Positions 1-64,000 of a stretch of 64,000 bases of DNA are shown here, piece after piece. The stretch covers positions 1 through 64,000 of the forward strand of contig JAPDFW010000007.1 of assembly GCA_028826165.1 (NCBI GenBank). The letters run 5' to 3'. The notes beneath the pieces are model-generated. The model was not told the origin of the DNA. It saw only the letters and a list, made by a program, of their open reading frames with translations, and did not search any database. Each line of letters begins with the position of its first letter. Position 1 is the stretch's first letter. A program made the translations under genes and the position numbers. This stretch comes from Anaeramoeba ignava BMAN (taxonomy: Eukaryota; Protista; Anaeramoebae).

Positions 1-268
1 TTACTTTTGGATATTTTTTCAATTTGTTTATTTTTCAGGATTTTGATTTGAATATTTGCTTATGTAAATATTCTATTGCTTTTCCATTTTTGAAAAGGAA
101 AATTGTTGAATAATTTCCTGATGAAATTTGTTTAATTTGTTTTTTATTTTCATTTTCATTTTCATTTTCATTTTCAAATTTAAATTGAATTGGTTTTTTT
201 ATTTTATCTGGTTCATTTTTGATAAATATTGGAGCGTTATTGTAACCAAAAAATAAAATTTCATTCAT
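1..268 (-). CDS. RCC1-BTB family protein, 5' part (runs off the left edge)
   Basis: The N-terminus MNEILFFG...KQIKQISSGNYSTIFLFKNGKAIEYL is closely similar to the 14531..16186 paralog. There is an apparent frameshift near 40-55. Confidence 0.75.
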
Positions 269-310
269 TTTTGAAAAAGAAAAAAAATGAAAAAAATATT
301 TTTTGAAATT

Positions 311-2076
311 TTAAATTTTAATTTTAATTTTAATTTTAATTTTGATTTTGATTTTGATTTTGATTTTAATTTTAATTTTGATTTCATCAATTATTTCTTG
401 TGTAATTTGAATTTCATTTTTAATTTGATTTGAATAAATCCAATATTCAAATATTTGAAATGATTTATTACTTAATTCACTATAATCTGTAACTTTATTT
501 GATTTATCTTCTGTTACAGATAAAAACATTCCTCGATATAATTCACTTCTCATTATTAATATTAATTTTGGAAATTTATATTGTTTTTCTTTTCTTTCAA
601 TTATAAAATCTTTTTCATTTTCATTTTCATTTTCATTTAAATAAATTCTTTTCATTGTTTCTTCAATTTTTCATTTGAATTTATAATTTCTTTAATTTCA
701 GAATATAATTTTGGATTTATAATTCTGTTTGAATAAATCATTTCAAATATTTGATTTGATTCTTTAATTGATTTTTTGAAATAATTTCTTGAAGTTTTTC
801 ATTTTGATTTTCATTTTGATTTAATCTATATTTCAATATTAATTTATGAGCTTTGATTATTTCTCCATTTTCTGTTTTAAATGAAATATCACAAAATTCT
901 TTTCTTCTAAATAATTTTATCAAATCTTCTTCAAGATTGGAAAAAGAAAAAGGAGAATAATAAAGAAATGATTTGTAATCTCCACAAGAAATATGATAAT
1001 TGTAAATATCTTCATTAAATCTTAATTTAGGAAGTTCAATTTGAATTGGAATTGATTGATTTTTTGTATCTCCAGTTCCTAATTGACAAAGAAAATTACC
1101 TCCAAATCCAATTAATTTTAAATGGGAAGTTAAAATCAAAGTATGATAATTTCTAACAGAAAAATCAAGAATATTATCATCATTTTCAAATAAAGATGAT
1201 TTGATTTCAGTAAATTCATATATAAGTTTGTTAAGTCCATTATAGTATCTATTTCCACATGAATAAAGTTTTCTTTTTGGATTTTCATTTTCATTTTCAT
1301 TTTCAATCAACATTATTGAATGGTAAAATCCACATTTAATATCAATTATTTTGCCTTTTGGTTAATTTTTGGATTTTGATTAATTTTTGGATTTTTGCTT
1401 CTTTTATTATTGAATTTCCTAATCCAAGTTGACTCCGGTAATTATCACCACATCCAAATAATTCTTGATTTGAATTTAAAAGAAAAACATGATTTGAAAT
1501 AATTTCCTGAAAATATTTTAGAAACATTTTTCATCATTAAAATTGGTTTTTGTGTTTTTTTTAAGTGTTTCAGAATCAAAACCGAGTTGACCATATCGAT
1601 TACAACCAATTCCATAAGCATTTTGATTTGAAATTAATAAGTAAATTGTTTTAAATCCAGAAACAATATCTTGAATTATTCTATCTTTTGTATCTTCAAT
1701 TAATGATGAAATATTGATAAATTCTTTTGGATTTTTTGGATTAATATTATTTCCTTTTGCAAATACATTTCCTTCTTTTGTTAAAATAGCTTCATTTCGT
1801 TCACCAATAGTTACTTTTTGAATATTTTCTTCAATTTGGATTTTTGAAGGATTTTGATTTAAATATTGCTTATTTAAATATTCTATTGCTTTTCCATTTT
1901 TAAAAAGGAAAATTGTTGAATAATAACCTGTTGAAATTTGTTTAATTTGTTTTTCATTTTCATTTTCATTTTCATTTTCAAATTTAAATTGAATTGATTT
2001 TTTTATTTTTTTTGGTTCATTTTTTAATAAGTTTTGGATATTTATTTAAACTAAAAAATAAAATTTCATTCTTCAT
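311..2076 (-). CDS. RCC1-repeat/BTB-BTB protein (several frameshifts, C-terminus truncated; possible pseudogene)
   Basis: ATG at 2076 (MKNEILFF). The pieces contain RCC1 motifs (FGCGDNYRSQLGLG, GFGGNFLCQLGTG) and BTB motifs (FCDISF..IKAHKLIL; KFPKLILIMRSELYRGMF), colinear with the 16186 paralog. Confidence 0.75.
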
Positions 2077-2245
2077 TTTTAAAAAGAAAAGAAAAGAAAA
2101 GAAAAGAAGAAAAAGAAATTTTAATTAAAAAAGTGGATAATTTTTTTTTTCATTTTTTTTTTCCTTTTTTTAATTAAATTTCTTTTTGTTATTTTTTATT
2201 TTTTTTGTGTTTGTGTTTGTGTTGTTTTTTTTTCTTTTTAGGTGA

Positions 2246-4720
2246 ATGAATCCTTTTCCAGAATTAATGTTTCAAAAAGAAAATCTAAATGGAAATCTAA
2301 ATGGAAATCAAAATCAAAATCAAAATCAAAATCAAAATCAAAATGGAAATGATAATGAATTTGTTAATGATCTTGGCATTGACAATCAGCTCCAAAATGT
2401 TAATCCTGATGACTTTTCCTTTATAAATCAAAGTCAAAATGATAGTCCTGTTGACTTTTCCTTTTTGAATCAAAGTCAAAATGATAGTCCTGTTGACCTT
2501 TCCTTTTTGAATCAAAGTCAAAATGAAATTGACACTGAAAATTATTTTGCAAATTTTCCTTCAGTTGGAATTGGAGATAACATTCAAAAGTCTTCTTCTA
2601 ATTCAGATTGCTTTATCGATAATGAACTTTTTCCTTTGTTTGGTGCTACTTGTCATTTTGATGAAGGTTTTGATGTTCCTGAATTTGATCCTAAAATTGA
2701 ACTTGAACTTGATCCTGAACTTTATAATTTTACAAATCAACTCAAATCAATAAATCAAAATCAACTCAAATCAATAAATCAAAATCAACTTAAATCAATA
2801 AATCAAAATCAATTTAAATCAATAAATCAAAATCAATTTGAATCAATAAATCAAAATCAATTTGAATCAATAAATCAATTTGAATCAACAAATCCAAATC
2901 AATTTGAATCAACAAATCAAATTAAATCAACAAATCTAAATCAATTTGAATCAATAAATCAAAATCAATTTAAATCAATAAATCAAATTAAATCAAAATC
3001 AAATCAAAATCAACTTAAATCAAAAAATCAAAATCAATTTGAATTATTAAATCCAAATCCAAATCAATTTAAATCAAAAATTGAAATTGAATCTAAATTA
3101 CCAAATCTAAATCAAAATGAATTTGAATCAATAAATCAAAATCAATTTGAATTATTAAATCCAAATCCAAATAAATTTAAATCAACAAACCCAAATCAAT
3201 TTAAATCAATAAATCAAAATCAATTTAAATCAATAAATCAAAATCAATTTAAATCAATAAACCAAAATCAAATTAAATCAATAAACCAAAATCAAATTAA
3301 ATCAATAAATCAAAATCAATTTGAATCAATAAATCAATTTAAATCAACAAACCCAAATCAATTTAAATCAACAAACCCAAATCAATTTAAATCAACAAAC
3401 CCAAATCAATTTAAATCAATAAATCAAAATCAATTTGAATCAATAAATCAAAATCAATTTGAATCAATAAATCAAAATCAATTTAAATCAATAAATCAAA
3501 ATCAATTTGAATCAATAAATCAAAATCAATTTGAATCAATAAATCAAAATCAATTTGAATCAATAAATCAAAATCAATTTGAATCAATAAATCCAAATCA
3601 AATTAAATCAAAATCAAATCAAAATCAACTTAAATCAAAAAACCCAAATCAATTTAAATCAATAAATCAAAATCAATTTGAATCAATAAATCCAAATCAA
3701 ATTAAATCAATAAATCAAAATCAATTTGAATCAATAAATCAAAATCAACTTAAATCAATAAATCAAAATCAATTTGAATCAATAAATCCAAATCAAATTA
3801 AATCAACAAATCAAAATCAATTTGAATCAAAAAATGAAATTGAATCTAAATTGCCAAATCTAAATCAAAATGAATTTGAATCAAAAAACCAAAATCAATT
3901 TGAATCAAAATCAAATCAAAATCAAATTAAATTTGAATCAAAAAATCAGTTTGAATTTGAATTTGAATTTAAATCAAAAAATCAAAATCAAAATCAAAAT
4001 CTAAATCGAATTAAATTATCAAATCAAAACCAAATTAAATTTGAATCCACAAATCAAAATTTACAACGACCTAACCATTTTAATTCAAAACGACCTAATT
4101 CAAATCTTTTTCCTTTTCCTTCATTAACAGCTCCTGTTGATGGAAGAAAAGGAAAAATAAACCCAAGTAATTTTTCTGATCTTGATAATCGATCTTCGAT
4201 TAAAGATCAGAAAAAAAATCAGAATTTTGTTCAAAATAGTGGAAAAAACACTCAATATTCTAAAAAAAAAACAAACAAAAAAAGAAAATCAAAATCAAAA
4301 TCAATTTTCAAAAATCAAAATCAAAATCAAATTCAAATTCAAAATGAAATTCAAAATGAAAATGTGAAAAAACAAAAAACATTTTCTTTAAATCAATCTC
4401 ATGGTGAAAGATTAGATATCATTGCAGAATTATATCCTGGATTAATTAAAGGTTGGACAAAAACAACTTTTAAAGATTTTAAACATTCCAAAAATGTTCC
4501 AGAAAAAGTTGAAATTGATTTAAAAATTCTTGATATTATTGATCAAAATTCAGAAAAAAGAAATGAAAATTCTCAAATTAAAAAGAAATCAAGAAATAAA
4601 CCAAGAAATAATTTCAGAAAAGCAATTCCAAGATTTTTAGAAAATACCATGAAAATGATTCCTGATCCAAAAAACAAAAATAATCGAAAAACAATTATTT
4701 TTTTCAAAACTTCAAATTAA
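2246..4720 (+). CDS. Low-complexity N/Q-rich protein with an acidic N-terminus and basic C-terminal domain
   Basis: Intact 824-aa ORF with three DxSFxNQSQN repeats, a long (NQNQFESI/NQNQFKSI)n tract and a unique basic C-terminus. Confidence 0.7.
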   Translation: MNPFPELMFQKENLNGNLNGNQNQNQNQNQNQNGNDNEFVNDLGIDNQLQNVNPDDFSFINQSQNDSPVDFSFLNQSQNDSPVDLSFLNQSQNEIDTENYFANFPSVGIGDNIQKSSSNSDCFIDNELFPLFGATCHFDEGFDVPEFDPKIELELDPELYNFTNQLKSINQNQLKSINQNQLKSINQNQFKSINQNQFESINQNQFESINQFESTNPNQFESTNQIKSTNLNQFESINQNQFKSINQIKSKSNQNQLKSKNQNQFELLNPNPNQFKSKIEIESKLPNLNQNEFESINQNQFELLNPNPNKFKSTNPNQFKSINQNQFKSINQNQFKSINQNQIKSINQNQIKSINQNQFESINQFKSTNPNQFKSTNPNQFKSTNPNQFKSINQNQFESINQNQFESINQNQFKSINQNQFESINQNQFESINQNQFESINQNQFESINPNQIKSKSNQNQLKSKNPNQFKSINQNQFESINPNQIKSINQNQFESINQNQLKSINQNQFESINPNQIKSTNQNQFESKNEIESKLPNLNQNEFESKNQNQFESKSNQNQIKFESKNQFEFEFEFKSKNQNQNQNLNRIKLSNQNQIKFESTNQNLQRPNHFNSKRPNSNLFPFPSLTAPVDGRKGKINPSNFSDLDNRSSIKDQKKNQNFVQNSGKNTQYSKKKTNKKRKSKSKSIFKNQNQNQIQIQNEIQNENVKKQKTFSLNQSHGERLDIIAELYPGLIKGWTKTTFKDFKHSKNVPEKVEIDLKILDIIDQNSEKRNENSQIKKKSRNKPRNNFRKAIPRFLENTMKMIPDPKNKNNRKTIIFFKTSN

Positions 4721-4759
4721 AAAAATTTTATTCAAATTTTATTCTTCAAATTTTTTTTT

Positions 4760-7700
4760 TTAAACAAAATTAAGTAAAAATTTATCAAAAATTGAATTTT
4801 GATTTAATTGATAATATTCTGAAATATCAATATATTCTGAAATATTTTCTTTGGTTATTTTTGTTTCATCAATTTTATCATTATAAAGAAAATAAATTAA
4901 TTGATTAATTGTTTCAAATGATTTTTCTGAATAATCATGAACTTGATTAGTTGAATCTGATGTATTTAATAAAAACATTCCTTTGAATAATTCACTTCTT
5001 ATTTGTAATATTAATTTATGAAGTTTGATTTCTTTTTCTTCAATAATTATTGTAAAATCTTTTGGTTTCATTTTTGTTCATATAATTTTCCAAAATCTTT
5101 TAATATTCCTCTTATTCCTTCTTTTTCTTTAATCCATTTGGAATCAAATCCATTTTCTTTAAATAAATCATAAATTAATATTTTTTCATATTTTTCATTT
5201 TTATTTTCAATTTCATTTAAAATTAATTCTTGTTCTTTTTTTTGTTCTTCAAATTCAATTTCATTTGAAAAAAAGAATTTATAATCTGAATAAATTTGTG
5301 ATTTTTGAATAAATTTTTGATTAAATTTTTCAATAAATTTATCAAAATCAATAAATCCTGTATAAAGAAAATTTAATGCAAATTGAATAATTTCTTTTGG
5401 TTTTCTTCTGCAAATATTGATAAATTTTGTTAAAATTTTTGGATTATTATTAAATCTAATTAATAAAATTTGTTTATGAACTTTGATTATTGATCCATCA
5501 TTACTTTTAATTTCAATATTTGTAAATTCATTTGATTTCAAAAAATTGTTTAAATCTTCATTAAATGAATAAATTTTTGGAAATAAATCAATCATTTCTT
5601 GAGTAATTCGATTTTTTTCTAATTCAAAAATATTCAAATCTCTCATTAAAAGAATTTTGATTTCATTTGAATATTTATTTTGTAAAGCAATATCTAATGG
5701 TATTTCATTCCATTTGCTTTTTAAATTAATATTAGATCCTTTGGAAATTAATAATTCAATAATTTCATTTGAATTTTGATTTTTAAAGCAATATTTAAAG
5801 GTATTTCATTCCATTTGTTTTTTGAATTAAGATCAGATCCTTTGCAAATTAATAATTCAATAATTTCATTTGGATATTTATTTTCCAAAGCAATATGTAA
5901 AGGTATTTGATTCCATTGGTTTTTTAAATTAACATCAGATCCTTTGGAAATTAATAATTCAATAATTTCTTTTAGATATTTATTTTTCAAAAGCAATATG
6001 TAAAAAGGTATTTGATTTTCATTATTTTTGAATTAATATCAGATCCTTTGGAAATTAATAATTCAATAATTTGATTTGGATATTTATTTTTTAAGGCAAT
6101 ATGTAAAGGTATTTCATTTTGATTATTTTTGGAATTAATATCAGATCCTTTAGAAATTAATAATTCAATAATTTGATTTGGATATTTATTTTTCAATGCA
6201 AAATGTAAAGGTATTTCATTTCCATCTATTTTTAAATTAATATCAGATCCTTTGGAAATTAATAATTCAATAATTTCTTTTGGATATTTATTTTTTAAAA
6301 CAAAATGTAAAGGTATTTCATTTTGATTATTTTTGGAATTAATATCAGATCCTTTGGAAATTAATAATTCAATAATTTGATTTGGATATTTATTTTTTAA
6401 AACAAAATGTAAAGGTATTTCATTTTGATTATTTTTGGAATTAATATCAGATCCTTTGGAAATTAATAATTTGATAATTTGATTTGGATTTTTATTTTTC
6501 AAAGCAATATGTAAAGGTATTTCATCTTGATTATTTTTGGAATTAAGATTAGATCCTTTGTAAATTAATAATTCAATAATTTGATTTGAATATTTATTTT
6601 GTAAAGCAATATGTAAAGGTGTTTCATTTTGATTATTTTTGGAATTAATATCAGATCCTTTGGAAATTAATAATTCAATAATTTGATTTGGATATTTATT
6701 TTGTAAAGCAATATGTAAAGGTGTTTCATCTTGATTATTTTTGGAATTAATATCAGATCCTTTAGAAATTAATAATTCAATAATTTCATTTGAATATTTA
6801 TTTTGTAAAGCAATATGTAAAAGGTATTTCATTTTGATTATTTTTGAATTAATATCAGATCCTTTGGAAATTAATAATTTAGTAATTTCATTTGGATTTT
6901 TATTTTGTAAAGCAATATGTAAAGGTGTTTTATTCCGTTTATTTTTGGAATTAATATCAGATCCTTTGGAAATTAATAATTTGATAATTTGATTTGGATA
7001 TTTATTTTATAAAGCAATATGTAAAGGTATTTCATTTTGATTATTTTTGGAATTAATATCAGATCCTTTGGAAATTAATAATTTAATAATTTGATTTGGA
7101 TTTTTATTTTGTAAAGCAATGTGTAAAGGTATTTCGTTCCAATAGTTTTTTGAATTAAGATTAGAATCTTTGGAAATTAATAATTTAATAATTTGATTTG
7201 AATATTTATTTTGTAAAGCAATATGTAAAGGTATTTCATTTTGATTATTTTTGGAATTAATATCAACTCCTTTGGAAATTAATAATTTGATAATTTCATT
7301 TGGATTTTTATTTTGTAAAGCAATATGTAAAGGTGTTTCATTTTGATTATTTTTGGAATTAATATCAGATTCTTTGGAAATTAATAATTTGATAATTTCA
7401 TTTGAACATTTATTTTGTAAAGCAATATGTAAAGGTATTTCATTTTGATTATTTTTGGAATTAATATCAGATCCTTTGGAAATTAATAATTCAATAATTT
7501 CATTTGAATTTTTATTTTGTAAAGCAATGTGTAAAGGTATTTCGTTCCAATAGTTTTTTGAATTAAGATTAGAATCTTTGGAAATTAATAATTTAATAAT
7601 TTGATTTGGATATTTATTTTGTAAAGCAATATGTAAAGGTGTTTCATTTTGATTATTTTTGGAATTAATATCAACTCCTTTAGAAATTAATAATTTAATA

Positions 7701-9085
7701 ATTTCATTTGAATATTGATTTTGTAAAGCAATATGTAAAGGCATTTCATTTTGATTATTTTTGGAATTAAGATCAGATCCTTTGGAAATTAATAATTCAA
7801 TAATTTCATTTGAATATTTATTTTTTAAAGCAATATGTAAAGGTGTTTCATTTTGATTATTTTTGGAATTAATATCAGATTCTTTGGAAATTAATAATTC
7901 AATAATTTGATTTGAATATTTATTTTTTAAAGCAATATGTAAAGGTATTTCATTTTGATTATTTTTGGAATTAATATCAACTCCTTTAGAAATTAATAAT
8001 TTAATAATTTCATTTGAATATTTATTTTGTAAAGCAATATGTAAAGGTAATTCATTTTGATTATTTTTGGGATTAATATTAGATTCTTTGGAAATTAATA
8101 ATTCAATAATTTGATTTGGATATTTATTTTGTAAAGCAATATGTAAAGGTATTTCATTCCATCTATGCATTAAATTAATATTAGATCCTTTGGAAATTAA
8201 TAATTCAATAATTTGATTTGAATATTTATTTTGTAAAGCAATATCTAAAGGTATTTCATTTTGATTATTTTTGGAATTAATATCAGATTCTTTGGAAATT
8301 AATAATTCAATAATTTCATTTGGATTTTTATTTTGTAAAGCAATATGTAAAGGTGTTTTATTCCATCTATTTTTTGAATTAATATTAGATCCTTTAGAAA
8401 TTAATAATTCAATAATTTCATTTGAATATTGATTTTTCAAAGCAATATGTAAAGATGTTTCATTTTTATTATTTTTGGAATTAAGATTAGCTCCTTTGTA
8501 AATTAATAATTCAATAATTTCATTTGAATATTTATTTTTCAATGCAAAATGTAAAGGTGTTTCATTTTGATAATTTTTTGAATTAAGATTAGCTCCTTTG
8601 GAAATTAATAATTCAATAATTTCATTTGAATATTGATTTTCCAATGCAAAATGTAAAGGTATTTCATTTTTATTATTTTTGGAATTAATATTAGATCCTT
8701 TGGAAATTAATAATTCAATAATTTCTTTTGAATATTTATATTGTAAAGCAATATCTAAAGGTGTTTTATTCCATTTATTTTTGGAATTAAGATCAGCTCC
8801 TTTAGAAATTAATAATTCAATAATTTCTTTTGAATTTTGATATTGTAAAGCAATATGTAAAGGTGTATTTTTATAATAATCAACACAATTTAGGTTTGTT
8901 CCTTTTTCAATAATTTTTTGAATAATTTCATTTGATGAATTGTTTTTTAGAGCATAAAATATAAAAGATTCATTTTCTTTTTCAATTTTTTTTGAGCCTC
9001 TTAAAGTTGGAATTGAATCAAAAAATTTAAGATTATTTGTTTTAATTGCTTTATAAACTTTATTTAATTTTTTTTTTGAATTCAT
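4760..9085 (-). CDS. Ankyrin-repeat (~33 units) BTB-BTB protein, copy A; in-frame TAA and frameshifts
   Basis: 33-aa ankyrin units (PLHIAL...IIELLISKGSDINSKN) are followed by BTB motifs (IKVHKQILLIR; KLHKLILQIRSELFKGMF). ORFs 7007..9085, 5987..6832, 5748..5996, 5068..5646 and 4760..5071 are colinear with the 30751..35046 protein. Confidence 0.85.
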
Positions 9086-9384
9086 TATTTAAAAAATTAT
9101 TTTTAAACAAATTTAAAAGAAATAAAAGAAAGAAAAGAAAAAAATGGAAAAAATTTTATTCTTTTTTTTTTCTTTTAAATCAATAAAATAAAAATGAATG
9201 ACATCATTCAATTTAAATTAATTTTAATTAAAAAAAATAAATTAAAAAATGAGTGACATAATCCAATTTTTTATTTTATTTTATTCTTTTTTTTTTGATC
9301 AAATTCCACTTTTTATTTTTTATTTAAACAAAAAAAAGGAAAAAAAAATTTGAGAAAAGAAATAACAATAAATTTATAATTTAA

Positions 9385-10180
9385 AAATAAATTATAAATA
9401 AATTATAATTAATTTCCATTTTAAATTATGAAATAAAATAAATCAAAATATTTAATAAATAAAATATAGAAATTGGAATAATAAATATTGAGATATTAAT
9501 CAATTTTATAAATATTTTGATATATTTTAAAAATAAATTATAAATAAATTATAAATAATTTCCATTTTAAATTATGAAATAAAATAAATCAAAATATTTA
9601 ATAAATAAAATATAGAAATTGAAATAATAAATATTAAGATATTAATCAATTTTATAAATATTTTGATATATTTTTAAAATAAATTATAAATAAATTATAA
9701 ATAATTTCTATTTTTAAATTTTGGGATAAAATAAATCAAAATATTTAATAAATAAAATATAAAAATTAGAATAATAAATATTAAGATATTAATCAATTTT
9801 TATAAATATTTTGATATATTTTAAAAATAAATTATAAATAAATTATAATTAATTTCCATTTTAAATTATGAAATAAAATAAATCAAAAAATATTTAATAA
9901 ATAAAATATAGAAATTGAAATAATAAATATTAAGATATTAATCAATTTTATAAATATTTTGATATAATTTTAAAAATAAATTATAAATAAATTATAATTA
10001 ATTTCTATTTTAAATTTTGGGATAAAATAAATCAAAATATTTAATAAATAAAATATAGAAATTAGAATAATAAATATTAAGATATTAATCAATTTTATAA
10101 ATATTTTGATATAATTTTAAAATGAATTATAAATAAATTATAATTAATTTCTATTTTAAATTATGAAATAAAATAAATTA
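9385..10180. repeat. Tandem array, ~147-bp unit, about 5.5 copies, upstream of ankyrin-BTB copy A
   Basis: The unit (…tttccattttaaattatgaaataaaataaatcaaaatatttaata…gatattaatcaattttataaatattttgatat…) starts near 9385, 9531, 9677, 9825, 9974 and 10120. Confidence 0.9.
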
Positions 10181-10964
10181 ACACAAATTCCACTTTTCAA
10201 AATAATATTTTCCTTTTTTTTTGATTAAATTTAAATATTGAAAATTTAATTTTATCACATTTATTTAATAAAATTATTATTATTATTTGAAATTTTTTAG
10301 AGAATTTAATAAAATGATATTTTTATGAATAAATTCTGTTTCTAATGAAAATTGAAAAATTTTTTGATTTTTGTAATTTAAATAAATAAATCAATTTTTT
10401 GGTTTTGTTTTGTTCTTATTTTTATTAATAAATCAATTTTAATTTATTAAAAAAAAAAAGGATATTTTCAATTCAAATTAATTCAACAAAAAAAAAATTA
10501 TTATTGAACATTTCAAAATTAATTTTTAAATTTAAGGAAAATTTTCCCTAAATTTCCATTTTGATTTTAAATCAATCTTAACAAAAAAAAATTTCAAAGA
10601 AAAAGAAAAAGAAAAAGAAAAAGAAATTATTTTTAAAAATTTTTTTATTTTCTTTTAATTCTTTTATTTTATTTTTAAAAATTTGAATTTTTGAATTTTT
10701 AAATTCTTAAATTCTAAATTCTAAATTATTTCTTTTTGAAAATTAAATTAATTCCAAATTTTTTTTATTTTTGATTTTGATTTAAATAATAAAAAAATAA
10801 AAATAAGAAGAAAAAGGAAAAAAATTTTTTTTTTGGAGAATTAAATTAAATTCCACTTTTTTTTTCTTTAAATAAAAAATAAAAAAAAAATAAAAAAAAT
10901 AAAAAATAAAAATAACTCAAAAAAAATAAAAAAAAAAAAAAAAAATAAAAATAACTAAAAATAA

Positions 10965-11037
10965 CTCCCGAGGCCGGGCTCGAACCGACGACATTTTGGT
11001 TAAAAGCCAAACGCTCTACCGACTGAGCTACCCGGGA
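10965..11037 (-). tRNA. tRNA-Lys(UUU)
   Basis: The minus strand reads TCCCGGG TA GCTCAGTCGGTAGAGC G TTTGG CTTTTAA CCAAA ATGTC GTCGG TTCGAGC CCGGC CTCGGGA G. This forms a full cloverleaf with anticodon TTT, followed by T-runs. Confidence 0.97.
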
Positions 11038-13890
11038 TTAATTAATTTAATTTAAAATTTAATTTATTTTTTTCTTCTTATTTTTTAATTTCATTTATCT
11101 AGGTTATTTATATATTTATTTTTATTTTTATTTTTATTCCATTTTATTTATTCCACTTTTTTTAATTATAATTATTTAGGATTAATTAATTTAAATTTAA
11201 TTTATTTTTTTCTTCTTATTTTTTAATTTCATTTATCTAGGTTATTTATATATTTATATTTATTTATTTTTATTTTTATTTTATTTATTTCCATTTTATT
11301 TAATTATAATTATTTAGGATTAATTAATTTAAAATTAAATTTATTTTTCTTCTTATTTTTTAATTTCATTTATCTAGGTTATTTATATATTTTTATTTAT
11401 TTTTATTTATTTTTATTTATTCCATTTTATTTATTCCACTTTTTAATTATAATTATTTAGGATTAATTAATTTAATTTTAATTTTAAATTTATTTTTTCT
11501 TCTTATTTTTAATTTCATTTATCTAGGTTATTTATATATATTTATATTTTTATTTTTATTTTTTTATTTATATTTATTCACTTTTTAATTATAATTATTT
11601 AGGATTAATTAATTTAAATTTAAATTTAATTTATTTTTTTCTTCTTATTTTTAATTTCATTTATCTAGGTTATTTATATATATTTTTATTTATTTTTATT
11701 TATTTATTCCATTTTATTTATTCCACTTTTTAATTATAATTATTCGGGATTAATTAATTAAATTTAAAATTTAAATTATTTTTCTTCTTATTTTTAATTT
11801 CGCATTTATCTAGGTTATTTATATTTATTTTTATTTTTATTTATTTTTATTTATTCCATTTTATTTATTTTTATTTATTTATTCCATTTTATTTATTCCA
11901 CTTTTTAATTATAATTATTTAGGATTAATTAATTTAATTTAAAATTTAATTTATTTTTCTTCTTATTTTTAATTTCATTTATCTAGGTTATTTATATTTA
12001 TTTATATATATATATTTATTTATTTTTATTTATATTCATTCCACTTTTATTTAATTATAATTATTTAGGATTAATTAATTTAATTTAATTTTAAATTATT
12101 TTTCTTCTTATTTTTAATTTCATTTATCTAGGTTATTTATATATTTTTATTTTTTTATTTTTATTTATTCCATTTTTAATTATAATTATTTAGGATTAAT
12201 TAATTTAATTTAATTTTAATTTATTTTTCTTCTTATTTTTAATTTCATTTATCTAGGTTATTTATATATATTTATATATTTTTATTTTTATTCCATTTTA
12301 TTTATTCCACTTTTTAATTATAATTATTTGGGATTAATTAATTTAAATTTAATTTTAATTTATTTTTCTTCTTATTTTTAATTTCATTTATCTAGGTTAT
12401 TTATATATATTTTTATTTTTATTTTTATTTATTCCATTTTTAATTATAATTATTTAGGATTAATTAATTTAATTTAATTTAATTTATTTTTCTTCTTATT
12501 TTTAATTTCATTTATCTAGGTTATTTTATATATTTATATTTATTTATTTTTATTTTTATTTTTATTTATTTATTTTTATTCCACTTTTTATATTTATTCC
12601 ACTTTATTTAATTATAATTATTTGGGATTAATTAATTTAAATTTAAATTAAATTTATTTTTTTCTTCTTATTTTTAATTTCATTTATCTAGGTTATTTAT
12701 ATATTTATATATTTATTTATTTTTATTTATTCCACTTTTTTTAATTATATTTATTCCACTTTATTTAATTATAATTATTTAGGATTAATTAATTTAATTT
12801 AATTTTAATTTATTTTTATTCCATTTTATTTATTCCATTTTATTTATTCCACTTTTTAATTATAATTATTTGGGATTAATTAATTTAAATTTAATTTATT
12901 TTTCTTCTTATTTTTAATTTCATTTATCTAGGTTATTTATATATTTATATATTTTTATTTATTTATTTTTATTTATTCCATTATTTTTATTCCATTTTTT
13001 AATTATAATTATTTAGGATTAATTAATTTTTAATTTAAAATTTAATTTATTTTTCTTCTTATTTTTTAATTTTCATTTATCTAGGTTATTTATATATTTA
13101 TATTTATTTTTTTTATTTTTTATTTTTATATATTTATTTTTATTTTTATTTTATATATTTATTTTTATTCCATTTTATTTATTCCATTTTTAATTATAAT
13201 TATTTAGGATTAATTAATTTAATTTAATTTTAATTTATTTTTCTTCTTATTTTTAATTTCATTTTTATCTAGGTTATTTTATATTTATATTTATTTATTT
13301 TTATTTTTATTTTTTTTTATTTATTTTTATTCCACTTTTATATTTATTCCACTTTATTTAATTATAATTATTTGGGATTAATTAATTTAAATTTAAATTA
13401 AATTTATTTTTTTCTTCTTATTTTTAATTTCATTTATCTAGGTTATTTTTTATATATTTATTTATTTTATTTTTATTTATTCCACTTTTTTTAATTATAT
13501 TTATTCCACTTTATTTAATTATAATTATTTAGGATTAATTAATTTAATTTAATTTTAATTTTTGATTTTATTTTTATTCCATTTTATTTATTCCATTTTA
13601 TTTATTCCACTTTATTTAATTATAATTATTTGGGATTAATTAATTTAAATTTAAATTTAATTTTATTTTTAATTTCATTTATCTAGGTTATTTATATATT
13701 TATATTTTTATTTTTATTTATTCCACTTTTTAATTATATTTATTCCACTTTATTTAATTATAATTATTTAGGATTAATTAATTTAATTTTAATTTAAATT
13801 TATTTTTCTTCTTATTTTTAATTTCATTTATCTAGGTTATTTATATATTTATATATATATTTATTTTTATTCCATTTTTATTCCACTTTT
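11033..13890. repeat. Tandem array of the tRNA 5'-flank, ~125-175-bp unit, about 18-20 copies
   Basis: Conserved blocks ggattaattaattt, ttcttcttatttttaatttcatttatctaggttattt and ttccactttttaattataattattt are separated by length-variable AT runs. Confidence 0.92.
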
Positions 13891-13957
13891 TATTTTTATT
13901 GAATAACGAATTTAATCCAAAAAAGTAAAAATAAAAATAATTTCAAAATATGAATTG

Positions 13958-14408
13958 TTTAATTTTAATTTTAATTTTAATTTTAATTTTAATTTTTAAT
14001 TTTTAATTTTAATTTTAATTTTAATTTTAATTTTAATTTTAATTTTAATTTTAATTTTAATTTTAATTTTTAATTTTTTGATTTTAATTTTAATTTTAAT
14101 TTTAATTTTAATTTTGATTTTAATTTTAATTTTAATTTTAATTTTAATTTTAATTTTGATTTTAATTTTAATTTTAATTTTAATTTTAATTTTAATTTTA
14201 ATTTTGATTTTAATTTTAATTTTAATTTTAATTTTGATTTTAATTTTGATTTTAATTTTAATTTTGATTTTAATTTTAATTTTAATTTTAATTTTAATTT
14301 TAATTTTAATTTTAATTTTAATTTTGATTTTAATTTTAATTTGAATTTGAATTTTAATTTTTAATTTTAATTTTTAATTTTAATTTTAATTTTAATTTTG
14401 ATTTTGAT
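13958..14408. repeat. (TTTTAA/TTTTGA)n hexamer microsatellite at the 3' end of an RCC1-BTB gene
   Basis: Read directly from the sequence. It explains the poly-IL ORF 14078..14344. Confidence 0.95.
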
Positions 14409-16186
14409 TATTAAATTTGTTAATTAATAAATCAAATAAATTTGGATATGTTTGATTTAATTGAAAATAATCAATTCCAATTTGAATTTCATTAATAATT
14501 TCTTGTGTAATTTGAATTCCTTCTTTAATTTTATTTGAATAAATCCAATATTCTAAATATTTGAAATGATTTATTACTTAATTCACTATAATCTGTAACT
14601 TTATTTGATTTATCTTCAGTTACAGATAAAAACATTCCTCGATATAATTCACTTCTCATTATTAATATTAATTTAGGAAATTTATATTTCTTTTCTTTTC
14701 TTTCAATTATAAAATCTTTTTCATTTTCATTTTCATTTTCATTTAAATAAATTCTTTTCATTGTTTCTTCAATTTTTTCATTGGAATTTATAATTTCTTT
14801 AATTTCTGAATATAATTTTGGATTTATTTTAGAATTATTTGAATAAATCATTTCAAATATTTGATTTGATTCTTTAATTGATTTTTTTGAAATAATTTCT
14901 TGAAGTTTTTCAATTTTATTTTGATTTTGATTTAATCTATATTTTAATATTAATTTATGAGCTTTGATTATTTCTCCATTTTTGGTTTTAAATGAAATAT
15001 CACAAAATTCTTTTCTTTCAAATAATTTTATCAAATCTTCTTCAAGATTGGAAAAAGAAAAAGGAGAATAATAAATAAATGAATTTCGATATCCACAAGA
15101 AATATGATAACTAGAAATATCTTTATTAAATCTTAATTTAGGAAGTTCAATTTGAATTGGAATTAATTGACTCCGATTTGTCTTTCCAGTTCCTAATTGA
15201 CCAAATAAATTACCTCCAAAACCAATTAATTTTAAATGGGAAGTTAAAATCAAAGTATGAGCATTTCCAACAGAAAAATCAATAATATAATCATTTTCGA
15301 ATAAAGTTAATTTGATTTCAGTAAATTCATAACTTTTTTCAGCATGTTGGCCAAGTCCATTATATTCATAATTTCCACATGAATAAAGTTTTCTTTTTGG
15401 ATTTTGATTTTGATTTTCATTTTCAATCAACATTATTGAATGAGTCGATCCACATTGAATATCAATTATTTTGCCTTTTGGAATATTTTGTAATTGTGTT
15501 AATTTTTGGATTTTTATTTTTCTTCTTGATTCTCCTAGTCCAAGTTGGCCAAATTTATTATTTCCGCATCCAAATAATTCTTGATTTGAATTTAAGAGAA
15601 AAATAGAATTCGAAGTATTTCCTGAAAATATTTTAGAAACATTTTTCATTATTAAAATTGGCTTTTGTGTTTCATTAAGTGTTTCAGAATCAAAACCAAG
15701 TTGACCATTTTGATTTGAACCAATTCCATAAGCATTTTGATTTGAAGTTAATAAGTAAATAGAACTGTGTCCAGAAACAATATCTTCAATTATTTTATCA
15801 TTTGTATCTTCAATTAATGATGAAATATTGATAAATTCTTTTGGATTATTTGGATTAATATCTTTTCCTTTGGCAAATACATTTCCTTCTATTGTTAAAA
15901 TAGCTTCATTTTGAAAACCAACAGTTACTTTTTGAATATTTTCTTCAATTTGGATTTTTGAAGGATTTTGTTTTAAATCATTTTCATTTAAATATTCTAT
16001 TGCTTTTCCATTTTTGAAAAGGAAAATTATTGAATAACTTCCTGATGAAATTTGTTTAATTTGTTTTTCATTTTCATTTTCATTTTCATTTTCAAATTTA
16101 AATTGAATTGGTCTTATTATTTCATATGATTTATTTCTGATAAGAGTTGGTTGATAATTTCTTCCAAAAAATAAACAATCATTCAT
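14391..16186 (-). CDS. RCC1-repeat/BTB-BTB protein
   Basis: 551-aa ORF with RCC1 motifs (GSNQNGQLG, GCGNNKFGQLGLG, IQCGSTHS) and two BTB domains. One extra base near 14554 shifts the frame; the corrected end is EYWIYSNKIK...GIDYFQLNQTYPNLFDLLINKFNNQNQN*. Confidence 0.88.
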
Positions 16187-16272
16187 TTTTAAAAAAGAAA
16201 AAAAAATGAAAAAAAATTTGGGATTTTAAATAATTTTTTAATTGAGAATTTGAAAAAGAATGGAAGAAAAAA

Positions 16273-17298
16273 AGGATTTAAAAACTTTTTTATTATTAAT
16301 AATAAATTAATATTATTAAAAATAAAGATATAAAATTAATTAAAATATTTTATTTATTATTTTACTTATTTTTAATAATAATTGATTTATTATTTTGCAT
16401 TAAAATTAATTAAGAAATGATTTAAAAACTTTTTTATTATTAATAATAAATTAATATTATTAAAAATAAAGAAATAAAATTAATTAAAATATTTTATTTA
16501 TTATTTTACTTAATTTTTAATAATAATTAATTTATTATTTTGCATTAAAATTAATTAAGGAATGATTTAAAAACTTTTTATTATTAATAATAAATTAATA
16601 TTATTAAAAATAAAGATATAAAATTAATTAAAATATTTTATTTATTATTTTACTTATTTTTAATAATAATTGATTTATTATTTTGCATTAAAATTAATTA
16701 AGAAAGGATTTAAAAACTTTTTATTATTAATAATAAATTAAAATTATTAAAAATAAAGATATAAAATTAATTAAAATATTTTATTTATTATTTTACTTAA
16801 TTTTTAATAATAATTAATTTATTATTTTGCAATAAAATTAATTAAGAAAGGATTTAAAAACTTTTTATTATTAATAATAAATTAATATTATTAAAAATAA
16901 AGATATAAAATTAATTAAAATATTTTATTTATTATTTTACTTAATTTTTAATAATAATTGATTTATTATTTTGCATTAAAATTAATTAAGGAATGATTTA
17001 AAAACTTTTTATTATTAATAATAAATTAAAATTATTAAAAATAAAGATATAAAATTAATTAAAATATTTTATTTATTATTTTACTTAATTTTTAATAATA
17101 ATTGATTTATTATTTTTGCAATAAAATTAATTAAGAAAGGATTTAAAAACTTTTTTTATTATTAATAATAAATTAATATTATTAAAAATAAAGATATAAA
17201 ATTAATTAAAATATTTTATTTATTTTTACTTAATTTTTAATAATAATTGATTTATTATTTTGCATTAAAATTAATTAAGGAAGGATTTAAAACTTTTT
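16273..17298. repeat. Tandem array, ~144-bp unit, about 7 copies, upstream of RCC1-BTB
   Basis: The unit gatttaaaaactttttattattaataata…ttttgcattaaaattaattaag starts near 16273, 16415, 16559, 16702, 16847, 16990 and 17136. Confidence 0.93.
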
Positions 17299-17404
17299 TC
17301 ATTTTTTTATTTTTTTATTTTTTATTTTTAAATTAAAAAGAAAAGAAAATTAAATAAAAATTTTAAAAACAAAAATATAAAAAAATAAAGAGAAAATGTT
17401 ATTT

Positions 17405-17790
17405 AAAATATAAAATAATTTATTTATAAAATTTATAAAAAGATTTTATTATCCAAATTAATTTAAAAATGAATTAAAAATCAATATAATTTTAAATCAA
17501 AAAAAAATCAAATTTAATTAATTTTACTTCCAAAAATAAAATAATATTAAATAATAATATTATAATTAATTTTAAATTATAAATCATTTTGAAATAAATT
17601 ATTAATATAAAATATAATTTTATTATTTATTTTTCTTATTAAACAATCAATAAAATAATTTGAACATTTTTAATATAAATTTAATCAAAAATTTAAATAA
17701 TAAAAACTAAAAATAAAATATAAAATAATTTATTTATAAAATTTATAAAAAGGTTTTATTATCCAAATTAATTTAAAAATGAATTAAAAA
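17405..17790. repeat. Direct duplication of ~75 bp (about 17405-17480 and 17715-17790)
   Basis: aaaatataaaataatttatttataaaatttataaaaag(a/g)ttttattatccaaattaatttaaaaatgaattaaaaat occurs twice. Confidence 0.85.
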
Positions 17791-17919
17791 TAAACAATAA
17801 ATAATTTATTTAATTGATATCTATTTATAGATTTGAAAATTCCCAAAAAAAAAATTTGTTTTTTTCTGTAATAATTAAATTTGAATTTAAATTTAAAACA
17901 GATTTTTTTTTTGATTAAT

Positions 17920-18800
17920 AATTGGATTTTATTTATTTATATTTATAAATAGTTGATCAAAATCCTATCATTAATAAAAAATAAAATTCAATCATAAATA
18001 AATATTATCCTTAATTCCCTACAAATTGAAAAAAAAATCAAAAATATTAGAAGATAAAAATATATTAAATCTTTTTTACTTTAACTCAAGGATTTACTTT
18101 TCGAAAATTGGAATTGTTAGATTCATAGTTTACAAATAAAAATTATTATTTTTGGAATCAAAAAAATATGAAGAAAATCTATAATCACTTATCTTAAGTA
18201 ATAATTTCTCAATAAAAATAACTCAAATTCAAAATAGGAAAAAATTAAAGAATAAAAACTGTTTTATTCTATATTCTATTGTGAATAACCAAAAATGGAA
18301 TTCTCGATAAAACATTAAAAAGTTTTCCCTTTAAAAATTAATTTCTGAATCATTTAGTTTCCTAGATCAAACGATTCATATTTTCCTTCAAAAAATGTGA
18401 AACAATTCCAAAATAAAGTATTGAGTTGTTTGGAGCATTGAAAAGGAAATCATGTTTATTTCCCTAATTTTTGTTCATTCAAATCATAAGATCATATCAA
18501 AAAAAAGTTGCAAAAAAAAGGAAAAAAAAAGGATAATATTGATGATTTTCTTAATGAAAGAAAATATATAAAGAAAAGGATTTCCTAAAAAAAAAAAGAT
18601 TTTCATCTCACAATTATTGATGTCGAGAAGTTTCTAAAGGGAAAAAACTAGAAACTTTAATCAAAGATTTTGGATCGAGATTAATTAATTAATTAATTCT
18701 TATTCATTCACAACCTTATCTGAATAAACGAACTTCTTGATTAATAATGTATGTTCCAAATGCAAGAATATGTGGAGAAATTATCTTATTTGAGTTTTTA
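17920..18800 (+). mobile_element. Probable highly decayed DDE_Tnp_4 (IS5/PIF-Harbinger/ISL2EU-like) transposase relic 1
   Basis: Fragments across frameshifts appear in the expected order: ILEDKNILNLFY/LTQGFTFRKLELL (HTH-like), GILDKT, EIMFISLIFVHSNH and KGF. Confidence 0.35.
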
Positions 18801-18985
18801 TATCTCAATTAAAATGGAATGAAGAATAAGTTTAATTAATTAATTAATTTTTTTTTTGGAATTGAATTATTTTGAAGATAATACACATATTAGAATACAT
18901 ATTTCAAATAGAAATTAGTTTAAAAAAATAATTATAATTTTATTCACAAAAATCTTCTTTTCTATATGAAAAAAAAAAGAAGAAA

Positions 18986-19470
18986 ATGGATCATCTCAAT
19001 CTTTATCAAGAAGTGATGAAAAAATCAAACAATTTTTAATTGTTTAAGGAAAGGAGAAAGAAAGGAAATTTTTTGAAGAAATTATTGAGAAATTTGAAAA
19101 TTCAAGAATGAAAAATCCTAGAATAATCAAAAGAAGAAAGCTCAAGAAGGAAGAACTAATAATGGATTTAAGAAATCAAATATTATTAGTTCTTACATGG
19201 ATTTATAATAATTTAAATTATGTTCTTATAATTATGTTCTTCAAAATTTTCATTATTTCATTAATTTGATAATATATCCAAAAATTAATTTGAGAATTAG
19301 AAAATTTTTTCAATTTAGAAATAATTAATTTGGGAATTATAAAAATTTTGTAGCAAAGAAAAGAAGAAAAATAAATTAGGATTTTAAATATTGTATAAGG
19401 ATTATTGATAGGAAAAGAAGCGCTGAAGAATAAATATTTTTTTTAATCAAAAAAAAAGATAGATAGATGT
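18986..19470 (+). mobile_element. Probable decayed DDE_Tnp_4-like transposase relic 2 (5' part)
   Basis: ERKFFEEIIEKFE...MDLRNQILLVLTWIYNNLNY (HTH_Tnp_4-like) is followed by DFKYCIRIID, which resembles the FPxCxGIID first-catalytic-Asp motif. Confidence 0.4.
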
Positions 19471-19631
19471 TCTTTAATAATGAAATCAATTTTTGGTTTT
19501 GGTTTTATTGGAAAAAATAATAATTAAAGAAGAAAAAAAAATTGAGGAAAATAAATTCAAAAACAAAAAACAATTTCCAAATTAAAAAATTCATTTTTTC
19601 ATTTTTTCATTTTTTTTAATAATTAAAAAAT

Positions 19632-24110
<4,479 letters not shown>

Positions 24111-24141
24111 ATAAAATTCAAAATTTAAAATTATTTTTAAA

Positions 24142-26060
24142 TTATTTATTTAATGATTTGCAATAAACTTCATAATATTTAGAACATTTAGGCCAACAAT
24201 AATTATCAAACTTATTATTTTTATTTTTATTATTATAAAAAAATAAAAGAAAATTAATTAATAAAATAATAAAAAAATTTGATTTTGGAATTTTAAGTTT
24301 ACTTTCACTTCTTTTTCTTCATAATTAATAATTTTTCCTTTTAAATTTTTTGAAGGTGAACCAAAAATAGTTTCTGTTATATCAACTTGATGTAAAATTA
24401 ATCTTTTTTCAAAATTAATGTAAAATCCTTTATAAAATTGGAACTCAACAATATCTCCTTTTTTTGGAGATGGAATATTTAATATTTGATCTAATTTTTG
24501 TTCTAAATTTTTAATTCTTTTTTCATAATCTTCTTTTTCTTCTTTTAATTTTTCAATGTATTTTTCTTTTTCTTCTTCTAATTCAATCAATCTATATTTA
24601 GTATTTGATATGATTTGGTGAATTTCTTTTTGATTTTCAATTTTTAATTGATTAATTCTTTCTTCTAAATTTATCATTTCTTTTTCAATTTCATTTTTAA
24701 TTTTAGTTGATTTTTTTAATTTTGTTGGAATTTCAGTTATAAAAAATCCTTCAAATGTTTGATTTAATAACAATTTAATTGCATTTAAAAATTCAATCAC
24801 AAAATTTTCTGGATTTTTATCACAATATTCTTGAAAGTTTTTTAAATTAATTCCTTCATCTTCTTTTAAATTTAAATATTTAAACAAATTATCAATTTTT
24901 TCATCAATCTCTTTTTTTGGAAATAATTGTTGAATTCCTTTATAAAATTTATCTTTATATTCTTGATTTAAATTTTCTATATAATCATTAATATTTCCAA
25001 CAAATTTTTTGAATTCTAAACAATTAATTAAGAAATATATATCTTGAATAAGTTTATCTAATTGATCTTTATCCAATATTTTGTTTTCATTCCTAAAATT
25101 TGAATTTAAATAAATTAGATTTAATTGAATTTAAATAAATTAGATTTAATTGAATTACAAATTCCAAGAATTAAAAAGAATAGTAATTTGTTGATTTGAA
25201 TCACTTGTTGAAAATTCAAGAATTTCTTTCATAATTTTGATAATATTTAGTGGTTCTTCAGGGTTACTAAAATTAATTATGTATCAAAAAATAACATCAA
25301 TTTCAAGTTGAATTATTTTTAATTAAATTTTTTTTTGATTAATTGATTGAAATTACAGATTAAATATTTGACAAAAAATTGATCCACTTTTTTTTTCAAG
25401 TCCAAATTTGTGTTGAATAAATTCTAAATTTGTTTTTTGTTTTAAATTTCGATTTTCATTTAAATTTCCATTTTCATTTAAATTTCCATTTTCATTTAAA
25501 TTTTCATTTAAATTTTCATTTAAATTTTCATTTTCATTTAAATTTTCATTTTCATTTTCAACTATTTTCGATAAATTATCTAAATATTCTTTTATTTTTT
25601 CATTTCCAAAATGTGGTTTTATTGGAGTTAATGGAATAACTCTCATAGATCCATTTAAAATGGATATTTCAATATTTAAATCTTCAATATAATCATTTAA
25701 TTTAAAATTATATTTTTCAAATTTTTCTTTAATTTTTTTAGAATGAAAAAACTTGGAAATTTTGTGTTTCATTTCAAATTCTTCAATAAGCTTTTGAATT
25801 TGTTGAATTGTTTCAAAAATATTATTTAAAATTGAAAGAGAAATTTTTTTATTATCAAATTTTTTGATTTCTTTTTTTTTTTTAAATTAATTTTTTTGGT
25901 TTTAATTTTTTAATTTTGATTTTTTACTTTTTAAATGTTTTTCAAGTGAATTTATTTTTTGAATTAATTTCTTTGCTTCTTTTTCTGTTTCTTTTAATTC
26001 TTCAAATTTATTTTTTAACCAATTTCCAATTTCAAAAATTTTATCAATAAATTCAACCAT
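24142..26060 (-). CDS. MLKL N-terminal four-helix-bundle-like domain + NCS/calcineurin-B-like EF-hands + coiled coil (5 exons)
   Basis: Exons 26060-25928, 25870-25357, 25266-25159, 25092-~24303 and 24210-24142 join in frame through GT-AG introns. The N-terminus MVEFIDKIFEIGNWLKNKFEELKETEKEAKKLIQKINSLEKHL...IEEFEMKHKISKFFHSKKIKEKFEKYNFKLNDYIEDL follows the MLKL helix pattern. LFNSWNLNENKILDKDQL and LFKYLNLKEDEGINLKNF are EF-hand-like. Confidence 0.75.
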
Positions 26061-26093
26061 TTTTTTTAAAAAATGAAAAATGAAAAATGAAAA

Positions 26094-27322
26094 ATGAAAA
26101 CAAATAATCTTAAATTTTTTGATTCAATTTCAACTTTAAAAGGCTCAGAAGAATTTGAAAAAGAAAATGGATCTTTTATATTTTATGCTCTAAAAAACAA
26201 TTCATCAAATGAAATTATTCAAAAACTTATTGAAAAAGGAACATCCATAAATTGGATTGACTATTATAAAAATGCACCTTTACATATTGCTTTACAAAAT
26301 AAATATTCAAATCAAATTATTGAATTATTAATTTGCAAAGAATCTAATATTAATTCCAAAAATAATAAAAATGAAATACCTTTACATATTGCTTTAAAAA
26401 ATAAATATTCAAATGAAATCAAAATTCTTTTAATGAGAGATTTGAATATTTTTGAATTGGAAAAAAGCCAAATTACTCAAGAAATGATTGATTTATTTCC
26501 AAAAATTTATTCATTTAATGAAGATTTAAACAATTTTTTGAAATCAAATGAATTTACAAATATTGAAATTAAAAGTAATGATGGTGAAATAATCAAATTT
26601 CATAAACAAATTTTATTAATTAGATTTAATAATAATCCAAAAATTTTAACAAAATTTATTAATATTTGCAGAAGAAAACCAAAAGAAATTATTCAATTTG
26701 CATTAAATTTTCTTTATACAGGATTTATTGATTTTGATAAATTTATTGAAAAATTTAATCAAAAATTTATTCAAAAATCACAAATTTATTCAGATTATCA
26801 ATTCTTTTTTCAAATTAAATTGAATTTTGAAGAACAAAAAGAAGAAGAATTAATTTTAAATGAAATTGAAATTGAAAATGAAAAATATGAAAAATATTAA
26901 TTTATGATTTATTTAAAGAAAATGGATTTGATTCTAAATGGATTAAAGAAAAAGAAGGAATAAGAGGAATATTAAAAGATTTTGGAAAATTATATGAACA
27001 AAATGAAACCAAAGATTTTACAATAATTGTTGAAGAAAAAGAAATCAAAGTTCATAAATTAATATTACAAATAAGAAGTGAATTATTCAAAGGAATGTTT
27101 TTATTAAATACATCAGATTCAACTAATCAAGTTCATGATTATTCAGAAAAATCATTTGAAACAATTAATCAATTAATTCATTTTCTTTATAATGATAAAA
27201 TTGATAAAACAAAAATAACCAAAGAAAATATTTCAGAATATATTGATATTTCAGAATATTATCAATTAAATCAAAATTCAATTTTTAATAAATTTTTACT
27301 TAATTTTGTTTTAAAAATTTAA
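26094..27322 (+). CDS. Ankyrin-BTB-BTB copy B with only ~2 ankyrin units, 5'-truncated, frameshifted
   Basis: It has the same N-cap (KTNNLKFFDSI) and BTB region as copies A and C but lacks the first ~13 codons. There is a frameshift at about 26810-26900. Confidence 0.75.
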
Positions 27323-27394
27323 ATAAAAATTGAATTGGAACGATAATTTATTTTTCGGTTTTCCTTTTTATTCATAAAACAAATTAATGAACAA

Positions 27395-28250
27395 CAAATA
27401 ATTATAATTTATTTTAATTTATTTTAAAATTATAACAAAATATTTGTAAAATTGATTAATATCTTAAATATTTATTATTTCAATTTCTATATTTTATTTA
27501 TTAAATATTTGATTTATTTTATTTTCTTTAAAAATAGAAATTAATTATAATTATTTATAATTTATCAAAAAACAAAATATTTATAAAATTGATTATTATC
27601 TTAATATTTATTATTTCAATTTTTATATTTTATTTTATTAAATATTTATTTTATCCCAAAATTTAAAATGGAAATTAATTATAATTTATTTATAATTTAT
27701 TTTTAAATTATACAAAAATATTTGTAAAATTGATTAATGATTAATAATTATTTAAAAAACTTGCATTTATTTTATTAAATATTTTGATTTATTTTATCCC
27801 AAAATTTAAAATAGAAATTAATTATAATTTATTTATAATTTATTTTAAAATTATAAAAATATTTATCAAATTGATTAATATCTTAATATATTATTCAATT
27901 TTTATCAAATTAAATATTTTGATTTATTTTATCCCAAAATTTAAATGGAAATTAATTTATAATTTATTTAATTTATTTTAAAAATTATAAATTTATTGTT
28001 ATTTTTCTCGAATTTTTTTTTTTCCTTTTTTTTGTTTAAATAAAAATAAAAAAGTGGAATTTGATCAAAAAGAAATAAAAATAAAATAAAATAAAAATTG
28101 GATTATGTCTCATTTTTAAAATTTTTAATTGAATAAATTGAATGAAATCATTCATTTTAATTGATTTAAAAGAAAAAGAATAAAATTTTTCATTTTTCAT
28201 TTCTTTTCTTTATTTTTATTTTTAAATTTGTTTAAAAATAAATTTTTAAA
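27395..28250. repeat. Inverted, degenerate copy of the copy-A upstream region (promoter plus ~147-bp array, about 4 units)
   Basis: It matches the reverse complement of about 9090-10000, for example aaagtggaatttgatcaaaaa against tttttgatcaaattccacttt, and ttgattaatatcttaa units. Confidence 0.8.
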
Positions 28251-28252
28251 TA

Positions 28253-31200
28253 ATGAATTCAAACAAAAATTAATCCAAGTTTATGGAGCAATTAAAACAA
28301 ATAATCTTAAATTTTTGATTAAACCTTTAAAAGGCTTAGAAGAATTTGAAAAGAAAATCAAATCTTTTTTATTTTATGCTCTAAAAACAATTCATCAAAT
28401 GAAATTATTCTAAAAACTTATTGAAAAAGGAACATCCATAAATTGGATTGACTATTATAAAAATGCACCTTTACATATTGCTTTACAAAATAAATATTCA
28501 AATCAAATTATTGAATTATTAATTTCCAAAGAATCTGATATTAATTCAAAAAATAATTGGAATGAAATACTTTACATATTGCTTTAAAAAATAAATATTC
28601 AAATCAAATTATCGAATTATTAATTTCCAAAGAATCTGATATTAATTCCAAAAATAATAAAAATGAAATACCTTTACATATTGCTTTACAAAATAAATAT
28701 TCAAATGAAATTATTGAATTATTAATTTCCAAAGGATCTGATATTAATTCAAAAAATAAATGGGATGAAAATACACCTTTACATATTGCTTTGAAAAATA
28801 AAAATCCAAATCAAATTATTGAATTATTAATTTCCAAAGGATCTGATATTAATTCAAAAAACTATTGGAATGAAACACCTTTATATATTGCTTTACAAAA
28901 TAACTATCCAAATGAAATTATTGAATTATTAATTTGCAAAGGAGCTGATATTAATTCCAAAAATAATAAAAATGAAACACCTTTACATATTGCTTTGAAA
29001 AATAAATACCCAAATGAAATTATTGAATTATTAATTTCCAAAGGATCTGATATTAATTCAAAAAATTATTGGAATGAAAATACACCTTTAGATATTGCTT
29101 TACAAAATAACTATCCAAAAGAAATTATTGAATTATTAATTTCCAAAGGAGCTGATATTAATTTAAAAAATAAATGGGATGGAAATGCACCTTTACATAT
29201 TACTTTAAAAAATAAATATTCAAATGAAATTATTGAATTATTAATTTGCAAAGGAGCTAATATTAATTCCAAAAATAATAAAAATGAAATACCTTTACAT
29301 ATTGCTTTAAAAAATAAATATTCAAAAGAAATTATTGAATTATTAATTTCCAAAGGAGCTGATCTTAATTCAAAAAATGAATGGAATAAAAATACACCTT
29401 TACATATTGCTTTACAAAATAAAAATTCAAAAGAAATTATTGGATTATTAATTTCCAAAGGAGCTGATATTAATTCAAAAAATAAATGGGATGAAAATAC
29501 ACCTTTACATATTGCTTTACAAAATAAAAATCCAAAGCAAATTATCAAATTATTAATTTCCAAAGGAGCTGATATTAATTTAAAAAATAAATGGAATGGA
29601 AATATACCTTTACATATTGCTTTGAAAAATAAAAATTCAAATGAAATTATTGAATTATTAATTTCCAAAGGATCTGATATTAATTCCAAAAATAATCAAA
29701 ATGAAATACCTTTACATATTGCTTTAAAAAATAAATATTCAAATCAAATTATTGAATTATTAATTTCCAAAGAATCTGATATTAATTCCAAAAATAATCA
29801 AAATGAAATACCTTTACATATTGCTTTATAAAATAAATATCCAAATCAAATTATCAAATTATTAATTTCCAAAGAATCTGATATTAATTCCAAAAATAAT
29901 CAAACAGGAAATACACCTTTAAATATTGCTTTACAAAATCAAAATCCAAATCAAATTATTGAATTATTAATTTCCAAAGGAGCTGATATTAATTCCAAAA
30001 ATAATCAAAATGAAATACCTTTATATATTGCTTTAAAATACAAAAATTCAAAAGAAATTATTGAATTATTAATTTCCAAAGGAGCTGATCTTAATTCAAA
30101 AAGTGAATGGAATAGAAATACACCTTTACATACTGCTTTGAAATACAAAAATTCAAAAGAAATTATTGAATTATTAATTTGCAAAGGAGTTGATATTAAT
30201 TCAAAAAATGAATGGAATAGAAATACACCTTTACATATTGCTTTGAAAAATAAATATCCAAATGAAATTATTGAATTATTAATTTCCAAAGGTTCTAATC
30301 TTAATTTCAAAAATAATCAAAATGAAATACCTTTACATATTGCTTTACAAAATAAATATCCAAATGAAATTATCAAATTATTAATTTACAAAGAATCTGA
30401 TATTAATTCCAAAAATAATAAAAATGAAATACCTTTACATATTGCTTTACAAAATAAATATCCAAAAGAAATTATTGAATTATTAATTTCCAAAGATTCT
30501 AATCTTAATTTCAAAAATAATCAAAATGAAACACCTTTACATATTGCTTTAAAAATAAATATCCAAATGAAATTATTGAATTATTAATTCTAAAGATTCT
30601 AATCTTAATTTCAAAAATAATCAAAATGAAACACCTTTACATATTGCTTTACAAAATAAATATCCAAATCAAATTATTGAATTATTAATTTCCAAAGGAG
30701 CTGATATTAATTCCAAAAATAATCAAAATGAAATACCTTTACATATTGCTTTGAAAAATAAATATTCAAATCAAATTATCAAATTATTAATTTCCAAAGG
30801 AGCTAATATTAATTCCAAAAATAATCAAAATGAAATACCTTTACATATTGCTTTACAAAATAAATATTCAAAAGAAATTATTAATTTATTAATTTCCAAA
30901 GGATCTGATATTAATTCCAAAAATAATCAAAATGAAACACCTTTAGATATTGCTTTACAAAATAAATATCCAAATCAAATTATTGAATTATTAATTTCCA
31001 AAGGATCTGATATTAATTCAATACATAGATGGAATCAAATACCTTTAGATATTGCTTTACAAAATAAATATCCAAATCAAATTATCAAATTATTAATTTC
31101 CAAAGAATCTGATATTAATTCCAAAAATAATCAAAATGAAATACCTTTACATATTGCTTTGGAGAATAAATATTCAAATGAAATTATTGAATTATTAATT

Positions 31201-34200
31201 TCCAAAGAATTTGATATTAATTCCAAAAATAATCAAAATGAAATACCTTTACATATTGCTTTAAAAAATAAATATTCAAATCAAATTATTGAATTATTAA
31301 TTTCCAAAGAATTTGATATTAATTCCAAAAATAATCAAAATGAAATACCTTTACATATTGCTTTACAGAATAAATATTCAAATGAAATTATTGAATTATT
31401 AATTTATAAAGGATCTGATATTAATTCCAAAAATAATCAAAATGAAATACCTTTACATATTGCTTTACAAAATAAATATTCAAATGAAATTATCAAATTA
31501 TTAATTTCCAAAGATTCTAATCTTAATTTCAAAAATAATCAAAATGAAATACCTTTACATATTGCTTTACAAAATAAAAATCCAAATCAAATTATTGAAT
31601 TATTAATTTCCAAAGAATCTGATATTAATTCCAAAAATAATCAAAATGAAATACCTTTACATATTGCTTTAAAAAATAAATATTCAAAAGAAATTATTGA
31701 ATTATTAATTTCCAAAGAATCTGATATTAATTCCAAAAATAATCAAAATGAAATACCTTTACATATTGCTTTACAAAATAAATATTCAAAAGAAATTATT
31801 GAATTATTAATTTGCAAAGGATCTGATATTAATTCCAAAAATAATCAAAATGAAATACCTTTACATATTGCTTTAAAAAATCAAAATCCAAATGAAATTA
31901 TTGAATTATTAATTTCTAAAGGATCTGATATTAATTCAAAAAACGAATGGAATCAAATACCTTTACATATTGCTTTGGAAAATAAATATCCAAAAGAAAT
32001 TATTGAATTATTAATTTGCAAAGGATCTGATATTAATTCCAAAAATAATCAAAATGAAATACCTTTACATATTGCTTTACAAAATAAATATCCAAATCAA
32101 ATTATTAAATTATTAATTTCCAAAGGATCTAATCTTAATTCAAAAAATAGACGGAATAGAAATACACCTTTACATATTGCTTTACAAAATAAATATTCAA
32201 ATCAAATTATCAAATTATTAATTTCCAAAGAATCTGATATTAATTCAAAAAATAATCAAAATGAAATACCTTTACATATTGCTTTACAAAATAAATATTC
32301 AAATAAAATTATTGAATTATTAATTTCCAAAGGATCTGATATTAATTCCAAAAATAATCAAAATGAAATACCTTTACATTTTGTTTTGAAAAATAAATAT
32401 CCAAATGAAATTATTGAATTATTAATTTGCAAAGGATCTGATATTAATTCAAAAAATAATCAAAATGAAATACCTTTACATATTGCTTTACAAAATAAAA
32501 ATCCAAATCAAATTATTGAATTATTAATTTCCAAAGAATCTGATATTAATTCCAAAAATAATCAAAATGAAATACCTTTACATATTGCTTTGGAGAATAA
32601 ATATTCAAATGAAATTATCAAATTATTAATTTCCAAATATTCTGATATTAATTCCAAAAATAATCAAAATGAAATACCTTTACATATTGCTTTACAAAAT
32701 AAATATCCAAATCAAATTATCAAATTATTAATTTCCAAAGGATCTGATATTAATTCCAAAAATAATCAAAATGAAATACCTTTACATATTGCTTTACAAA
32801 ATAAAAATTCAAATGGAATTATTGAATTATTAATTTGCAAAGGATCTGATATTAATTCCAAAAATAATCAAAATGAAATACCTTTACATATTGCTTTACA
32901 AAATAAATATCCAAATCAAATTATTGAATTATTAATTTACAAAGGAGCTAATATTAATTCAAAAAACTATTGGAATGAAACTCCTTTACATATTGCTTTG
33001 GAAAATAAATATCCAAATCAAATTATTGAATTATTAATTTCCAAAGAATCTGGTATTAATTCCAAAAATAATCAAAATGAAATACCTTTACATATTGCTT
33101 TACAAAATAAATATCCAAATGAAATTATTGAATTATTAATTTACAAAGAATTTGATCTTAATTCCAAAAATAATCAAAATGAAATACCTTTACATATTGC
33201 TTTGAAAAATAAATATCCAAATCAAATTATTGAATTATTAATTTGCAAAGGTTCTGATCTTAATTCCAAAATAGATGGGAATGAAACACCTTTACATATT
33301 GCTTTACAAAATAAATATCCAAATGAAATTATTGAATTATTAATTTCCAAAGGTTCTGATCTTAATTCCAAAAATAATCAAAATGAAATACCTTTACATT
33401 TTGTTTTGAAAAATAAATATCCAAAAGAAATTATTGAATTATTAATTTCCAAAGGATCTGATATTAATTCCAAAAATAATCAAAATGAAATACCTTTACA
33501 TATTGCTTTACAAAATAAATATTCAAATGAAATAATTGAATTATTAATTTCCAAAGAATCTGATATTAATTTCAAAAATAATCAAAATGAAATATCTTTA
33601 CATATTGCTTTACAAAATAAATATTCAAATCAAATTATTGAATTATTAATTTCCAAAGATTCTGATATTAATTCCAAAAATAATCAAAATGAAATACCTT
33701 TACATATTGCTTTACAAAATAAATATTCAAATCAAATTATTGAATTATTAATTTCCAAAGGATCTGATATTAATTTCAAAAATAATCAAAATGAAATACC
33801 TTTACATATTGCTTTACAAAATCAAAATCAAAATCAAATTATTGAATTATTAATTTCTAAAGGATCTGATATTAATTCAAAAAACGAATGGAATCAAATA
33901 CCTTTATATATTGCTTTACAAAATAAATATTCAAATGAAATTATTGAATTATTAATTTACAAAGGATCTGATATTAATTCAAAAAATAAATGGAATGAAA
34001 CACCTTTACATTTTGCATTAAAAAATCAAAATTCAAAAGAAATTATCAAATTATTAATTTGCAAAGGAGCTAATATTAATTTAAAAAGCAAATGGAATGA
34101 AATACCATTACATATTGCTTTAAAAAATAAATATTCAAATGAAATCAAAATTCTTTTAATGAGAGATTTGAATATTTTTGAATTGGAAAAAAACCAAATT

Positions 34201-35046
34201 ACTCAAGAAATGATTGATTTAATTCCAAAAATTTATTCATTTAATGAAGATTTAAACAATTTTTTGAAATCAAATGAATTTAAAGATATTGAAATTAAAA
34301 GTAATGATGGATCAATAATCAAAGTTCATAAACAAATTTTATTAATTAGATTTAATAATAATCCAAAAATTTTAACAAAATTTATTAATATTTGCAGAAG
34401 AAAACCAAAAGAAATTATTCAATTTGCATTAAATTTTCTTTATACAGGATTTATTGATTTTGATAAATTTATTGAAAAATTTAATCAAAAATTTATTCAA
34501 AAAAAATCACAAATTTATTCAGATTATCAATTCTTTTTTTCAAATGAAATTGAATTTGAAGAACAAAAAAAAGAACAAGAATTAATTTTAAATGAAATTG
34601 AAATTGAAAATGAAAAATATGAAAAAATATTAATTTATGATTTATTTAAAGAAAATGGATTTGATTCCAAATGGATTAAAGAAAAAGAAGGAATAAGAGG
34701 AATATTAAAAGATTTTGGAAAATTATATGAACAAAATGAAACCAAAGATTTTACAATAATTGTTGAAGAAAAAGAAATCAAAGTTCATAAATTAATATTA
34801 CAAATAAGAAGTGAATTATTCAAAGGAATGTTTTTATTAAATACATCAGATTCAACTAATCAAGTTCATGATTATTCAGAAAAATCATTTGAAACAATTA
34901 ATCAATTAATTTATTTTCTTTATAATGATAAAATTGATAAAACAAAAATAACCAAAGAAAATATTTCAGAATATATTGATATTTCAGAATATTATCAATT
35001 AAATCAAAATTCAATTTTTAATCAATTTTTACTTAATTTTGTTTAA
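28253..35046 (+). CDS. Ankyrin-repeat (~57 units) BTB-BTB protein, copy C; frameshifts in the 5' third and one in-frame TAA
   Basis: ATG at 28253 (MNSKQKLIQVYGAIKTNNLKF). The gene has 99/102-bp units and an uninterrupted 1431-aa frame at 30751..35046 ending in two BTB domains. Confidence 0.88.
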
Positions 35047-35162
35047 AAAAAAAATTTATAAATAAAATTTGAAAAATAAAATTTGAAATCCATTTTTTTT
35101 TAAATCATTTTTTTCCGGTTTTTTAATTATTTTTTTTTCCTGTTTTATTTTTTTAAAAAAAA

Positions 35163-38100
35163 ATGTCTTTCAAAAGTATTTCTGAAATAAATGAAAACAA
35201 ATTAGTTTTAGAACTTGGACAAAAAGTGTATTTAGTTGATTCTAATTCTATTCAAAAAGCTCAAAAAATTGCAAAAGAAAATGAAATGATAAAAAAGAAA
35301 AATAAAAAAAATCAAAAAAAAGCAAAACAAATTAAACCAATTAAAACATTAAAAACAAAAGAAGAGATTGAAAAAGAAAACAAAAAAATTGAAGAACAAA
35401 ACAAAAAAATTGCAAAACGAAACAAAAAAATTGAAAAACAAAACAAAAATAATGAAACAAAAAAAAATCTAAATTATAAAAAATTTCCTTTAATTCAAAA
35501 TTGGAATTTAATTCAAAATAATGATGTAAATAAACTTAGAACTGATATTAAAGAACAAGACTATAAAGTTCTTTCATCTCAATCTTGGAAAATTTTGAGA
35601 AAAATGTTTGTATAAAATATAAAATTCAAAATTAATTAAAATTAAAAATAAAATTAAAATCAAAATTAAATTTAAAATCAAAATTAAAATTAAAAATAAA
35701 ATTAAAATCAAAATTAAAATTAAAATTAAAATTAAAATCAAAATTAAAATCAAAATTAAAATTAAAATTAAAATTAAAATTAAAATTAAAATTAAAATTA
35801 AAATCAAAATTAAAATCAAAATCAAAATCAATATCAAAATCAAAATTAAAATTAAAATCAAAATTAAAATTAAAATTAAAATCAAAATTAAAATTAAAAT
35901 TAAATTCAAAATTAAATTCAAAATCAAATTCAGAATCAGAATCAAAATCAAAATCAAAATCAAAATCAAAATCAAAATCAAATTCAAAATCAAAATCAAA
36001 ATCAAAATCAAAATCAAAATTAAAATTAAAATCAAAATTAAAATCAAAATTAAAATTAAAATTAAAATTAAAATTAAAATTAAAATTGAAATTAAAATTA
36101 AAATCAAATTCAAATTCAGAATCAAATTAAAATTAAAATCAAAATTAAAATTGAAATTAAAATCAAAATCAAAATTAAAATCAAAATTAAAATCAAAATC
36201 AAAATTAATTAAAATCAAATTCAAATTCAAATTAAAATTAAATCAAAATCAAAACCAAAATCTAAATCAAAATTAAAATCAAAATCAAAATCAAAATTAA
36301 AATTAAAATCAAAATCTAAATCAAAATCTAAATCAAAATTAAAATCAAAATCAAAATCAAAATTAAAATTAAAATCAAAATCAAAATCAAAATCTAAATT
36401 AAAATTAAAATCAAAATCAAAATCAAAATTAAAATTAAAATCAAAATTAAAATCAAAATCAAAATTAAAATTAAAATCAAAATTAAATTCAAAATCAAAA
36501 TCAAAACCAAAATCAAAATTAAAATCAAAATTAAAATTAAAATCAAAATCAAAATTAAAATCAAAATTAAAATTAAAATCAAAATCAAAATTATTTAAAA
36601 TCAAAATCAAAATTATTTAAAATCAAAATCAAAATCAAAATTAAAATTCAAAATTAAAATTAAAATTAAAATTAAAATCAAAATCAAAATCAAAATCAAA
36701 ATGAAAAATCAAAATCAAAATCAAAATCAAAATCAAAATCAAAATCAAAATTAAAAATTAAAATTAAAATCAAAATTAAAACCAAAATTAAAATTAAAAT
36801 TAAAATCAAAATCAAAATCAAAATCAAAATCAAAATCAAAATCAAAATCAAAATTAAATTAAAAACAAAATTAAAATCAAAATCAAAATTTAAAATTGAA
36901 ATTAAAATCAAAATCAAAATCAAAATCAAAATTAAAATTCATTTTATTATTAAATTATAGATGCGGAGGAGGACCAGAAATAGCCAGAAACATTGTGAAA
37001 AATGATAAAGAAAATCTAGAAATCGAATTAAATCTACAATCTATTGAAATCAATTATAAAAATAAAAAAGAAAATATACTTTTTAGTAAATGTGATTATT
37101 TAGATAATATAAAGAACAAAATTCAACAAAAATTTAGAATCGAAAAAAATGGTAATTTAATAATTAATTTCATCTTTTTTTTTCTCATCAAAATTATTTT
37201 TTAAAAAAAATCAAAAAAATTTGTTTTTCTTCTTCTTTTTTTTAGTTTCAATTTATTTTGGAAAGAAAACAAGAAAACAATTTAAAACAGGAAAACAAAT
37301 TCAAGATTATAAATTACCAATTAAGAAATTATTTATAAAAAAATCTAATTCAAATTCAAAATCAAAATCAAAATCAAAATCAAAATCAAAATCAAAATCA
37401 AAATCAAAATCAGAATCAAATTCAAAATCAAATTCAAATTCAGAATCAAAATCAAATTCAAAATCAAAATCAAAATCAGATTCAAAATCAGAATCAAATT
37501 CAAATTCAAATTCAAATTCAAAATCAAAATCAAATTCAAATTCAAAATCAAAATTAAAATCAGATTCAAAATCAAATTCAAAATTAAAATCAAAATCAGA
37601 TTCAAAATCAGAATCAAAATCAGAATCAGATTCAAAATTAAAATCAAAATCAAAATTAAAATCAAAATTAAAATCAAAATCAAAATCAAAATTAAAATCA
37701 AAATCAAAATCAAAATCAAAATTAAAACTAAAACCAAATTCAAAATCAAAAGCAGATTCAAAATCAAAATCAAAATCAAAATCAGAATCAAAAGCAAAAA
37801 AAAAATTGAATTCAAAATCAACAAAATTAAAATCAGAATTAAAATCAAAATCAAAATTGAATTCAAAATCAACAAAATTAAAATCAGAATTAAAACCAAA
37901 ATCAAAATTAAATTCAAAATCAAAATCAAAATTAAAATTAAAATCAAAATTAAAACCAAAATCAAAACCAAATTCAAATTCAAAATCAAAATCAAAACCA
38001 AAATCAAAATCAAAATCAAAATCAGAATTAAAACAAAAACCAAAATCAAATTCAGAATCAAATTCAAATTCAAAATCAACAAAATTAAAATCTAAATCAA

Positions 38101-41100
38101 AATCAGATTCAAAATCAAAATTAAAATCAAAATCAGATTCAAAATCAAAATCTAAATCAAAATCTAAATCAAAATCAAAATCAAAATTAAAATCAAAATC
38201 AAAACCAAAATCAGAATCAAAATCAAAATCAGATTCAAAATCAAAATCAGATTCAAAATCAAAATCAAAATCAAAATCAAAACCAAAATCAAAATCAGAT
38301 TCAAAATCAAAATTAAAATCAAAACCAAAATCAGATTCAAAATTAAAACCAAAAAAAAAATTAAATTCAGAATCAAAATTAAATTCAAAATCAAAATTAA
38401 ATTCAAAATCAAAACCAAATTCAGAATCAAAAGCAAAAAAAAAATTAAATTCAAAATCAAATTCAAAATCAAAATCAAATTCAAATTCAAATTCAAAATC
38501 AAAATCAAAATTAAAACCAAAATCAACAAAATTAAATTCAGAATCAAATTCAAAATCAAAAACAAAATCAAAACCAAATTCAAAATCAAAACCAAATTCA
38601 AAATCAAATTCAAAATCAAATCCAAATTCAAATTCAAAATCAAATTCAAATTCAAAATCAAAATCAGAATCAGAATCAAAATCAAAATCAAAATCAGAAT
38701 CAAAAACAGATTCAGAATCAAATTCAAATTCAAAATTAAAACCAAAATCAAAATTAAAATCAGAATCAAAATCAAATTCAAAATCAAAATCAAAATCAAA
38801 TTCAAATTCAAATTCAAATTCAAATTCAAAATCAAAATCAAAATCAAAATCAAAATTCAAATTCAAAATCAAAATCAAAATCAAATTCAATCGAATCAAA
38901 TCAAAATCAAAATCAAATTCAAAATCAAAATCAGAATCAAATTCAAATTCAAATTCAAATTCAAATTCAAATTCAAAATCAAATTCAAAATCAAAATCAA
39001 AATCAAAATTAAAACCAAAATCAAATTCAAATTCAGAATCAGAATCAAAATCAAAATCAAATTCAGAATCAAAATCAGAATCAAAATCAAATTCAGAATC
39101 AAAATCAGAATCAAAATCAAATTCAAATTCAAATTCAAAATCAAATTCAAATTCAAATTCAAAATCAAAATCAAATTCAAAATCAGAATCAAAATCAAAA
39201 TCAAATTCAGAATCAAAATCAAAATCAAATTCAGAATCAAAATCAGAATCAAAATCAAAATCAAATTCAGAATTAAATTCAAAATTAAATTCAAAATCAA
39301 AATCAAATTCAAAATCAAAATCAAAATCAGAATCAAAATCAGAATCAGAATCAAAATCAGAATCAGAATCAGAATCAGAATCAGAATCAAAATCAGAATC
39401 AAAATCAGAATCAAAATCAGAATCAGAATCAAAATCAAAATCAAAATCAAAATCAAAATCAAAACCAGAATCAGAATCAAAAAAAAAAATAATAATAATC
39501 CAAACAAAATCAACAACAGTATCAGAATCAGTATCAGAATCAGAATCAGAATCAAATTCAAAATCAAAACCAAAATCAGAATCAAATTCAGAATCAACTC
39601 AAAATCAAAATAGATCCATTTCGGATATTCGTAATTCATCCATCTTCTCAAGTAATACACCATTTGATAAAGGCTCAAATCTAGATTCAGATACAGATTC
39701 AACAGATTCAGATTCAAAAACACATGAAGAAACACTTTCAGATTCAGATCCTGATTTTCAAAACTCAATCTTTCAACTAAAATCAAATTCAGAACAAAAA
39801 TTAAAGCAAAATTCAGAATCAGAATCAAAAAAAAAAATAATAATAATCCAAACAAAATCAACAACAGTATCAGAATCAGTATCAGAATCAGAACCAAAAT
39901 CAAAATCAAAACCAAATTCAGAACCAAAACCAAAACCAAAACCAAAACCAAATTCAGAATCAAATTCAGAATCAAAATCAATAACAACAAAAAAATTGGA
40001 TGATAATCTATTTAATATTTATAATGAAGAATTACCAGTAAATTATAAAAAATTATAAAAAATTAAATTATAAAAAATTAAATTATAAAAAATTATAAAA
40101 AATTAAATAAATTTAAAGATACAAGAAGGACTTATTGGTCTTCTAAATATTTTAAACAGTTGTTATGCAAATTCTTCTCTTCAATGCTTATTTCATTCAA
40201 CTGAACTTACTACCTTTTTTTCTGAAAATAATTTCCAAGATGTTTCAGAAAATTCAATTCTTGGTTCTTTTATAAAAGTTTTCAAAGATGTTTGTATTTA
40301 AAAAAAAACAAAGAAAAAGAAAGTAATTTAAAAATTAAAATTCCAAAAAAAAAATTTTTAGTATCAAGGATGTAAAAAAAAAGTAATTGATCCAAAATGT
40401 TTATTAAATGAAATATTTTCTAAATCCCACTTGCAAAAAGAGAAACAAGAAGATTGCCATGAATTCACATCATTTTTATTAAATTCACTTCAAGAAGAAC
40501 TCAAAAAAATCAACAAAGAAAATGATATCATTTCAGAAATTTTTGAAATTCAAACAGAATCTATAATTGAAGGCAAGGATTGCAAACATTCGGCTAAAAT
40601 TGGAGAGAAATCATTTGAATTCCAACTTCCACTGACAGAATCATTAAGAAAACCAGGAACAAAAGACATTGCTGTTTTAACATACTATAAAAAAGATAAA
40701 CTGATTTCTATTGAAATTAATAAGGATATGTCTTTTGATGATCTTAAAACACAAATTGCAATGAAATCACAAACAGACAAAGACTTTCTCTATCTTTTTG
40801 TGGTTAAGGAAGAAAGGATTGAAAAATCGATTTCAACTTCAACACAATTTTTTGATAATTTGAACGAGAATATTTATGCTTATGAAATTCCCGAACAAAA
40901 AATACAAGAATTTGATCAATTTAGAAATCTATCAGAAATCAAAGTTGTTTTTAAGGATCAAAATGTTTTACTTGAAAGTATCAAAGAAAAAAGCCATTAT
41001 TCTGGATATGGTTTATTTATCCCATTTATTCAATCAAATGAAAGGCAAGACTTTAAAGAGGTCCAGCAAGAAAACTCAAAAGAAATACAAAATTCATTAA

Positions 41101-42731
41101 ATTTCAATAATAGTAATAATGAGTTACTCAAACCAAGCGATTTGACAGAATTTTTCAGAAAAACAAGTAATCCAACAACAGATGAGACCAAAGAAATGTT
41201 TTACAAAATATATTTTGTGGAAAATCCAAATTTTAATCAAAATCAAAATCAAAATCAAAATAAAAAAGAAAATTCTTTGGGATTGTTTTATTTAAGAACA
41301 CCAACTAAGCCTTATAGAATATCAACCTTTGAAATTATTAATCGGCAAAATCGAAAACAAATCCAGCACAATATGCTTAATAGTATGGATATAGGATATC
41401 CTTTGAATATCAAATTTTTCCAAAGAAAACTTGTTTCAAACAATAAAAATGATAATTCAAAAATTCAATTAACTGGATATCCCTTTATAATTCCATTAAT
41501 TAAAGGAGAAAATTCATACGAAACTATTTATAACAAAATTTCACAACAACTCAAATCTTTAGCGAAACAAGCAACTCAATCGCTTTCTCAATTTATTCCG
41601 ATTGTGGAATTGTTTCAAAAGTTAGAGATAGGTCTGAATTCCCATGACGATGATAATAATAACCAGAATATTTTTTACAAAATTCATTTCACTCGCAAAA
41701 AGAACAAGAAAAATAAATCAGGAAGTGAAGGATTTTTGATTCTAAGTTTCCCAGAAAGCCAAAACGAACTTTTCATTTATGAAATCAAATTCACAAGTGA
41801 GAAGAACAACCAAGAAAATGAATCCAATAATATCACTATAAAAATAGATAAATCCAATATCAAAAAAAAAGAAATTGAATCATACAAGAAAAAGGCGGAT
41901 TATTCAGGATATCCTTTATTGATTACTCGCGTTGTTTTAACTAAAAACAACAAAAAGGAGATTTACCAAAGAAATCTCGAAGAACTTAAACAAGCTTTGG
42001 AAAACAAAAAATATTTTGAATCAATCGACCTAACAAGTCTAGTTGAACAAGAAAAGCAAGATTCATTAAAAAGAACACAATCGCAAGTTCTTCTTAATAG
42101 TTATAAATTTGGAGATGAAGAAATATTTCAAATTTACAATGGCGAAAAACAGTTGAAACCTGAAAAGTCATTTAAAATTGATGATGAAAAAATTGAATTG
42201 AATATTTTATGGAATCCAATTGTTTCCAATTCTTTGTCATTTTTCAAGAAACCTTTTTTTAGAAATCTTCCAAGAGAAACATTTCATGAACAAATTCATT
42301 TATTAAGTTGCTTTGAATCATATTTTCAATGGGAAGACTTAGAATTTGATAATCAATGGTTTTGTGAGAAATGTGGGAAAAAAGTAAATGCAAAAAAGAG
42401 AATCCAAGTGAAAAAACTACCCAAAATAATAATAATTCAATTAAAGAGATTTTTTCCAACTGAAAAAATATTAACTAAAGTTAGTTTTGATGAATTACTT
42501 TCAATCTCACAATTTATTCCTGATTTTGGAAATGATATTATTTATGAATTATTTGCATTTTCAAATCATCATTCTTCATATGTTTACAGTGGACATTATA
42601 CTTCTTCTATTAAAGTATCTGGAAAATGGTATTTGTTTAATGATACTGAAGTTACTTTTTTAAGTAATTCTGAAATTCCTGATCAATCAGATGCTTATAT
42701 TTTATTTTATCGAAAAGTTGAGATTAAATAA
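35163..42731 (+). CDS. USP4/11/15-like deubiquitinase (DUSP + Ser/Lys-rich insert + peptidase C19), multi-exon
   Basis: DUSP-like QDYKVLSSQSWKILRKI|CGGGPEIAR spans intron 35606..36960. The Cys box GLIGLLNILNSCYANSSLQCL is at about 40110-40190. Other motifs are QEDCHEF, WFCEKC, LPKIIIIQLKRF, SGHYT, WYLFND and AYILFYR. Confidence 0.9.
35625..36940. repeat. (AAAATC/AAAATT)n hexamer satellite filling USP intron 1 (35606..36960)
   Basis: A GTTTGT donor at 35606 and a TAG acceptor ending at 36960 restore the frame. Confidence 0.88.
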
Positions 42732-42817
42732 ATCAAAATCCAAAATTCAAAATAAATAAAAATTGAATCAAAAATATTTTTATTATTTTTTTAAAAGTTT
42801 AAAAATCAAAAATGTTT

Positions 42818-45800
42818 TTATCCATAATCATCTTCATCTGTAACATCTCTTCCTAAAGGTATCATAGATTTTTTCTCTGCATCTCTTGCCAAGGATTTTC
42901 TCATATCTAAACCATCTTCTTCACCTGAATAATAACCCAAAACTCTTCTAAAAACAATATATCCAAAATTTTGATACATTCTAATAGCAACATTATTAGA
43001 ACTTCTAACATATAAATCAACAAAATACGCATTAGCAATATTTTCAGAAACACCTTCTAATAATTGCATTAATTGGCGAGCAAGACCTAAGCGTCTGTAT
43101 TCAGGAGATACTGTGACAGCAGTGACATGACCATGCCACATTTTGCCTTCTCCTTCGCTTTTCCCAAATATATATCCCATTATATCTTTATTTATAGATT
43201 CTCCTAATGCACACATATCTGGCCATATTGCTAAATATTGTAAATAAAATCCATTGTGATACTTTTTATTTTCATACATAAAATAATAAATAAAATTATA
43301 AATTAAATTATAAATAAAATTATAAATTAAATTATAAATAAAATTATAAATTAAATTATAAATAAAATTATAAATTAAATTATAAATAAAATTATAAATT
43401 AAATTATAAATTAAATTATAAATAAAATTATAAATAAAATTATAAATAAAATTATAAATTAAAATTATAAATTAAATTATAAATAAAATTATAAATTAAA
43501 TTACAAATAAAATTATAAATAAAATAATAAATAAAATTATAAATAAAATTATAAATTAAATTATAAATAAAATTATAAATAAAATTATAAATAAAATTAT
43601 AAATAAAATAAATTAAATTATAAATTAAATTATAAATAAAATTATAAATAAAATTATAAATAAAATTATAAATAAAATTATAAATAAAATAAAATTATAA
43701 ATAAAATTATAAATTAAAATTATAAATTAAAATTATAAATAAAATTATAAATAAAATTATAAATTAAAATTATAAATTAAATTATAAATAAATTATAAAA
43801 TAAAATTATAAATAAAATTATAAATTAAATTATAAATTAAATTATAAATTAAATTATAAATTAAAATAAATAAAATTATAAATAAATTATAAAATTAAAT
43901 TATAAATAAAAAATATAAATAAAAATAATAAAAATTATAAATAAAATAATAAATAAATTATAAATTAAATTATAAATTAAATTATAAATTAAATTATAAA
44001 ATTAAATTATAAATAAAATTATAAATTAAAATTATAAATTAAAATTATAAATTAAAATTATAAATAAAATTACAAATAAAATTATAAAATAAAATTAAAT
44101 TATAAATAAAATTATAAATTAAAATTATAAATAAAATTATAAATAAAATTATAAATAAAATTATAAATTAAAATTATAAATAAAATTATAAATAAAATTA
44201 TAAATAAAATTATAAATAAAATTATAAATAAAAATTATAAATAAAATTATAAATTAAAATTATAAATAAAATTATAAATAAAATTATAAATAAAATTAAA
44301 TAAAATTATAAATAAAATTATAAATAAAATTATAAATAAAATTATAAATAAAATTATAAATTAAATTATAAATAAAATTATAAATTAAATTATAAATTAA
44401 AATTATAAATTAAATTATAAATAAAATTATAAATAAAAATTATAAATTAAAATTATAAATAAAAATTATAAATAAAAATTATAAATTAAAATTATAAATA
44501 AAATTATAAATAAAAATTATAAATAAAATTATAAATAAAATTATAAATAAAAATTATAAATTAAAATTATAAATAAAATTATAAATTAAAATTATAAATA
44601 AAATAAATAAAAATTATAAATAAAATTATAAATTAAATTATAAAATAAAATTATAAATTAAAATATAAATAAAAATATAAATAAAATATAAATAAATAAA
44701 TAAAAATTATAAAATAAAATTATAAATAAAATTATAAATAAAATTATAAATTAAAATTATAAATTAAAATTATAAATAAAATTATAAAATAAATTATAAA
44801 TTAAATTATAAATTAAAATTAAATTAAAATTATAAATTAAATTATAAATTAAAATTATAAATTAAAATTATAAATAAAATTATAAAAAATAAAATAAAAT
44901 TATAAATAAAATTATAAATAAAATTATAAATAAAAATTATAAATTAAAATTATAAATAAACGAAATTATAAATAAAATTATAAATAAAAATTATAAATAA
45001 AATTATAAATAAAATTATAAATAAAAATATAAAATAAAATATATAAATAAAATTATAAATAAAAATTTATAAATAAAATTATAAATAAAATTATAAATAA
45101 AATTATAAATAAAATTATAAATAAAATTATAAATAAAATTATAAATTAAAAAATTATAAATAAAATTATAAATAAAATTATAAATAAAATTATAAATTAA
45201 ATTATAAATAAAATTATAAATAAAATTATAAATTAAATTATAAATAAAATTATATAATAAAATTATAAATAAAAATATATAAATAAAATTATAAATAAAA
45301 ATATAAATAAAAATTATAAATTAAAATTATAAATAAAATTATAAATAAAATTATAAAATAAAATATAAATAAAATTATAAATTAAATTATAAATTAAATT
45401 ATAAATATAAAATTATAAATTAAATTATAAATAAAATTATAAATAAAATTAAAATTAAATTATAAATAAAATTATAAATAAAATTATAAATAAAAATTAT
45501 AAATAAAAATTATAAATAAAATTATAAAAATAAAATTATAAAATAAAATTATAAATAAAAATAAAAATAAAATAAAAATTATAAATAAAAAATAAATAAA
45601 TATAAATAAAATTATAAATAAAATTATAAATTAAAATTATAAATAAAATTATAAAATAAAATTAAATAACAAAAAATAAAATAAAATTATAAATAAAATT
45701 ATAAATAAAATTATAAATAAAATTATAAAATAAAAATTATAAATTAAATAAAATATAAATAAAATTATAAATAAAATTATAAATAAAATTATAAATTAAA

Positions 45801-47295
45801 TTATAAATTAAATATAAATAAAATATAAATAAAATTATAAATAAAATTATAAATAAAATTATAAATAAAAATTATAAATAAAAATTATAAATAAAATTAT
45901 AAATAAAATTATAAATAAAATTATAAATAAAAATTATAAATTAAAATTATAAATTAAATTATAAATAAAATTATAAATTAAATTATAAATTAAATTATAA
46001 ATTAAATTATAAAATTAAATTATAAATTAAATTATAAATAAAATTATAAATTAAAATTATAAATAAAATTATAAATAAAAATTATAAATAAAATTATAAA
46101 TAAAATTAAATTATAAATTAAATTATAAATAAAATAACAAATAAAATTATAAATAAAATAATAAATAAAAATTATAAATAAAATTATAAATTAAATTATA
46201 AAATAAATAAAATAATAAATAAAATTATAAATAAAATTATAAATAAAATTATAAATAAAATTATAAATAAAATTATAAATAAAATTATAAATAAAAATTA
46301 TAAATAAAATTATAAATAAAATTATAAATAAAAATTATAAATAAAATTATAAATAAAATTATAAATAAAATAATAAATTAAATTATAAATTAAAATTATA
46401 AATAAAATTATAAATTAAATTATAAATTAAATTATAAATTAAAATTATAAATAAAATTATAAATAAAATTATAAATAAAATTATAAATTAAATTATAAAT
46501 TAAATTATAAATTAAATTATAAATTAAATTATAAATTAAATTATAAATTAAATTATAAATTAAATTATAAATTAAATTATAAATAAAATTATAAATTAAA
46601 ATTATAAATAAAATTATAAATAAAATTATAAATTAAAATTATAAAATAAAATTATAAATTAAATTATAAATTAAATTATAAATTAAATTATAAATAAAAA
46701 TTATAAATTAAATTATAAATAAAATTATAAAATAAAATTATAAATTAAATTATAAAATAAAATTATAAATAAAATTATAAATAAAATTATAAATAAAATT
46801 ATAAATAAAAATTATAAATTCAAATTATAAATTAAATTATAAAATAAAATTATAAATTAAATTATAAATTAAATTATAAATAAAATTATAAATTAAATTA
46901 TAAATAAAATTATAAATTAAATAATAAATTAAATAATAAATTAAATTATAAATAAAATTAAATAAATAAAATTATAAATAAAATTATAAATAAAATTATA
47001 AATAAAATTATAAATAAAATTATAAATAAAATTATAAATAAAATTATAAATTAAATTATAAATTAAATTATAAATTAAATTATAAATAAAAATATAAATA
47101 AAACTATAAATAAAATTATAAATTAAATTATAAATTAAATTATAAATTAAATTATAAATAAAATTATAAATTAAATTATAAATAAAATTATTATTATTTT
47201 TCTATGATTTTTTGTACAGTTTCTGTTAAATGATCTAAATTAACATCTGTAAAATTAAATAAATCATTTGCTTCAAATCTTCTTATTGTTGTCAT
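42818..47295 (-). CDS. NAA20: N-terminal acetyltransferase B catalytic subunit (2 exons: 47295-47218 and 43261-42818)
   Basis: MTTIRRFEANDLFNFTDVNLDHLTET|YHNGFYLQYLAIWPD...WHGHVTAVTVSPEYRRLGLA...FVDLYVRSSN...DMRKSL. The intron is a phase-0 GT-AG intron. Confidence 0.95.
43280..47190. repeat. 11-13-bp A/T satellite (ATAAATAAAATT / ATAAATTAAATT)n filling the 3956-nt NAA20 intron
   Basis: Read directly from the sequence; the intron spans 43262..47217. Confidence 0.95.
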
Positions 47296-47382
47296 TTTTA
47301 ATAATAAATTTATATAAAAAAAAATTGAAAAATGAAAAAAATGAAAAAATAAAATTTCATTTTTTTTTGTTTTTTTTTTAAA
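47296..47382. promoter_or_regulatory. 87-bp bidirectional promoter between NAA20 and the RasGAP-like gene
   Basis: Divergent ATGs at 47295 and 47383, with TTTCATTTT motifs on both strands. Confidence 0.6.
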
Positions 47383-50300
47383 ATGGATTTTCTTTTAAAA
47401 GAAGATATTAAATCAATTCTTGAATTAACTTATGAAATTGGATTTAAAAATTATTTAAATAAAGAATTAATAAAAAAAGAAAAAAATAAAGCAAAATTAA
47501 GTATTGAAATTATAAAAAATTGGATAAATGAAATTTTAAAAAAATCAACACAAAAAAAAGTGGCCAATAGTTTATTTGAAGATTTTAAAGTAAACTGTTT
47601 ATTAAACTTATTTAAAAAAAATTTTATTAATTTATTTAAATTAAAATTAAAAAAGAAAATTGATTTTTTAATTGAATTCTTATTACAAATTTTTCCAGAT
47701 TTAGATTTTAAAAAAATTGCTTTAATTTCAGATTTAAAAGAAAAATTAATTTACATTTTAAAAGAAATTCAAAATAATTCTTATGATGGATTTTGTTGTT
47801 CTGTTGATGATATTTTTAATGTTTTTGATTTTTTTTAAATTTAATTTTTTAAATTAAAAAATTCCAATTTATTTTTTTTTGTAGATGAAAAAAGAGCAAT
47901 TTATCAAATTTTTAGCAAGTTTATTCTTATGGTTTCAAAATAACATCAAAAAACAATATCTTTCAAAAATCCAAAAAGAATTATCAATAAAAGAACAAAA
48001 TCGAGATTTAAAATATAAAATTTTAACAATGAAACAAAAAATTCAAGAAAATAAAAGGAAAATTGATGATTATCAAAAATTACAAGAATATAAACATTTC
48101 CAAGAGAAAGAATCACAACAAAAATTCATTTTATATCCAGAAAAATTCAATTCTTTAAATCAATTTATTCAAACAAGTGAAAAAGTATCACAATCATTGA
48201 ATCCATTAAAAGAAGATTTACAAGATTTTATGAACTCAATTACAAAATTGCCAAGTTATTCAACATCATTATTCAAATTACTTGATGTGAAAATTGATGA
48301 TGTTCCTGTTGGGAATATCCAAAAAATTCAATTCAAAACAATCACTTCATTTTCTAATTGTCTTCGTGGAGCTTTTGCTCATTTTAAAATCAATTTTTCA
48401 GAAGAAGAGTTTAAGAAATTAATCACAAAAATCAAACTTTTTGAGCAATTTGATCTTGATCCTTATGGAGTTTATTCTGAAATTGAAGATGTTTTTCCAA
48501 AAGAATATGAAAATATTATCCAGTTTAGAAAATCCTCAATTTTCATTCTTTCAATTTGTGATTTGTTTGTTTTCACTGTTTATTTTAAACAATTATTCAC
48601 AGAAAAAATTGTGGAAATTCTTCAAGAAAACAAAAATATTTTACAAGGTTAATTTAAATTTAAATTTAAATTTAAATTTAAGAAGAAGAATTAATTTTGT
48701 TTATTAATTAGGAAGTGATGTTGATGATATAACAAGAATGATTTATGGAAATATTGATAATTTCATCTATTTTTTGAGTGATTTGAGTAAATTAAAGGAT
48801 ATTGTTCAGAATATTATGGAATTTTTAGAAATTCAAGATCATATTAATGTATTCAAATCAAAAAAAAAATTTGTTTCTTATTCTTATTCTTATTCTTAAA
48901 ATAATATAAAGAAATCTGAAAAAGTTATTGAAGAATTATTTCGACAAAGTTTATCAAAAACATTATTTGCAATTTTCAAAAGATTATTTGAAGAAAATCA
49001 ACAAGAAAAAATTAAGAATGAAGTTGAAAAAAACAAAAAAAAACCAACAAAAATTTTCAAAAAAGATTTTGCAGCAGGAAATCAAACTTTACAAAAATAT
49101 TTAACAGAAGAATCAATTAGATTACTATCAATTTTAACAGATGCAAAATTTTTGTGGAGATGATATTGAGTCAATAAGTCTTTCATTGTTTAATTTATTT
49201 GATTATTTAGGATTATCAATTCCGTTGCTCAAATTCACAATATCACAAACAATAACAAGAATATCTTCAGTTCAAAATTTATTTGCTTATTCAGATGTTT
49301 CATCAAGAATACTTTCAGAATTTTCATTCATTTATGGAGCGCAATATTTGCATTTAACACTTAAACCAATTATTATTGAAATGATTGAGTTTAATCAAAG
49401 TTTTGAAGTTGATCAAAATCTGAATACTGATTTTAAATCAACAAGAAATAATTTGTCATTCTTTTTAATGAAAACAATTAAAACAATTCTTGATTCTGAA
49501 AAAGATATTCCACCTCAATTTAGGATTATTAATAATTATATTTCAACTGAAATTGAAAAGAAATTCTCAGGAAAAGGATTAATATCAATTGGAAGATTTA
49601 TTTTTCATATATTTTTATGTCCTACACTTGTTTCACCTCAAAATTATTCAATTATTAAATGTATTTTATTATAAAAAATCAAAATTCCTTTTTAAATCTT
49701 TTTGTTTCCATTTATTTAGTTCCACTTAATGAAGATATTTCAAGAGGTTTAGTTTTAATTTCATCAGCAATTACTCAATTATCAAGAAAGAAAAAATTTG
49801 ATAAATCAAAAGGATATATGATTTTTTTAAATGAAGAAATTACTTCACATTTTAAGGAATTAGATGAATTTTTTATGAAATTATCTGTAAAAATAAATTT
49901 ATATTTGGAAAAAAGAATATTTATATTAAAATATTGCTTTTTTTGAATTTTTTAAAAGGATATAAAAACAATCCAAGAAATTGATCTCCAAAAACAACCA
50001 AATATTGATTTTATTGAATTTAAACCAATCAAAATTTATCAACAAAGAAGACTTAATGATACATTAATTGATACAAAAAAAGAATCTTTTGAATTTTTCT
50101 CAATAATTGAATTTTTCATTTCAAATCAAGATGATAAAAACAAAATTAGTGAAAGTAAATTGCATCAATTTGATAAATCATTTAAAGAATTGAAAATATT
50201 AGTCGAAGATTTTGGAAACTCAAACAAAATTTTAAGAGAGTTAAATCACAAACTTGTTGAAATTAAACAATTAGTTGAAAAAACAACAAATTTAACAAAT

Positions 50301-50708
50301 AAAAATGAAAAAAATGATGAAAAAGAAGAAGAAAAAGAAGAAGAAAATTTAATTTGGAAAAATGTTTCAGTTAAAAATACAAAATTTGAAGGATTTGTTC
50401 ACATTTCAAAAAATGATTCAAAAAGCAAGAAAAAAGGGAAAAAAAGATATTTAATTCTAAAAGAAAATGTTCTCGCAATTTTTGAATCTAAACCTGAAGA
50501 AAAAAATATTTTCCCTTTAAATGCTATTGAAATTGATGATTCTTTAAAAGTTTCAAGAGCAAAATCTACAAATTCCACTTTTTCACTTTCTTCTTCAAAA
50601 TTAGGAAATGAAAAGGATTTCTTCATCATTTGCGAAACTAGACAAGATTTTTTGAATTGGTTTTCATTAATTCGAGAATCAAAACAAATTGTTTTAGAAA
50701 ATAATTAA
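47383..50708 (+). CDS. RasGAP-like domain + C-terminal PH domain protein (multi-exon)
   Basis: RasGAP fold pattern: YGAQYLHLTLKPII, FEVDQ, IPPQFRII, FLCPTLVSPQ, RGLVLIS. PH pattern: FEGFVHI...KKRYLILKENVLAIFE...CETRQDFLNWFSLI. Confidence 0.8.
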
Positions 50709-50755
50709 AAATTGGAAAAATTTTTTTTTCATTTTTCATTTTTTCTATTTTAAAA

Positions 50756-53700
50756 ATGAGTCTTTCTTTTAATGTTAAAATGTCTAATTTTTCAGGAAGT
50801 GGTTTAATTGCTTGTGATCGGTAATTTAAATATAAAATTTATATTTAGATTTGAAATTTAAGATTTTTTTTTTTTTTTTGAAATGATTTTTCATCAATTT
50901 TTTATCAATTTTTTATAAAAGATCTGGCACAAGTGATCCATTTCTTAAAATTACATTTGATAGTACAAAACATTTTCAAACTGAAGTTATAAAGAAAAGT
51001 AAATTGAATTTATGAAAAAAAAATATAAATGAAAAAATTAAATTTTAATTTTAAATTTTTTCAATTAAAATCAAGCGCTTGAACCTCAATGGAAATTTGA
51101 AAATGAATTCACTTATGATACTTATACCCCTGAAAGATTAAATTCCAAATATTTCAAAATTGAATGTTGGGATTGGAACAAAGTTGAAAAAGCTGAATTA
51201 ATGGGATCTTTTTCAATGAATTTATGGAATATTGCAACTGGTCCAAAACATATTGATCATTTATTAAGATTAAGAGGAAAACCTGCAGGAAGAATTAGTT
51301 TAGATATTGAAATGATTCAAAAATCTGATGTTATTATGAATTTTGAGGAAGTGAATGTTTTTGATGTTTTAGGAAAAAATCAAAATGGTACTTCTGATAT
51401 TTGTATTGAATATAACTTTTCTACCAAGTATATTTAAAATAAATCAAAATAAATTTAAAATATTTAAATATTTAAATAAATATTCAAATAAATATCTAAA
51501 TAATATTTAAAATAAATATTCAAATTAATATTTAAATAAATATTTAAATAAATATTCAAAATAAATATTCAAATAAATATTTAAATAAATATCTAAAATA
51601 TTTAAATAAATATTCAAATAAATATTTAAATAAATATTTAAAATATTTAAATAAATATTTAAAATATTTAAATAAATATTTCAAATAAATATTCAAATAA
51701 ATATTCAAAATAAATATTCAAATAAATATTCAAATAAATATTCAAATAAATATTCAAATAAATATTTAAATAAATATTTAAATAAATATCCAAATAAATA
51801 TTCAAATAAATATTCAAATAATATTTAAATAAATATTCAAAATAAATATTCAAATTAATATTCAAATAAATATTCAAATAAATATTCAAATAAATATTCA
51901 AATAAATATTCAAATAAATATCCAAATAAATATCCAAATAAATATTCAAATAAATATTTAAATAAATATTTAAATAAATATTCAAATAAATATTCAAATA
52001 AATATTCAAAATATTCAAAATAAATATCCAAAATATTTAAATAAATATCCAAATAAATATTCAAATAAATATTCAAATAAATATTTAAATAAATATTTAA
52101 AATAAATATTCAAATTAATATTCAAATAAATATTCAAATAAATATTCAAATAAATATTTAAATAAATATTCAAATTAATATTTAAAATAAATATTTAAAA
52201 TAAATATCCAAATAAATATTCAAATAAATATCCAAATAAATATTTAAATAAATATTTAAATAAATATTCAAATAAATATTCAAATAAATATTCAAATAAA
52301 TATCTAAATAAATATCCAAAATAAATATTCAAATAAATATCCAAATAAATATTCAAATAAATATTCAAATAAATATTTAAATAAATATTTAAATAAATAT
52401 TCAAATAATATTTAAAATATCTAAAATAAATATTTAAATAAATATTCAAAATAAATATTCAAATTAATATTTAAATAAATATTTAAATAAATATTCAAAA
52501 TAAATATTCAAAATAAATATTTAAAATAAATATTAAAATAAATATTCAAATAAATATTTAAATTAATATTTAAATAAATATTTAAATTAATATTTAAATA
52601 AATATTCAAATAAATATTTAAAATAAATATCCAAAAATATCCAAATTAATATTCAAAATATTCAAAAATATCCAAAATAATATTTAAATAAATATTCAAA
52701 TAAATATTTAAATAAATATTTAAATAAATATTTAAAATATTCAAATTAATATTTAAATAAAATATCTAAATTAATATTCAAAATAATATTTAAATAAATA
52801 TTTAAATAAATATTCAAATAATATTCAAATAAATGTAAATTAATATTCAAATAAATATTTTAAATAAATATTTAAAATAAATATCCAAATAAAAATAAAT
52901 ATCCAAATAAATATTTAAATAAATATTCAAATAAATATTTAAATAAATATCAAAATAAATATTTAAATAAATATCAAAAATAAATATCCAAATAAATATA
53001 TAAAAATATTCCAAATTAATATTTAAATAAATATCCAAATAAATATTTAAATAAATATTTAAATAAATATTTAAATAAATATTCAAATAAATATTTAAAT
53101 AAATATTTAAATAAATATTCAAATAAATATTTAAATAAATATTCAAATAAATATTTAAATAAATATTCAAATAAATATTTAAAATAAATATTTAAATAAA
53201 TATTTAAATAAATATATTCAAATAAATATTTAAATAAATATTTAAATAAATATTTAAATATTCAAATAAATATTTTAAATAAATATTCAAATAAATATTT
53301 AAATAAATATTCAAATTTAAATAAATATTCAAATAAATATTTAAATAAATATTCAAATAAATATTTAAATAAATATTCAAATAAATATTTAAATAAATAT
53401 TTAAATAAATATCTAAATAAATATTCAAATAAATATTTAAATAAATATTCAAATTAAAAAATATCCAAAATATTTAAATAAATATTCAAATTAATATTCA
53501 AATAAATATTCAAAATATTTAAATAAATATTCAAATAAATATTTAAATAAAATTTTAAAAATATTCAAAATAAATATTCAAATAAATATTTAAATAAATA
53601 TTTAAATAAATATTCAAATAAATATTTAAATAAATATTTAAATAAATATTCAAAATATTTAAATAAATATTCAAAATATTTAAATAAATATTCAAATAAA

Positions 53701-55943
53701 TATTTAAATAAATATTCAAATAAATATTTAAATAAATATTCAAATAAATATCCAAATAAATATTTAAATAAATATTTAAAATATTTAAATAAATATTCAA
53801 ATAAATATTTAAATTAATATTCAAATAAATATTTAAATTAATATTCAAATAAATATTTAAATTAATATTCAAATAAATATTCAAAATAAATATCTAAAAT
53901 TAAATATTCAAATAAATATTTAAATAAATATTCAAATAAATATTCAAATAAATATTTAAATAAATATTTAAATAAATATTCAAATAAATATTTAAATAAA
54001 TATCTAAATAAATATTCAAAATAAATATTCAAAATAATATTCAAAATTAATATTCAAATAAATATTCAAATAAATATCCAAATAAATATCTAAAATAATA
54101 TTCAAATTAATATTCAAATTAATATTCAAATAAATATTTAAATAAATATCCAAAATAAATATTCAAATAAATATTCAAATAAATATCTATTAGTCCTGAC
54201 CAAAAACAAAAAACTGATACAATTCGAGGTGTTAATCAAGGAACTTGGCAAGATTCTCCTAAATTATTTTTTTCTTCTTCTTTAAAAGAATTAATTGATG
54301 GAAATCTTTATATTCAACTTCTTCATGATTCTCACCAAAATCCTTCAGTTATAGGAGATTGTGAAGTAAAAAAAAAACAAAATAATTTTCTTTTTTTTTT
54401 AAAAATATTTTTTATTCCACTTTTTCTTTTTAGTATAACTTTAAAATTACTGAATTAAACGAAGAAACTGAAGTTGAAATTGAAACAGATTTTTATATGT
54501 CAGGAAATATAACAGGAAAACTTAAAGGAAAATTGAAAGTATTAAACATTCCTGAATTTTATCAAATGATTGGAGGAAAATCAACTGAATTTGGTGTTTC
54601 TGGAGGAGTTCCAATACTTGAATTTTCACATGTTCCTGAAAAGTAAAAAAAACCAAAAAATTTGCTAGTTCAAAATTATTCTAAAAAAAGGAATTTTGCT
54701 TTTTTTTTTTTCAGTTATCCAAAAAAAGGATTAGGAGGTCCACCTAAAGTTGCAAAAACTAGAACCAGAATGACAAGACCTTCTAATACACAAAATACAC
54801 AAATAATTGAAAAAGAAATAAATGTTAGTACAATTACAAATGTGAATACAACAAAAATCAATCCAACAGCAAATACAGGACAACCTTTCTCAAATTTAAG
54901 AACCAAATTTGGATTTTCACAATTTACAACTTCCAATTTTCCAAATCAAAGAATACAACCACAAACAAATGGACAAATTGGGAATAAAATGGGAAATCCA
55001 TTATTTAATCCAATGGGATTTGGAGCATTTCCACCAAATCAACCAAATCAATTCAATCAACCAAATCAATTTAATCAACCAAATCAATTCAATCAACCAA
55101 AATCAATTTAATCAACCAAATGAATTTAATCAACAAAATGAATTAAATCAACAAAATGAATCAAATGATGATTATGCAAATATTAATGATGATGAATTAG
55201 AAAGAGAGTTTCAAATGTATCAACAAGTTGAACAAGAAAATGAGAATGAAACAAATGAAGTAAATCAAGAAAATGCATTAGACAAAGAATTTGATATGTA
55301 CCAACCAATTGACCAAGAAAATGTTAATGAATCAAACCAATTTAATTCAAATCCAAATCTAAATCAATTTAATTCAAATCCAAATTTAAACCAATTTAAT
55401 TCAAATCCAAATCTAAATCAATTTAATTCAAATCCAAATCTAAATCAATTTAATTCAAATCAAACTCAAATTAATTCAAATACAACTGCAAATCAATTTA
55501 ATTCAAATCCAACTCAAATTAATTCAAATACAACCCAAAATCAATTCAATCCTTTAAACCAATTTACTCCTTATAACCAATTTAATCAACAAAAACAAAT
55601 TAATCCATTTAGTCCATTTAATAATCAAAATCAAACTCAAAATCAAACTCAAACTCAAACTCAAAATCAAAATCAAAATCAGAACAAAAATCAAAATCAG
55701 AACCAAAATCAATCTGAATGGGGTCAAGTTTTCTTAAATCTAAATCCTAATTTTGGACAACCTAATAAATTTGATTCACCTCCTAATTTTACACAAACTA
55801 ATTGGATTCCAGGATTTAATTCACCTTCTTATTCTCAAAACACTTCACAACAATGGATTCAACAACAAGATCCATTTGGAAGACCATTTTGGAAAAATTC
55901 TATAACAGGAGCAATTACTTTTATTAATCCAGGAAAATTTTAA
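50756..55943 (+). CDS. Tandem C2-domain protein with an N/Q-rich tail and a C-terminal WW-like motif (multi-exon)
   Basis: First C2: LIACDR|SGTSDPFLKI...TEVIKKT|LEPQW...IECWDWN. Second C2: GKNQNGTSDICIE...GTW. The end is WIQQQDPFGRPFWKNSITGAITFINP. There is a frameshift near 55100. Confidence 0.8.
51440..54188. repeat. 12-bp satellite (AAATAAATATTC/T)n filling the 2766-nt intron 51428..54193
   Basis: GT at 51428 and AG at 54192-54193 join ...FSTN|PDQKQK in frame. Confidence 0.92.
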
Positions 55944-56585
55944 TAATTTAATTTAAGGATATTTTAATAATTTAAAGATATTTTAATAATCTAATTTAAA
56001 GATAAATTTAATAATTTTAATAATTTAATTTAAAGATAAATTTAATAATTTAATTTAAAAGATATTTTAATAATTTAATTTAAGGATATTTTAATAATTT
56101 AATAATTTAAGATAATTTTAATAATTTAATAATTTAATAATTTAATAATTTAATAATTTAATTTAAAGATATTTTTAATAATTTTAATAATTTAATTTAA
56201 AGATATTTTAATAATTTAAAAGATAAATTTAATAATTTAATTTAAAGATAAATTTAATAATTTAATTTAAAGATAAATTTAATAATTTAATTTAAAAGAT
56301 ATTTTAATAATCTAATTTAAGATAATTTTAATAATTTAATAATTTAATAATTTAATTTAAAAGATAAATTTAATAATTTTAATAATTTAAAAGATATTTT
56401 AATAATTTAAAGATAATTTAATAATTTAAAAGATATTTTAATAATCTAATTTAAGATAATTTTAATAATTTAATAATTTAATTTAAAGATAAATTTAATA
56501 ATTTAATTTAAAAGATATTTTAATAATTTAATTTAAAAGATATTTTAATAATTTAATAATTTAAAGATAATTGAATAATTTAAGG
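55944..56585. repeat. Degenerate 8-25-bp satellite (TTTAATAATTTAATTTAAAGATA) directly after the C2 gene stop
   Basis: Read directly from the sequence. Confidence 0.85.
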
Positions 56586-56691
56586 AAAAAAATTTTTTTT
56601 TTTTGAATTTTGTTCCACTTTTTTTTTTTAAAAAGAAAAATTAAAAAACATTTTATTTCCTATTTTCTTTATTTTCTTTTTATTTTTTTTC

Positions 56692-56705
56692 AAATGACGT
56701 CATTT
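56692..56705. promoter_or_regulatory. CRE-like palindrome AAATGACGTCATTT
   Basis: A perfect 14-bp palindrome containing TGACGTCA, about 120 bp upstream of ATG 56822 in otherwise GC-poor DNA. Confidence 0.5.
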
Positions 56706-56821
56706 AATTTTTTTAATTTTTTTTTTCATTTTCATTTTTTTCATTTTTTTTCTTTCTGTTCCACTTTTTGATTATTTTTATTTTTATTTTTATTTTTATT
56801 TTTATTTTTTATTTTTTATTA

Positions 56822-58545
56822 ATGAACTCACAATCAACAGTTCTTTTTTGTGGGTTTGAAAGTTCATTAAATTTACTTAATTATGAAAAGGAAATACTCA
56901 AATCAATAACAACAATTGTACCAGACAACACAATACAAATCACAACAACAAATGAAACAACAAATTTTCTAACAAGCTCTGGAAAAGCAATAATTTATAA
57001 ACCAGGAGAAAAAAGCAAAAAAATCAAATCTCAAAAAATTAAGAAAATTTCTTCTGGCAGAAATTCATTCATTTTGTTAAATAAAAACGGAGAAGTTTAT
57101 AGTTATGGAGAAAACAATTTCGGCGAATGCGCATGTGGAGAAGGTGCAGTAAAGACGCCAAGCTTGATCAGCTATTTTGCAATGAGGAAAATAAAGATAG
57201 TTGAGGTTGTGTCTGGGGAATTTCAAACATACTTTTTGAGTGAAGATGACGAACTTTTTACTTGCGGTTTGAACAGGTTTGGACAGTTGGGATTGGGACA
57301 TCAAATCAAGCAATCGTCTCCTCGTTTTTGTGCGAAAAATGTCACTCGAGTATTTAGTGGGAATTTTGCGGAACATTTTTATTTTATCAACGAAAAAAAC
57401 GAGTTGTTTTCAAGCGGAAAAAATAATTGTGGACAATTAGGAATAGGAAGTAAAACCCATACGAGTAAGTATACCAAAGTGTGCGATATGAGCGGAAGAA
57501 ACATTGTCAAGATATGCTGCGGGGGAACGCACACTTTGCTTTATTTGGAGGAAAATGGAGTCGATGAACTTTATTCATGTGGAAACTCGAATTACAACGG
57601 ACTGGGTCTTTCAGAAGACACAACCGAATTTCAGTTAGTCAAGTGGATTGCAAATAAGGGCATCTCAAATATTGCTGTTGGAGACTCGCACTCGGTGGTT
57701 CTCACAAAGACAAACGAGTTGTATTCTTTTGGATCTAATTTGCAAGGACAGTTGGGTCAAAACACTTGTATTTCTGTCAAAATTCCCTTTGCAATGGACA
57801 CTCAACATTTTCCTGGAATCCATTTCTTGCAGTTCTGCAGAATTTATTGCGGAGAAACTTCTACTTTCATCTATTCAAGTTCATTTGACTGTCTTTTGGA
57901 AGATATGCATCTTCTTTGGAAACGTTCAGAATTTGTTGATATTAATTTCCTCTGTTTGGATGGTTCTGTTTCAATACACAAGCTTGTTTTGCGAGCAAGA
58001 ATGAGTTTTCTGTCTAAAAATCAACTTGATTTATTTGTGATCAAAATTTCGAATTTTTTCAAAAAACAAAGAAAACATCTTATGTTGAGAATTTTGCCCG
58101 ATTTCTTTATACAGGTTTTTTATCCGATCCAAAAATTCTTTTGGAAATTATCCATTTATTTGATTCCTCTTTTGTCTGGCATTTCAAATATGGAAAGCAA
58201 GGTTTATTGCAGGATCTAATGCAGCTTTATTATGACGAAGATTCCAAGGATTTTATTATTCTCTCAAATAACGAGTCTATCAGGGTTCATAAACTTATTT
58301 TGGTTGCAAGAAGTGATTTATATCGTGGAATGTTTTTGAATGTTAATGATCCTAATAATAGAGTTACTGATACAAGTAATTCTTCTTCTTTATCGTTGAA
58401 GATGCTTATCAAATATTTTTATTTTGATTCTCTTGATAATGATATTTCTTCAGATTCTATTCAAGAGCTTCAAGAATTGAAAGAATTTTATCTTTTAAAT
58501 CCAAGAACAAATTTTTTTGAACAAGAATCTTTTAATATTTTTTGA
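56822..58545 (+). CDS. Divergent RCC1-repeat/BTB-BTB protein (one frameshift near 58100)
   Basis: RCC1 motifs (CGLNRFGQLGLG, ICCGGTHT, AVGDSHS, FGSNLQGQLG) and BTB motifs (SIHKLVLRAR; RVHKLILVARSDLYRGMF). Confidence 0.88.
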
Positions 58546-58718
58546 TATTTTTTTAAAAAAAAAACAATTTGCAAAAAGGAGAACAATTTAATTAATTTAT
58601 TAATTAATTTAAGGATTTTAAAGAATTTTATCTTTTAAATCTAATAATAAAAATAAAAATTTTTTTCAATATTTTTTCAAAATCATTTTTTTCATTTTTT
58701 TTAATTTCTTTTTAAATT

Positions 58719-61700
58719 ATGGAATTAAATGAATTAATTCAAAATATTTCAAATAATAATTTTTCAGCAATTAAAACATTACTTGAAAATAATTCAAATC
58801 AATTTATAGAATTTATAGAAAATATTTTTTTAAATTATTCAGAAAGTAAAAAAGCAAGCAAAACAAAAATACAAATTAATAAATTTATATTAATTTATTT
58901 AAATAATTTTTATATTAATTTATTTAACAAACAATTTAAAAGGAATTGTTCAAATTCAACAATTTTTTATTGAGACAATTAATATTGAAAAAGAAGATAA
59001 AATAGAAATTGAAAATGAAAATGAAAATGAAATTAAAATCAAAATAGAAAATCAAATCATTTTACATTTAAATAAATTAATGGAATTAACCTTAAAATTC
59101 ATTTCAGAAAAAATGTAAAAATTTAAAAAAAATTGAAATGATTTAAATTAAAAATTAAAATAATTTAAATTTAATTTAGAAATTCAACTCAAATTTTTCA
59201 AATATGGGAAAATCACTTGAAAATACAAAAACTAATCCTCAAACGATTAAACAAATCAACAACAAAAGTTACAATACAAATAATCCGTGTTTTAATGAAT
59301 CTTATTCTTTTATATTCACCTCCAAACACAAAATACTTAACTTATATACAAAACGACTTTCCTGAAAAACAAGCTAATATTCTCGATCAAAAAACAAATC
59401 ACAAAAATTTTAACGTCAACAAAATATCACCTTCACATCCCTTTTTAAACAGAATCCTTTTGCTTGAACAAGCAAACAATCTTTTAAAAGAATTATTTAT
59501 TCGATTGAATTCAACCACAATGTAAATAAAAAAAGAAAGAAAAAAAAGAAAGAAAAAACAACCATTTGCACAAAAAAAAATATTCACTTCCTTTTTTACA
59601 TAAACAAAAACTACGGCTTGATGGGGACAGATCACACACAGAAAGCATTGTGCTTGTCAACTCGTTATTTTGCATTTTGGAAAAAAGAGACGTTTATTGT
59701 TCATCAATTATTCAGCAATTGATCAATTTCCAAGTGATGATTTCTGAACGAAATTTCCAGCATCTCCAAAGCACATTTTCAAGAAAGAATATCCTGAATT
59801 TGATCAAGAGCGTGTTTTTGAGGATTCTTGGTCACAAATCATCATATATTATTCCCTGGCGATCGAAGTTATTTGAAAAATTAATAAAATTAAAAGCGAA
59901 ACAACAAGCGGAGACTATACTGTCAAATCTGGAGCAAGAAATCCCATCAATTTCGCATGACTTTTCTTCGCTTCATGATAATCTCAAGAAAAGAAAGGTG
60001 GAATTTGACTATAAATTCCGCGCAACAAGCACTCTTCAAGAACAAGCAAAACTTTTATCGCAAACTAAAGCAACAGTTATAATTGATCAACATAAGGAAA
60101 TATTCACGTCGTTTGCCGAGCAAATTTTCGCGCAACTTTCACCGGAATTGATTGCGAATTTGGTGATCCACAATCTGAATAATTTGCCTTCTCAAAACAA
60201 ACTTGCGAATGATATTGAAAAATCAATGAAAAAATATTCGAAAAATTTTTTGGAAAAACAAAATAATCAACCGCTGCAAAAAGCAGATACAATTTACTCA
60301 GAAAATCCCTTTGAAGCGTTGAACATCCATTTGTTCAAACGAATTTTGTCTGATCTGAACCGTTTGAAACAGTTTGGATATGGGGATCTTCACTCGACAA
60401 TCCTATCCAAGCTTGTGTGCTCGATCCGACAGAACAGCTTCAAATGCTTTGGAGAAGACGAAGAGGATGAAGACGACGAGAGCTTGAAGGAAAAGACCGA
60501 GAAAAACTCTGAACAGAAAACCGACGGGGAATTAGAAGCGCAAAAAAACGGAAATTTGGAGCAAAAACAACCTGAGCAAAAATTGGATGAAAAATTGGAT
60601 CAAAATTCAAAATCCAAAAAAAGAAACCAAATTTTTCAGTCGCAGTTCAAAAAACGCAACTATTACACAACGCTTTTTCTGAACTACATTTTCGACAATT
60701 TCCACCAGAAATACAACCTTGCGATCCAGTGGCTTTTTGAGGAATTTGGGATGGAGCAATTTGATTGCGAAGAGCAAACAATCCTGACCGACATCAACTT
60801 TCTTCAAACAGAACAAGAGTGCAAAATTGCGGAAATCAGGAATCCAACATGGAAAATTGCGGAAATGTCGATATCCGTTTCGGAAATTGCAAACACAAGC
60901 CGGTACAACTTTGTTCTTCTGTCTATTCTCCAAGAAATGCTGATGAAACTCACACCTTTTGATCGGATATTCACGCAATTTTTCCTGGATATCCCGTTTA
61001 TCACCGACCAAGCCTTTGATTTTATAATGAAATATTTCCAGGAAAACAGCACCATTGATTTTGGATTGGACATCCTGAAAAATCTGCTGTTTTATCGGTA
61101 TCCATACCAACAACGCTGCCTGGAAATTCTTCTCAAGCTCTCGACAAGCACGAGTTCTGACATCCGATTTCGCGCCATCAATTTGATTGTGAACACATTG
61201 TATTCAAATAATAATTTCTCGGGGAAAATCAACGCATTTGCAACCGAGTCTGTGGGGACTCTACTCGATATGGAGCCATCCAAAGCAACGCCCGAATATA
61301 CAAAATCCAAGATGGATCTTTTCCTCGCAATCTGCGGGAAGGACTTCGGCTTGCTTTTCAAGCTTGTCGAGCTATTCACAACATCCCCGACATTCATACG
61401 AAGCATCATATACAAAAACGCGCAGAATTTGATACGAAGAATAATGAATTTCCACAAGCAACAGCAGCAAAAACAAACAGCAGAATCCCGGAACGATGAT
61501 CCGGAGCAAACCCCCAACCAGGATGCAGTCCCGCAACCTCAGCAATCCCAACAGGATGGGCTGCAAAGTGTTTCCGACGACGAAGAACCCGCGCAAATTA
61601 TCCAAATTATCCAGGATTGCTCCAAATCATCCTTCAAATTAATTTTCAAATTTTTATACGCGCTCTCCGAAAATCGGAAAATGAGCGCAAGACTCACAAA

Positions 61701-62352
61701 AGTGGTCCGAAATAACTATTCCAAATTCAAAGATCCGCATTTTTTGATTCCGATTTTAAATGATTTAACAAAAGAAGAATTTCTTCGCGAACTAAACAAC
61801 TTCATCTCGCTTGATCTCAACTCCCTGAAGCTTGGGATCCAGCGCTTGATCACCGTTCAACCCTCTCCGCTGAGTCCTGTGGAGCTTCTTATCGCGCTCC
61901 ACAGTCTCGAGGTCAACCAAACAAGCGTGGAGAAAATCAAAGAGGTGATCCGCAAATGTCTTGAAAACAAAATCATTTTCACCCAAAGCGTTTTTTCAAG
62001 AGCAATCCAACAGCTTGTCGACATCAATCCTGTTCCCCGTCTTTTCATGGTCACCCTTATTTTCGCACAAAAGGCTTATCCTAAAATGGCAGAGTTTGTT
62101 TCAAAAGATATTCTCACTCGTCTCATTCTCAAAAATGTTTGGGAAGACTCGGAGTTGTGGAAGGGCTTTAGGATTTGTCTCAATATGATAGGTGGTCATC
62201 ATGCTTCAAGTGTTTTACTTCAATTACCCAAATCCCAACTTTCTGATATTTTGAAAATTTATCCTGATTTGAAGCAACCTTTACTTGATTTTATAACTTC
62301 CACTGATGCTTTTATTCCTCGTGAGATTCGCGAAGTTATAAAATTTATTTAA
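58719..62352 (+). CDS. SYMPK: Symplekin/Pta1-like 3'-processing scaffold (multi-exon)
   Basis: Symplekin C-terminal pattern: SPLSPVELLIALH...AIQQLVDINPVPRLFMVTLI...ILTRLILKNVWEDSELWKGF...VLLQLP. Also DRIFTQFFLDIPFIT and LAIQWLFEEF. The 5' exons start at 58719. Confidence 0.85.
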
Positions 62353-63635
62353 AGCAATTTTAAAGCAATTTTAAAAGAAATTTAAATCAATTTTAAATCA
62401 ATTTTAAAAAGAAATTTAAATCAATTTTAAAAAGAAATTTAAATCAATTTTAAATCAATTTTAAATCAATTTTAAATCAAATTTAAATCAATTTTAAATT
62501 AATTTTAAATCAATTTTAAATCAATTTTAAATCAAATTTAAATCAATTTTAAATCAAATTTAAATCAATTTTAAATCAAATTTAAATCAATTTTAAATCA
62601 AATTTAAATCAATTTTAAATCAAATTTAAAACAATTTTATATCAATTTTATATCAATTTTAAATCAATTTTATAACAATTTTAAATCAATTTTAAATCAA
62701 TTTTAAATCAATTTTAAATCAATTTTAAATCAATTTTAAATCAATTTTATATTAATTTTATATTAAATCAAATTTTTAAATCAATTTTAAATCAATTTTA
62801 AATCAAAATTTAAATTAATTTTTTATCAATTTTAATTTTAAATCAATTTTAAATCAATTTTTCAATTTTTAATTTTAAATCAATTTTTTAAATCAATTTT
62901 ATATCAATTTTATATCAATTTTAAAATCAATTTTAAATCAATTTTAAATCAATTTTAAATCAATTTTATATCAATTTTTATCATTTTAATTTTATATCAA
63001 TTTTAAATCAATTTTTATATCAATTTTAAATTAATTTTAAATCAATTTTAAATCAATTTTAAATCAATTTTAAATCAATTTTAAATCAATTTTAAATCAA
63101 TTTTCAATTTTAAATCAATTTTATATCAATTTTAAATCAATTTTAAAATTTTAAATCAATTTTATATCAAAATTTAAATCAATTTTAAATCAATTTTAAA
63201 TCAATTTTTAAATTAATTTTAAATCAATTTTCAATTTTATATCAATTTTAAATAAATTTTTAAATATCAATTTTTAATCAATTTTTATATTTTAAATCAA
63301 TTTTAAATCAATTTTATAAATCAATTTTAAATCAATTTTTTTTTAAATCAATTTTAAATCAATTTTATATTAATTTTAAATCAATTTTATATCAATTTTA
63401 AATCAATTTTAAATCAATTTTAAATCAATTTTAAATCAATTTTAAATCAATTTTAAATCAATTTTAAATCAATTTTATATCAATTTTATATCAATTTTAT
63501 ATCAATTTTAAATCAATTTTAAATTAATTTTAAATCAATTTTATATCAATTTTATATCAATTTTAAATCAATTTTTATATCAAATTTAAAAGAAATTAAA
63601 TTTAAAAGCATTTTATTTAAAAGAAATTAAATTTC
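62350..63635. repeat. 11-bp satellite (ATCAATTTTAA)n between two convergent stop codons
   Basis: Read directly from the sequence. Confidence 0.93.
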
Positions 63636-63673
63636 AATAAAGTTTTTCTTTTTATTTCTTTTTATTTTATTTT

Positions 63674-64000
63674 TCACTTCTTTTCATAATCATTAAATCG
63701 TATTTTCTTCTGTAAAAATTTTATCACAAAATTAATTCTTGTTAACCATTGTGTATCTGTAGGAATATAACTGGATACTTCCTGAAGATTAAAAACCTTT
63801 TTTTGGAAAGTTTCACCTTGATGAAATTTCTGGTGAAATTCAAATCTTTCTTTCTGTTTTTTCATCCAAACTTTTTGAACTTCATCAAAAAAAGGCAAAG
63901 AACGGTCAAAACAAATCCTATCAAAATGACCGAATCCATGAATCAAAATTCCTCTGAAAAGTTTGTGGTCATAAACACCCTTTTTCCACCAAGAAGGTCC
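63674..64000 (-). CDS. 3' end of a gene with a CHD-remodeler-like C-terminal (SLIDE-type) segment
   Basis: The frame is open to the window edge: GPSWWKKGVYDHKLFRGILIHGFGHFDRICFDRSLPF. This resembles the CHD6-9 motif PxxWW..DxxLLxGxxxHGY..IxxDxxLxF. Confidence 0.55.
   Translation of the reverse strand, partial: GPSWWKKGVYDHKLFRGILIHGFGHFDRICFDRSLPFFDEVQKVWMKKQKERFEFHQKFHQGETFQKKVFNLQEVSSYIPTDTQWLTRINFVIKFLQKKIRFNDYEKK

Follow-up and report, generated by a model that had tools for sequence, protein, structure and literature searches.

The 64,000-nt stretch of DNA analyzed here (the window) carries a series of fragmented open reading frames on its minus strand between positions 26060 and 24142. 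A preliminary description had read them as a hidden gene in which a death-effector bundle resembling that of MLKL is fused directly to EF-hands, and had supposed a protist host, which is Anaeramoeba ignava. MLKL-type bundles are death executioners under the control of a pseudokinase in animals and plants, and fungi and plants have related helical bundles that answer to NLRs or amyloid motifs. The locus raises the question of whether such a fusion gene exists and how a bundle followed by EF-hands might be controlled.

Exon-intron structure of the gene

Five open exons on the minus strand, from 26060 to 24142, can be joined by four GT-AG introns to a frame of 1614 nt, comprising 537 codons and a stop codon. 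Each of the five exons was found by direct reading of the sequence to be open in the phase it needs. The predicted features are:

25928–26060, minus strand: exon 1, 133 nt (44 codons + 1 nt), ATG at 26060; helices 1 and 2 of the MLKL-type four-helix bundle.
25871–25927, minus strand: intron 1, 57 nt, GTAAAA..AAAAAG, 8.8% GC, two in-frame TAA codons.
25357–25870, minus strand: exon 2, 514 nt; in order, bundle helices 3 and 4, a 16-aa insert, an N/E-rich repeat at the position of the brace, and the first (pseudo) EF-hand helix FGLEKKSGSIFCQIFN.
25441–25560, minus strand: coding tandem repeat (TRF; periods of 6, 18 and 30 nt) encoding NENLNEN...; the paralogues have a brace/linker helix there.
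25267–25356, minus strand: intron 2, 90 nt, GTAATT..TTTTAG, TGA and TAA in frame.
25159–25266, minus strand: exon 3 (micro-exon), 108 nt, 35 full codons; degenerate EF2 loop, exiting helix and entering helix of EF3 (..ILFNSWN).
25093–25158, minus strand: intron 3, 66 nt, GTAATT..TTTTAG.
24303–25092, minus strand: exon 4, 790 nt, 263 full codons; EF3 and EF4 (about residues 1–115 of the exon), a long helix (about 118–207) and the start of an orphan C-terminal domain.
24211–24302, minus strand: intron 4, 92 nt, GTAAAC..AATAAG, 7.6% GC.
24142–24210, minus strand: exon 5, 69 nt (22 codons + stop); Cys-rich tail FDNYCWPKCSKYYEVYCKSLNK.

All splice-site dinucleotides are intact (8/8), and the GC content is 17–23% in the exons versus 8–13% in the introns. 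Intron 3 also holds a perfect 25-nt tandem duplication.

The gene model was compared with paralogues in the same genome. Introns 1–3 recur with the same position and phase in paralogues on contigs C35, C143, C36 and C115 (two copies), and introns 2 and 3 additionally in a paralogue on C102, giving six paralogues for these two introns. The position of intron 2 and its phase 2 were common to all paralogues examined, and the position of intron 1 is also used in the paralogue gene models P0001–P0003. A first exon of 44–45 aa with the same phase-1 GTAA donor is kept on C35, C143, C36 and C115 (two copies). A micro-exon homologous to exon 3, ending in ..SWD/L + GTAA, is present in six paralogues, and in alignments with standalone EF-hand proteins exon 3 covers EF2 and the beginning of EF3. 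When the exon translations were laid on the annotated paralogues P0001, P0002, P0003 and P0006, they tiled with exactly one column, that of the split codon, absent per junction, and residues 2–188 of exon 4 were matched by paralogues from the own genome. The least certain junction is intron 4, for which the paralogues offer no comparison; intron 4 and exon 5 are supported by their composition and by the same junction in P0004, the GenBank model of a near-identical duplicate on contig C100. With retention of this intron, the reading frame would end at 24258.

Judged by this comparison, from which the splicing is inferred, the gene is real and intact, with five exons and a predicted product of about 537 aa. 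The four GT-AG introns by which the preliminary description had joined the fragmented reading frames are thus upheld by the frames, the splice sites and the introns of the paralogues. The same holds true for its statement that the list of open reading frames misses the first ~77 residues: the list starts at M 25772, and the five-exon model therefore adds 44 + 1 + 32 = 77 residues upstream.

Intron 1 keeps the frame and contains two TAA codons, which led us to weigh a genetic code of the ciliate type. It was ruled out by the in-frame TGA in intron 2, by paralogue reading frames of up to 766 aa without internal TAA or TAG, and by the convergent neighbours, which would overlap under such a code.

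The gene can indeed be called hidden, as no public protein for it was found with profile A1 (see below), P0004 or exon 2 as query. Only its truncated C100 duplicate (P0004) is on record, and this twin is near-identical, 5′-truncated and frameshifted. P0004 (152–485 aa range) retrieved P0004 only, exon 2 (94–297 aa range) retrieved nothing, and the search of the public set with A1 yielded no protein for the window locus. The queries consisted of single exons, database paralogue proteins, or alignments in which each exon formed a row of its own. With alignment A2 as query, nothing but close relatives of the first row came back and even the other rows were missed, so that this search is uninformative on absence. 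No paper describing an MLKL_N-EF fusion was found in our literature searches.

Domains of the predicted protein

The first ~115 aa had been aligned by eye with the N-terminal bundle of MLKL. Exon 2 alone passed the curated gathering cut-off (27 bits) of the Pfam family MLKL_N (PF22215) with 29.2 bits (E 7.2e-7, profile positions 56–109), and a six-frame reading covering exons 1 and 2 gave 33.2 bits over profile positions 2–109. The same six-frame scan gave no match in 14 control genomes. The paralogues scored 50.4, 40.8, 37.4, and 31.6 bits, and MLKL_N was the sole Pfam family above threshold in the N-termini of five family members. Profile searches of the own genome hit the exon 1 region (25896–26060) with E 1.7e-13 and exon 2 with E 7.2e-32.

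For a family-level test, profile A5 was built from the N-termini of the family, including exons 1 and 2 of the window gene, and searched against 177,635 distinct PDB sequences. Seven MLKL sequences were the only matches below E 0.01 (E 7.9e-10 to 4.6e-8); the best non-MLKL match appeared at E 0.012. Mouse MLKL (4btf, E 7.9e-10) aligned collinearly over residues 10–165 (~155 residues), and human MLKL (6ux8, 6d74, 6zle, 6zvo, 2msv) was found at E 3–6e-9. The HMM alignment to human and mouse MLKL agrees in register with the one made by eye. According to these profile comparisons, the N-terminal ~115–160 aa are homologous to the four-helix bundle and the first brace helix of MLKL. The preliminary description had named MLKL, HeLo and RPW8 profiles together as the check on the N-terminus; the MLKL part stood, whereas HeLo, HELL and RPW8 did not match, the Pfam models HeLo, Helo_like_N and RPW8 giving nothing for exons 1–2 at E up to 10 in a scan whose HMMER filters may conceal very faint similarity.

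The AF2 model of paralogue P0002, with a pLDDT of only 56–80, contains helices at residues 2–22, 27–49, 58–79 and 83–113 and a long fifth helix at 117–153. A shape search with residues 1–118 of a two-domain paralogue model returned generic bundles only (designed bundles, ApoE, CheA P1; Z 10–11). MLKL was absent from the top 50 by VIA-align in this search, in which shape cannot discriminate MLKL from other bundles. Exon 1 alone gave only sub-threshold matches to unrelated helical families in Pfam. The brace region of the window copy is largely replaced by the 16-aa insert and the N/E-rich low-complexity repeat. By its homology to MLKL, the bundle may disrupt membranes.

The middle domain is a four-EF-hand module with a non-canonical first EF-hand. 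Profile A1, derived from exon 4 of the window gene and its paralogues, found only 11 proteins among 1.84 billion. The matches included the standalone EF-hand proteins P0005, P0007–9 and P0011 (E 1e-11 to 1e-6, ~110 positions). These standalone relatives score 39–68 bits on Pfam EF-hand_1 and end in CaaX boxes. The Pfam EF-hand threshold was also reached by paralogues (P0003, 34.7 bits on EF-hand_6 with a cut-off of 25; P0006, 27.2 bits); exons 2–4 of the window gene matched no Pfam EF-hand family at E up to 10. The top Foldseek matches in PDB and Atlas were all of the NCS/CBL/CIB type (AtCBL2 1uhn, recoverin, NCS-1, KChIP, CIB, GCAP), with E-values of 0.05–0.5 and none ≤ 0.001. A PDB sequence search with A1 gave nothing significant, KChIP appearing only at E 1–4. 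The EF-hand proteins found with A1 and the uniform type of the fold matches support the assignment, already made in the preliminary description, of the middle part as an NCS/calcineurin-B-like four-EF-hand module.

The loops of the window copy read N-L-N-P-E-E-P-L-N-I-I-K (EF2), N-L-N-E-N-K-I-L-D-K-D-Q (EF3) and N-L-K-E-D-E-G-I-N-L-K-N (EF4), where the second residue (L) of EF2 and EF3 stems from a split codon and was read by hand. For comparison, EF3 of P0003 reads D-L-D-K-N-G-F-L-D-I-D-E (alignment A4). A canonical 12-residue loop has oxygen ligands at positions 1, 3 and 5 and Glu or Asp at position 12. The window loops deviate from it: position 12 is occupied by K, Q and N in EF2, EF3 and EF4, respectively, and EF3 has the pattern N-x-N-x-N...Q versus D-x-D-x-N...E in the paralogues. 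The loops had been described as degenerate and Ca2+ binding as uncertain, a caution that alignment A4 confirms by the loss of ligands. The suggestion of a Ca2+-gated effector was not borne out for the window copy: since the ligands are lost from three otherwise canonical-type loops, Ca2+ gating of this copy is unlikely as far as its sequence can tell. Nor does the N-terminal myristoylation/acylation switch of NCS/CBL proteins apply, because the EF module is internal and N-myristoylation thus impossible.

Downstream of the EF module come a long coiled-coil-like helix and a beta-rich orphan domain of ~90 aa carrying a Cys-rich tail. For the twin copy, AF2 predicts a confident 46-residue helix, and beyond the helix the single-sequence model has a pLDDT < 50. 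Searches with the C-terminal ~90 aa yielded nothing in Pfam at E up to 10 and, in the own genome, the C9 and C100 copies alone; an Atlas feature search reached a best score of 0.76. Kinase families were likewise silent in all exons at E up to 10 in Pfam, in agreement with the proposal of a coiled coil and a small C-terminal domain in a protein lacking a kinase or pseudokinase.

The family and possible functions of its members

A. ignava has at least 14 MLKL_N loci, most of which carry the EF module, and A. flamelloides has at least one member. One paralogue already bears the label “MLKL-like” in GenBank. The MLKL_N-EF family has so far been found only in Anaeramoeba, and the window gene is a divergent member of it. 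Membership in this family of at least 14 loci was absent from the first reading of the window gene. The paralogues of the same genome share the structure of exon 1, exon 2, micro-exon 3 and exon 4 as well as MLKL_N and the EF module (identities of the window exons to P0001: E1 45%, E2 32%, E3 54%, E4 35%). They differ by near-canonical EF3 loops and by their variable C-terminal ends, which are U-box and TPR with or without TLDc in most members and DUF4159-like repeats in others, whereas the window gene has the coiled coil and the orphan domain, dead loops and no public protein that we could find. The A. flamelloides protein KAJ3433996.1, annotated as “calcium binding protein” (P0006), combines MLKL_N (31.6 bits) with the same EF module downstream of it (A1 E 4e-9), but its Ca2+ loops are canonical (e.g., DSDGSGGISSEE) and are followed by an SH3 and another C-terminal domain. 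The presence of the fusion in P0006 shows that it arose before the two species diverged. In the Atlas, a feature search with the first 392 residues of P0006 produced nothing usable.

On balance, we favour the reading that the window holds an intact, apparently unannotated MLKL_N-EF gene with the pseudokinase replaced, encoding a cis-inhibited membrane effector. What the analysis establishes is how the gene is built (by comparison), its homology to MLKL_N and to EF-hands, and that ligands have been lost from the loops; the mechanism is an extrapolation. The bundle would be a membrane-binding or membrane-perturbing effector as in MLKL, and the module that follows it would keep it inactive in cis, possibly in the way NCS/CBL-type modules clamp a target helix in their hydrophobic groove. 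In P0003 and P0006, paralogues whose loops are canonical, a rise in Ca2+ could open the clamp and leave the bundle free to oligomerise on membranes. The window copy has lost the ligands and is therefore most likely Ca2+-insensitive; its release might be set by the coiled coil and the C-terminal domain, through oligomerisation or a partner. Alternatively, it might be a Ca2+-blind modulator co-assembling with sensitive paralogues. Counting against the favoured reading, the change of the brace to a low-complexity repeat and the death of all EF loops could equally mean decay.

A more far-reaching version, which we consider improbable, is that Anaeramoebae (Metamonada) possess a kinase-independent, Ca2+-triggered MLKL-type executioner with an EF clamp in place of the pseudokinase. 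The tailed family members would then be immune or symbiont-control effectors and the window gene a Ca2+-blind regulator or decoy co-assembling with those members. If so, Ca2+ influx upon membrane damage, infection or symbiont misbehaviour would directly release a pore-forming bundle.

The gene might also be functional and yet encode no death or pore effector, an alternative that we regard as possible although rather doubtful. The MLKL-type bundle would then be a lipid- or protein-binding targeting module in ubiquitin signalling or membrane trafficking, perhaps in the extensive symbiosome/endomembrane system, with the window gene as an adaptor version. To our knowledge, all characterised relatives of the MLKL_N domain, namely animal and plant MLKL, are able to perturb membranes, which argues against this idea, as do the extent of the homology over the whole executioner bundle and brace of MLKL and the expansion of a family with variable C-termini, typical of defence-type effectors. 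It draws support from the domains of most paralogues, which are U-box, TPR and TLDc and not death-fold or NLR-type modules, from the SH3 domain of P0006, and from the CaaX boxes of the standalone EF relatives, which suggest a membrane-associated Ca2+ sensor lineage. Moreover, non-lytic endosomal roles have been reported for MLKL itself (PMC8816944).

It is unlikely that the window gene is a decaying or functionless, unexpressed paralogue, i.e., a recently rearranged MLKL_N-EF copy without U-box/TPR/TLDc tail, Ca2+ ligands and brace. Its five exons run through 537 codons without a stop in a genome with 83% A+T, where stop codons arise easily, the splice-site dinucleotides are intact, the hydrophobic pattern of the bundle and EF helices is kept, and exon 2 alone still exceeds the MLKL_N threshold. 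The loss of ligands in all three canonical-type EF loops would fit decay, but dead-loop EF-hand modules are functional in many families, S100A10 being an example of a functional EF-hand protein without Ca2+ binding (PMC10604489). Decay would also account for the coding microsatellite in place of the brace region, for an orphan domain found only in the window gene and its C100 duplicate, and for the failure to find a protein or transcript-derived reading frame for the gene in public sets, a search for RNA sequencing runs having also come up empty. The region is moreover one that readily duplicates and decays, as the truncated and frameshifted C100 twin illustrates.

It is very improbable that a generic helical bundle or coiled coil, encoded in an AT-rich genome, resembles MLKL by chance or through its composition, for although the sequence is rich in lysine and glutamate, the shape search yielded generic bundles and exon 1 alone remained below threshold, only MLKL sequences matched A5 below E 0.01, collinearly over ~155 residues, and MLKL_N was the sole family above threshold in five members and without match in the control genomes.

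Anaeramoeba is a metamonad lineage that has wired the MLKL bundle to a Ca2+-sensor module, a pairing found in two species and in a family whose MLKL_N loci number at least 14. This extends the phylogenetic reach of the bundle and provides a natural experiment on how it can be gated; since canonical-loop and dead-loop copies exist side by side, the Ca2+-gating hypothesis is directly testable. The analysis also flags a gene that is apparently missing from public protein sets.

Comparison with known systems

With vertebrate MLKL (mouse 4btf, human 2msv and 6ux8), the window protein shares the homologous four-helix bundle with the first brace helix and the general layout in which an effector bundle at the N-terminus precedes a regulatory module. 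It differs in having a four-EF-hand module where MLKL has the pseudokinase, no RIPK3-type phospho-switch, an insert and low-complexity repeat in the brace, and the coiled coil with the orphan C-terminal domain. MLKL proper, i.e., an animal or plant orthologue, is characterised by the C-terminal pseudokinase, and the window gene does not belong to it.

The middle module resembles NCS, CBL, CIB, KChIP and recoverin sensors in its fold and, as in NCS proteins, in its non-canonical first EF-hand. In contrast to these sensors, it is internal, has lost its Ca2+ ligands and gives no Pfam EF-hand match, and its closest standalone relatives carry CaaX boxes. Plant MLKLs, the fungal HeLo/HELL proteins (HET-S, HELLP) and plant RPW8/CC proteins have an N-terminal helical executioner bundle under the control of a C-terminal module. 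The window gene is alike in concept, with neither a pseudokinase nor an amyloid motif nor an NLR.

Gene model and splice junctions

The window gene is located in a stretch with about 17% G+C from an assembly of 42.8 Mb, which exact sequence matches of paralogue proteins assign to Anaeramoeba ignava. The gene is predicted to comprise five exons.

Exons of the window gene
26060-25928, minus strand, exon E1, open reading
25870-25357, minus strand, exon E2, open reading
25266-25159, minus strand, exon E3, open reading, micro-exon
25092-24303, minus strand, exon E4, open reading
24210-24142, minus strand, exon E5, open reading

Together the exons amount to 1614 nt, or 537 codons plus stop. The four introns between them (57, 90, 66, and 92 nt) are of the GT-AG type and have a G+C content of 8-13%, compared to 17-23% in the exons. 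Since the ORF list starts only at Met 25772, the spliced model gains 77 residues upstream, matching the approximately 77 residues that the preliminary description had found missing from the ORF track. All analyses used single exons, database paralogue proteins, or alignments with the exons as separate rows.

The junctions were compared with those of A. ignava paralogues. A first exon of 44-45 aa with the same conserved pattern, the same end and a phase-1 GTAA donor was present in copies on contigs C35, C143, C36, and C115 (two copies). A micro-exon homologous to E3, ending with ..SWD/L followed by GTAA, was found between diverged introns in six paralogues, placed exactly as E3. The four window exon translations tiled end to end on the annotated full-length A. 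ignava proteins P0001, P0002, and P0003 and on the A. flamelloides protein P0006, and in the exon/paralogue alignment exactly one column was absent per junction, the split codon. At the sequence level, comparative support for introns 1-3 is strong, and the earlier proposal of four GT-AG introns joining the ORFs in one frame was borne out to this extent by paralogue positions and tiling. Intron 4 and exon 5 are without paralogue and are backed by composition and by the same junction in the GenBank model of a near-identical copy on contig C100; this predicted junction is the least certain of the gene.

The frame continues across intron 1 if its two TAA codons are read as sense, and a ciliate-type genetic code was considered for this reason. 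It was rejected, since intron 2 contains an in-frame TGA and neither TAA nor TAG interrupts paralogue ORFs as long as 766 aa. In the paralogue on contig C139 (L014:4574-5314), the intron 1 position is open in frame, with exons 1 and 2 joined into a single ORF of 247 aa by some 25 K-rich residues. Hence the intron may either stay in the coding sequence or still be spliced (GGTAAAA is present). Within intron 3 of the window gene, a 25-nt unit is perfectly duplicated in tandem (25100-25156; 2.3 copies).

Gene spacing is very tight on both sides (24108-24144 and 26060-26094). The stop codon of a convergent FAM91-C gene on the plus strand (24110) lies about 32 bp from that of the window gene (24142), and the ATG of a plus-strand ankyrin-repeat gene (26094) lies 33 bp from the window-gene ATG (26060) on the opposite strand. 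Directly upstream of the latter, at 26061-26100, a TTTTCATTTTT-type motif occurs as a 7-nt repeat in 4.6 copies. Five paralogues (L013, L015, L016, L017, L018) likewise have it immediately before their start codon, and it may serve A. ignava as an initiator-like promoter element.

The MLKL-like N-terminal domain

Exon 2 alone matched the Pfam family MLKL_N with 29.2 bits (cut-off 27 bits; E 7.2e-7; profile positions 56-109), and a six-frame reading across intron 1 widened the match to positions 2-109 with 33.2 bits. The same six-frame search of 14 control genomes gave no match. Full-length paralogues scored 50.4, 40.8, 37.4, and 31.6 bits. When a family profile of the N-terminal part, including window exons 1 and 2, was searched against all PDB sequences, MLKL provided the only significant matches: mouse MLKL (4btf; E 7.9e-10, aligned residues 10-165) and human MLKL (6ux8, 6d74, 6zle, 6zvo, and 2msv, E 3-6e-9; 6lk5, 4.6e-8), the next best value being 0.012. 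The register of this alignment was identical to that of the MLKL alignment previously made by eye. In the Pfam search, the window exons matched MLKL_N but none of the HeLo, HELL, and RPW8 profiles.

In an AlphaFold model of paralogue P0002 (residues 1-372), helices were predicted at 2-22, 27-49, 58-79, and 83-113, plus a fifth long helix at 117-153, with only moderate confidence. A shape search with this bundle returned designed bundles, ApoE, and CheA P1 at Z 10-11, with MLKL not among the top 50. As the bundle is generic by shape, the case for MLKL rests on sequence profiles and not on fold comparison. At the site of the brace/linker helix, the window copy instead has an insert of 16 aa together with an N/E-rich tandem repeat that is coding (25441-25560).

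The EF-hand module and the C-terminal part

No Pfam EF-hand model matched the window gene's own exons; paralogues P0003 and P0006 passed the Pfam EF-hand thresholds. A profile built from exon 4 and eight paralogue segments matched 11 proteins among 1.84 billion representatives. Four came from A. ignava: three paralogues of the family plus P0004, the protein modeled in GenBank for the C100 copy. One was an A. flamelloides protein with MLKL_N, EF-hands, and SH3, and five, at E 1e-11 to 1e-6, were standalone proteins between 211 and 266 aa long. The match to P0010, a 365-aa Q/G/K-rich repeat protein, was confined to profile positions 35-74 and is taken to be compositional. The five standalone relatives score 39-68 bits on Pfam EF-hand_1, identifying them as bona fide EF-hand proteins. 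Their alignment spans the entire module: it starts at the FGL(D/E) helix that closes exon 2, takes in exon 3, and reaches the end of the exon 4 domain. Foldseek against PDB and the Atlas shape search returned only CBL2, recoverin, NCS-1, KChIP, CIB, GCAP, and similar proteins (probability 0.9-1.0, E 0.05-0.5). Together, the profile, the standalone relatives, and the fold searches support the NCS/calcineurin-B-like character suggested earlier, and the middle domain is, judged from its sequence, a four-EF-hand module with dead loops.

EF-hand loops of the window gene, from the alignment
EF2: N-L-N-P-E-E-P-L-N-I-I-K
EF3: N-L-N-E-N-K-I-L-D-K-D-Q (paralogues: D-L-D-K-N-G-F-L-D-I-D-E)
EF4: N-L-K-E-D-E-G-I-N-L-K-N

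The second residue (L) of the EF2 and EF3 loops is encoded by a split codon and was read by hand. None of the three loops has Glu or Asp at position 12, and EF-hand loops of this kind are not known to bind Ca2+ at useful affinity. This weakens the idea that the window gene product is gated by Ca2+.

The closest standalone relatives (P0007, P0008, P0009, P0011, and also P0005) each have four EF-hands and a length within the 211-266 aa range. Visible CaaX ends (CSIF, CSIQ, CRIF, CQMM) are present in four of the five, which would be prenylated, not myristoylated, NCS-like sensors. P0007 is an A. ignava protein also present in the A. ignava transcriptome set.

A long helix follows the EF module (pLDDT 93-98 across 46 residues in the AF2 model of the C100 twin). 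The C-terminal part of about 90 aa behind it was poorly modeled (pLDDT <50), gave no match to Pfam and no useful Atlas neighbor, and in the own genome had the C100 twin as its only relative.

The gene family and its possible function

A profile search of the A. ignava genome revealed at least 14 loci whose first part is MLKL_N-like. Nearly all those examined contain the EF module; behind it come either U-box and TPR domains, in some cases also TLDc, or DUF4159-like repeats. One paralogue already carries an MLKL-like label in GenBank. Contig C115 (347000-371000) holds a cluster of at least three MLKL_N-EF paralogues, among which lie numerous tandem units, each about 230 aa long, that start with PNVLVVASDDRE and weakly match DUF4159; in P0003 the MLKL_N-EF part is fused to three such units. 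More divergent MLKL_N-like loci lie at C63:151582-152114 and C89:193934-216407 (L026-L029). The C89 copies also bear an EF3-like exon (..KRDDNEFLDRNEL..), and the C63 copy, followed by low-complexity sequence, may be partial.

The C100 twin (C100:139481-141561; L019:2982-5062) is a near-identical copy of window 25398-23336, covering the window gene and its FAM91-C neighbor; exon 1 is missing from it, as is most of exon 2. Compared to window 25382-24142 (about 1.2 kb) it shows four differences, one of which, the loss of 1 nt at the position equivalent to window 24631, puts exon 4 out of frame. In the 277-aa model of this 5′-truncated copy without MLKL part, KAJ5070090.1 (P0004), 60 aa surrounding the deletion are spliced out. 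No public protein for the window gene was found in the length ranges searched (152-485 aa with P0004; 94-297 aa with exon 2), and among unrestricted representatives its subfamily is represented by P0004 alone.

We consider the identity and architecture of the window gene highly probable; domain identities, domain order, and the loss of Ca2+ ligands are shown at the level of sequence. A mechanism can be suggested only tentatively, by analogy with MLKL. The bundle would be a membrane-directed effector restrained by the downstream module, and NCS/CBL-type modules would hold a target helix in their hydrophobic groove. For those paralogues whose loops are canonical, this clamp could be opened by Ca2+. 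The window copy would have a Ca2+-blind clamp, with control passing to the coiled coil and the C-terminal domain, or might alternatively modulate Ca2+-sensitive paralogues through co-assembly. Ca2+ gating is weakened for the window gene and strengthened as a hypothesis for the family.

It is somewhat unlikely that the protein is non-lytic and serves ubiquitin or trafficking pathways as a targeting module or adaptor; the U-box domains of the family speak for this, the match of the bundle to MLKL against it. That the window gene is a decaying, unexpressed copy is less probable still; its dead EF loops speak for this reading, its 537 open codons against it. A chance resemblance to MLKL, which recurs in exon 2, the paralogues, and the PDB search, is very improbable.

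The MLKL-type bundle and the EF-hand module are each of a known kind. Their fusion was absent from the large Atlas clusters seen, and by the EF-module profile search the fused architecture was found in Anaeramoeba proteins only, the A. flamelloides relative P0006 being named "calcium binding protein" in GenBank. No description of such a fusion was found in the literature searched. In comparison to MLKL, the EF-hands of this family sit where MLKL has its pseudokinase.
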